A DNA stretch of 64,000 bases, taken from assembly GCA_036172245.1 (NCBI GenBank), contig JAYWIR010000003.1:4340001-4404000 (forward strand), written 5' to 3'. The notes under the pieces are model-generated. The model did not search any database. It was given only the letters and a program-made list of their open reading frames with translations, and was not told the DNA's origin. The stretch is from Raillietiella orientalis. Its lineage: Eukaryota. Shown one piece after another: positions 1-64,000 of the stretch. The translations under genes were made by a program, and so were the position numbers. The first letter of the stretch is position 1, and every line of letters starts with the position of its first letter.

Positions 1-828
1 GGGGTTCGCACAGCCACTCGCTGGTTTCCGGGCAGCGCACCCCACTCTCGTGGTTCAGGTTCCTCGGATGACTGGGTACGCCGGCCGCAAGCTTCCTCCG
101 TCGCGAGAGAGCTTCCGAAAGATGGACCCTCCCTGGAGGTGGTGCATCCTGGTTACACTCGCTCGGCCGCTCACGCGCGTCTGCATAGAAGAGGGCCCGG
201 AGTGTTGCTGCTCGGTCGGGGGAAGGAGGAAGGAAAGGGTGAAGGGAGGAAGAATGACTTTCTGCCTCCCTGATGAAGACGACTCCGAGAGGAAACCGCT
301 CGTTGCTAAGGTTACTCTGCGGCGTGGCGTGCTGTTTCTCGCATCACAGCCTGCATTCTCGCGGAGCGTCGTCCTCTGTGTGTCGGAGAGCAGCCGTTAA
401 TCCCGCGATGGATCCCGGGAGCACGCTCTCCCGCAGAGAGCGCGCCAAGCCGGATGGCGCGCGCCTGCCGCTTCCTCGTTCCGGAGGGGAAAGGGGAATG
501 CACCCCGGCTCGCCGGAGCGCCTTCACTCCTGGAAAATGGAAAAAAAAAAAAAGAGAGGGAGAGCGAAGAGAGGAGAGGGAGGCGAGAAGGCAAACGATC
601 CCTGGGGGCACGTCGCCCATTCCTTTTGTTTGGAAGCAGAGCACGCTCGCGTACGCGCAGGACGGATGTGGCCACACCGGCAACGGGCGGACGCCGGAGA
701 ACGTCGGCGAACACGCACGCGCGTTGCACGAAGAGCCAGGCCCATCCACGCCACGGGATGAAAGAGATCCTCCTCTGCTGCTCGGTGCGCGGCCCTCCCC
801 GGCGAGACGACAGCAATGCAACATCCCA

Positions 829-899
829 GATGGCTGCAGATTCGGGAACGGCCGACCTTTCAGTCCGCTTGGTCGGCCGTTCCCGAATCTGCAGCCATC
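829..899. repeat. Perfect 29-bp inverted repeat (hairpin), 13-nt loop
   Basis: GATGGCTGCAGATTCGGGAACGGCCGACC (829-857) is the exact reverse complement of 871-899. Confidence 0.97.
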
Positions 900-1239
900 C
901 GGGTCGGAGAAATGCCCGGGTTTTCTCTTCTGCAGCAAAGCAGATCCTCCTACCTAGTCTTTCAAGGAGGTCTCCCCGCGGAGGAAGTCTTTTTTGGTAT
1001 CGAGGAACCCCACAGGGTCTTCCAACAAGCCTTTTCGTTCCCTCCGCGTTAGCACTCATCCTGCCTGCTTCCCCTCCCCTCGCCCCTCCCCTCTCCGAGG
1101 TCGGTCAGGCTGCGCCAGACATCCACATCTCTGTCCCGGCACCCGACAAGATTCATCCCTCTCCGAGGTTCGCCGGCGCTCTTCACTCAGGAACCACCCG
1201 TGGGATAGGACGAGGAGGGAGCCGCGCGCGTGGTCTGCC

Positions 1240-1400
1240 GGGACACTCAGGCGCTGAGGGAAGAGGGAAGGAAAAGGAAGAAGGATGAGGAAGAGAAAAA
1301 GGGAGGAAGGGAGGAGGAAGAGGAAGGGAAGAAGAAGGATAGAGGAAGGACGTCCATCCATCCTTTGGCAGCCTTCGCCTTCTTTGGAGTGCAGAGGCTT
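1240..1400 (-). repeat. Dispersed repeat (second LINE leader type), copy 1
   Basis: Purine tract + 'cgtccatccatcctttggcagccttcgccttctttggagtgcagagg' matches 'cgtccgtccatcctctggcagaatttctcctccttcggcgtgcagagg' near 10050-10092. Confidence 0.75.
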
Positions 1401-2497
1401 TCCAGGCCTTCAACACCCCCTCCCCCTCCCTTCTCTTCCCTTCTGCTCAGAGCGAAACGCCTCATTCTCCAGTGGAGTCTGCATTTATCCTTCTCTTCAA
1501 AGAGCGCTGCCCCCACAGAGCTGGGAAGGGAAGGGGGCATTCCAGCAACGGGAGTCCTTGACCTCGAGCCGCTACCCCCCACCTCTGCTGGAGGCGGTGG
1601 GTGGTCAGGAAGCCAATTCTCCGACTTCACTCCCGCGCTCCTTCGGAATTCCGCAGTGACCACGTCTGCGGATCCCCGACTCAGCAACAGGGGACCCTCC
1701 CCAGGACGGATCGGGGAAACTCCTTGGTGGGGCTTGCGCTGGGCAAGACAAGGCGTTGGGAATGACAGCGAATCTCCCGTATGAAGGCGGTGGAGGGAAG
1801 AAGGGGCGAGGGAAGCTGCTCATATGGGATTGCGAATAACAGCGACCGGCGGCGCACTCCAGGGAACAGCGCGCGTCCCTCACCTTCGCCTGCGTTTCGG
1901 TGCTCTCGAGGGAGGCAGCAGAATGGAGGGGCACGAACCCTCCCCTCTGGAAGAGAGCTCCCGAAGTCTCCCTCCGCCCACGGATCACAGGATGGAGGAG
2001 GGGTGCAAGGACTCTGCAGCTTTTCGGGTCCTCGCGTCTCCTCCTCGCCATGGACCCGAGCGAACGGAGAGATCTCGCGCGGGGTGGCGAGAGCAGGGAG
2101 GGTTTGCCCGGCGCGCGAGTCCTGACCTCTGGAAGGGGACCGCCGCCGCCGTCCTCTCCCCAGGAGAGCTCTCGCCCTCCCGCTGACTCATCCTCGAGAT
2201 TCGTGGAGGGGGCGTCACTCTCGGGAAGTGAGACGTCTCGGAAGAAAGTCAACCCTTTCGCGCTTTATGGCAGGGGAAAGGGGCGGATGTCCCGGACGGC
2301 TTTTAACAAGGTCTCTTCTCGGCTCCCGGAAAGATGCATTGCTCTGCAACGGTCTAGAGCGGCTCTTCACGGCGGCCTGCGGTGGTGCGAGGAAGCTTCG
2401 CGCGTGTTCCTCCGGGGTGCTCCCACTGTGTCTGTGAGCGAAAGGGAAATGAAAGGAGGAGGGGGGAGCAAGAGTTAGACCTCTGAAATTTGGGGAC

Positions 2498-5400
2498 ATT
2501 TCCACCCAGTGACGCCGGAACGTTTATTAGAAAAAAAAAAAGGAAACCACAAGTCAGAGGGGGGCGGCGTCCCCTAAATACAAGAATGGCAAAAAGAAAG
2601 TTCATTGGAGGTGACCGCCTGCACGCAGACCGGCTTCTACAAAAGTAGGGTACAGAGGGAGGGGACAATAAATACATAAAAAATACGGGAGGGGAGGGAC
2701 AAGGGTCTTTGGCTTCCATCGTGCCTTTCTTTCTAGAAGCGGCTGCGTATGGCGACTTTCTTTGGCTTCTTGCAGGCCAGATCAACTTGCGGCCGTTCTC
2801 ATCGAGGCGGCTGCCATGCTGGTGGACTCCCATCGCTGCGAACGAGACTCCAGCACATGGCGAACTGTCACCATGGCGCAGATGCAGCATCTCGTTGTGA
2901 TCCATGGGGCATGGCGACAGCTCGCCTTGACTCAAGAAGCGCCGAAGCCTTGGGAGTCCTGCGGTCGACGGAGCGCCGGAGAGAGTCTCCACCACATGCC
3001 CTCCAGGGCGCTGAGGTCCAACAGGAGGTGTGGGAACGATTCCGTCGTCCCGCACCTTCAACAGTGAGGGGAGGCAACTCCTCCGGAAAGGAGTTGACTG
3101 CACTGATTGCACTGAATGGTGCAGAAACATCAAAAAGAACATACTCACCGTAACGGGTGCACCGTAGTCTTGTGCACAAGGTACCACGAGTTCTTCTGAA
3201 GGTTCACCGAAGGAGTCCCTTCGCCCGGAAACGAGCAATGATGGCTTTCACCAACTCGCTCGTCTTGCAGCCGTCGAGGAGTTTCTGGACTCCTGACATT
3301 TTCGGGAGAACTCCCATCCTGCCGGTTGTCTGCAATTATTGTTTGTCTCGAGGACAGACAGTGCTGTGGCAAGGGATGTGACGGCTATCCGGGACCACTG
3401 CTTCAAGTCCTGCAGGAAATCTCCTAGCGGCTTGAATGGAAGTTTCCGCACGCACTTCCAAAGTGGCAGCCTGGGACTCCCGTGTCTCCTGTCGTCAGAC
3501 GCTGAGGGCAGTTTTGGGGGCAGCAGGAGATCCACAGGTGAGCTACCAGAAGTGAGGAAAAATGCCTCGGGGGGCAACCAAAACCAGTCCTCATATGGAC
3601 GGGTTGCGTGGCAGCAGCAAAAAAAGTCCTTGTGCTCTTCCAGCGTATCGCCGGAGAATGTGGCGTGCCGGAACACACCAATGACCAGTCCATAATTTGC
3701 CACAAAGGGTCAAAAGTCGAAACTGCACCTGCAGCCCGAACTTGTGGATGGTCAGGATGCCCAAGCCGGCATCATGGCGCGGCACTACCAAGTCTTTTAG
3801 TTGGATCCGAGAAGAGAGGGAGGGAAAAAGGACGCTGCGCCTATTTTCTGCTCTTGCTGCCCAATGCCTACGCCAAGCTGCGCATGGGTCTCCGTGTCGA
3901 ATTCGGGGCGTTCCAGGCGCGTTTATGGACCCTCGACCATTTGGCGCCCGGCGGCGGAAGGAGCAGAGTGGAGCCGCTCTGAGGCGCTGAAGAAGGCGAG
4001 GTCACCCAAGGAGAGCAAAAAGAAAGAGCAGAAGTATAGGAGCCTGCTGGCCGCCCACGGAGTCGCCTGAAGAATGCTGCTGGCGTCCATATTCTCAGGC
4101 TCTGGTGCGGTGGTTGGCTCTGCTCCGGCCTTACCAGAAACGATTCGGGGGTGTCTCTCAATCTCAGTGAGCTCTGGGATACCTCCGCAATCTTCGTACC
4201 AGCGAGCTCGTGCTGCTCCTGACCTCTGCGAAACAGTCCGACTGTGAGGGTCCGGGTCACGTGACCATACTTCGCAGCCCCCTTGTGGTCTCGAAACTGA
4301 AAAAAATCTCTCTAGGGCAACCCTACTGCAAGCTTTCTTCAGTTCGGAGAAGAAGGCAGGAAGGGAGGGGAAACGATCAAGGGAGCTCTTCTGGAATGAG
4401 GAGCCTTCAAGAGGGCCCCATAAGATTGTCCGCGAAGTTCATCGTTCTCCAACGTGAGCGGTTGGGAGAGTCGCGTTCCGTAGGATCAGCTGATCTGTTT
4501 CAGCACTCAGGAAGCAAATTAGGAGCTGAGGCTGGGCATAGCTGGTTGCCATGACGTGAAGAACAAGAAAAAGTAGAGATGATAAAGACGCTCTCGGGTG
4601 CGAGCGCCTCAGTTTCCTCGATACGCGCTGCGGCAGCGGTAGCCTCCGGGACTAGGGGAAAAAAAAAAAGTACCCGAAATCAATGTCGAGGTGGAAGCAA
4701 TTGCTGTTCCAGAGATGTATCATCCTGGAGCTTACGAGAACTTTTGCTTGTGTGATCTTTTCCTGCTTGCTTGGTCCGTCCTTCGCCTCCTGTCCTCTGG
4801 CTGCTCTTATCTTGACGATTCCCTCGTAATTGCAGCATCCTCTCCGCTTCCGCCGTCAGCTCTGGACCGATTCTGAGACTCTTTTGATGACTAGAGGATG
4901 ACCACGCTGGAGCCATCCTTCACCGCCGACGAGATAGGGAAGTTCCTTCACTACTCATCATTTTATCGCGAGCGATACGACCTTGGACGACTCCGTGAAA
5001 GAGAGACGGCAGAAAGGGTCTTGGCAACGGGATCTTTGGTAGAATTCTTAGGAAAAGTGATCATCTTTCAATCTCTTCCTCTTTCCTCTATCCGTTCCCT
5101 TTTCGGCTTGAGCATCACCAGAAGTTCGCTCGTACCTCCAGAGACTTCGAAGGAACAAGGAAGCAGACTGCAAGCATCCCTCCTACCACATCAGAGGGCC
5201 GCTTTCGGTGGACAGGAGTCCGATTCTCTCTTTCCGGTCTGGAGAGGAAAGGGCGCGGCGCTTTTACGCCAAAGACCTTTGGAGCGTTCCGCTTATCCTT
5301 TCCACCCGAAACACTTGACTTCTTGCGATCTCCCCTCTCCCTGGAGTATGCATCAGGCACAGGTTCCATCTTCCTGCTCATTCTCCTGCACTATGTGACT

Positions 5401-7760
5401 TCTCGAAAGATAGGTCCGAAGGGTTACTGCTGCTATCTGAACCCGCCCGCGGAGGACCCGCGCTTTGGAGTTTGTGGCAATCGCAGAACGCTTCGAAGGT
5501 CAAATCTCTGAAAGACCTCAGCGGTGCGCTGGTCTCAACCGCAAGGAGATCAACCTGGATGGAGCGAACCTCTGTTCCCTACGCCTCCCTGACGGCCGGG
5601 TGCCGTGGGACTCCGCAAGGAACTCTAGCCGTCGCTTTTTTCCCAACCTTTCTCTTAATGGCGACCGCCGAGAGGAGTGAGGATGACTTCTTCGGACTCC
5701 ATTGGTGCCTGCTGTGGGACGTGGAAAAAGTTCGTGCTGAAAAACGAAAGACTTGCTATCCTTTCCGAACCCAGTTCTCGTCCCTGGAGCGCGCTTTTCC
5801 TCCCTGTCCGTGCCCGCTAAGATCGTTGGATTCGTCTCCCGGGACCACAAAGTCATCATTTCATCCTAGCAACTTCTCCTCTCCGGCTCCACGTAAGCCT
5901 TCCGAGGGTGTTTCTGAATCGCAGTGCGCTCCAGGAAGACCTCAGAGTTCCGCAGCAGTGGCACAGTGCTTTCTGGACAGCTCCACGGCAGAGGATCGAA
6001 AAGTACCGCCTTGGGGAATCGATCGTGGGTCATGTAGGCACAGCCTGTCCAGTTGTTCGTGTCAGCAGGCGGGATTTTCAGTTCTTCTCGAACTGAAAAT
6101 CCCTCCCGAAGAAGAACCCGAAGAAGGAACCTCAGCATCTTTTGGATGCAGTTCTTCTCAGGCTGCATCCACAAGATGCTGAGGTTCCTTCTATTTGGTC
6201 TGCCTTCCAGCTGGAATTGTCTTTCCCAAAAGTGTTCCTTACAGGAATGAGCAAGAAAGAATTGGTACTCTTCCGGGTATTTTTGTTTTCCTCCTGCCTT
6301 TCATTCACGGGTCTCCTGAGGTTAGCACTGCATTTGTGCGCTGAAGGATGAATCCTTCAGGAGATTGCCAGTTCGGCTCACTCGACCATCTGTTAGACCT
6401 CCCGGTAACTTCGATGTCCACCAACACTTTGGACATCTCCCTGCTGATTTCGCAAGAGAAGTGGAAGATCATTGGACGTGTCCTCTCTTCCTGTTTCCAA
6501 TCCTCCACTGCAAGGCTTCTAAGCAACCTGTCCAGTGCCATGGGAGTCCTTCGACCATGGCATGGGTTGGTTGCATTTGACAGAAATCAAAGGCGCGTCT
6601 CACATCTCTTTGAAGTTCACTGCATTCAAGTCCCATCGCTGGTGGCGCATGTACGTGGTCCTTCCTTTACTCTCCTTTTTCCTGCAATCACCTCAGGAAG
6701 CCTCGGGTCGGGTGCGAGTCAAAGTTTCGAGGCGGCCGGATGCTGCATGACCATGCCTGCATGCCGGCGTGGACCGTAAAGACAGTCCGTAAAGAAAGAC
6801 ACCAAGGGATTTAATCTTAAGATTCAAGGAGATAAGCGCAGTATCTTTCTACAATTGGAGGATTCGATGGATGCTGAAAGTGTTCAGTCATGCTGAGAGC
6901 TGCTGAGATTTTTGGCTGTGCAAAAGAATTATGGCATCTTTGTACTGCTGGGAATCCCATCAGCATTCTTCTGGAAGGAAAGGAAACTTATTCATGCTGG
7001 AGGTTCTTTTGAACAGTAATGACGGCGAATCCTCTTGAATTGACATTCGGGAAGTCTAGCTGAACAAGTTCTTTCCTAACGGGTTTGCAACCTCTTAATG
7101 CCCTGATCTTCCTTCCGGATTGAGAGGATGATAATCTTCCATCCAGCAGTTACCAGATCCGGAGCAAATACTTCATCCTCACTCCGACGAGAACGGCCAA
7201 TGAGAACTTCTATTTTACAACTAGCGGACAGAAAATGGCCATCCTGGATTTCGCGCAGTCACCTGTGTTTCCTTCTTGACACGTGGGTCGGCGTTCGGAA
7301 GGACAGAATCCCAGATCCATCCAGAAAGGCGGAATTTCTCGTCTCGGAAAGTGGGGCGAGCTTTGCCTCTACGTCAGAGGTGTCTGGAGTAGGAAGGTTC
7401 CTGTTTTCCCTTGGGAGTGAACCACTTCCTCCAAGAGCCTACTTCGTAGTAGGGTCTTAGTGTCCCTTGAATATGGGCAAAGCCATCCTGATATTCGGGA
7501 AGCAACTCAATGAAATCTTCGTTGAGCTCTTTGGAAATCTCTCCATCTGGAAAATACAAGGGGAACGCAACATCTTGGATGCGAAGCCTGAGATGGTCTA
7601 GCTGAGATCAATTATCCTCACCTTGGCTTTAAGAACATGAGCATCTAAACCACTAGCGAAGTGAAAAGAAAAGCCGTTCCAAAATCATCCCGAAAATCAC
7701 ATCCCTGAAATATGAAAGTGCCTGAATGCCAAAAGCATTCCCGATCGAGGTGATGATTGG
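2498..7760 (-). mobile_element. Decayed L1/Tx1-clade LINE (ORF1, endonuclease, partial RT, zf-RVT, 3' end), internally deleted
   Basis: zf-RVT 'C*RCGTTESFPHLLLD' (~2990-3075). 'LKDLVVPRHDAGLGI' GGLG motif (~3760-3800). RT start 'GTKIAEVSQSSLRLRDTPESFLVRPEQS' (~4100-4210). ORF1-like 'FPLYFPDGEISKEL...FAHIQGTLRPYY' (~7440-7570). AATAAA and U-rich 3' UTR at ~2520-2700. May be more than one element. Confidence 0.7.
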
Positions 7761-7999
7761 AGTCACTGCTGGTAGTATCCACGAAACATGCTGCTAGAGG
7801 GAACACCTCCTTGCACCCGGTTTTTGACGGACCACAGACGACACGCTGCATATATAGGGAACCAGGATGGCGCTAACTTTGGTAAGTTCGAGCCGAGGAA
7901 CTCCTCGCGATGGTCCGAGAATCGCCTTTCGGGAATGCCGAGTGACTGATCACAGCACTGCATTGATGAAAAAGGAGAGAGCTGTGATGCATCCCGTCT

Positions 8000-9090
8000 C
8001 GTAGTGCGCTTTGCATGGCGCTTTTGCATCGGGCACCAGATGCTCGGACGGACAGATGTGGCGCCGGGTGTCGACATGGATTCTTCAGGGAAGCACCTCT
8101 GGCATCTGCTGCTCTTCGAGTCTCCACGCTTTTCCTGTGCTGAGCCACTCTCCGTTTCCCTCTTCGGCTGCAGTTGGGGTACCGTTTTCCTTCCTCTTCC
8201 TGTTTCGGAAAAACCGCATCCCCGACAATATCGGGTGACGTCTGGATATGCAGGGATCTGTGCCCTCTCTCGACAACCGAGGAGTAGGGCGTTCAGGCAG
8301 AAGAGCTGTATGGATGCTTTTCTGCTGTGTGTGCGATCTGAGTGCTGCCCTGGTCAAGGCGCTCGTCTGCCGAGGGCGGGTAGTAAGCCAAAGGACTCTC
8401 CGCAAGAAGAAAGGCAGACGAGGTGTGCTCGGACACCTTCAGCATTGGGAGGTTCCAGCGGCCAGCTTTTTTCCACTGCGGATCAGGAAATACTGCACAA
8501 ACGGATTTTAGGACGCAGCAACCAGTTGAAGTCAGAGGCGAACCTCATCTTCGGCGGGGAAGAAACGGCTCAGAACGTGAAAGGAGGCCCTGATGGGGAT
8601 CTCTAAAAGCCCAGAGGTTTCTGGGTACAAAAGGCAGCGGATAGCTTCTGGTCAAGGACCCCACGACGATCGCCGCCCCCGCAAGCTAAGGATACCACCG
8701 CATTTCCCCGATCTCGTAAAAGGGGGTCACTCGGGACTCTGGACCGGGTGCCCGCTTCCTTACAGTGAGCACAACTCTTCTTACGAGCGAAGGGATGGAC
8801 ACCCGCTGCACGCAGCTCGTGCGCGATCTGAAGGCATCTTCGGCATCTGTCCCTTCGGAGACTCCCTCCTACCGCTTCTTAGACAGACAACGAAGGCGAT
8901 GGCGGCAAGCCTTCGCAGCAACCCGAAGGACGCAGCAGCTTCCGTTTGGTTTCTGAACACGTACGCCTTCGCAGGACGCCATTACTGTTGCAGCAGAGAT
9001 AAGAATGTATCAGCAGAAGGCAGATTCCTCTCCTTTGTGTGGATGAGGAGCGTGAGGATGCGTGATACGTGTCCCGCTTTCTGAGACTCA
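8000..9090 (-). mobile_element. Decayed LINE endonuclease/ORF1 fragment
   Basis: 'IQLFCLNAP' resembles the APE 'xxYAP' motif (~8290-8320); weak Cys/His remnants near 8900. Confidence 0.3.
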
Positions 9091-9099
9091 TTTTTTATC

Positions 9100-10095
9100 G
9101 GGATCACGTGCTCTCCATCGCATCAACGAAAGGAAGGAACCAAGGGGAAAAAAAGGAAAAAGAATGGGGGTTCCGATGAAAACGCATCCGCAGAAAAGGA
9201 AATCGTGAAGGAGGAGTCCTCTTTGAGGACGTGAAACCTGGAGAAATTATTCCGGGATCCTCCTTACAGGAGAAACGTGTACGGGCAATGTCTTTGTCCA
9301 CTCGCTTCTCCAGGACGCTGCTGGAAGCTCCCGAGCGCTTTCTCTGAAAAGATCGCGGGTGGGAAGTGGTCTTTCCGTTGTCCATGGTAATCTTCCCCCT
9401 GTCCGGTACTGCAGGACATCGCCCTGCCATCCTTCGCGAATCCTTGTCCTTTCTGCGAGGTAAAAGACACCAGAACACCAGGAACGTACGGGAACCGGCT
9501 AGGCGCAGAGACGGCGCAGTACAGCTTCCAGCGCCTCCGAGGGGTACGTACCCTAAATTCACCACGCTTCCCTGGACACCGCGCAAGCCTCCGCGCAATG
9601 GAACGCCAGGATCCACCTGTGGCCCCAAGCGACGCGGCATGCCCGCTTGGCGCCAATAGCGGAACCGCGCTCCCGACAAAGTCCTCACCTGGACAGGGAC
9701 CACCTCGCTCTGGAACGCTAGCAGCCCACCTGCCCTCGGACAGCAGCGCCTCAGCGGCTCCGACCCCGTGCAACCTCTGGGGAGAGGCCTCCGCAGGAGG
9801 TGCGACGCCAGGAATCTTAGCGAGCGGGCACGCGCCCCGCCATCCTTGCAGCGCGTCCTCCCTGTGGGAGTGCGGTCGAAGTGTCCAACCGGAGGCGCTC
9901 TCCTCGCGATGGGGTTTCCCGTGCAACCAACGCCGCCGTCACCGGGAGGGAGGGAGCACTTGGGGCTTCGGGGGCAGAAGGGGAGGAAGAGGAAATAGAA
10001 GTGAAGGGGGAAGAGGGGAAGGAGAAATGGATGGAGGATGAGGAGCGTCCGTCCATCCTCTGGCAGAATTTCTCCTCCTTCGGCGTGCAGAGGAG
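9100..10095 (-). mobile_element. Decayed LINE leader + ORF1 remnant
   Basis: ORF 9104..9703 'GLRGVQGSVVNLGYVP...GSRTFLVFWCLLPRR' resembles Tx1 ORF1; 5' segment homologous to 1240-1400. Confidence 0.45.
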
Positions 10096-10449
10096 GAGAA
10101 CGTGGTGGGACGGTCTCGCTCGTCTTCCGAAGAGGAGGACGCCCAGATCGCGGGAAGAGAAGACGCAGGACAGAAAGAAAGCCCTTCTTGCTCCCTTATT
10201 TCCCGGACGCACTCTCCCTCGACTGTGGTTTCTTTTTTTATCTGCGCGTGTTGCCTCCCATCCCCCCTCGTGAGGTGCGCCTACCTGGCTCACTTTTTGC
10301 TCGTCTGCAGGGCGGCACACGTGTCAGCGTTTCTCGAGTCGTGCCCTGAGGGCGCGTGCAAGTGCACGTTCTGTTTGTCATCCTTAACAACGGCGTAGCT
10401 TCGCAGATAGGAGCTCGTTAGCTTCGTGGAGGTCACCTCGGATCTTTGC

Positions 10450-11740
10450 ATCAGGGAGCAGCAGGAGGAGAGGGAAGTCAGCAAGCCCTGAAGGACCCCT
10501 TGACGTCGTGCGCTCTCCGGTGAGCTGCGGGAATACCCGCGCCGCGCTTACCGGTCTGCACGAGGGACCCTGGTCTGGTCCCCGACCGTGCAAGTCGAGA
10601 GAGAGGAACGCCTGGAGCGCAAGCAGCGCACTGGACCACTCGAATTTTAACGGGAGCCCCAAATGAGACGGTAGTGAACTTCTCGCACCTGCGGCCAAGA
10701 GTGCAGGCGGAGCGTGTGGCCGCAGGGGCTCGTTGCCTCGACACGGGTCGTGTCGACGGGGGGCCACGAGCAGCGGCGGACGCAACTCTCCACGAGCTGT
10801 CTCCGTACACAGTGGCGGAGGATGAGGACGGATGCTCTCTGTCCCCTCCACTGCAAAAGAACCCGGCCTTCCTGTGGGAACCGCGTCTCTCCCCCGTTTA
10901 CGGGAGAACCTGGAATCTCCTGGGGGCTGGCTCCGCGGCACACTCGGTGGGTGCGGGAGAAGGATTCAGTGGCAACAGTCTTCCCTAAGCGCAACGCCCT
11001 TTTCAACGGGGCTTCTTGGATCTGCTGCCTGCTCGTTCGTGAGCATATCCAAGGGACGTTTGGGAGAGCTGAACGGTTTCCTGGAATGTTCAAGACGCCC
11101 TTTTCATCGGAGGCCCCTTCTAACACCTTGCTGGGATGGGGGACGCTGTCTCGAGGAGGCCTAAAGGGTTCGAAGGTGAGTGAGGCTGCGGTACAACCTG
11201 AAGTGTCGCCGGAAGTGGATCACGTGATGGCTTCCCGCTTGCTCACGCGTCCTCCCCCACCTCTGAGCGCATACGGCGTGTCTCAGAGCTCTCATTTATC
11301 TACTTTTTGAGGTGAGGATGGAGATGTTTCGAGCTTCCCTGATGCCTCTCCTGCGTCCATGCCAACTCTGTGGTGTTCCTCTGTCACCTCGACTGAAGCC
11401 CGTCAACGCATGAAGCTCTCCCGCCGCAGTCTGCCAACAGCTACTCATTTATGCTTCCCGGTTGGCTCCTGCGCCATGCTGGGGCAAGCTGCCATCGGTC
11501 GTCGTGCAGGAGGATGCAAATTCAAACACGCCGTCGAACCCCCTGGCATGCAAGAATCGATGCCCTCTTCCCTTGAACCAGCCACCAGCATCTGAAAGAT
11601 GATGGCGTCGGATGAGAGCCGTGCCTTCTCGTGAAGACCTCATTGGAGCGTTCACAGGAAGTAGTCCCAGGGCGCATGAAATGAAGAACTGGTCATGCTG
11701 GATGTCATTTTAAAGACAAACTGATGGCCCCCGTGGGCAC
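10450..11740 (+). mobile_element. Decayed LINE ORF1 remnant
   Basis: 'TRILTGAPNETVVNFSHL' and a downstream 'GEPG' knuckle-like remnant. Confidence 0.35.
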
Positions 11741-11741
11741 G

Positions 11742-12995
11742 CTAAATCCGCGCCCTTTCGACGTCGGAATCGCGGTCCCTCGCCGTCAGCTCCCAGCATT
11801 CTGAGATTTCGAAAGAGAAAAGGACTTCTCGACTACTAGGGGGCCCTTCTGAGAAACTCCTTGCCGGCAAGCAGCTGGATACCCGGATAAACAGGAAAGG
11901 GAAGACGTTCCATTGAAAATCTTGATCATGGTCGGGATAACCTGGAGTGACACCTTTAATGTCGCAGAACCCAGTTTTAAAGGGCAGTTTTAAATGAGAT
12001 CTGCCTATGATGTGGTGGGTATTAGTGAACCCTGTCTGGACAAGCCAAAGAAACAGGGAACGCAGGAAGAGTCCTGAAGCTGCCCCGCCGCGAACATAGG
12101 TCGCTATGTGCGACGAGAAACGCGAATCGGACAGCCCACAAGCTGCTGGCACCCTCCGAAGTCCCCCTCAGCAGAGATGACGCGTGTCGAGCGGAGCCTC
12201 CTCGCGTATGGTTGAAGCCCGTAGCACCCGAATGACCTCGACCTATCTCGCCACCTCAGGCGAGTGGCAAACCCCGACGATAAAGCTCCTGCACTGCCAG
12301 GTCCACGAGCGCCACCACCGGCTCCACTCCGGGAAGCAGAACACGCGCTGCGTTGGGTCACGGAACTCCGTTAGACGCCCATCGGATTCCATGAAAGCGA
12401 CCCGGTTGCTATGGAGGACTGCGGGGCTGTGGCAGTCGTGCGGGTCGCAATCCGCGAAGGAGAGTGTCGCCTGTCCAGGCTACCGGTTCTGGAGATGGGT
12501 GAGTGGGTGACGCTCGAGCGTCCAGACGGCGCTCAACCCAACCACCGAGACAGAGCCGGCCCTGCCTCGGGCATTCCCGTCGACCGTTGTTCCCGCCTCC
12601 GGTGAATCGTGAGCTTCCTTCCCCGCCGTCCTGGCGGTGCCTTTTCCTTCCTGTTCCTCACTCCCTTCCCCTGCCTTCGGAGTCGGGAGGACAGCAAGCG
12701 GGGGAACGGGAGACTTCGCAATGTGGATGGAAGCCGGCACAAAGAGTCAGGTTGGTTCGAGAGCGCGGTGGCTGCTGAACCCTTTTGCCTGGAAACCGGA
12801 GACTTTTCTTTCGTGATCACGTGGTGCATGCTCGAGGAACAGAACGGCATCCAGTCAATGAAACCCCTGAGAGCTGATTGATATTCCTGGCAGTCGGCCA
12901 GGAATACGTCCTTCTTAGTGGAGGGTGACTCTGCATGGGAGGAACCCCTGTCCACTGATTTTTGAAAGTGCCAAAATAAATGATTTTAAAAGCAT
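11742..12995 (+). mobile_element. Decayed LINE: ORF1 end, endonuclease start and putative 3' end
   Basis: 'IGQPTSCWH' (ORF1 GQPxTC), 'TIKLLHCQV' endonuclease-like start, AATAAA at ~12975, 10-bp hairpin at 12882-12906. Confidence 0.45.
12048..12735 (+). repeat. ~0.69-kb near-identical direct repeat, copy 1 (copy 2 at 40572-41260)
   Basis: Sequences and translated ORFs (12184..12510 vs 40709..41035) are almost identical, with few substitutions, mostly at the edges. Confidence 0.97.
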
Positions 12996-14039
12996 TTAAT
13001 GACAGCATCCCCGATATGATTCATTCCGAAGGGGGAGGAGGGTGGAGGAGGGAAAGAAATAAAAAGAAAGAAGAAGAGGGAAGAAAAACACCGATGGGTC
13101 CGCAGCCAGTGCGGGAGCCGCTCCTGTGAGCGGAGGACGTGAGGGACATGCTGATCGAATTAACATCACGAGGATGACGCTAGTGATTTTCGCTTCCGTC
13201 AAGCCGAATCTCAGGGCAATCAATCAAACGATACATTGGGGACCGGAAGGAAAAACCGTGATGACTTTCAATTTCCCTCCGAGGATGCGTTCCTCTTCCC
13301 TGCCTGGCTGCTGCTCGAAATCTCGGAGATCCAGAGCGCTTTTGTTGGGGCTGCGGCAGCGGGAGACCTTTGCGAGGAACGTCCCTCGAAGCGCGGAGTT
13401 TGTCCCTGCGCCTTTCGTCACGGGAACGAGCTGCAAAGCGGTCCCCGCTCCTCCCCATCCCATGACTGATGCACGCGTTTCATTCCGGGCGAGGGTGGGA
13501 ATCCCTCCCCTTCCTCCTCTCCCTGATCAACCACACGAAGATGCCATCCATCATTCAGGAAGAGGTAGGGGGCATTGTGATCGACACCACGTGGAGGTGC
13601 GCCGCAAAGTGGCGAGGCAAACCCGGAGCTCCGCATCCCGAGAATTATCGGCTTCCGGGAGGATTTACCGAAGTACTGGGAAGAGAACGAGTGGGCGAAT
13701 GCGTTTATCTTGCGATGGAAAAGTGCTCATCACGCCGGAAAGAGAGAGCTCGAGTCAACTTCCTTATCAAAATATTATCTTTTCCTGCTGAAGAAGCATT
13801 GGCATGGCCCTGCAGGAGGTTCGTCTGGACCTGGACCTCCGGTGCTGCTCTGCTGCTCTTCCTATGACCCCTCGGAGCTCTGGGTCGTCTCTCTCTCGGC
13901 TGCTTGCCCTGGTGATGCTACAAAACATCCCAGGCCTTGGAAGATCAGGAAAATGCCGATTTCACATCGGATCTTGGATCGCTGCGTTGTACCGGCTGCT
14001 CCTGGAAACGGATGTAGAATCACCGCCGTCTGTCAGATT

Positions 14040-17000
14040 GGTCTTGAGATGAAAAGAAGAAAAACTCGTGAGTCAGTGCAAATTTAAGGAAGAAAAATAC
14101 CTGATCGGGTGCCCACTGGGTTCACTCCTTCATGCTCTCTGGTGGCAAAGAAATCGAGCTTTGCTGGTGGTCCCGATGAACGGATCGTCAAAGCAAAAGA
14201 AATCTCGTTTTGTTCCCGAATTGCAGCTGATCTCAAGGGTCGTGCGCCTCATCAAAGGACGCTGAGGATTCTCATCTCCATTGTCTTGCGGTGGTGCTTG
14301 AGGCAAAGGCACTTCGCTTACATACCCGAAGAGCGACCTATCCATCTTGCTGTGATGGGGTCGCTTCTGTTTCCTTCCACTTTTGCGTACGAGGAAACCA
14401 GGGAGCAGAGAGATCTCACTGAGGCAACAGGGCTAAAGCACTGACGCTTCCCAAAAGAGCACCCTGGAGTAGTGGCATCGGTCAAACAGGGATGCCTCAG
14501 GGCGGTTTGCATCCAGAAGTTATGGTCTGAAACGTCCTCGTTAGCTCCACATGCTTGCTTTTCCAGCTACCGCTGGTTGCAACGCGTAAAAGACGAGTCT
14601 GCAATGATGCCGTGATTGTAGAAGATAGGCTCGTTAACGAAGGGGGAAGTGATGCTGGATGCTGCAATCGGAAGTGAAAAGCTTACCGGCAAAAGCGTTC
14701 TGTCAAGTGGCCTCCATGCAATGCTGCCATGCAGAAAACTGATCAGCTCAAGAGCCGAGATGCGTGAGCCGGGTATACAGCGGCCCGTCGCCCTTCTGGC
14801 TTCAAAAGAGCTTCACGGAAGAGAAGACGGGTCTGATGTTCGAGCCTGATTGGAGCCTTCCAGGATGTCTCTTCTGACTCAGGAAGGAGAGGACGAGTTA
14901 CCACGGTTCAGAGTCAGCTATTCCAAGGAAGGGTTCACTCTTAAGATGGCTCCTCAGTCACTAATGACCCAGGGTCTGGTCTCGTTTTCACTGTTTCAGC
15001 GGTGGACCTAACAGCTGATCTGAATTTGGATTTCTAGAGAAAGATTAACGACAAGATAAATCCATGGATTCTCCGTTACAATGGGAAGGCACACCCAAGG
15101 TGGTCCTGGTCTCAATTGACTCAGCTTAGCTGCTCAAGAAGTCCTGAATCATTACGCAAATCTTGGCTTTTCGATCGGCTCCCTTCCCAACAGATGAGTC
15201 AGTTAGTCTGAGATGAGATGACTCTAACGAGTGGTGCCTTAGAACACAGCCGCTACTGACTCCAGAGGTATAAAAAGGTGAGCAGCTACTATGCGTGGAA
15301 GCGGGGAATTGCGCTGACAAATCAGATCAAGGTCGAAGATCTATCCAAAGAGCCACTAGGCATTTGTGACGCAGAGATTTTCCAAGATGGTCCTTTCCAC
15401 CTTTCTAGGGTTGCATCACTTCGCTCGGGAATGATTGACATTCCAGCGAAGATGACAGCATTCCAGCTTTTGCATCTCATCTATACCTGTTGGTCCTCAT
15501 TCGAAGTGGTCTTCCAGGACTTTCGGCAGCCCCTCTCCCAGTTGAACATCTGCAAATCGGCTCGACAAATAACACGCTCCAGGACTAGAAGGACATGTCC
15601 CTGCTTCCAAGAGAATTGGAATGGCTGGAAGCTGAACTCTGAAGCTTCGAGTGGGACATGCAGATGGGCAGTGTGTTTCACGAGATGGAAAGGGTGCCTG
15701 AGATGAGGAGCACCCTCTCTCCGGAGCGACACTCTTTCGCTACCTCCCACCCACCCCCTACTTCCCATCCTCGAAAGATTGAATAAAAGCACACGGAACT
15801 TTTCGGCAGGAAAGGAACCCATTGGCAAAACTCATGGGCAGCAAACGCAGAACTCAATCTCCTTAGATACGCATGAGCTGCTCGGAGTTTTGGAAACCAT
15901 CCACATCTGCGGCGAGACACGTAGAATTTTCGCAGAGTTTGGTCGAGCCGCAGTCCTCGAACATCGGCAGGGAATTCTGGGAGCAGCCACGTTGCTTACT
16001 CGACCACGTTGCGCGTTCCTGTGCGACCACCAGAGCTGAGCTCAAGGAGATGCGCTTTCCCTCCTGTCCCTGCAAGGTGCTCAGAAAAAGTCGACCGTCT
16101 TTCGTGGTTCGCTCTGTCAGCTAATCCGAGGCTCTCCGATGCAGCCGTAACCGCCCCGTGGGATCTCGCGGTTTCCTGAAGAGGAAAACATCCGCAATCT
16201 GCTGCTTTCCGCAGGATTTCACCCCCGGACCGTTCCTGAATCTCCGTGCCTCCTTGTCCCATTCAATTGCTCCACCTGGCTCCATCTCATCCAGGAATTC
16301 TCCCTGAAAGGGTTTTGAGCAGAGAGGTTTGGCTGTCCATCGAGGACAATTGGTGAGACAATGCTGGCCACAAGGCCATGGCTCTCAGCAGATCCGAGCT
16401 GCAGAAGTGATTTGCTAGTGAGAGGTCAGGTCGTCATCTCCCTTTTGGACTCTGGGGTGCTGGAGAGCTCTCAGCTGTAAAGAGGCAGACGATTTAAGGT
16501 TTTCACTGCAAAATTCTAAAAGAGATTTCCCGCAATCTTCCCGTGCTGTTAACGCGCCATCGGGTCTCCGCCAAGCAACCTGCGAGCGCTGTTTTGAAGA
16601 CCACTAACTTGATTTTCGATGCTTGCTGGTTGCTTGGCTCATCTTGCAGATCCCCCCTTGTGCACACCGAAGGCAGAGACAACATCGACAAAAATGTCGT
16701 TCCCTTTCGAGGGTTTGAAAGATCTGTTTGCTGCCTTCAGGGCCTTCCTGACCTGCCCGAGATTTTATTCTTCAAATGCGCCTTCGGGAAGAAATGCTTC
16801 AGTGCCTCTGGCCTCGCTTCCTTTTCCTCTCTCTCGCCTACATCCTCCATCGTCATGCTCGTAGTGACGCTTTTCCTAATTCCTCATCCCTTACCTTGAT
16901 TATCCAGACATTTTGCATTGCAATTTCATTCTCCAGATACACTGCAAGAGATCGCAAATAGGTTCTGCAACATGTGATCATCTTCGTCCTTTCTGAGCAC

Positions 17001-18216
17001 GGGGACTCCTCAGATACCTCAGTGAGATCGCTACTCCTGAGAGCAAGCGCGGCTCGGGAGCCGAATTTATCAGAGCTGTGCGTCTCTCAGACAGAGGAGG
17101 GAGAGCATCCAAGATTTCCCTTTGGACCATACGAGGTCATCGTTCATGAATGTGCAGTTCTCCGGATTACATCCCGTTTATCTCCTTCCCACATTGGTCC
17201 CGATTCCAGAGTCCGATCTCAAAGAAATCAAGTGATTTCACAGTTCAAGAAGCGCGCATTCCTCTCCTCCTGGAGGAGTTCCTCCAAAGACAAAAGGAAG
17301 GGCCAGATATCCATCTGGCCCTTCCTGTTGTCTTCTGGATTCTTGCGAAAGCGCCACTTTCAGGAGCTTAGAAGGAGAGAAAATCAACACGAATGATGAT
17401 GGTTCTCGTGGTTTCCTGGGTGAAGATGCATGCCGAAGAGACCAAGGGGATGGAAGCTATCGTCAGCTGGGTCCCTGTGGGTTCCTCGGACGACTGCTCC
17501 CCCTGCGTGGCTCCTTCCCAGTACGCCTCCTCCCGCTGCCGGGATTCTGCGTAACCCACCCTGGAGCTTTCGAAGGCGGGACGTGCTTTCGCCGGCTTCG
17601 CAATTAGGCGCAGGCGCGCCACGACCTCGTGCATAGTTCGGTTTGCTAAGTTGCATGTCCTGGGGGCGCAGCGAAATTTTGAGGGTCCCCTCCACCCTTC
17701 CTTCCCAGCCAAAGGATGGCATGTCATGGCTGCTGCCAGACCAAGGCACGCGCTTCAGAAGGAACACGCGCGCGTGGCTCTTTGCGACGGATCGAAAGAC
17801 AACCTCCGAGGAAACCGCAGCTGGCGAAGGCGCGTAGATCACTCGGCTAGACTTCCTTCCTCCGATCACTCGACCTTGAAAGAGTGGTGGAGACAGAGTC
17901 AGGTTTCTGGTCGGAGAGATCAGAAGGCCTGTGGTGGTCACCAAGTCCTCTTCCTTTCCTTGGGAGAGCAGCAGCTGACTTTGATTTTCCGCGACCTCGA
18001 AACCGCAGATAAATTCCTTTAGGCGGATACCTTCTCTGCCTCCTCCCTGCTCTCCCAGTCGATTGTTCCGACTGACCATTCGTTCCCGGAGAGACTGGGA
18101 CTGAGTACCAAAGAACCATTCTCCTCCTAATAAGGAAAAGGAGGAGGGGGGTATCACGAAGCTCTTTGACGCTGTGCGCGCCATCCGAGAGTGCGTTGAC
18201 TTCATCAAGTTATAGG
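14040..18216 (-). mobile_element. Near full-length but heavily decayed L1/Tx1-like LINE body (ORF1 + ORF2); its leader lies at 19392-19512 and 20230-20750
   Basis: Motif remnants in the expected order: ORF1 start 'MMKSTHSRMARTASKSFVIP', 'IIRVDFLSF*AP' (EN), 'SKQRGCSQNSLPMF' (RQGCPLS), 'CLAADVDGF' (YADD), 'PGCSFGKRQC' (zf-RVT). Confidence 0.6.
17295..17326. repeat. Perfect 14-bp inverted repeat, 4-nt loop
   Basis: AGGAAGGGCCAGAT-atcc-ATCTGGCCCTTCCT. Confidence 0.95.
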
Positions 18217-19391
18217 TTCACACCCGGGTTCGCCGGATCGTTTATTTCAGGAATAAGCATATATTGGTGGGGCCATAGGCCCTACAACGTCCGAAAAAAA
18301 GTTCGGGGCCTACCGAGTGACCGGCACTCAGGTCGGCGAGGTTCGGCTCGGCAGCGAAGGGGGAAGGCACAAACAAAAGCAAAAACAAAAAAACACTATT
18401 TACAAATACAGGGGGGCCGGGGAAGGGATCACATTTCGCTGGGGCCGTCCTCTACATCTTTTCCAAGATGTCGGCAAGTTCCATCCGGATACGTCCCAGA
18501 TGGGGTCATCAGGCTGCCGTCCTCAGGGAACCCCGGGCGAAGCAGATGGCGTCCCTATCGTGCTGTTCACCAGTGGCGTTGCTCCAGACCGCCACAATCC
18601 CATGTAGGCAGCAAAGGGCTGCTAGGACTGCAGCAGGTGAAAGAGCGTCGCTCACAAAGAGGGAGTCTCTGGGAGCGTTCGTAGGTGCACCTAGGGCCGT
18701 TGCAAAACGCAACACAGAGGCCGGAGGGCAACACAGTCAAGAAGCAGGTGAGGGAGGGATTCCTGTGCCCCGTACCTGACACAATTCGGGTTCACTGTCC
18801 CCTTCGTCCAGTGAGATCAACGGGCGCTGCTGGGGATTCTCCAGTGCAACACCAGAAACGTCGACTCCTGCCACTTCAGAGGGAGGGCCTGGGTATTCCT
18901 CAGCACTGGGGACCACTCGAGTTCTTCCAGAGGGATGCTCAGTAGCTTGCCCCAGCGCAATAGTCCTTTCGATGGGGCACTTGGGGTCGCAGCGTCAGTT
19001 AGCTGGCCAGTGGTCCAACCACCTTGCTCTCTCTTTATTACAGAGATCCTACATCGGACCTCCCATTTCGCCGGCTGCCTACTGCCCAAGTGCTTCCTAA
19101 GGTAGGGCAGAGCCGCGGCTAAGGAAGTCATCTCGGAACACGCACGCGAGGCGAGGGAGCCAGGAGGGAGAGGCTCAGGGAACCAGGAGTTGCGGCAACT
19201 CCTGTCTCCTTCCTTGTTCTGGGCCCATGTGTGAAGGCTTTCCTGCAACCAGGCAGTACCATTCGCGGGCCGGCAGGAGATCCAGTTGTTCATCCTGGTC
19301 AGCTTGGTCACGCGCCGGAGCTCCAGCCCTCAACGGAAAAGGTGCCGACGTTGGCGTTGCTCCAGGAAGATAGACAATTCCGCGCAGCCGC
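18217..19391 (-). mobile_element. 5'-truncated Tx1-like LINE insertion with 15-bp target-site duplication
   Basis: TCATCAAGTTATAGG at 18202-18216 and 19392-19406. ORF2 C-terminal motifs 'TAWLQESLHTWA' and 'WTTGQLTDAATP' are shared with 24000-25290 and 63480-64000. AATAAA near the 3' end (~18241-18246). Confidence 0.88.
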
Positions 19392-19512
19392 TCATCAAGT
19401 TATAGGGGGTACCCAGGGAGGGACCACCCTATGAATCCAGGAATGCTCCGGAGTAAAAAGTTCGCTTGACGCTTGATAGGAACCTCGAAGGGAAGCCTAT
19501 TCCCGCTTGTCC
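19392..19512 (-). mobile_element. 3' part of tRNA-headed leader, copy A
   Basis: 'caagttatagggggt...ggagggaccaccctatgaatccaggaa' matches 27396-27445 and the reverse complement of 63212-63257. Confidence 0.8.
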
Positions 19513-20218
19513 CCGATTTTCACCTAGAGGTGCCGGGGCGTTTCTCAAAATTAAAAAAAAACTCACGTATTGTATTAGGGCGCGTGGTCCGACCACATTC
19601 CGTTTGTTCACGAGCCTGGAAGGTCACCGGTAAGAAGATAGGCGAGGATCCCCTCGAAAGCGAAGACAGACAGGAGAAAAGAAAAAGAAAGAGTAAATAA
19701 AAATCTTTGGGAGAGTCAAGAAGGGATCACAGTCCACCGAGGGGAATCCCTTACATCATCTTCCGGGTGCCAGCTAGGTCCGTCCGAATAGGTCCCAGTT
19801 GGGGCCCTCTGGTCGCCATCCGCAGAAAGCGAACTGCGAACTGGACGGCGTCCTTCTCTTTTTTTCCTCCGTCGGCTTCGCTCCAGGCCCCGCAATCCCG
19901 CGGATGCAGCGAAGGGTTGCTGGAGCCAAGGCTGGCTGCAGCGCATCCCGAACAAAGAGAAGACGTGAAACGTCCCTGGGGGTGCCAACCAGGAACTGGA
20001 GGGTCGTTCGGAAACGTTTCCACAAGGGCCGTAGGGCAACGCAGTCCACAAGTAGGTGTGGGATGGAGGATTCCCGTTTCCCGCACCTGCGACATTCCGG
20101 ATTCGTCTCCCCAGCGTCCTGCGATGTCGTCGGGAGCTGCAGGGAAGACCCCAGTGCAACAGCAGAAGTACCGACCCATGCCGATTCAGGGAGAGAGTGC
20201 TGCCGTTCTTGAGCACCG
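19513..20218 (-). mobile_element. Tx1-like LINE 3' end (zf-RVT + 3' UTR); left arm of 706-bp inverted duplication
   Basis: 'CRRCGKRESSIPHLLVDCVALRPLW' is a canonical zf-RVT; near-identical to the reverse complement of 21476-22181. Confidence 0.9.
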
Positions 20219-20229
20219 GGGCCCTGCGC

Positions 20230-20750
20230 TAGGAATACCAATCAGCCGCCTAATTGTCTCCGAAGGGAACCTCAAAGGGAGCCTCTTCCTTATTCTGGAG
20301 GGGGTCACTTCTCGTTTCTTCTCCGAAGGGAACCCGCAAGGGAGCCGCTGCTTGTTCATCTCAAAGGGCGCTCCCCGAAGGGAGCAGCGCCCTTGAGAGA
20401 CGCAACCCCCCGGAAGGGTAACAACTAGTCCCATGGCGCGCGGTGGAGTGGGACCGCGAAGGGAACCGACTCCGTTTTCACAACCGCAAGGTAACCGGCT
20501 CCTTGATTTCTGGGGCAAACCCATAGGGTCAACTTCCAATCCAGGCCAATCAACGGGAGTGACCACAAGCATCAGGCTTCCACCAGTGCCACGCCCTAAG
20601 TCTTTCGGCGTCATTCTTCGTGTGGGACTCCGAAGTCCACGACGCAGCCCATTCTCGGTGTTGATCCCTCCCTCCTCGAGCAAGATTCGAACCCGCGACT
20701 CGCGGTGCCACACGCCGAGACAGCAGCCATGGGGCCGCCAGCGCGGGCGG
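20230..20750 (-). mobile_element. tRNA-headed leader, copy A (5' part)
   Basis: B-box GGTTCGAATC (complement at 20684-20693), conserved core 20500-20547, GCTCCC-TTCG-GGGAGC hairpin (20370-20385). Confidence 0.8.
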
Positions 20751-20939
20751 AGGTCGGAGTGGAGCGAGTCGTGCGTGCCGTCCGAAGTGCCGGGTAGCAG
20801 CCTTTCCCGCTGGCGCCTCGCTGTCTCGACTCCTTGGATTCCTGCCGGCCGCTGTTCCGGCGTCAGCAGGCGACGTCCCTTGGACTCATCACGTTAGGCG
20901 TGGAGACGACAGCAACAAGGAGAAAAAAAAAAAAAAGAA

Positions 20940-21470
20940 GCGAGGAGTGGTTCGCTTGCCCTCCGACGAGTGCTCGAGTCGTTCAAGGCCTCAGGAGCAT
21001 CGCCTGCACGAAATTCGAAGCATCCCAGAGACCGATCCGTCCCGCGCCATCAATTCCTTTGCGTCCCCGGAAGCGGCTTCAGACAGATCGAGACGCTCGG
21101 GGAGGAGGAGGAGTCTCGGAGTATTTTCCTGAAAAATGCAATCTCCTCGACGTCAGGCACGGGAAGGCATTCCTGCAACGTCATTCCTCATCACGAGCAG
21201 CAAGAGGACCCTATCCAAGAGTGCCGCTTTTTCCACTCGAATCTCGGAGACACCTCTCCCTCCTCCCCTCCTTAGTCAGAGGCGCGTCGATCATTCTCTG
21301 GAAAGAAGAGGAGAACGGAGCAATGAAGGAGGACGGCATTTCTGCCGAATTCCTCTTTCGGTTCTCCTCGCTTCCGCACACCCAGCATCATCCCTACGAA
21401 TTAAAACGCTGCCTCCCACGGTTTTCCTCTGGGGAGAGCTGCTCGGCACTCTTAATCAAGACCAGGAATG
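20940..21470 (+). mobile_element. Decayed LINE endonuclease fragment
   Basis: 'NLLDVRH...SSRAARGP...ILWKEE' loosely follows the APE L-D-W / SRLD / WK motif order. Confidence 0.3.
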
Positions 21471-21475
21471 AACCT

Positions 21476-22181
21476 CGGTGCTCAAGAACGGCAGCACTCT
21501 CTCCCTGAATCAGCATGGGTCGGTACTTCTGCTGTTGCACTGGGGTCTTCCCTGCAGCTCCCGACGACATCGCAGGACGCTGGGGAGACGAATCCGGAAT
21601 GTCGCAGGTGCGGGAAACGGGAATCCTCCATCCCACACCTACTTGTGGACTGCGTTGCCCTACGGCCCTTGTGGAAACGTTTCCGAACGACCCTCCAGTT
21701 CCTGGTTGGCACCCCCAGGGACGTTTCACGTCTTCTCTTTGTTCGGGATGCGCTGCAGCCAGCCTTGGCTCCAGCAACCCTTCGCTGCATCCGCGGGATT
21801 GCGGGGCCTGGAGCGAAGCCGACGGAGGAAAAAAAGAGAAGGACGCCGTCCAGTTCGCAGTTCGCTTTCTGCGGATGGCGACCAGAGGGCCCCAACTGGG
21901 ACCTATTCGGACGGACCTAGCTGGCACCCGGAAGATGATGTAAGGGATTCCCCTCGGTGGACTGTGATCCCTTCTTGACTCTCCCAAAGATTTTTATTTA
22001 CTCTTTCTTTTTCTTTTCTCCTGTCTGTCTTCGCTTTCGAGGGGAGCCCCTCCTATCTTCTTACCGGTGACCTGCCAGGCTCGTGAACAAACGGAATGTG
22101 GTCGGACCACGCGCCCTAATATAATACGTGAGTTTTTTTTTAATTTTGAGAAACGCCCCGGCACCTCCAGATAAAAATCGG
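21476..22181 (+). mobile_element. Tx1-like LINE 3' end; right arm of 706-bp inverted duplication
   Basis: ORFs essentially identical to the left arm (21468..21920 vs 19774..20241); zf-RVT motif. Confidence 0.9.
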
Positions 22182-22249
22182 CAGCCACCTCCGAGTTCTG
22201 CGCCCCTTTCGGTTGCCGCGCAAGGATCACAAGGAAGAGTGCGTTCCCT

Positions 22250-23900
22250 CCAGTCAACGACAGGAAGCGCGAGTTGGATTGAAAGTCATCTCCGAATAAA
22301 ATTCCTTCATTGCATCACGCGGCACCAGCCTCGTGGAAGTTATCGGTTAAGATGTACGGAAGACAAAAAAAAGAACATCGCGAGAAGACCATGCCTTGCG
22401 ATGGGCAGCGCCGGGCCTGGAGGAATGGTCCATTCAACTGGGGCACCTTCAGTTGGCAGATTATAGATTTGCTCTTCTGCCCGTAAGGTCATCGCCCACC
22501 AGGGAAAACACCGACTGCCTGAGCAGGAGGTGAACAGGATGGAAGTGATCTGCCTCGTGATCACATACTCAAGAGGTGCTCCGGCAGACACACGACGATT
22601 CAACGGAGGGGCCGCCGCGAGGCGTCAGGATCCAGCTACACTCCAGTCGAGCTATTCCTGGAACAGGTTCGAAACAAGATGGCGGATGCAGATGCTTCAG
22701 GGAGAGGGGAGGGTAGCCATAGTGGACGTCGCCGGGGCATAGAGTATGTCCTCCAAGGACATTGGAAAAGGCGAGGGGGACCTAGGCGAACGAGCTTGGC
22801 GGACCGTTTCCTCACTCCGCCTCCGAACGAGAAACTGAAGCTGGATTTCTGGGAGACCTTGGGATGCGGAGAGCTATGGAGGACCGAGAGCTGAAGATTC
22901 CCAAGAAGCAGTCAGAGCACATCAGAAAAGAGAGGATGTGCTGGAGAGTTGAGTGTTCCCTGGGATGACATGCTGAAAACACTCGGGTGGGTCACCTCCC
23001 ACAACGAGAAAACCTGCGAAACTCACAGGAAGGGTCAAAAGGGAGAGAGACGATCCATCATCGCGTCCCCTTTCTGCACGGCGGACAAAAATGATTTTAC
23101 ATACGCAAATTCGAAAGAAACGCTTAATCTCTATGAGGTGGATGCCGATGCTCTTCCTACCAGCTGCTTCTCGGAGTACCTCCACTGCCACAAAGGTGGA
23201 ACTCCTAAAGTTCATCCCTCTGTGGCTTTAACGTCCCTGCTTCGGAGCATTAGGTTCAGAGGAAGCTTTCAGCAAGGCGGGTACCTTGGGAAGCAAATCT
23301 CTGTGAGCCCACAAAGGAGAATCCAGGAAACCTACGAGGAATGGGAACCAGGAGCCGTGGCCGAACACTTCCACCTACTCCTGGAAATTGCTTGTTCCTC
23401 TCGATCTCCTGCCTCCCTCATGACGTGTATCCTTTTCATCGTGACATTTCTGCGGGAGAAAGGGGATGAAATGCTGCGCGGCGGGAGCATCAAGAGACGG
23501 AAACCAGGCGCTGCCCGAACTCCCGGAGCATTGATCTCACTTTCGCCAGACGACGTTCGTCACCACTCTTGGTGAAGGCCCTTGTCGAGAACTCAACTTT
23601 TAGGAGTTTTTCCTCTTCCTGGGAAGAGCAAAGCAGCGCGGGAGCGCGTTCGCTGCAGCCGCTAGTCTTCAGTCGTTGCCCACTGTCGCAGGAAGTTCGG
23701 AGGTCACCACGCTGATTTTTCTCCGGGGACGTAGGAACGACGGAATCATGCCCAGAGGTCGTTCTCATGGGTTCCTTTTCCGCATCAGACCTCCGGGATC
23801 TCACCGGTGGATTCGCTACCACCACCAAGATCTGCTCCGACGGCGACTCCAGACGACCCAAACTCTTCTGCGCTCACCACCTCCACCCTCCCATTCGCCG
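22250..23900 (+). mobile_element. Decayed LINE ORF1/endonuclease fragment
   Basis: Knuckle-like 'CRCFRERG' (~22686), 'NDFTYANSK' (EN FTW-like), 'RPPGSH' (KSPG-like). Confidence 0.35.
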
Positions 23901-23969
23901 GAGCCTGAGATACCTGCGGTCCTCTGGTGGAGAAACGCCGGAAGGCAGGAACAGCTCTGTCCCGGGGAT

Positions 23970-25294
23970 GGAAAAACCTCCGGGGAATTTATTAGAAGAA
24001 ATAATTAAAAAAATACATTTATGTACATACTATACTACAAAAGACTCATGGAACCTGACGAACACCGGTACGCAGACCGGCAAGGCCCATTTTGGCAGCG
24101 AAGAAGAGAGAAACAAAAACAAAGAAAACAAGCAAACGAAAAAAAGATGGGAAAGTTTTACTCGGGTGGGGGAGAATAAATGAAGGAGACGTCCTCTGCA
24201 TCCTGTCCAAGATGCTGGCAAGTTTGCTGCGGATGTTGCCCAGGTGGGGCCATCTCGTGGTGGTCCTCAAAAGAGTTTCCGACCAGTGGCGTCCCTTCCA
24301 TTCTGGTATCTTCCTGCATTCCGGGCCGCCACGGTCCCACGAAGGCAGCAGGGAACTGCGAGGGACGCTGGCGGCAATGCGGCACGCGCGAAGAGGCGTT
24401 CGAAAATGTCCCTGGGGCCTCCCACTGGGATTCTAATGGTCGTCGCTAGGCGATCTCAAAGGAGTCAAGTGGGCAGCACGGTCTAGAAGCAGATGCGGGA
24501 GCGTTTCCCTTTCCCCGCACCTATCCCACTCCGCAACCACACTCCTCCGTGTCCAGTGGTGGAGGCGCGCTTTGCATGGGATTCTCTAATGCAAGACCAG
24601 CAACACCAACTCCTGACGCTTGAGGGAGAGGGTGCAAGTGTTCGAGCACGCTGGGGGCCACCCTATGTCCTTCGGAAGGATAGCGAGCAGCTCGCCCCAG
24701 CGTAGATGACCTTGGGGTGGGATTCGGAGTTGCAGCATCCGTGATTTTCAGAGTTGTCCACGCATCCAGAAGTTTCCTCCTTTTTTCAATGCAGAAAGTC
24801 GCATTCCACGTTTCTGGATGGTCGCTGCCCCTTGCTTTCCCTAAGGAGGGCAGCACCGGGGCAAAAGAGCTAAACGAAGCCCACAGCATCTTGCGTGAGT
24901 TGCACACCATCTCTTCCAGCAACTGACGTGCGCATCTGCCTCGTCTCAGACAGGCGAACTCCGCCTCGCTCGAGCCGTTGATCTTTCCCCATACAAGAAA
25001 TGACTCTTGAAGCCAGGCAGTGCAGTTCGTAGGGAGGGAGAGATCCAGATGCTCTCCTCTACCAAGACAATCACCTGCCGAAGTTGATAGCAGTAGAAGG
25101 CTAGACTTCGCGGGTTGGCGACGAGAACCGGAATCGGTCCGTCGCGGCCGGCTGCCCTCTTGGCGAGGAGGCGTGCTGGCGCGCATCAAGGCTTGGTACG
25201 CAACTTCTCCTCAAAGTCTTCGAAATCGGAGCTGACTCTCCACCCGCTCCAGCCCTCACCCAACAGAGTTGAGTGCGGGCTCGACGCTTGAGAG
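23970..25294 (-). mobile_element. 5'-truncated Tx1-like LINE (ORF2 C-terminus + 3' UTR)
   Basis: 'DRCGERETLPHLLLD' zf-RVT (~24480-24530), 'TAWLQESFLVWG', 'WTTLKITDAATP', U-rich 3' UTR and AATAAA (~23986-23991). Confidence 0.82.
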
Positions 25295-25895
25295 CCATTT
25301 ATTTCCATTTATTTTTCCATTTATTTCCATTCCCATGGTGTCCCGGCTTTGGCAGGTGGCACCATGCCTCAGGGGATCCTTATTTCCATGGCCGCCGTCC
25401 TGCGTCCATAGCAACCAAGACGTTTCACGGGCTCTGATGAGCCTAAACCCAACACGTTTGGTTCACACCACAGCGCCAGTTCTGCTTACCAAATGGACCC
25501 ACTGGGGCACTCAGGGACCCGAAAGTCCAAGGATCAGTGTTCAGGCAAGCCAGACCCCTCATCCATTCTAAGTTCGAGAATAGGTTGAAGGGTCACTGAT
25601 CATTCGCTTGACCGAACGAGACTCCGTTCGGAACCGCGCTTCGATGAGCGCCTGCCATCCGGAAGGAAACTCCAGAGGGAATCTGCCATTGGACGGTTCG
25701 GCCCTACGACCGTCAGTCTCCTTCGACCAACTCGCCCGATAGGATAGCTGAGTACCTTCACCAGGGCTCACCCTCGGGGTTCGTCCTGGCCGGTCAGAGT
25801 TGAACGCGCCGAAGGGCGTAGCACTCAGGGACGAGGACCCTGTCCGTCGCCTCGCTTGAGGTAAGGGCAGGACGAGATTGCAGCCGGACATCAGG
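25295..25895 (-). mobile_element. Candidate SINE-like retroposon with 28S rRNA-derived body, 3' stem-loop and (AAATAAATGG)n tail
   Basis: Tandem CCATTTATTT x~3.5 at 25295-25331; stem CATGGTG/CACCATG (25334-25340 / 25360-25366); 28S-like body from 25382. Confidence 0.65.
25382..25810 (-). pseudogene. Diverged large-subunit (28S) rRNA-derived fragment (domain II, about the D3-D5 region)
   Basis: Colinear antisense-28S landmarks: 'atttccatggccgccgtcc', exact CGCCAGTTCTGCTTACC (LR6 primer site, 25474-25490), 'gagaataggttga', 'atcattcgctt', and 'atccggaaggaaactcc' (LR5-like site with mismatches). Confidence 0.88.
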
Positions 25896-26189
25896 CATAT
25901 TTTATGGAAATTCCAGTTTCCTTATTTCACTTGTATGTCGTCACTATGTTATGGATTATTCATTCATCATTTGTTGCCAATCCAAACCTTCAGGGTATTA
26001 TTCAAAGCAAATTCTAAAACTTCCAAGGTATTATCAGAAATAGTACATCGAGCACCAGATATCAAATGAAATGCTCTATAATTCTTTGTTGAAAACTCTG
26101 TATTATTAATTGGTAACCATGTTAGATAAAATCGAAATATATTATTTGTAAGTAAAAATGCAAAAATTAAGTACCGTAAGACTTTTTAA

Positions 26190-26680
26190 CCCTTCGAGTG
26201 CTATGGACGCATCTATGCGTTTGGCAAATGTTTTTACCTCATACACCCGACATAAGTTAACACTATCCGTGTTTGAGGTGGACACATACACTTACGTTCT
26301 TATATTTCCCTTAGCAACGGCAGTAAACAAAATTCTATTTACATCGACTGACGATCCCTCGTTTTTTTTCAGTGTCGTGTGGAATTTATTATGTTGTTTT
26401 TCATCTTTGTGATATCTTAAAAATGTGAATGAGTTATTGATTTTATTGGAATTCTAATTTTCAAATAAATGAAATGTGCTTGGGAAAGATGCGAATATTT
26501 TCTTTAATGTGGTGTAAATACACAATTACAATAGTAACTTTGATCAGCACTTTGTAAAGTCGCTCGGTGGCACCTCTGATAGAGTACGCGAAAAAGCACT
26601 CCGCCCGCGGGGATCGCAGCTGCGACTCGCGTGCCGCCAACACGGAACCTTTCAATCTGATGAACTCCGCACTTGAAGGG
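26190..26680. mobile_element. Non-autonomous piggyBac-type DNA transposon (MITE), 491 bp
   Basis: TTAA (26186-26189) CCCTTCGAGTGC ... GCACTTGAAGGG TTAA (26681-26684): 12-bp TIR with 1 mismatch, CCC/GGG ends, subterminal palindromes at 26207-26220 and 26614-26625, AT-rich interior, no transposase. Confidence 0.9.
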
Positions 26681-26709
26681 TTAAAATTGAGGTGAAAATA
26701 CGACGCATC

Positions 26710-27398
26710 ACAGAGACCGGGGGGCTGGGTAGCCGCTGGCGCTGCGTGGCGAAGGAGGGAAAACGTTGGGCTGTTTCTGCCTGACGAGGCGTTTTGACCC
26801 CTTCTTGCGCTGCTGTCTCCCTTGTTGGAGGCGTGGCATCAGTTCACTTCCAGGAGGAAGGAGCAGCCCCACTTCCACCCCCTCCTTCGTTTCCCCCAAG
26901 AAAAAGACCCCCCTCCAACACCGCGAGGCAGCGTTCAGAGCGATTCCAATCACCTTCCGAAAGCGCATACACGGGGGTCGCGCGAGAGGTTCCCGCGCAG
27001 ATCCGGGGTCACCGGCGCACGTCCTGGAGTTGCCCTCGCAACAGCACCGCCTTTCGACGCCAGCTGAAAGCGCCTCGCGCGCGCGTCCTCTCTGAGCCCA
27101 GCGGTCGATGGGCGGGAGTGCGGGCGAACTCGCTCGGCGGCTAACGTGCCACGCATTCTCCCGCGCCAGCATACACGGATCTGGTTGCCAGGCGCCGCTT
27201 CCGCCGATGCCGGTGACGCAAGGTACCGTGTAAACCGCAAGAGCTGATTGAATGCGCCCGAGAGATGAGTGTTACGGACAGGTTAAGCTCCTCTGGAGAG
27301 AGGTCGCGGTCATCAGGTGGTTTAGTGGAAAGGGGGGGGGAGGTCACGAAGCTCGTTGACGCTGTCCACGCCATCTGAGGGTGCGCATGACTCTTCAA
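26710..27398 (-). mobile_element. Decayed LINE ORF1 directly downstream of leader copy B
   Basis: '(YNL)KSHAHPQMAWTASTSFVTSPP' is homologous to '(YNL)MKSTHSRMARTASKSFVIPP' at 18208; knuckle remnant 'CHASNKGDSSAR' near 26820. Confidence 0.55.
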
Positions 27399-28030
27399 GT
27401 TATAGGGGGTAACCTCGGAGGGACCACCCCATGAATCTAGGAAGTTCCGGGGGAAGGAGTCCGTTCCTCTTACACTTGCAAGGGAACCTCCTCCTTGTTC
27501 TCTCCGGAGGGATCCCCCAAAGGGGGCCGCACCTCATTTCTTCTCCAAAGGGAACCTGCACGAGTACCGCCTTTTGTTTACTCCTCTGAAGAGAATCCCG
27601 AAGGGATGCTTCCCAATTTCTCTGAGGGGCGCTTCCTCGAGGGGAGCGGCGCGCTTCTTGCAGTCCGGAGAACCAAACCCCCGAGGGGGGTATCAAGCAG
27701 CTCTATAGCGCGCGATGGAGTGTCCTCCCCCTTAGGGGGGAGGGAATGGCTCCATTTCCACAACCGTAGGGGAACCGACTCCTTGATTCCTGGGGGAACC
27801 CCATAGGGTCAACTTCCAATCCCGGCCAGTCAGCGGGAGCAGCCGGGGATTTAAGGCTTCCTCCAGTGCCGCTCCCGAATAGGCCGACCAGCTTCGTCCC
27901 GCGCGAGGGACTCGAAACCCATGAAACACCTCCCATTCTCGGCGCCGATTCTTCCTCACTCGGCTGAGATTCGAACCCGCGACTCGCGGTGCCACGCGCG
28001 CGACCGCAACTCAGGCAACGTCGGATGGCG
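27399..28030 (-). mobile_element. tRNA-headed leader, copy B (uninterrupted)
   Basis: 29 nt identical to the copy A head (27967-27995 = 20683-20711); core 27780-27827; terminal block 27396-27445. Confidence 0.82.
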
Positions 28031-30600
28031 AGCTCCCCGGAGACGCGTTGGGTGCGGAGACCGCGCCCCGTGCCGAAGGTGGGCGAAAGGCGGCCGTGGG
28101 CAGCTTGCCTCTCGAGGCGATGCTCGTGGGGTGGAGATGCCGCGAGACACGTGGCAGGAGCCTTCCTCCTCCGAGGGTCGCTCCCGCTCCGTCGCGGCGC
28201 TCAGCCGTTGTCGCCCGTGGTCGCGCCCTCCGCAGAAATCTGGCGCCTTCTCCAGGAGACGGGTATCCCGTCGGGATGCTGAGCTCGCAGGAGGAAGACA
28301 GTCTGGAAGCAAGGAGCTCCAGCCATTCGCTCTCGCTGGGTGATGTCGGAAGCCAGGCTGCTGCTGTCTCCCGCCACAAAGGCCGTGACGCAGGTTCGGC
28401 AGGAGGAATGCTGGCGCCTCCGACAGAAATTCCCGGAGGCGGGGATCTTCTTTCTGTAGCTCCAGCGACATCGGCAAAGAAAACGAAGGCTTCTGGCGTC
28501 CGTTGGAGGGAAAAGCACCGTGGAACGATGAACTCGGCTCTCCCTTTGCCTGGGGGAGCCGAGTTCCCCCTGACCGTGGCCCGGAGAGTTGGCTCGCTCG
28601 CCTGCTGTCCATTCCCAGTTCCAGTCTCTTGCGTGTTTGCTCGGCTTCCATTCCTCCGCCCGACCTGTGATCGGGAAAACTGGGATGGCAACAGCAGCGC
28701 GAAACGGGAGCGACGGCGGTGAGATGATGATGGCAAGGAAACGTTCCCGCGAGGAATGCCGCCCTGATGCTATTTTTCGTCGCCCCAGCACTGGAGTCCT
28801 TAGCGGGGTGGAAAAACGCGCAGGTACGCAACATGCGCCGGCAGGCACACGCGGTCACTGGTCACGCGTGCGCATTAGCGTGCCTGCGGATCCCACGGCT
28901 CGTCGCCGCGTGTCTTCTTGTGTTCTCCATCCAGAGTGCCTCCGAGGAGGTGCCAGGGTCGCGGCGAACGTCACGTGACCAGTAGATACTGTCGCCGTCG
29001 GCAGGAGCTCGGAGGAAGAGAAATCTTCGGAAAGGCACTGGTCGGAAGCTCAAGGGAAAAGGAAAGGCGGATTCTGGGAAGGAGATTGCGGGATGCGAAG
29101 AGGCACGGAGTGTGAGTGGGAACGAATGTGAGGTCGGCTCCCGAAGCTTGTGGAGCAGCCATCTCCATGGAGGCGCCTGCTTGCTCGCGGAGGGAAACGA
29201 ACGATGCGCGATTTTGAGCCCATGTTGACGTCCCTGTCGAAGGACGAATCGAGTGGAGCTCCCGAGCAGGATCCCAGGCTTTCTCCCGTCTCTCCCAAAT
29301 CACTTCCCGCTGGTATGGGTGGGACGCTTTCCCAGCTTTGCATCCACGACCCCTTAGACACTTTCCGCTATTAGGAGCGAAGGGACTCTCGTCCCTGTAT
29401 CGCCTTGGCTTCCCGAAGCATCCAGAATTTCTGCTAGGAGGTAACCCGGAACCAGAGATGCCCGTGCGTTTGGGAAGAACCGCCGTGGACTGACCCAGCT
29501 ACCGACGGGAATCTCAGAAGAGGTCATCCCTGCTGCACCGGAAGCGCACGCGGAAACCGAGGCTGAAGCGACGAATCCTGAGGCGGCAGAGATCCCCTCT
29601 CTGTGGACCGAAGTCCACTAATCTCCCGGAACCGACTCAGGAGGTCGACGAGGGCAGGGACGCACGTGCCGCAGGAACCCGATTGCAACCCGACTGGCGG
29701 AACCACCCGAAGGTCGGAGGCAGGTGACCACGTCGGCGATGGAGGGAGCGGGAAGTAGAGTCGCGTCCCCGAACGGATGAAATGCGCGCACGTCCCGGAA
29801 GTGAATTTTGCGTGCTGTTGGGGAACCGGCAGGAACCATCCGGGAATGCGCCGAGACCGCGAGCTACCCAGGCGCATTGGTCCGGCCCGGGAAGAGGCTG
29901 GGAACGGTCCGACCTCTAGATCGCGGTGGTTCTAAGGTTCCTCCGATCTCTTGAGTGGACAGCAAACGGAGCAGCAGCACCCGTTTTGCGGTAGGGGTGG
30001 TGGTGAGGGTGGGATGAAAAGGGGGTCAGTGCAGGAAGCTCTGACGAGGCAACACATTTGGAAGAACCGTGGAAAGGGACGAATCGCTGCTGGGGGAAGA
30101 CTTTCCCGGTTCGTATTTCCCCTGCCGAGGTCCCCGTGGACGCACCGGTTTCCGGGCATTGCTGCTTGCGCGGCCGACACCTCTGCTCCCGCCATCCACG
30201 CTGCGGGAGCATCGGCGCGTCTCCCGCGCACGCGCACGCCGGCAGGACCCGACGACGACTGAACGGGCCAAGACTCCTCCTTGCTGCGGCAGCTGACAGG
30301 GATCGCTAGCTTGGAGTACATGGATGTGAGCGTCCTGCTCATGGGAAGGTGTGGGGTGAGGAAGGTCGCGCAGGGTTGCCACAGGCGAACTGAGCGCGAG
30401 ACTGTCGCCTGCAGGTGCTGAACCGACGCTCGGAAGAAAAGACGCGAGGGGAACGGGCGAGATCCCAGCATCGGGGGAGCGGAAACATGCCGTCGAAGGC
30501 GAGAAACCCCGGAACGCTCTGCAATCTGCCGACTGTTGAGGGGAAGGAGCATCCTGTCCGTCCCCCGGGAAACAGATCTTCGAGGGTCGCTATTGCCCCG
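28030..30600 (-). mobile_element. Decayed LINE (ORF1, endonuclease, start of RT)
   Basis: ORF1-like 'VRVRGRRADAPAAW...FPRFF', EN 'TSDRVCL' (SRLDR-like), 'KAPDFCGG' (KAPG-like). Confidence 0.45.
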
Positions 30601-31399
30601 GGTTCAGACGCACCCTAGGATCCGTGCTTCCCGGAGCAGGAGCTTCGCAGTCAGCGGACCGAGGACTCGAGAGGCTCTTCCCGCCAACAGATGAATCACA
30701 TCCAAACTGGCTCGGAGGAGACGGCTGGAAGCAGAGGGAGGTAGTCTCTTTCTCCCTGCCTTCCCCACCCACCTCCTCTGCCGCGGCAGGTCACTTGGCA
30801 ACGCGGGGAATTTCCTTCCCTTTCCAGCAGGGCCCCTCCCTCTTTGTCCGAGGTCCTCGCGGTCGGAGTTCACTCGGCAGGCGAACCGAGCTCCCACGTG
30901 ACTCCTCTGCCCCTCCCCTCTTCCTAAGCTCCCCTTTTATCGCTTCAACCTCGGACCCCTTGCCTTTGCTTTCTACGAGAGGACACTTGTCCTGGAGGAA
31001 TGTCGAGGAGAGCCCGAGGAAAGAGGATTTGAGTAACCGGTCTGCTCGCGAGGTCACCAGTCCAACCGACCGAGAACCTATCGCGGCTCGGGGCGAGAGG
31101 ACACCACCAGATCAAGAGCCCTCTCAGCGATGCGGCGACCCTCAGAAAGAATGCCTCGAGGTCGATTTCTCACAGACCGCGGATTGTCCCCGTCGACGCA
31201 GCAGCGGACTTTCCGGACACCAAGTCGTTGCCTGGCAAGCTTCCGCACCATCGGAAAGGCGGAAAGGAGAAAAAGAGGGCTAGCGCTCTTTGAGCGGCGA
31301 GGAGTGCATCCGTGTGATCCTTCCTGCGTTAACACCATCTTCCACCTGGGATCCTCCCCATCCCACGAAATTCAGGGGAAAATCCCTCGTCATCGGATT

Positions 31400-34300
31400 G
31401 CCTCATGGATCCTAGGGAGAGGCAACTGGGAGGTCACATCGTACCGCGAGCCGGACGAAGGGCAGAGAGAGCAAGAAGCCCTCTCCCACCCGATCACAAT
31501 GGCTGCTGGTTCGCCTACGGGCCGTCCGCAGCGGCGGAGGCTGTGGCACTTCCCAGCGAAGCAAGCTACCCTTTTCGCCGGAAGGCATGCCTGGTCTCGA
31601 CCCTGGTCTCCCGTCTGGGAAGAAGGGGATTCTCTTTTTGACGTTGTTTCCTCGAGGGGCTTTCGCCTCCCAAGGAACGGACTGCTTCACCTGACGCCCT
31701 GCCTCCGGAGCCCAGCTGGATGGCTGCGAGCGTGCTGTCCCGGGCTCAGAGCGAAGAGACCCTTTGCCTTTCCTACCGCTGCTCCCAAGTTCTCTGAGCC
31801 ACAGGATGTAGGAAACTCGTGGAAGAGGAAGGAGCTCCGCGAAGCGTTGCCATGATGTGCTTCCCTCCGGCTGGAGCGTGAAACTGCGAGCAGGAGACGG
31901 CAGAGAATCCTGGCCCGCCAGGACCCGAGTTGAAACTGGCTGTCTCTGCTTCCCTCATGCTTTCTTGTCTCCAAGGAGGAACGCTAGAATTCTTTCCTTG
32001 TCCAGATTGAGTTCCCGGACTTCTCCTGGTCGAGCTGCAGAAGGGAAATGGGTCCTGGAGTGAACCTGGACAGAAAGCAGGATCTCAGGATGCACAGAGG
32101 ATGGTCCGAGGATGCTGGATCAAGAGAGCTCCTTGAAGAAGTCATTTCATCTACCCTCGAGTGAGGCTATAAGAGAGCTGCTGGAGCTCTTCTGCCTGAG
32201 AAAGCGAGCGGACCTTCCTTCCCGGAAAATGAGCTCCAGTCCCGGCGGTCGTCCGGAGAGGGAATCTCCCACACAGTCATAGGAACAGACTGCCGAGGAG
32301 GAAGACTTCATCCCTCCGTGGTCGTGGGGACTCTGCCCCGCAACTTCGCAGACCCGTCCAAAAACGCTTCGGTTTTCGACCTCGCAGCTGCCGGATTGTG
32401 GGGGCTGTCTCACCCCTCTGCAAGTTTTGGAGGCTGGCCTAGCGTTTAAGACGCGGTCTCTATCCGTCCTTCAGTGAAGCTCGAAGCCACTTCCAGGAGA
32501 CATCGCGAGTGGACTAGGGAGGAGAAAGAGTTGGCGATCCTGGAGAGCGACTGCCCTCTCCGGCAAGATATCCGTCCACCTAAGACAGCATCATCGGGAA
32601 CCAATCGTAAGAAACTCTTCCAGAGTCCCTCCCCTTCATCTTGTCGCTCTCCATTTCGGATTTTCTGCTGGAGGATCTCCCTGCCAGCTGATCCATTAAA
32701 CCGTCGTCCCCACTTCTCTCCTGCACTGTAATGATGACTCCTGTAAATGCCTCTGCGGCGTTCCCGACCATTCTGGACACGGACCTCGTGCAGGTGGAGG
32801 AGCCTTCAAGCTTTCCAACTTCTTGGCACCCTGCCAAGAAGGCTGGGTCCCTGATCGACGGGGAGAAAGGAGAAAAAAATCACGTGGATTCTCCCGCGCG
32901 AAAGAGGGAAACGCGTAGAGCATACGCATCACGCGCGTGCCAAGCATGCGGAAGTGCTGAGTGCCCCTTCGCGGCCCGCGGAGTGGTCTCAGAGCAGCTC
33001 TTGCTGGGAGTCGAGGAGGGCACGCGCGTCTCTTCAGCGGATCGTGCAAGCACCCAGAGGGAGCCACTTGGCGCGCGAGTTCGGTCATAGCGAGGGAGCC
33101 TCCCCGGGCTGCAGACTGAGGCGAAGCCGGCCACTCCCCCTCCCCTTCCGGACTGCACTCTGGGACGACTGCGAATTCGGAGTCTTCCTGTTCTCTCGGC
33201 AGACGCGTCCGCTTGGCGAGGTTTCTCAAACAAACGAGAAGATGGGTGCGCCTGAAGCGGCGGATTGTTTACTGCCATCAGCTCAGTCCAGTGGGGTCCG
33301 TGAATGACGTCAAAAGGCTCACTTGAAGCTCCCTTTTCTTCGCGACTGTGCCCTTTTCATTTGACGGCGCCCTCCTTTCAGCGAGGGTTTTCCGTGAATG
33401 GCGACCCGTCTCTCGCAGCTTGACCTGGTGCTCTCTCAAAGGAAAAGAAACTTTCCTATTTTGTGCATGCGTGGGGCAAAGAAAGAAAAACAGGATGGAA
33501 CAATGAAGTCGAGGGTCCTCACGGAGCCCTGACGTGCAAGGCGGAGGAGGCTGCAGGCGTTGCCGGTAGGGAGGACAACTCTTCCACTCCCGCTGCCATG
33601 AAGACAGCCTCCTTCCCAATCTCACCACTCTATGGTGACAAGGACTTCCTCTTCAAGATGACGAACGCTCCCCGTTGAAGAGCGTTCCTCTCGACGGCAT
33701 CCGGGACAAGAGGAAGGCGAGCGTGGAGTTGTGGCTGTCCGGTTGCTACGGCGAGCCCACTGCATCCGAGAGCACCGCGTGGAGGAGGCTCGCGCCACTG
33801 CCAGTGGAGAGTGCACGGCGGCACGTGCGCCAGTTCTCAATTCCTACGTGCTGGTCGTCGTTCTCTACGTTCCCCGATTCTCTCCTCCCTTCCTCCTCCG
33901 CCTACTTTCCTTTTTTCCCTTCTGATAGGATTTCTCTTCGGCCGCGGTAACCGCCCACGCGCGAAGAACCACTTGAAGACCGTAGAGCTCATGCGAAATC
34001 AAGAAGGAAAACCAGATGATGGACCGGAGATCTCCACCCTCAAGAGATCACGATGACCCAATGGAAAAGGAGAGTTCAGTGCGCTCCTCGGAAAGCGGCA
34101 AGTGTGGAGCTGTGGGTGCGACCGCCTGCGCCTCCACTGAAGGCGATGAAAACTCGGGTCAGCCCTCAGCAGCCGGATGAGGTCCAGATGGTTCTCCATC
34201 AGCCGGAAGAGGGCGCTGCTGCCGAAACACGAGCGCCCACGAAAACGAGGGGTCCAGTGACGTTTGGTGACGACCTCCGCAGGTCCCGGAGGGAAGGTTC

Positions 34301-34400
34301 CTCCCAGGGACTCTGGGTGAGGCCAGGAGCTCGACCTCCGCCATTCTCTGCCTGAGAATTCAGGAAGGGCTCCCGTTCCTCTGGAAGAGTTTACGAATCC
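31400..34400 (-). mobile_element. Decayed LINE (ORF1 + endonuclease)
   Basis: Clear EN 'SSDHPLCIL' (~32088-32114); ORF1-like 'LFNGER' and 'FPLGHRDLLRVEISGP'. Confidence 0.5.
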
Positions 34401-36499
34401 CCCTCCGCCCGGTGCCCTCAGACAAATGAGCCAGGATTCCTACTTGAGTCTGAGACTGTCGTTTCGTCGGGATTTTGGAAACGGTGGCGCCACTGCGGGG
34501 CCTCTCCTGAATAGGAGGTGGGTAGGATCGGCGATCGTTGGGATGCTGCAGACCTCTCGTCCCCGTTGGGATCTCTGGACCAGCTCTTCTACTCCCGAGG
34601 AAGCTGAGCCCGGAGAGGTTGAAGCGCCAAGGCTAAGGGCGCTTCAGCCGTGGCTTCTCCAGAGAAAGGCAGGGAGCATGAGGGAAGAGATTTCGCTGCA
34701 GGGAAGCAGGTGGGACGGGTAGGAGGGGGGTGGGAGATTCCCCTGGGAGCCGTGCAGTCAAGCGAGATACTTCCATCTTTCCCTTCCTTTTTGTCGGCTC
34801 ATCCTCCTGAGTTCTTCCTCCCTAAAGAGTAGACCTTCAAAGGAGAGACAGACTAAGGCTCGGTGGAGGAGGGAGAGGAGATAGAAAGCAGGAGAACGCT
34901 CGCACGCGATCAATTAGGCACGGATGAGGACCCGGAAATAATGGAATAGGAGAAGTCCTGGCGAAGCGCGTCGCGTGACCAGAGCGCGCGCCGCGAACAG
35001 CCATCCGCGTCCAGTTATTGGGCGTCGGTTCCGGAGACACCGTTGCCCCGGCGATCCTTCTTTCCCCTCTTTTTCAATCTTTTCGCGTTGCGAAGGCGGC
35101 GGGCGAGTCCTTGAAGGACTTCGAGCGCAGATGGAGTTCCGTGCGCCATTCGCCCGAAACGGCGGAGACAGACAGTGGCCGAGGAAGTGGCAGCGGGCCG
35201 AAGCAGCGCCGCCGCAGCCGATCTCCTCCTCCTCCACGTTCGGGTGCTCCCCTGTACCCTGCACGGTCGTCATCTTCCCTTCTGCCCGGCAGCACGGGAG
35301 GGGGAGAGAGCAGCGGGCAGGTCGATCGCATGGACCCCCCCGGGCGACTTACGGGCGGCTCCCTGACGGCGCAGCGGAAGTTCGCGGCCAGAAAGCCGGG
35401 GACTGCCAGTCCAGGTGAGCGGCGTAGGAGAATTCGAGTGGCCGCCGCCCGGCGCGCCTCCCCGCCAGGCGGGACGCGTCCCGAAGGCGCACGTCTTCCT
35501 GGCCGAGGCGGCGGCTGTCTCCAGCAGCTCCCTCCGCGGGGCTTTTCCGGGCACGACAGGGGGCCATTTCCATTAGAAGAGATGAAATTTCTTTCCTCTC
35601 GCTCTCCTCCTCCTCCTCCTCCACCTGATTTATGACCCGGCCACGGTGTTTTTTCTTCGGGAACAAGCGTTATTGGCGACGCCACTTCTTCCCAGAGAGA
35701 TGACCCGGCGTTTTTATTGGAACGGGAATCGCGGAGAGAGTGCGCATGATAAATTGAGGTTTGAGCTCCAGATGCCATCTCTGGGAGCAGCTCCTCATCC
35801 CCGCAGAGATTAATTCAACCGGAAGTAGCTGCTGCAGCTGATTAATTTCGAAGTCAGTCGTCTAGCCGGGAGGCTAAATGAATCAGCTGCAGTGTCAATC
35901 AACAGCTTCATCATCTGGAGCGCGGATCACCGTCGTTCCGCTCTCGACGCCTCGAGGGAGGGTCCTACACGGCGGTATCCAAGGGGTCTATCCTCAGGCG
36001 TAGGGAAGGAGGGGCGAGCGATGAAGCTTCTTCCGGGTGCTCGCCTCGCCCACGCTGCCGTGGGCGCTCCCCCTCCCCTCCTCTCTCTCCCCGTGCGCAT
36101 TCGCTCACAGGCAGACTTTGAAGAGACGGGTGCCTCTGACCGTCCCGGTTTTGCCTTGCGGAGGAGACGTAGGGAGCCGCAGCTACTGCGGACGGCCGCC
36201 GCCCGTCTCCAGGAGACGACGCGAAATTGGTAGGCGGCGAGCTGCAGCCCGCCCGAGTCCCTTCCTCCGAACATTCCCGTTCGGACAGCAGGAACTTCCT
36301 CCTCTGCGGGGTGACAGCAATCCCCCGGTATGGCCTCCTGGTGCACAAGGAGCGCCACAGTCCTTCCTCGGGACCGCCCCCGCCCTCCTCCGCCCGGCAT
36401 AGCGGCGCGCGCGCGCGCGGACGGGATCGCTCCGGAATCCGCAGGTCCGTAATGAGCGAGATTTGGAGGATTTTCGAACATCCCCAGGGAGCGTGAGGC

Positions 36500-37300
36500 T
36501 CTGGAGAGCACGGAGGGGATCTCCCGTGCGTGGAACGTCATGTAGGAATTCGCGGACGGGCGGATGGACCGGCTGGGCGAGAAATCAACCGGGAAGAATC
36601 GCGACGAAGAATTCCACGAGGTAGAAGGGAGAATCGGAACGCTGCTGCCCCCGCGGGAAGGAGCGAGTCCGGCGAGACGGCACTCCGCGCCGGGTGCAGC
36701 TCGCCGTCGTCCTGGAGACGGAGGGATCGCATCTGGGGATCCGCAGCAAGGCCCCGGGGCGCAAGGAAGCGCTGAAGGGAGGCACCGGCTCGGTCTGTAG
36801 CGCGTGCGCGGTCGCTCGGGGGGATGGGGGAGGGGTCCAGGGATGCCGAAGGATAGTGCCGCAAGATGAGCCCCGTTACCATCACGCGGAAACCCATCTG
36901 TCCAACTCCTCTGGCACCCCTGGAGGGGCAACCCACGCCGGCGACTTACGCCAGCAGTCGTCTGCAGGGATCCCAGCAACCGCACTCGAAACGTCCTGAG
37001 GGTCGACCCGCAGGGGTGTAACATTGCAGCATGACTGGCTATCCCTATCTAATCCCCGTGGGTCGGCCCCTCAACTGATACCCACCCACGGGTTCGTTCT
37101 GCCCGAAGGAGGAGGTCCGGTCCATCCGCATAGAGAAGATGCAGCGTGCCCCGGGCCCTTTTTTCGGCAGCAGGCTTCCACTGCCCGGGAAGGTAAGAGC
37201 GCGGAACGCCTTCATCGCGGTCCCTTTCCTTTGGTCTCCCCCGGAGACCGTCGAGCCGTCGGTCCGACGCGGAGGGTCCTGCGGAGTTTCGCCGGAGATC
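36500..37300 (-). mobile_element. Decayed LINE ORF1 remnant
   Basis: 'RTFRVRLLG...DGFPRDGNGAHLAALSFGIPGPLP' fits the Tx1 ORF1 pattern. Confidence 0.45.
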
Positions 37301-37699
37301 TAAGGTGCGGGCGGAGGGCGTGGCTGCAACTCCGCCGGGCGGATACGGATGCGCGTCCCCCCTATGCCGACGCGTGTAGACCCCCGCGGCGAAGTACCCG
37401 AGCGCGCGGTGGCGCCTCCCTCTGTGCACGCTCTCGAAGGGCGCGGCAGGCTGCGTCCGCGCGACCGCGGGCACGGGAGGGGGGAAGGGACCACGGATTG
37501 ATATCCCGCCGCCTCCCACTGTCCGGAGATGCGTGGCGGCGGGGGTGGCGGGAAGTCCATCCCTCCCCGTCAGCAGCGCCATTAACCTCTGGGGGAAAAT
37601 GTCCCTTCGGCGAGGTCCTTGACGAACGGTGCCATCCCGCTCCCTGAAGTGTACGGATGCAGAGCTTCCTCTCCCTGCAGCATGGGAGGTTGCCGACTG

Positions 37700-38430
37700 C
37701 TCACTAGCGGAGATCGCATAGCCCGACGGGCGTCTCTACTCCCAGACGGCGGTTGAAGCCGAAGAGGCCGCTCGGAACCTGCAGGGGCGGGTCGAATTGC
37801 CCGGAGTTCCCCGTGGAAACTTCAGGATCCCTGGCTTCCTCCCCCTTTGCTACTGGCCGATCTCCATCCTGCCGACGCAATGGAGCCTCCTCCAAGACGT
37901 GCAGCGCCACGACGCTTTAGTGAGGGGGCCTCCCCAGCCTCGGGGTCTTTTCTCGCGTTCTCTTGGAATGAGGCGGACTGCAGCAGGGATGCAGACCCTG
38001 TGTCCCCCGAACACCTCCCATCGCCATCCACCACCTCCCATCCTCTGTCCCGGGCGAGCAGTGGTGAGCTCCCAAGAGAGCGAAGTGTCCTGCTGCCGTC
38101 CAAGGGTGCCTGCCACTGGAGGTCGTCCTTGCCTGCGTGCGGAGGAAGTCGAAGTGACCCAACGGGACGCGCGAGGAACGATGGAACCGTTGGATGGCCG
38201 TGGGCAGGCCAGCGCGAGACGGGACCGCCTCCCTTCCCTGCCTTACGCAGGCCTTTGGCAACCGTGGGAACCGAAGGACTACCGTGAGGTCGGTCCATCC
38301 TCATTTCCTGTCGATTTCCTTGCCCTTTTGCCCTCTCCTCCTACTCCTGCGCGGGTAGCCCCTTCGGTTTGGGGCTGACATGTATTGGTTTTCCCCAACT
38401 CTTTGAATTCTGATTATTGATCTTGAATTA
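37700..38430 (+). mobile_element. Decayed LINE 3' end
   Basis: zf-RVT-like 'DCSRDADPVSPEHL' followed by a pyrimidine/U-rich 3' UTR. Confidence 0.4.
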
Positions 38431-38519
38431 TTGGTCCGCAATTCGGATGCGAAGCCAACAGACTGAGGCACCTGTTGCCAGGAAAGGAACGCCCCCTAGG
38501 AAAGATGCTCCCGATTGAT

Positions 38520-39700
38520 TTTCAGGAAAGGGGGAATACCGTCCGATGTTCAGTCGTCCGGGGAAAGAGTTCTGGAGTACGAAAAGGAGGGGGTGGTGAA
38601 GAAATGAAAAAAAAAACAAAAATTCCGTAGGCGGGGAGGGGAGGGGAGGGGTCGCCGGAGTCCAGTCCTTCTGGTCCTCGTCCCCCATGGCAGAGGTGAC
38701 GATGACTCCCGCCGCTGAAGTCGGGCGACCCCGTCTTGCCGAGCACGCAGCATCGTGGGGACGGCAGGGAAGGCGACCTAGCTCCACTGATGGAGAGCTG
38801 CCTCGGCAGGCAAAAGTCCGCCCCTGGCGCAAGGACGTGTCGCGAGCTCGTCGGGGGCGTAACCTGGCCTGCCCTTGCCACGCCCGAGCGGCGGAAAATG
38901 GGGGACCAGGATGAGTCCGTTGGTCCGGTACCTCTCGCAGATCTCGCAGGAAGATGGCGGCTTCGGTCCGTGGGTCGTGGAGCGACTGAGAATGGAGTCC
39001 GGATGAATCCGTCATGGGAAGGGCTGCCTACGACTTGGTCGTCGGTTGCCACGGTGGCTGTGCCGGCAAGCTGCCGCGCCCTTCATCCTCCGGAGAGCTG
39101 CCTGAGACGGTCCCGGGTGTCGCTGCCCGCGAACGTGACGAGAACCTGCGCTTTTTCTCCCGGAGGCAAAAACCGGAAAAACTCCTGAAATTCCAGAGTA
39201 CCCACGGAAGCGCGGGGAGCCGCCTTTGTCGTTTGGCTGAAAAAAAAACGAAGGCATCGCGAATGAAAGGTATCGGGAGAAAAATCTTCCAGGAGGCGAA
39301 ACCCCGGAGGCATCGTCCCGGTGGAACCGAGAGTTCCTCTAGCAGTTCTCGCGGCGGGCGATCCGTCCTCCCACGCCCACCGCGATCGACCCTCGGCTTT
39401 GAAGCCGAGTTCAGCCCGTGGAAAGCGACTGGGGAGGGAGGGGTTTTTCGTCCCGAGGGCCGCAAACGGCCGCTTCCAAGATGTCATTCGTCGCGTTTCT
39501 CCTCTGCCACTCGGGGCCTCCTGGACGAATCCCTCGCGCGGCTCGGAGCTGCTGGAACCCGCGAAGAGTGGGCGGAGGCGCCAACCAATCGGCGGTGGCG
39601 CTCGCCGGAGAAGCCTACCTCCCCTAGCAGCGGCCAGGTTCTGGACGCGCTTGTCCGCTGACGACGCAGCGACTCAAGCCGGAAGTTCCACTCCAATATC
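38520..39700 (-). mobile_element. Decayed LINE 3' end
   Basis: C/U-rich 3' UTR at 38580-38650 like other copies; weak zf-RVT remnant ~38900-38950. Confidence 0.35.
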
Positions 39701-40399
39701 CTCCGCTGATAGGAACCGTCGGGCCGCGCGCATCCCACTCAGCACCAGTCCCATCCCTCGTCCCCGTCCACTCGAATTATGGCCCACGGCCTTGTTTTAT
39801 CACCACAGTGACAGCGATGATGGCGGCCGACGCCCATTGTGTTGACGAAAGCCAAAAATTTAGTGGCCCTCATCCAACACATCAACGCCCCGAATTTTAT
39901 GAGACACACGGAGCAGGCCTTCCCTCCTGGAGGTCCAAATAAATGCAACAATAATTATTATTAATGGGGCCTTTTCCCCATTCATTTGTTTTTATCTCGG
40001 TAAGAGCCTGTTCCTCAAGAGAGCGGTGCCTTCCGCGGATGAAAGTTGGAAGGAAGAACGGAGGGCAGTTAGCCAGGAGATGACAGTTTATGCCGAAGCA
40101 TGAATCAGGACGCGGAGAACAAAGGAGGAGCGTTCTCGGAGGCCGGCGGCGGCCGCGCGCATAAATCTTCGGCTCGGGCAACCGGTAAATCACGAGGATC
40201 CACTCAGCTTCGAACCGGACCGGGGGAGCTCGGTGGAAGGAACGCCGCGGAGATCTCGGCATGCTGGAAGGAAGGTGGTTCCTCTACCAGGAGGATGTCC
40301 TCGCCAAACAATCGCGGTTCGCCTGCCTGGAGAAACCGAGGCAGCGCTGCGTGGACGTCTAATCCCCTTCCCCCATCCTTCCGTCGGAACGGTAGGGCC

Positions 40400-43050
40400 C
40401 CTAGCCGACCGTGGGCGGCGAGAGACCTTCTTCACCCACCGGAAAGGGAGACGCGGGAGCACCGCCGTATGGAGAGGCTTCGTTCCTCCTCCGACGAGGT
40501 CCTTCCCATTGTGAGGAATCTCCCTGAAGGAGGGAATGCGAAAACGGTGGTGAGCTCTTCCCGGCCAGACGAAGAAACAGGAAACGCAGGAGGAGTCCTG
40601 AAGCTGCCCCGCCGCGAACATAGGTCGCTGGGTGCAGACGAGAAACGCGAATCGGACAGCCCACAAGCTGCTGGCACCCTCCGAAGTCCCCCTCAGCAGA
40701 GATGACGCGTGTCGAGCGGAGCCTCCTCGCGTATGGTTGAAGCCCGTAGCACCCGAATGACCTCGACCTATCTCGCCACCTCAGGCGAGTGGCAAACCCC
40801 GACGATAAAGCTCCTGCACTGCCAGGTCCACGAGCGCCACCACCGGCTCCACTCCGGGAAGCAGAACACGCGCTGCGTTAGGTCACGGAACTCCGTTAGA
40901 CGCCCATCGGATTCCATGAAAGCGACCCGGTTGCTATGGAGGACTGCGGGGCTGTGGCAGTCGTGCGGGTCGCAATCCGCGAAGGAGAGTGTCGCCTGCC
41001 CAGGCTACCGGTTCTGGAGATGGGTGAGTGGGTGACGCTCGAGCGTCCAGACGGCGCTCAACCCAACCACCGAGACAGAGCCGGCCCTGCCTCGGGCATT
41101 CCCGTCGACCGTTGTTCCCGCCTCCGGTGAATCGTGAGCTTCCTTCCCCGCCGTCCTGGCGGTGCCTTTTCCTTCCTGTTCCTCACTCCCTTCCCCTGCC
41201 TTCGGAGTCGGGAGGACAGCAAGCGGGGGAACGGGAGACTTCTCACTGTGGATGGAAGCCTGCCATGGTGCCTCCAGGCGCAAGATTTCCTGGAGATGAC
41301 GTGGGTGCAGATCTCGGTGACGGAAGCAAAATTCCGTCCAGGAGATGCGCAGAAGGATCCCATGGCAACAGCCGCCTATCTGCACCTGGTTCAGTGGAAG
41401 AATCTCCGGAGAGGGAAGCGAAGAAACACGAGTTCTGGGTGTGGAGCCTGGGAAGTGGATGACCAAAGGCCTTCGGTCGGGTCCGTTCCAGCCGATGCCA
41501 GATACTGGATCGGGAATCGCGAATGCACGCTGAATCCCTCTCGGTTCACGACCGTTCCGACCTGCCCCAAACTCCCGGGAGGAAATCAGCATCTCGGAAT
41601 TTTCGAGAAAGAAGGCGAAGAAATGAACTTGGGCGTTCTTTGAGGCATTTTCGAGTTCCAGGAGCCAGGATCCACAGAATTCTTGTAGCCCTGGAGCTTG
41701 TGAGTTGTCAGGCATCGTCGCGAGGTTCTCCAGAAAGGGCATTCAGGAAGATCAGCACGAAAAAAATGGTTCTGACGCATCCTGATGTCGAGTACTTGCT
41801 CGCCCCTCGTGCCATTTATCAGGGAAGACTACTTGATGACGCGGAGACGACCATCAGTGTGCGTTGCGAGACCGATGCTTGTGGACCTTCCTTTGGGGAG
41901 GAATACCATCCAGGCGCTGGATGGACGGCAGTGCTTGCAGCCCGTCGCTTTTGATTGAGTCTGGCGTGTGGCGTGGATGGAGCCTTTGCCCGTGAGACCT
42001 CAGGGGCCGGTGACATCGTTCGACTGTGCACCGCAGGGCAATGCACATTCGAAGGTCACCTGCTTCAGCACTCGCATCCCGAAATTCCAGAAATGCAGCC
42101 ACGATCGCGCGCCAGGTAGGAAAAGATTCAGGTCAGTTTTCAAGTTCGATCAGGTAAACATCCTGAGGAAGGATCTACTATCACTAATCTGGTGGTCCAG
42201 ATGCCGTTCTACCGGAGCGGCGACGGCAGACTCCGCTTTCGAGAGTGCGGGCTGGGGGAAGTCTCGTGCTGGGGTGTCCCGGTGACGTTGAGAAGGCAGA
42301 GAAGTCGGGAGATGCGATCCTAGAAATCGTACCGAGAGGGAAATCGGATTTTGCGCTGGGGGTGAACGAGCAGGATGAATAACGCGTTAAAAACCGGGAT
42401 GGTGGTGCATCCAGTTCTCCGCGTTCCAGTAGTGCTATCAAAAGAGTCTGATCGTTCCTGTAAGAGGTATTCGTTTCAGCATGGCACATGCAAGAAGAAT
42501 AAAACGTTGCTTCACTCGTGCACTCTATCGTCACCAGCTCGTGGTAGGACCGAAGATTCGGAGAGAAACTCGGGTTCAAAGTTCTGGAAAACACCTCCAA
42601 GATGCAGCTGAGAAGCATAGGATTGCGATGAAGGAAGACATCCTGGCAACGCAACATGTCTCGCCAGGACCACAGAACTCTTGCAAAAATCTTCAGAGTA
42701 GAACTCCGAACTCCAGTCCAGTTTCCCATGAATCTCTCCATCAGAAATCGCTTGAATAGGAGCGTCCCTTCCGAGAGTGAGCAGTCTGGTTCTAGCTCCG
42801 TTTGCAAGGGTCTCGAACACCACGGTATCCTCAGGTTGCATCTCCTGATTGGACATCTCAACGAATGAGTAGGGTCCCGATCAAATCGATGGCCCTGCAG
42901 GCCAAAGGCAATCGAGAACGAATGAGGAAATCTCAAAGATCTATCCTTCTCCTGGATCAAGAGGCCACCTCATCATAGGTGCATCAGTGACGGTTGCGAA
43001 GCGAGGAACCGGATCGGCTGCACTCCGCATGATGAGCCCGGAACCTGTGC
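40400..43050 (+). mobile_element. Decayed LINE (ORF1 end, endonuclease, RT)
   Basis: 'IGQPTSCWH', then RT 'RAPGRKRFRSVFKFDQVNILRKDLL', 'ILEIVPRGK', 'RSVPSESEQS' in KAPG / LIPK / RGVRQG order. Confidence 0.55.
40572..41260 (+). repeat. ~0.69-kb near-identical direct repeat, copy 2
   Basis: Matches 12048-12735. Confidence 0.97.
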
Positions 43051-43099
43051 TGGAGCAAAGCGTCCGGCGTGATGACTTCGTGTTCCGCGACGAAGGCGT

Positions 43100-44000
43100 T
43101 CTTGCTCAGCACTGACCACTGCATGCAGGGAATCTTTCATGAACATCGATCAAATGAACATCAGTCAAAGAGGGTGCTCTTTGACCCCGTGACTTTTCAC
43201 AAGATGGGGGTGAGGATGTGAGTGAAGGAGAAACCGAGAATTCTTCAGGGACGGAGCAAGCAAAGCATCTGAGATGAGAAAAATGGCTCAACTGGGAAAC
43301 AATGACTAACAAGTCGCAGGCAGAAACCTGGCAACCTGCATCTTTGATCATGTCATCTCGACCGAACGAACCGGGAAAAGTTTCCAGGCAGCAGTCGTCA
43401 CAGAGGGAACAGCAGTTAGACACTGCCCACCAAATGGCTGCTACCCTTTCCATTGAACTGGTAATCGTTTCGATAAACGGCATTCATTGCTGACCCTTGC
43501 AAGGCATTTGTGTCCGCGTACATTCTATTCTTGTAAGATATTCGTAGATAAAAGCGAATCCAGAGGTCAGTCGACAGCCCACCAGGGTATTCAGATGCTC
43601 GCTTCTGCCTCCCATTTGGACGGACGCTAGTCGCTGCACAAACTCGCTTCCACACCGCCCATGTCCACGACGGAGAAACCAACGGCTGAATGGGGGATGA
43701 CCTCTTCCTCCCTTTTCGTGAAGCTTCCCTTCAGGGGAACGTGCATCCAGCCTCTAGCTTCGGGGAGGGCATCCTTGACGACGGAGCCCTCCCCTGCGAG
43801 AACGTCCGAAACGTGGTCTTCTTGCCTAGAGCGGAAAGGCAAGAAGACCTGCCACCGCGACTGCCACTCGCAGAATGCCCCTATGGAGAGCGGGAAAGAG
43901 GTCAGAGCCAGCAATCTGGAGGATGTTAGAATGAGACGGAGAAGGTGATGCTTCTACATCTTCTCCCAAGGAGGAACGCCGGTTACAGGTCACGCTCCTT
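43100..44000 (-). mobile_element. Decayed LINE ORF1 + endonuclease
   Basis: ORF 43627..43914 'EDHVSDVLAGEGSV...GWMHVPLKG...IPHSAVGFSV' is ORF1-like; ORF 43106..43483 is EN-like ('LIDVHERFP'). Confidence 0.55.
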
Positions 44001-44869
44001 GGGAGGGATGCCCATCTGTGTCTCCTGAAAAAGAGAGGGTTGCTAAGGGACGACCGGTGCAGCGCGCTCCGTCCCGCACCGATCCGAAGGCCCTGTTGGG
44101 CGAGCGCAGCGACGTGACGTCACGCAAGTTGCCGGCCATCCAGAGAAGGCAGCGCTTTCTTCCGCAGGATCACCATGATACGCTAGCTGTGGCTAAGGGC
44201 ACCCGCGTTGTTCCGGAATCGCTTCCCTCTTCGGGGACCGAAGGAGAGGGGGTTTCCGGCACGGAAAGCCGAATTGGCCTCAAGAAAGGGGTGCAGCCAC
44301 ACCTCAAGAAGGGGTGACGCGACCAAGGCGAGAAGGCGGCTCGCCCCTCCCTTCGAGGTTCCTCCGTAATCGTTACCTCCGAGGAAAGGGTGACGGGATT
44401 GGAGTCCACCAAAGTGCCGCCCGCTCGTCCACTTCCGGTCACCCCTACTGGGAAGGAGGACTCGGCTCGAGGGCGGCGACTTCTCCGGAACTATTTGGCG
44501 GAGATCTGACGTGACGAGGATCCTGAGACGTAGATGGGATCGGGCATCCGAACGCCGAACGCCACTCCTGGGCGACTCCTTCAGGGGCACCCTTGAGAGA
44601 TCAGGAAGCGGGGGGGAGAGGCTGTGAAGCCGGACTCCGGCGGAGGGTCCCCGCGAAAGAGGCAGGGCCCGGAGCAGGGCAGCGAGCGCGTCCTGCCGCT
44701 GCTGCCACCCGATCACGCCGGAGGGCTTCTCGAAAAAAAGCAGGAAACTCACCACTTATGCTGGGATGCTCAGTCCCACCATGCACGAATCTACAGGGAA
44801 CCTGCCGGGCTGCCGGTGAGCACGCCGGCGAGTTCCACCACGAGCACGGAAGAAGGGGAGGGAGGGTGA

Positions 44870-46200
44870 GGGGAAGAAGCAAAAAGAAGGAGAAAAATTA
44901 AAGAAAGAATAAATAAAGACACTTTGGAAGGTCGGGAAAGGACCACGGTCACCCGGAGGGAGTTCTCTGCATCCTTTCCAGGATATACCAGCAAGTTGCA
45001 CCTGCACAGCACCCCTAGGTGCGACCATCTGTCTGCCAGCCGCAGAAGGCGAACTGCGAGCTGGGCGGCGCCCCTCCCGTCTCGTATTCTGCCGACCTTG
45101 CTCCAGGCCGCTACGATCCCGCGGATGCAGCGAAGGGTTACTGGAGCTGCGGATAGCGCACGGAGTTTTGAAGCACCCCTGGAGTTGCCAGCCGGAGTCC
45201 GCAGGGTCTCCCCAAACGTTCCCATAGGGACCGGAGGGCGACCCAGTCCACAAGTAGGTGCAGGAGGTATTTCCGTTCCCTGCAGCTGCGACAATCCGAG
45301 ATGACACACTCCAGTGTCCGGTGGTGTCGGTGGGAATCGCAGGGAAGACCCTAGTGCAACAGCAGGAGTGACGACTCCTGCCACTTCTAGAGGAGGGGTG
45401 CCGCTGCTTGTGAGCACCGAAGATCACTTTAGGTCATCACAGAGAACACCCAGCAGCCGCCCCCGCATCTGTAGTCCTCGTGGAAAAGCACTCGGGGCCG
45501 CAGTGTCTGTCAGCTGCCCTGATCCATCCACTCATCAGCTCCCACCTGCCAACGATCTCTCAGGGGACTCCCCACCTAGCCGATGGGCTGCTGCCATCCG
45601 TCTCCCTCAGGGAGGGCAACAGGCTGCGGTAAGGAAAGGAGAGTGCTATCCACCAACGCGCGCACCTATGCGGGGACTCTCCAGGATCTTTAGCAGCGAG
45701 CAGCGGGCACAGATGCCGAGTCGCAGGCGTCTTCGAGAGGGGCTCCTTCGGCTTTGCTCACGTGTCAACTGCTACTTGTGGCCGAGAGATGCAGTTGGCG
45801 GGGCTGCAGGGCATCCGGCCACTCTCCTTCTCCAGTGGGGCCAACCTCCCGAGGAGGACGCCGCACTTTCTCACCTTTCCCTTCCCCCAACAGGCACCTG
45901 CCCGCCGGAGCACAAGAGGCGCGACAGAGGTCCTTCCGTTCCGGCTGCACGGCTTGCGAGGAGGCGCGCGGGAACGCAACAGGGGGCTACCCTAGCACCT
46001 CGCTGCGATGGCCCAACAATCTCTACCGCAGCCGGATCTCCATTCGCTCCAGAGTCAGGAGGCCGAGGCCGCCGTCCCGGCGCGGAGCGCGCGAATCCTT
46101 CAGCAAGACTCGAGGGACCTTCGTCTACCCCACAGGGCAATTCTCAAAAGGTCCCTCGTCCGCTTTTCTTCCTCTCCAGGGACAGAACACACAAAAGAAG
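44870..46200 (-). mobile_element. 5'-truncated Tx1-like LINE (ORF2 C-terminus + 3' UTR)
   Basis: zf-RVT 'CRSCRERKYLLHLLVDWVALRSLW' (~45220-45295); 'DLLRIALWG' homologous to 63315 'DLLRIAFWG'. Confidence 0.8.
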
Positions 46201-46310
46201 TAGGAGGAAGGGGATAGGAGGGAGCCCTCTGCATCCTTTCTAAGAAAGCGGCAAGTTCCACCCGCATAGCGCCCAGGTGGAGCCATCTGGCTGCCATCCG
46301 AAGAGGCGCC
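46200..46310 (-). mobile_element. Short Tx1-like LINE 3'-end fragment
   Basis: 'gcatcctttctaagaaagcggcaagttccacccgcatagcgcccaggtggagccatc' is homologous to 18457-18520, 24200-24260 and 44968-45035. Confidence 0.65.
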
Positions 46311-46649
46311 GCCCTTGAGAGACCCAGAGACGGGAGGGAAGGAACATAGTTCGGATATCGAATGGACTCCTAGAGAAAAAGGGTCGGAGTGGCTCTAGGA
46401 ATGTTGAGCACCTGAGATGAGCCGAGGGATGTTCCGGGGAGGAGGTTAGAGGAAGGGGGGGTTCTCGCACGTCCGCAGGACGGCAGCGAGAGGGCCCCGA
46501 CAGAGTCCGCTGCCCTCCTTCCTTCCGACTGAGGAGCCCTACTTTCGCTTGATCTGAGGCTTGACCTGCTGATGTCTCCGCGGTGCGACCTCCTCCAGCC
46601 CCGGCCTTGACCTGCTATTCTGGCTGGAGGCGCATCACTTTTCTTCTTC

Positions 46650-48550
46650 CTACTCCCCCCTTCCCTTCCTCTTCCTCAAGGCACTTCTCAGTTACGGGTC
46701 CGTTCCCTCCTGGTTGGGCATCACAAGGATGACGCATCCTCTTCCTCGAGGCGGCCTTCTCCCGCACCCGGTCTCGGTTACAGAACGCCTCACCGTCGGA
46801 GGAAGTGGCCGATAACTTCGTCCCTCGTTTCCACAGCGACTTCAGCACTTGGGAAGCATCCTGGATAGGACTCGCGTTCCCATCGTCACCATGATCCTGA
46901 GCTCCGTTCTTAGATCCAAGTGGAAGCGATTGCTCTCTCCTGTACTTTCACCGTTGCAGCTACTCGGGAGAGAGGAGCTTTTCGGACGGTCTGGGCCTTC
47001 CTGCCTTCGAGCGTTCTCCCCTCGGAACCCGGGACGCAGCTGTTCCCTGGAAAGGTGACCTCCTTCTCCTCCTGAAGGAGGCGGTCTCCTTCTTCTCCTC
47101 CGGACTTTGCTTGAACGTGGGCAGGTGCTGGTCGGGAGAGGGGAAAGGAGGAAACTCCACTCCCAGGTGGCTCCGGGAGCAAGTTTGCTGTAGTCATCGG
47201 AATGCGCCCTCCTTTTTCAAGAAGTCCCGCAGGAAGCCATTCCGATTCCAGGACAAGTGCGCCGGCAGGCGACGCTCCTGCATGGGGCGATGGCGGCACC
47301 ACGCTGCGGCAGACTACCCTCCCTCAGCAGCACGTGCAGGGTGCCACTCGACCCCGGCGCGGGTGTTCCGTGAGCCCGAGGCAGGCTGGCGTCTTGAGCT
47401 CAGGTGGAAGTAGGTGACTCTGCCTCTGCTCGGAGAGAGGCTGAGGTTTGGGGCAAGAGCAGAGCACGGACGCCACCCCTCGGAGGTGCACCGCACGGCA
47501 AGGAGACCCAGACTTGGCGCGTGCGTTTACCGCCGGAGGCGACCCCGCGAACTCAGGAGGCAAGGAGACTTCCCCAGCTCCAACTCGGAGGGCAGCCTGA
47601 GCCAGAAAAGCCGGGTAGACCCAGGACTCTCTCCTGAAGAGCGGCAGGGATAGCTGAACGTCCGTGACCCTCGAGAAGGGTGGAGTCTTCTAAGGCGCGG
47701 CACGCACGCGCCTTCGAAGAGTCTTTCGAGGCTCGGACGGTCCCTGAAGACAGCTCAGCATCCATCACAGCCTCCAGCAAAAGGTGCTGGCCGAATGGGT
47801 GGGACACCTGCCACCGGTCCCGCCCCGGAGATGGATCTTCCTGTCGCGGACGTAAGAAGCGATTGAGGGATGTCGCTCGATGGACCCGGCTCCACTGACG
47901 GATGAGAAGCTGCTGCGGGACGGGCGGGACCGCAGAGCTCCGGGTCCGGCATCACGCTCCGGATTTGTGCCAGTAACTCCATGAGATCGGGAGCGAGGTC
48001 GCGCGAGCAGAGCGATGCTTCGGGTTCGTTCGAGAAACCCCGAGATAGCCACCCCCTTGTCGACACGGCATCGGGACGTCTCTGCAGCCTTGGGAATGGA
48101 AAGGGGGAGGGGAGTAGGCGCAGATGACACAGTCCGCGCGTGCAGGAATGGACGGAGCGGAACGTGGCTGCCTCATCTTTGCGTGGCGGTCCCGACCCCG
48201 AGTAAAGAGGTTCTTAAAGCATGAGAGCCATTGTCGACCTTCGAATCTTCCGCCCTCTCTTCCCTGTGGTTCGCAGGAGTTTGCGTCCACGAGCCCCGGT
48301 AGCGCCGACCGACCACCACCGAAAGAGGTGCCTCTGCAAACGAGCCTTCAGCAAAGGGAGTCTCTCGAAAACCTCCGGGACAACAGCGAGGAGCTGACCG
48401 CCTCCCTGCGCGTCCCCTCCCAACTTCCACCCTCACCGCAAGAACGACGCCGACTTGCGATTCTCGGCCGTCGGCGGACGCTGCTGCTGATGCGTGCGAG
48501 GATCTCGGAGTACCCGCGCCGACTCCCAGCGCCGATGCTGCCAACCTGAT
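46650..48550 (+). mobile_element. Decayed LINE (ORF1 end, endonuclease, RT start)
   Basis: EN 'QKSRVDPGLS' (SRLD), RT 'TSPGSAD' (KSPGPD), 'RRLAIL' (RPISL). Confidence 0.45.
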
Positions 48551-49376
48551 GGACAAACGAGAGCTGCCGCCCTTCCATATGCGAAATCGAACCGAAAGAA
48601 AGCGTGGAGAAAGCGAATTCTCCTCTGTCCTGTACTACGCGCGGCGGCGTCCCCGAAGCGCCGCGCTCCAAGAGAGGCAGCCGCGATCGCAATGCACAAA
48701 TCAATAAAAATCTACAAGTCCTTAAATCATGCGGAGAAATCGCCGACCGGATCGAAACAAAGATTGTGCGTGAGTTCGTTGCCTCGGCAACACCCATCAA
48801 TTCCGGGCGTGTTTTTTCTCTCTCTCACTTCTCGTCCCTCTCCTGGGAGACGGGTGCTCTCAGAGAAGCATCGGTCGGCCTCTCCTGGCAACGATTAAGA
48901 AGGAGGAGCAGTAATTGATTCGAGGCCTCCATCTCTGGCTAAGATGGCTAGCAGGTGAGCTTGGAGACATCAATCAATGATGGTAGCTGCCAAGGAGCAG
49001 GGAACACACGCGCTGATGGCCATCAATCTTCCCGATAAAAGAAGGGATGCGTTCTGAAGTTCTGCTCGACGCCCGTCCGAGGGAAACAATGCGAGGCGTC
49101 GTCGGAGTCATTCCTCCTCTTTCCCTTCTCCCTCATCCCATGGCCCAGTCAGGGGCGCAAGGAGAAAGAGGACTCCTGCGCTCGCTTGGAGTCGAAGCGG
49201 GAGACGTCGGAGCTTTCCGGGAGGGATCGGACGTTTGCCGATGCTGCGCGCCGCCACGCTCCGCATGAGGCAAAAGGTTCCTCCTCTTCCTACCTGGCAT
49301 CACAAGAGCCTTCGTCTGCCAGCTGCAGGCGCTCTCAAGAGACTTAACAGGGCAATAAATGAGAGTAACATGCATC

Positions 49377-49379
<3 letters not shown>

Positions 49380-49407
<28 letters not shown>
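49380..49407. repeat. (GT)14 microsatellite
   Basis: Direct reading. Confidence 0.98.
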
Positions 49408-49849
49408 TGGACGATGCCGCACCGCGGCGGCGGGTATCGCCTCCTCGTCCACCTGCCAAGGGCAGGGATTTCCTTTGGTTTGCTCTCTCCCACCCGGACG
49501 ACGACGACGGTCCCGACGAGTTTCCAGCGCGGTGCGAAAGAAAAACACGGGGGACCATTTGTTAGCCGGATGGCCTTTCGATTCCATGGACGCGGCAACC
49601 TGCAATCATCCTCCATTAATCACTGGGAAAATGATGCTTTCGGGAACGCTGGCGCGCAAGCGTCGGATTTATTCAGATTATTTTACAAACACGCTGGGAT
49701 AATTTATTTCGAGTGGACAATTAGGAGAATCATTTATAAATAAAACAGCTAATGGGATGTCAATTCTTGGACGCACGCAGCCGTTCCCACCGCGGCCAAG
49801 CCGGCTTCGCGCCAGATTTCCTCGTGACGTCACCGAGCAAGTGGCAACT

Positions 49850-52380
49850 GGGGATCGATGCCGGGAAACCTGGCGAGGAAGATTGCTCCAACAAATACGT
49901 CTCCTAGGTTATCTTCCGAAGAGAGAGGAGAGGGGGATCAAGGCGGAGGAGTCAATTCGAGAAAATGAAAACAGAGCAGATGATGATGAGGGGTACCGGA
50001 TGCAAATGGTGTGTAGTGCCGGACGGTGACGCGCCTCTCTCCGAAGGAAGCGCTCCGACAGGTCGTCGCGTAGCAACCGTTGCGTGCACAGAGACACCTG
50101 CTTTGCCTGCACCCTGCTCCCGGCGCCCTCTTCTTCCCGTGAGGGCATCCTGGAACCAACCGCTCCCGACCTGCTTCGTCTGATGCCTTGAGGGTACTGT
50201 CCGCGGCTGCGCAGGAAGGTGTAGCTGGGGACGGAACTTCTCAGCGCGAAACTTTCAGTTTTCGACCAAGCTAACGTGTGCTGAAAGAGGAGAAAGGAGG
50301 GGTGCTGTAATCGAGGCTAGGACCTTGGACCAAGGTCAGCGGCTCCACCACTCGTCGGACCCTTTCCGGGAGCAGCAGCTTCAGGGGACAAGACGGAGTC
50401 CTTATTCCCCTCACGGACTCGGCTCATTCGCAGCACAGGGATGCTGGCTGCTGCCTGCGGCAGCAGCCAGCGGATGGGGTCCAAGTGGTTGCAGGGAAAA
50501 CTCCGCCTCTGGAGCCGAAGACTTATCGTACGAGGGGAGGAGGAGGGGGACGTGACTTCCAGAGGTGCTCGGCTGCAAAAGCAGGGGAAATCGGGGCTTG
50601 GAGGATACGCCTCCAGGAAGGGCGCTCTCCTGAGTCCTGGTGAACTCCCCAGCCTCCAGAGGCGGGGAGACTGAAACTGCTGCAGAACTTCACAGCCTTT
50701 CCCAGGTTGTTCGTAAGGAAGGAGCTAACTCGAAACGGGAAGTCGAGGAGGCAGCCTCGTGCAAGAGGCTTGACGTGAGAATTGATCTCCAGAGTCCTTG
50801 AAGAGCAGACGAACCATCGAAGATCCCGTGGTTGATCTGTGGCTTGGCGCCAGCTTCATCAGCAGATGGCCGCCTCGTGTCCACATCTGTCCCTAGCCCT
50901 GCGAGCCGGCATTTCTTCCATGAAAAGTAGCTTCTGAAGATGGCAACGGACGCGCATTAATCAGAACAACCAGGAGACCTCCGAATTCCTATGGGGGAGG
51001 GGGACAGAGGAAGGGGAGAGGAAAGCAGACGACCGCTCAAACCACTTGAGTTACCAGGACAACGCTCTCCTCATCCGCGAGCACGCGTCAGTCCAGACGA
51101 ACGGGGTCGTCGATGGCTTTAGCAGCGACCCATTCGTGACGCGCTCTTGGAAAGCGGACGGGAACGGCGAAGCAAGGAGGAGCTGGGAGAACCAGTGCTG
51201 GGCTTGCAGACAGAAAACCCGGCGCGGAGGTTGGCAAGCGCCAGCACACGACAGAGCACGCGTGGGACACTCGTGGAAGATTCTTATGTGGCAAAAACGC
51301 TGGAGAAGCCCTTCTTCCGAGAAAGGATCTCTGCAGTTTGTGCACAGCGCGGAGTAGCAGCCTTCCAGATGATCGCAAGTAGCACGTTCCAGACCCTTGG
51401 CCAGGATGAATGAGGCCAATGGCGACTACTTACGCGGTAATCAGAAGGCACCAGCTGGGTGAACCGCGGCCATTCCAGGCGAAACTATCCGAACAGCGGC
51501 TGCTGCCCGGAGCACCCAAAATTCGCTCTCCCACCCGCGACAAGAGAGAGACCGAAGTCTTGGAAAGCTTCTTCTAGAACCTGGTTCGTCACCAAGGGCG
51601 CAGGGTGTTTAAAGGCACAGAGTGGGCCTTCCTGAGCTCCAGAATCGGGAAGCACCCAAGAAGCGCTTGCTTCTTCTTCAGAGGATGCCTCAGCCTTCCT
51701 AACCTGCCGGATGAGGCAGGCGGAGGCAGCAGCTCTTCCAGGCTGCTGCGGAGACATCGCCGGACCCCGCGGACTCTACCCACACTGTAGGGAGACAAGA
51801 TGTCTGTGGAGGGTCGAGAACACGAAACAGGAGAGCTGTCCGGAGATATCACCCAGAGGGACCTTTCGGACTTGGAAGATGCTCGTCCGGCGTCAACACG
51901 GCCGGATTCCTGCGGCCGGGTAAGGACGCGAGGAGTCTGTGGATGGGACAGGGGCGACTGCTGCCCTCGAGACGACGGAACTTCGACGGCAGGAGGCCAA
52001 AGGTTGCCTCCGGAGATCCCACCTTCGATGAAACTGTGAGGAGAAAACTCTCACCACCGGACTGCTCAGGCTGCGACGTGGAGAGGCGTGGCTTTCCATC
52101 ATGGAAGATGTCTCGACCAGGAGTGAGGCGCAACCTCCACGGGCCGGTTTCCGCCACAGTGGTCCGAGCGCAGACCACTGCCACGCGCGTGGTCTGCGTA
52201 CGGAGGCAGCGGCAGCTCCGACCGCGGATGTGCGGCCTCTCAAACTGAACATCCCTCGGGATATCCGCCACGTGCTTGATCACCGAACGACAGCAGGACC
52301 CCCGCAAACTCCGCGATGAGCTGGCGAACCCTCCCAGGAGGACGACGGCAGGGTACTGAGAGATGCTGGCATCCAACCGA
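49850..52380 (+). mobile_element. Decayed, internally deleted LINE (ORF1, EN, RT, zf-RVT)
   Basis: 'IRLLGYLP', 'TCFAC', 'VRID', RT 'VDGFSSDPFVTRSWKADG', zf-RVT 'PDCSGCDVE'. Confidence 0.5.
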
Positions 52381-52529
52381 CCAATCCCCGGGACGGACCT
52401 GGAGTCTCCGGCACTGAACTAGCGCTGTGGGACGAGAAGCGAGGAGCTGCCCTCGGGGTCGCCCACCCTACTGAAGGAGACCCAGCGGCATAGGAATAAG
52501 AGACCAGGAGGAGGAGCAGTCGGTTGCTT

Positions 52530-52950
52530 CTTGGGAGTGGCGCCTATGCGCAAGCGGATGAGGTCTTCCATCGCGGAGCTCACTGGAGTCCGATGGACCA
52601 CGGGAGGTCAGCGCGTTCCGCTAGACGCCCTCCGCTGGAAGAAGCTGAGGGGGAGGAGGCGCCTTCGCCGATTCCTCTGCTGGTACCTGCGCAGGAGAAA
52701 GCGCGCGAACCGGCCTCTGCAGGGCATGAGGTGGGACTCCCCGACCCTTCGAGCGCACATTCGAGCCGGGTCGACGACGCCGGCGGGGAGGGTCCCGGCC
52801 GCGCCAGGTTTTCCCCACGTTTCGCGAGGACTGCCGGTCGCAGCCAAGTGCGCGCTCTGGAGCGCGATACTCCCTCGCCGGTGGGCCGGTGGTTCCCCGC
52901 AGACGCCACGGAAAATAGAAACTGGGAAGTCCCGTGGATTCCTACCCGAG
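52530..52950 (+). mobile_element. Decayed LINE ORF1 remnant
   Basis: 'LQGMRWDSP...PGFPHVSRG'. Confidence 0.45.
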
Positions 52951-53139
52951 GCGAACTTTCGAAAGGCAGTCAAGTTTTCCCTGGCCCCTAGGAACGGCTC
53001 TCTCCTCCTCTTCCTCCTCCTCTCGAAGAGCAACAAAGGAACGAGCGTTCCTCGCGGAATGCCTTTCAAAACTTTGATCCAGACGGGAGCAGAAGGGGAA
53101 GGAACCTTCCTGGAGCATCAGCTGTCTTGCAAGAGTTTT

Positions 53140-54620
53140 AATTAATTCCGTACAACCCGGGCGTGAAGGAGCTTTCTGCAGCGTGTCTTCTGCATTTCTC
53201 CCCGAAGGGTTGTCAGACTCTTGCAGCACGCGAGAAGGAGCTCTTGATGCTGCATTTCATCTGCAGAGGGGTTTGATCTCAAGGAAACAACATTTCCGTG
53301 GTACAGATCAGCTTCCCACTCCGGGCTAGAGGAGCCTTTCCCGCACACCTTCCTTGCTGCTGCCCGGCGTCCCGTTTGCTGGTCTGCGTAGCAACGCCAC
53401 GAATTTCGTTCACAGCTTTGCTGCATCAGGAACATCCTCCGCGATTTCTGGCGTGCCCGGTCATTCGGGCGGACACGTGCAAGCAAAAATGGCCCGGCGT
53501 GGGGCACGAACGCAGTGTAGATTAGGGAGGAGGAAAAGGAGGAATTCTCCTGATTTCCAGCCTATCCTCCCTCTCTCTCCTTCTCCCAGGGACGTCACGT
53601 ATGCAGGATTGCTGGCGGCGGCCCATTCGGCGTTTCCAGTGGATTGCCCTGCAGCTCTGGACGCTGCTCGTTACCATTCTCGAGAGTTCCGCTCGCCCCT
53701 GCGGTACTTGAAGCTCCTTGGAGACCTTGCCGCCTTCCGCAACCCGTGATCCCCGAGGGCGCGAACCTTCCTGAAGGAGGGTTCGCGGACAAGCACCCGG
53801 ACCCTTCTTCAAATACCGCTGGGTCGTCTTCGAGAGAGCAGGCGACCCCGAGAGCGGCTACTCTCTCCTCGACTTGCAGCGCCGGGTCAGGTTGGAGGCC
53901 TGAGGCCGCCGTCACCAGGGGTCAGGTGGAAGGCCCTGGTGCCGCCGTTGCATCCTCCACGGACGCTGACCCAAGAGCTGATCCGGGGGACGAGTGCTTC
54001 CGGCGTCGGATGAGGAGCACTGCGATGGTTCCAGCCGCGTCTTCCTTCAGGATCCTCACAGATTGCATCCCGGAATAGGGTGCAACAGGTTGGGGGACGC
54101 CAGCTGTCCCCATTGGCTGCGCGTGCCCGCGGTGTCTCGCGAAAATTCGCGGCTGGATGCAGTCCGCTTCGGGGAAGTGGAAAGTAAAGTCTGGAGCACG
54201 CGAGGAACCCTCTTGCGCCTCGTACGGCGGGACGCCTGGATGGCTGTCGAGTTGTTCACCTCAGGCAAGGCGGATGAAACAGGGCAGCGAAGAGGTCAGT
54301 CCTCAAGAGACCTTCGAGGTGCACCTTCCCATCGGACCACCCTTTGTAGAGAAAGACCTCGGCTCCATGGAACCTGGTCTGGTACGCGACTCCCTCTATC
54401 CCCTTAAAGATGGGTCGAGAACCTCTTCTGCCTCCCGGGCACTGCAGCGAGTAACTCTCGACTTCCTTCCGTAGGGACGGCTCGCTTGCCCGTAGAGTGG
54501 CAGCTTCGGTTTTTCAGTCCCATTTTCTCCTTGCTTCCCATCCTGCAGCGTGCAACTCGGGTGCAGGTATGCTGCAAGTACATCTCCGAAAACCAAAAAG
54601 AGATCTGATTCCTCCACAAT
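53140..54620 (-). mobile_element. Decayed LINE ORF1 + endonuclease
   Basis: 'SSLPCFIRLA*GEQLDSHPGVP' (ORF1 IPSF...YPGQP-like); EN-like ORF 53142..53507. Confidence 0.4.
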
Positions 54621-54849
54621 CCATCACAGAAAGCCGGAACGCGAAGGAGCGAGTAGCAAAGGAACGGGAGAAGGTTGCAGTCACGAGGAGTTTCGGGAGC
54701 GGAGGTGTGCCCTCTCTCGTCAGCGACGGTTGTCAGGGGAAAGAAGCAAAGAGGCGCAGACGGCAGGAGGCTGGAAAGGGAAACCCAGCAACCCCGAAGT
54801 GGATTAGATGACACCGAGTCAAGCACCCCCCTCTGCAAAACCATCTATT

Positions 54850-55480
54850 ACCCGAGGAGCTGGCTCTGACCGACGACATCCAAGGGTCTTCCAGAGTTCA
54901 AGAATGCGAACCTTCCGGTCAAGGAAAGGGGGAAGACCGGCAGAGCGGAGGGAGGCGACGCGAGGCGCTGACATGGAGGTTTAAGTCCCACTTGAGGGTT
55001 TTCGGACCACTGGAGGGAAGAAGAATGGGAGGGCGGGGCTGCCAAAGACAAGTGGAGACGGATGATAGCAGCAGTAAGGATGGTGGGTTGCTTAGCGAGA
55101 GGAGGATAGTTGCCTCGGAGACGACTGCACGCCGACTCGGAGAGCTCCAGAGTATCCGAAGAGGCGGTCTTCTTGGGGAAACAAGGTATTTGAACCTTCA
55201 CTCCAGCACGCGGAGGTTTCATGAGGCGGAGGTCGCCAGCATGAGCCCCTGGACCGGAGCGACGCCGAGTCGGACCGAGTTCCGTTGCTTGGAAATGGAA
55301 CACATTGCAGCATGCTTCCGGATGCGTCTCCTCTGATGCTTCCTGGTTTGACCTCGGGAAGGCAGCGACCACCTGCTTCCTGCACCTTTTCATTCCTGTT
55401 GCAGCCCCCGACCGTTTCTTCATCTGCTCCTGACCTCCGGTGGCAATGCGATTTCTTCGCCATCCGAATTCGTTCTCTCC
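54850..55480 (-). mobile_element. LINE ORF1 N-terminal remnant, related to 57930-58530
   Basis: 'MLQCVPFPSNGT' vs 'MLQCVLFPSNGT'; nucleotide match of ~55278-55324 (reverse complement) to ~58098-58144. Confidence 0.55.
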
Positions 55481-55599
55481 CCCACCGCGTCCACCCCTCA
55501 CCTTCGCCCTCTTTCCCTCGAGCTCTCAATGAAAAAGAGGAATTTTCTATCTCTGCTTTTCTCTTTCGATCTGCGTGTCCTGGAAACGGACCTCTCCTC

Positions 55600-57290
55600 C
55601 GTTGCCGTCAGTCCGCCGCCGAGGTACGACGAAGACGACTCATCAATCACAGGACTCCAGGGACCATCTCCAGGGTCCATATGGAGGTATACAGCTTCTC
55701 GTGGCGCCCTGGTGATGGTGAGTCCCTTCTCTCCTGGTATCCACCTGGAGGAGGGCTTCAATGGACCCTTCCGATTTCGACCGAACGTTGAGGTACTCTC
55801 AGGGAGCGGAATCTCTGCTCCCAACCGCGGATAGCAACATCCTTGCTTTTGGTCCGAAAAGGAAATCCCTGAGGAGGCAGAAGATTTCTCTCCCCCTGGA
55901 AGCGGGCTGAATGCATTTCCTTCGGTAGAAATTTCCTCCACCCTTTCAGATGAGGGCATCGGAAGCTGCTCGCATCTTCCACGGAAAGTCCAGATCTCCG
56001 GGATTGTCCCTCAGAGATCTCTCCCTGGAGCAGACTATTACCTGCTCCTTTCGCGTGCCGGAAGAAGCCCGCGGGTCGCTCCGGGAGGCCATGTGCAGGA
56101 AAATCCCTTCAGGCGACGAGGCGGAGAAAGCAGGGATGGCCGAGCTCCGCGCCGCCACCGCACCCTCTCGCGAAAGGTGCTGCGTCTCCTATGCCGCCAC
56201 CTCGGCACAGGGCGGGTCTGATGCTTCCCGTTCCGCTTCGGGAGACACGTGATGCACTCCTGATCCACTTTCGCGCTCCCGGTCTTTCGTGACCCGCCCT
56301 CCGGCACGCCCCATTCGCTGCTCTGACTCCGACGTTTCTCCCTCCCCCTTCTGCTCCTTGCGAAGCGGGAGGGCGTGCCGGAAGTGCTCTCTCAGATGAT
56401 AAATGCGTCCCTCTCCTCCCCGTCCTCCGTCTACCGTCGGCACGACTGCCTCTCAAGAGGCCACGAAAGTGGCGTCGTCGCACAGCAACCGCTCCCGCCC
56501 TCCTCCCACGCGGAGAGAATGCCTGGACGGTCCCTTTTTGAGGGTGAAAAGAGGGAGGTCTGCAGCCGACAGGAGTTGGAGGGTTGCATCCCGGGGTCTC
56601 CGGGCAAGGAAGGTACAGACAGGGGGGTGACAACCTCCTCCCCCTCCGAGGAAGCGTCGGGGCCTCACCCGGTGGGTGGACCCGGAGGTCGCATGGTGCG
56701 ACGGCGGGCAGTCGAGGGGGATCTGGCTCGGGGTGCAACGGCTAGAAGAGCAGGAGGGAGCGGTTGAGGTCGCTCTCGAAGCTGCGAAACGATCCCACCA
56801 ACACCGGAGGGGGAGGAGGGGAGAAAGGACCACTTCTAAGAGTCCCTCGCCTTCGCTTCCCGGTGCGCGCGTAAGTACGGGCGGGAGAAGGGAGCGAGGA
56901 GGAGATCGCACGGAGGCCTCACGCAACGGTGACCTGGACGCGTTTCCGGCGCGGGAAAGGTGCGGCGTTCGGGTGGTCGTTGAAGGGGTACGGAGGGAGA
57001 TTCTGACAGCCGAGATCCTAGGGAGAACCGGACACAACCGTCCAGCCGGAGACGCTGCCCAAACGGGAGGGCCTCCGGAAAAAGGTGAGCCACTGCGATG
57101 CTCCCCATGAACTGGGGTCCGCCAGCTAGCGGTAGGGGTGGCCGGAACGTCCCGCCCTTGGTTCGACGAGCCTTCGATCTCGTCGCTACCCGATGCGGTG
57201 AAGCGGGAAGCGGGCGCGTCTTCCTGGAATGGGAGCTCTCCCTGAACAGACTCGTTGGGCACGTGGGAGAGTGGTCAGCGGTGCAGAAGG
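55600..57290 (+). mobile_element. Decayed LINE ORF2 (endonuclease + RT)
   Basis: 'GISAPN' (IYAPN) and 'RRAFDLV...GSGRVFLEW' (RT KAFD region). Confidence 0.5.
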
Positions 57291-57417
57291 AAGGGGTGAC
57301 GCGTAAATAAAATGGGGTGTGCGACAGATGAAAAGGGAGAAGGGGGACCCACGCGGGGAATGCAGTCAACGGGGTGCACAGAGTCATGTCCTTTCACTGC
57401 CAGTTCCCGGAAGGCGA

Positions 57418-57466
57418 AGAAACGGCCCCTAGCAAGGCTTCCTCCCCCTTGCTAGGGGCCGTTTCT
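57418..57466. repeat. Perfect 20-bp inverted repeat, 9-nt loop
   Basis: AGAAACGGCCCCTAGCAAGG-cttcctccc-CCTTGCTAGGGGCCGTTTCT. Confidence 0.97.
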
Positions 57467-57929
57467 CCGGAAGCTGCCTGAAGGCAGCCGCCAGAGGCGT
57501 GGCCTCCCCGTGCCCTGCAGACCGGTCTTCGCCTCCCTGCTTGTGGCGCTGTCGCAATCCCGCGGGCTGAGCGTCACTGCGGCGTCCTGACCACCGCGAC
57601 TGCAGGAAGTGCCCCTAAGGGAACAAGCAAACTCCTCAGGAGGTTCTATGGAGGCGTCGGTTGGGGTGGGGGGAAGAGGGCTGCAACCAGCAGCACTTTC
57701 CGTTTCAGCTAGCATCGTGGTCCGTAAGGTCTGGGAAGGCGTCCCCATTCCCTCTGTCGAGGAAGCAGACCGCACAGTAACTTCCGATGACGAAGTCCCA
57801 CACTGGAGCTTCAGGCGTGCGTCGAGCAGGACGGCGGAATGCACCCTCGAGGACGTGTCCCTCCTCATCGAGGGCAGTGGGGATCCTCCATAGTACGGAG
57901 CATCTCGACTTCTCCCCAAAAGGGGCTCT

Positions 57930-58530
57930 AAAACCGGGAGAGCGAAAGGGGGAGGCAGAAGCCATCAGCCGGCGGGAGGTCGCTCTCGTCTCCTGGATGA
58001 TGTCTCCGAGGCGAACGAAGGTGGATGGAACCGAACGGCTCGTAATGAAGCGCGTGGACTTGGAGTGAGGTCAAACCAGAAAGTGTCAGGGGAGATTCAT
58101 CCGAAAGCATGCTGCAGTGTGTTCTGTTTCCAAGTAACGGAACCTGGCTGGCCGAAGATCCCTTCAGGAGCAGCGTGCCTACCCCTTTCCCTGCATCCCA
58201 TCAAAGATCCTTCCACATGGCGCGAAGGGATCCTCCCTCGAAAAACGAGGGAGCGCAGCGCTCCCCACGGGAGAACGGGAAGGCGTCCACCCCGACGCTG
58301 CTGCCGCGGGAACGATCCACCAGCTCCGACACGCCACCAGCAGGCGGGTCGGTGGTCGGGCTCTCCGGGAATGGGAAGCCGGCCCGCCGCTAGCAGGAGG
58401 AGAGGGGGGAAGGGAGGAAGAGGAGCAGAGGAGTGGTCTGAAAGTGAAAGATGGTGTAAAAGCGCGTTCCGCACCGGGAAGCCGAGGCGGCCGGCCAAAG
58501 CTCTTTCCGCACTCTCGAGGAAGAAAAATC
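57930..58530 (+). mobile_element. LINE ORF1 N-terminal remnant
   Basis: Homologous to 54850-55480. Confidence 0.5.
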
Positions 58531-59061
58531 CCTGAACTCCAAGAATAAATCCTTTCCCTTCTCCTCCCCGGATTACGATGCGCCGCCAGCGCCGCCGGAG
58601 CGGGCAAGGTGTGACAGCTGATTTATCGGCTTATTGAGGGAGAAATCAGAAGAAACCGCGGAAGGCACTTTCGAGTTGAGGCGCAAATTGATGAAGAGAG
58701 TCGGGGAGGGAATCGGAAGAAGCGGACGAGAGCGCCCCCGCTCAGGAAGGCGGATGGAACCGCTCTCGACGAGGTGGGAGATCGGCAGCCGCAGAATGAA
58801 GAAAAATTGTCCGGAGGAAGAACGCGGACGCCTGGAGGAGGAGGAGGAATGCCGGAGAAAGGGGATCCGGGACGGCGCGCACCCGTCCGACCGGGAAGTC
58901 GTCAGACTAGTCTCCTCGAGCCTGCCCGAGAAGCGGGTGGGGCGCGAGAGACGAGAGTCCGACGGTCGCGCGCTGTTACGGAGGCTGCTCCACCAGCGCG
59001 GGTATCCGGGGTCGTGATCGACGAGGGAGCGGCGCTGAGGAGCAGTCAACCCGCGTTACGA

Positions 59062-59560
59062 AGGGGTTCGCGTTGGCCGTCCCGTGGCTGCAGTCTCCGC
59101 CCTTGGCACCGAGGGTCACGGGTTCGATTCCCGCCCGTGGAAGGAAGGATCGACGCCTAGAAATGAGGCGTGCGTCGTGGGTTTCAGTTTCCCCCGCAAC
59201 ATGACGCTGGCTGACCTATTTAGATGCGGCAGTGGTGCAAGCGGGAAACTCACGACTGCCCCCGGTGGCCGGGGTTGGAAGCTGACCCTCTGGGGTTCTT
59301 CCAGCAATCAAGGATTCCTTCGGAGTTTTCCTCTTGTTTCGTGAAGGAAGCCGGTTGATGCCCCCCTCAAGAGGTTGCCTCTCTAGAAGCACGCTGCTCC
59401 CTTCGGGAAGCGCCCTTCAAAGAAATTGGGAAGCGTCCCTTCGGAGTTCTCATCCGAGGAGAACCAGCAAGGAGAGAGAATCCCTTCCGGATCCCCTCAG
59501 GGGAGGAAATGAGGTGTTCCCTTCTGGAGGTTCCTTCGGTGGGAACAAGGAAACTGGGTG
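59062..59560 (+). mobile_element. tRNA-headed leader, copy C
   Basis: T-arm-like CGGG-TTCGATT-CCCG (B-box 59121-59131), core 59267-59314, GCTCCCTTCGGGAAGC at 59396-59411. Confidence 0.8.
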
Positions 59561-60240
59561 AGATGGGCTGGGAGAACCTGAACGAGGAGTCTGAAGCGTC
59601 TGGCGCTGCTCCGGAACTCCGAGGCGGAAAAAGAAGCGCCTTCGCCTCTGTGGTCACGCGGGAGACCACCGCCGAGTCAGATCATCAGGAAAACGACCAA
59701 GGGGCCAGGAGGGTGTGGTTTCTGGAACTTCGCGGACAGGAGGACCGCCAAACTAGCCTGCGGTTGCTGGGAGAGACCGGGTGCACGGCTACCAACCGGC
59801 AGTTGGTAGGACAGGTCTCCATGTAAGGAAAAATGCAGAAGAACGGATATTCCATGCTTTTCTTCTTCTTTGAACTCTGCACAGCAGTGCTGGAGGAAAA
59901 TCTTCAGCAGTTGACCCTCAGAGGGGGACCCACGCTGAGGACAACCTGATCCTCCTAGAGGAAGATCTACAACTCCAAGGATGACAGCCGCCTCGAGGGC
60001 TGCAGATACCTGAGAGCGAGCAAAGCGATGGTGGAAGACCTCGACACACTTAAGTGAGTTGAAAGACTCCCAGAAGAGCTGGAGAGCGAACGGGAAGAAT
60101 TCTGGAAACAAGTCACGGTTCGACTAGAGTCCCGTCCCGGAAGAACCCGATGCGGCGCCCGCCTCCTCAGCTGTGCCGACTTGGAGTGAGCCGAGGGGCA
60201 CTCCAAGCGCTTGATGCGCCTCAGGAGGAAAGATGAGCAG
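59560..60240 (+). mobile_element. Decayed LINE ORF1 downstream of leader copy C
   Basis: 'KRSAFASVV' (typical SY/FASVV ORF1 start) and later 'SRPGRTRCGARLLSC...EGH' knuckle remnant. Confidence 0.55.
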
Positions 60241-60294
60241 AGGGAGGCTCCTGGTCAGTCGCATGCTGCTGCCACGGCCAACCGGCGCCCTGCA

Positions 60295-60400
60295 AGGGTA
60301 TGACGCATCACCCTCGATCGTCGATCCTCCACTGGGAGATTCGAACCCGCGACGCCTGATGACGCGGCGCTCCTCTCCTCGGCGCAGCGCCGCTCTTCCT
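60295..60400 (-). mobile_element. Head-only copy E of tRNA-like leader
   Basis: 'gtcgcgggttcgaatctc...ggaggatcgacg...tgcgtc' matches the heads of copies A-C (B-box complement at 60338-60347). Confidence 0.6.
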
Positions 60401-60449
60401 CAACACGGGTGACGACCCGGCTCGCTAGCAAAGCGCGTGCCTAGGGCAT

Positions 60450-62100
60450 CTCCAAGGTTCCCCACAGGGAAGGGAAAACAGCCAGGGTCGCTCCTTGGGG
60501 ACGTCCGAGCGCGAAGGCAGGCGCGCACCAGTCCATCACGCGGCGCTTCGATTTGTCGACGCCGCCGCCGACCTCATCGGAATGGTCCGTGAAGGAAATT
60601 TGGTCCTCATCCTCGTTCTCGATGCGTCCTCCACCACTTGCTTTCATCTCTTTCCATCCAATCTTGGCGTGACCTCTGAACTTTGCTGCAGATGCAGCAG
60701 CATTCCAGTCTTTTCTTGGAACAGGTCTTCAGGCGTCTCAAGAGTGAAAAACGAAAAAGGCAGGTTGGCGTCGAGCATTCCCATGCAAAGCTGGTGGCAT
60801 CTACCACCTTTGCTGCAAGCTTCTTCTGTCTTGCGATCCACGTCAAAGGCGCGGGGCAGGTGAATCCGGCGACACTCGAATCTGGAGGAGGGGGAGAGCA
60901 TCCCCCAACACCGGTCGAAAAGGGCGGTGGGACTCCAGACGGGACTGCCAGCAGAACGGATCCGGCCTCAACAATGCGCGGATGGCGAAAGCTGCGTTGT
61001 CATGGCCGTGAGGTGCCGTTCATCTCCAAGCCACGTGGACCTGGAAGTTCGAGAACTTGAATCGGCCCTCGTGTCCTGGGGGTTGCCGGGAGCTGACAGC
61101 GAGTTGTTCCCTCAGCACGGGGAAACCGAGCGCAGCCAGGTTGCCACTGTACTGAGAGGTCAAAGGGATTTTGCTAATTCAGTGCAGCGGAAGGAAGAAG
61201 GGACTCTTCGGGCTAAGGAACCAGAATTCTCCGAGCTGGTTCTCCCTTGCTGCACCCCCGTGGACGGGAGCAGGAAATCATCACATCTCTATGCGTCGAA
61301 CTTGGCGCCGCGGTAGGAAATCTCTTGTTGGCTGGGCATGGGTTTGTGCAGCCTCTGTCTCGATAGAGGAATGTGACGTGGAAGGGATAACGCCCAGGAG
61401 GCGAGAGAGGAATCCTGGAAAAAGGATCCGCATCAGGTCACACCCACCCTAAAGAGTCACTGTTCAAGAAGGGTCACTGGACACCTTGCAACCCGTCTAT
61501 AAGTCAACGGACAGGAAGCCTTGGCGCTGCGGAGACTGAGAAGTGGTCTCTACTGCTTGGCTGCAAGCAATCAGGGAGCTCCAGTCAGTTCCAGGCCTAT
61601 CCCGGTCCAGGCAAAATCAGTTCGTCACACTGGACGCCAGCCTTTTTCTCTGAAAATGCGGCAACAGTGTTTTGGGGATAAACCCGGGAAGATCAGGAGT
61701 CAGACGGCTGGTTTCCTCTTGTCCACCACCGAACTTCCTGCCACGGTGAATAAGGGTTCTGGAGATTTACTCTGTCGTGGCTCCCGCACTTGGGATCGAC
61801 TGGACCATGTCCAGAGGCTATTTGCACAGACTCCGCCTCTGCGTCGGACCTCCCGGATCTCTCTGGAGCATCCGCTGCCATTACGGAGGTGCTGCGCCGT
61901 CTTCTCCCAGACTGACTCCTCGCACGCGAGCAGTAGCTCGCCATTCCCCGCCAGTGCAAGCGCACCAGGAAGCAGGGACTTCGCCATCGAGGTGGTTGGA
62001 TGCCCCTTTTCGACCCACCTTAGCGACCCGTCCTCCCGGTCATCCGCACCGGCAGGCGAGCCGCCCCACGCTTTCTTCCTGCCGGATCCCTCCCGAATCC
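60450..62100 (+). mobile_element. Decayed LINE ORF1 end + endonuclease
   Basis: 'MVREGNLVLIL' (ORF1-like) and 'HLYASN' (IYAPN-like, ~61283-61300). Confidence 0.4.
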
Positions 62101-62609
62101 CGCGACCACCTCCTGTAGATAAGCCGTCCTGAGCTCTCGACAGATGGTTTCGCGCTTCTCCAGCGTCCCATCTCCCTCTGCGCAGTTACGAGAAAGTGGT
62201 TGCTAGGAAGGGCGCAGCTCTCGTGGGTTCCGCACATAGAAGTGCAGAAGGCAGAGCGGAGATAGCAGCACCTTTTGGTCGTCGCGCCGTCTACACGCGT
62301 CCACCTTCATGTAGGCCAAGGAGAACCCCTCCTGGTTATCGGCGATAAAGCATCATCGGAACAACGAGGAGGAATGCTGCACGCAGCATCTGGGAAAGCG
62401 GGGAATAATATATCCCTGACAGAAGGGCACTCTGATCAGGGGAGGAGGACCACGACCCGAATGCAGTCGTCGCACCCTGTTTCCAGCCGCTTCCTGTTTC
62501 TGCAGGGAGGGAGGGATATCAGCAGTATTCCAGCGCCAGATTCGCGCAGCCTCCTGTCAGCACAAGATGCGCGAAGCAATGAAGACCGCTCTTGCGGAAG
62601 GCTCCGAGT

Positions 62610-63257
62610 TTGCGGCCGCATAGCTGCGGTCGCCGCGCGCGCCGTGCCAAGCGTGGCAGGTTTGAATTCCGCCTGGGGAAGGGTCGGTGCCGAGAACGGG
62701 GGGTGCGTCGTGGGTTTCGAGTCTACCCCCCCCACACACACACAGAATGACGCACGCTGGTTGGCCTGTTCGGGTGCGGCACTGATGGAAGCAGACCGAT
62801 GCCCCCGTTGACCGGCCGGGAGTGGAAGGGGAACCATCAGAGTCGGTTCTTCCAGAAATCAAGGAACCCTTCGAGGCTCCCATCCGGGAAGACCCCCAAC
62901 GCGTACCACGGACCTGGTTGATACCCCCCTCGGAGGATCTGCTCCCCAGAGTGTCGAGAAGCGCGCTGCTCCCTTCGAGGAGCGCCCTCCAGAGAAAATC
63001 TGGAAGCATACCTTAGGGGTTCTCTTCAGAGGAGGAAACAAGGAGCGGATCCTTTCCGGGGCCCCCCTCAGGAAAAAAATCCAGGAGAGAAGAAAATGAG
63101 GAGCGGCTCCCTCCGGGTCATCGACCCCTCAGGAGAGAGGAAGGAAGAGGTGGTTTCCTTAGTAGTTCCCCTACGAAACGTAAGAGGAACGGACTCCTTT
63201 CTCCTGAGCCCTTCCTGGATTCATAGGGTGGTCCCTACAGGATTGCCCCTTTAACTT
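62610..63257 (+). mobile_element. tRNA-headed leader, copy D
   Basis: Degenerate B-box GGTTTGAATTCC (62659-62670), core 62814-62865, hairpin 62968-62983, terminal block 'ttcctggattcatagggtggtccct...cccctttaactt'. Confidence 0.75.
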
Positions 63258-64000
63258 TTTCTCCCCCTGCCTTTTGTTTGCTGCCCACGGAGTAATATTA
63301 AAAGACCGACGAAGGACCTCCTCAGAATCGCCTTCTGGGGTACAGAGAGGCTCTGAGTTTTCCTGAAGGACTTGCGCGCCCCGCGTTTCGACGGAGGTCT
63401 CGGCCTCCCGACGCTGGAGCACCTCAAGCGACAGCTCCAGTAAAACACGCTTGCCCTAGTGGCGAAGCTTTGAAGCGCGAACTGGTGAGAGTCCTCACGA
63501 TAACTGGTAAAGCGATCCACCGGCTACGCAGGGCTGCCTCCGTTTCTGGAACGGCGGCGTAGACGCAACGTGTCCCGCTGCGGAATGCAGCTCCGGAGAG
63601 TGGCCTAACTGACCAGGGCCAACACCTGGATCTCCTGCCGGTCCGTGGATGGCAGCTCCTGGCTGCAGGAAACCGTTCGCACGTGGGCCCGAACAAGGGA
63701 GAGAGCCCGCAGATGCGGCAGCGACTGCTGCACTCCCTTCTATAGCAACCGCCCGCTGCAGGACGTCATCGTGCAGCCCATCACGCGTGAGTGGACGCAA
63801 AGAGCCTCCCTAACCGCGGCGCTGCTCTCCCTCAGGGAACACCTGGGCAGTAACTAGCCGGCCAAATGGGAAGTCAGTTGCGAAATAGTCTTCGGACGCA
63901 GGAAACAGGTAGCTGGATCACGGGACAGCTCACGGACGCTGCGACCTCAAGCGCCCTACCGCAAGGACTATTGCGCTGGGGCGAGCTACTGGGAATCCCG
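63258..64000 (+). mobile_element. Tx1-like LINE ORF2 C-terminal region (runs off the window)
   Basis: 'DLLRIAFWG...VFLKDLRAPRFDGGLGLPTL', 'SSWLQETVRTWA', 'WITGQLTDAAT'. Confidence 0.85.

Follow-up and report, generated by a model that had tools for sequence, protein, structure and literature searches.

Probable Independent Insertions of L1/Tx1-Like LINEs at One Nucleotide of a High-Copy SINE-Like Repeat

We analyzed a window of 64,000 nucleotides (G000:C3:4340001-4404000), part of a 210-Mb assembly. A Pfam search of 23 ORFs of the window gave 0 matches, and Rfam over the same stretch returned only a degenerate LSU rRNA fragment (25240-25678, minus strand), which adjoins a LINE 3' part at 24300-25206. 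The window hosts copies A, B, C and D of a dispersed repeat, and in copies A and D a LINE 3' part interrupts the repeat at one and the same site, here called S1 (Table 1).

Table 1. Features of the repeat copies and their LINE inserts, in window coordinates (SINE, the host repeat; TSD, target site duplication).
Feature	Position	Strand	Remarks
SINE copy A, right-hand part ("ORF1 start" of the first-pass annotation)	18111..18216	-	blastn to other SINE copies; no shared gene downstream
Insert A, 3' TSD copy (15 bp, SINE site S1)	18202..18216	-	identical to 19392-19406
Insert A: 5'-truncated, decayed L1/Tx1-like LINE 3' part (ORF2 end, 3' UTR, terminal hairpin), A family	18217..19391	-	tblastn, relatives, clustering
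Insert A, 5' TSD copy (15 bp)	19392..19406	-	identical to 18202-18216
SINE copy A, left-hand part ("leader A" of the first-pass annotation)	19392..20745	-	B box at 20684-20693
Second LINE 3' part, other family, elsewhere in SINE copy A	19517..20253	-	10-bp TSD, one mismatch (19507-19516 / 20254-20263)
SINE copy B	27327..28008	-	empty S1 site at 27392-27406
SINE copy C	59068..59513	+	stops before S1
SINE copy D, left-hand part	62604..63257	+	5' TSD copy at 63248-63257
Insert D: 5'-truncated LINE 3' part, D family	63258..64000, on to window-equivalent 64739	+	1,482 bp
Degenerate TSD copy, then right-hand SINE part	after insert D, to about 64855	+

Insert A (1,175 bp) aligns by tblastn to residues 899-1108 of an intact sister ORF2 and is flanked by the perfect 15-bp TSD that had been described earlier, its two copies being identical. 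It is 5'-truncated, because most of its 29 closest relatives carry on upstream of its first base. Clustering, a tree and a sliding comparison all assign it to the A family; the idea that it is a D-family copy overwritten by conversion was ruled out, as it is A-family over its whole length. Copy B, with S1 intact, is the empty site it had been taken for.

In copy D, too, the ORF2 3' part begins where the first-pass annotation had placed it and lies in the same orientation. That annotation proposed reading beyond position 64000 for a duplicated site followed by ORF1: a duplicated site, albeit degenerate, does follow the 3' end of insert D, and behind it the host repeat resumes for about 115 bp, but no ORF1 follows. 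Copy D is an insertion and not the internally deleted derivative offered as an alternative, since insert D comes to an end and is succeeded by the second site copy and the right-hand part of the SINE. The two inserts had also been assigned to the same family; they are indeed loosely related LINEs, but they are 72% identical and belong to different groups.

The host of these inserts, described at first as a LINE leader joined to the start of ORF1, is instead one non-coding repeat of ~0.9 kb with no ORF1 after S1. Past S1 the homology of copies A, B and D stops within 60-80 bp, neither blastn nor tblastx revealed a gene shared by the three beyond that site, and tblastn with a real ORF1 from these LINEs gave no match over the window plus 6 kb. 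Similarly, the 30 repeat copies retrieved with copy B have about 0.8 kb in common and nothing beyond. A B box near the 5' end is clear in the alignment, where the A box matches only loosely; most of 25 heads have a sharp 5' start, and nine tails have a defined end and are A-rich. Only two of these nine tails had a head within reach, and one 15-nt A-rich repeat was found. A 26-nt motif adjoining S1 occurs 2,095 times in the genome at three or fewer mismatches (control, 0), and the calibrated copy number is about 4,400 (binomial) to 6,300 (11/33 copies pass). Non-coding, dispersed and high-copy, with a defined 5' end and an A-rich tail, the host is to judge from its sequence probably a SINE-like, tRNA-derived repeat, though Rfam and folding give no tRNA signal: Rfam found no tRNA in the heads at 3/3 loci at E values up to 5, and no cloverleaf appeared in three folded heads. 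Like tRNA-derived SINEs (SINE2), it combines a sharp 5' start, a B box, a non-coding body and an A-rich 3' end with thousands of dispersed copies; unlike them, it has a head without an Rfam tRNA score, a tail without a match to the LINE 3' ends sampled, and a length (about 0.9 kb) that is long for the class.

The inserts, with their 5' truncation and variable TSDs, bear the hallmarks of target-primed reverse transcription (TPRT), and all sister families have a 3' hairpin in common. The intact sister ORF2 (L186, 1,208 aa, F family) contains the APE endonuclease (PF03372) and reverse transcriptase (RT, PF00078) domains, and its best match in the PDB is human L1 ORF2p (E 2e-44; R2, 1e-14); the matches of inserts A and D lie in its C-terminal part, at 38-47%. 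On these domain and similarity data, an ORF2 with APE and RT that is closest to L1 places the inserts in the L1 group. Membership of the Tx1 clade appears likely. The F-family ORF2 shares no more than 25-31% identity with the best relatives in the databases, and the best RT match (31%) is BAC82609.1, a zebrafish "pol-like protein" that we take to be one of Kojima and Fujiwara's Tx1-clade elements. The zf-CCHC matches of ORF1 (E 0.0015 and 0.005) are weak and under the Pfam cut-off.

Some old LINE copies on the same contig, separated by 3-415 kb, are nearly identical in the middle and have unrelated flanks, and several pairs have divergent ends. Such sets (L093/L094/L095, L099/L105, L100/L101, L109/L110, L104/L107, L076/L077, L023/L024, and insert A with L002) carry what reads as the signature of frequent local gene conversion. 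A 709-bp inverted pair in the window (19513-20221 and 21473-22181; 98.6% identical, 1.25 kb apart) probably comes from the same process. The window also contains a 692-bp direct pair (12048-12738 and 40572-41263; 98.6% identical) with unrelated flanks. Elsewhere, an exon at L189:7707-8984 (minus strand) encodes a GATA zinc finger, presumably of the animal type, so that the genome probably belongs to an animal.

Genome-wide, the junction pattern of a D-family end, 1-5 nt and then S1 was found 31 times (backwards control, 2), and the junction query retrieved further joints between LINE ends and the SINE. A single D-end junction was found at a CC-starting 10-mer that is as well conserved as S1 and lies about 30 bp upstream of it in the SINE, so that the flanks of the family are enriched for S1 (31 vs 1). 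Sixteen matches were listed as S1 ends, one of them false, leaving 15. In 11 of these 15 the left SINE part stands directly before the LINE, at 11 different distances (478-1,499 nt), and most of the 11 have a recognizable 8-15-nt TSD; a twelfth end with a left SINE part was seen separately. Junctions were re-read from the SINE side, automatic TSD calling being unreliable where the 5' boundary was misplaced. Among 12 further loci of the 31, two have the clean order SINE-TSD-LINE-TSD-SINE, three a shortened left SINE and one a long duplication, four are without a left SINE, and two form a tandem; some of the 31 junctions could accordingly stem from 3' transduction or deletion. S1 copies are scattered in the D-family tree (15 changes for 15 rows), and a single sub-lineage of such copies was not seen. 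Although the tree is star-like and poorly resolved, this dispersal over it indicates that the S1 copies are independent events.

The tandem (G000:C29:2166772-2175115) opens with a D piece; next comes a full-length D element, bounded on both sides by the same 13-bp TSD, so that the D copies have one regenerated 13-bp TSD in common. The full-length element (G000:C29:2166785-2175115; L246, L252, L249, L240) is decayed and lies inside this 13-bp S1 TSD; it has its own 5' region, ORF1 and ORF2, and a block of pieces from other LINEs is nested in the ORF2, which it interrupts.

To weigh the preference for S1, D-family ends were drawn blind to their flanks. Six of 49 lie at S1 (4/29 in a sample without the query, 2/7 in one without duplicates and copy D, and 0/13 in one made of the first 30 loci of a set of 100), L136 and three unparsed ends in this tally having been classed by eye; among matches 31-100 of that set, three more S1 ends were seen by eye, one of them a repeat. 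About 13/49 ends are in the SINE at any site. The 43/49 copies away from S1 occupy mostly CCAA-like sites, and the other targets of the family comprise a further position in the SINE, ahead of the B box, unique CCAA-like sites, and a place in the ORF2 of another LINE that is hit repeatedly in antisense. A two-sided matrix built from 15 unique-site insertions with TSDs, whose sites are decayed, predicts at most 0.1% of insertions genome-wide at S1 (for 10,000 SINE copies), as against the 6/49 observed, and about 2% of within-SINE hits, as against 6/about 13. S1 ranks only about 25th within the SINE under this matrix, so a short motif does not explain the preference, and neither the downstream-only nor the two-sided matrix accounts for S1. 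Decay of the sites would weaken the matrix, though hardly by a hundredfold. S1 is a preferred site of the D family among several and not an exclusive one, and 6/49 is below the rule of Kojima, by which a target-specific LINE has over 20% of its flanks in one sequence type. The A family is a sister that rarely uses S1: insert A is the only S1 case among its best 30 copies, ends with a related terminal motif were at S1 in 0/71 cases among the matches listed (mixed families), and insert A is a stray hit. What had been proposed as element-on-element site specificity thus persists as a preference for S1 (31 vs 1), with a SINE as the host and a partial hold on the site.

Family and target co-vary. 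For the E family (183 exact ends) the target is a single antisense position in the SINE, some 130 bp beyond the B box. By blastn, 24/30 of its loci (L203-L232) are inserted in this way, which exceeds Kojima's 20%, and 33 clear and 5 probable SINE insertions were counted by eye in a further 70 matches; upstream of most E insertions lie the remaining part of the SINE and a TSD. It is the most SINE-specific family seen. The target of the F family and its kin is the GDFN endonuclease motif of other LINEs, which they enter in sense between the codons for D and F; they account for about 37/100 of the matches listed, by eye. The F family itself is young, 5.9 kb long and arranged in head-to-tail tandem arrays (L186:2120-8050, with an intact ORF2 at L186:4101-7724; G000:C33:192535-204347; G000:C26:862027-867976), and its own codons at the GDFN motif differ from those of the target. 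Yet another family recurs in antisense at a position close to the end of a LINE ORF2, and 6/30 of the closest A relatives (L013, L015, L016, L017, L020, L028) share one antisense ORF2 site in related LINEs. Further families (L141, L142, L151, L168), inspected by eye, lie antisense and adjoin conserved endonuclease or RT motifs of other LINEs. The SINE tail was rejected as a specific target of the TCATC family: about 5/60 of the ends listed were there by eye, and a short motif suffices. We tentatively entertain, at somewhat less than even odds, the reading that this Tx1-like radiation partitions mobile elements as targets in a kind of food chain, in which families settle at their own nucleotides of the SINE, sense or antisense, and younger ones at the GDFN codons of other LINEs, including those of the D family, from which their own codons at that place differ.

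Inserts A and D probably arose independently by TPRT, as L1/Tx1-like LINEs inserted at a single nucleotide (S1) of a tRNA-type SINE with a high copy number; the D family prefers S1 among several sites, and insert A is a stray hit. The bottom strand would be nicked just before CC(T/C)(A)TAAC, a second nick would fall about 8-16 nt downstream, and the new copy would usually be 5'-truncated. The B box-to-S1 distance varies from 517 to 780 nt in 20 empty copies, and the position of the first nick is constant. Presumably the sequence recognized by the APE endonuclease extends some way around the nick, and an abundant, dispensable repeat may be favored as a harmless landing place; in such elements the endonuclease is the main determinant of the target, according to PMC4494074.

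Specificity might come from the RNA instead, if source elements in S1 were transcribed into the downstream SINE and the resulting tail paired with the nicked S1 in the manner of R1Bm, the endonuclease needing a short motif only. The full-length D element in its S1 TSD is consistent with such read-through priming, as are four of the 12 further junction loci, which bear a 14-70-nt tail of S1-right sequence and lack the left SINE, the outcome expected of 3' transduction; R1Bm is a precedent in that its accurate reverse transcription requires downstream target sequence (PMC7265360). We nevertheless think this unlikely, given that S1 copies form no sub-lineage in the D tree (poorly resolved as it is), that no convincing TSD was found outside the SINE tails, and that insert A hit the same base while its family showed no S1 ends among the matches listed (mixed families). 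A short motif, combined with a high SINE copy number and the purging of genic insertions, could also create an apparent hotspot: the D targets have a GNCAC^CCAA-like motif in common that S1 fits in part, and decay lowers the information measured. The roughly 100-fold excess over the matrix and the single junction at the neighboring control site make this very improbable, and selection on genes cannot produce the surplus at S1 within the SINE.

Tethering by SINE-bound Pol III factors would set the position of insertion, and it is true that several families use the SINE and that one site adjoins the B box. The nick, however, tracks sequence and not distance from the B box, which argues against such tethering, and hotspots of the same families in LINE coding sequence, devoid of a B box, are just as sharp; we give the idea very little credence. 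The first-pass annotation took S1 for the place where a LINE leader ends and ORF1 starts, a target that would give the family the promoter of that leader. Inserts A and D do lie in the orientation of their host, the head of which has a Pol III B box, and one full-length element is in S1. This model of promoter capture is unlikely, and indeed highly so: no ORF1 follows S1, all inserts tested (12/12) have runs of at least five T upstream of the 3' hairpin that should stop Pol III, the most SINE-faithful family enters antisense, the full-length D element comes with a 5' region and an ORF1 of its own, and the inserts are without most of ORF2. As for a single ancestral SINE-LINE chimera spread by duplication or gene conversion, or an internal deletion giving rise to copy D, local conversion between LINE copies is common in this genome; but all 5' junctions and lengths differ, A and D diverge as members of different families, and D has its right-hand SINE part, so that this origin is next to inconceivable. 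The best reading is Tx1-like, endonuclease-guided insertion into abundant repeats.

LINEs that target other elements are known. As described by Kojima (2015, PMC4494074), the crocodilian families Tx1-Mar (target, Mariner-N4_AMi), Tx1-8_Crp, Tx1-4_AMi and Tx1-9_AMi are directed at Mariner, LTR and Harbinger elements and microsatellites. To that extent they resemble the present families, with a fixed place in another transposon and, within a single genome, sister families that differ in target, whereas the targets here are a SINE and the coding motif of another LINE. According to the same source, Tx1L of Xenopus laevis inserts in Tx1D, a piggyBac-type DNA transposon; it is likewise a LINE with an APE endonuclease that uses a single site in a non-autonomous mobile element, but here the target is a Pol III-type retroposon, in which several families occupy several sites, sense as well as antisense. 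The L1-type Zepp and ZeppL of green algae target their own copies and cluster once per chromosome (PMC8226300); nesting in LINE copies and arrays of 3' ends recall the F-family arrays, although the copies here differ in being dispersed and in that the F family enters the endonuclease gene of another family. A literature search that missed most subscription papers and Repbase found no SINE-targeting LINE. What would be new is a SINE hit at several fixed sites by several families, here with genome-wide counts.

To the LINE targets named in these papers, which are DNA transposons and LTR elements, SINE sites and the catalytic codons in other LINEs would be additions. Moreover, with close families that have different 10-15-bp targets and one intact ORF2, the origin of APE sequence specificity becomes directly testable. 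If the food-chain reading is true, target choice would be evolving by competition between retrotransposons, and these families would form a natural series for mapping how the specificity of the APE endonuclease changes.
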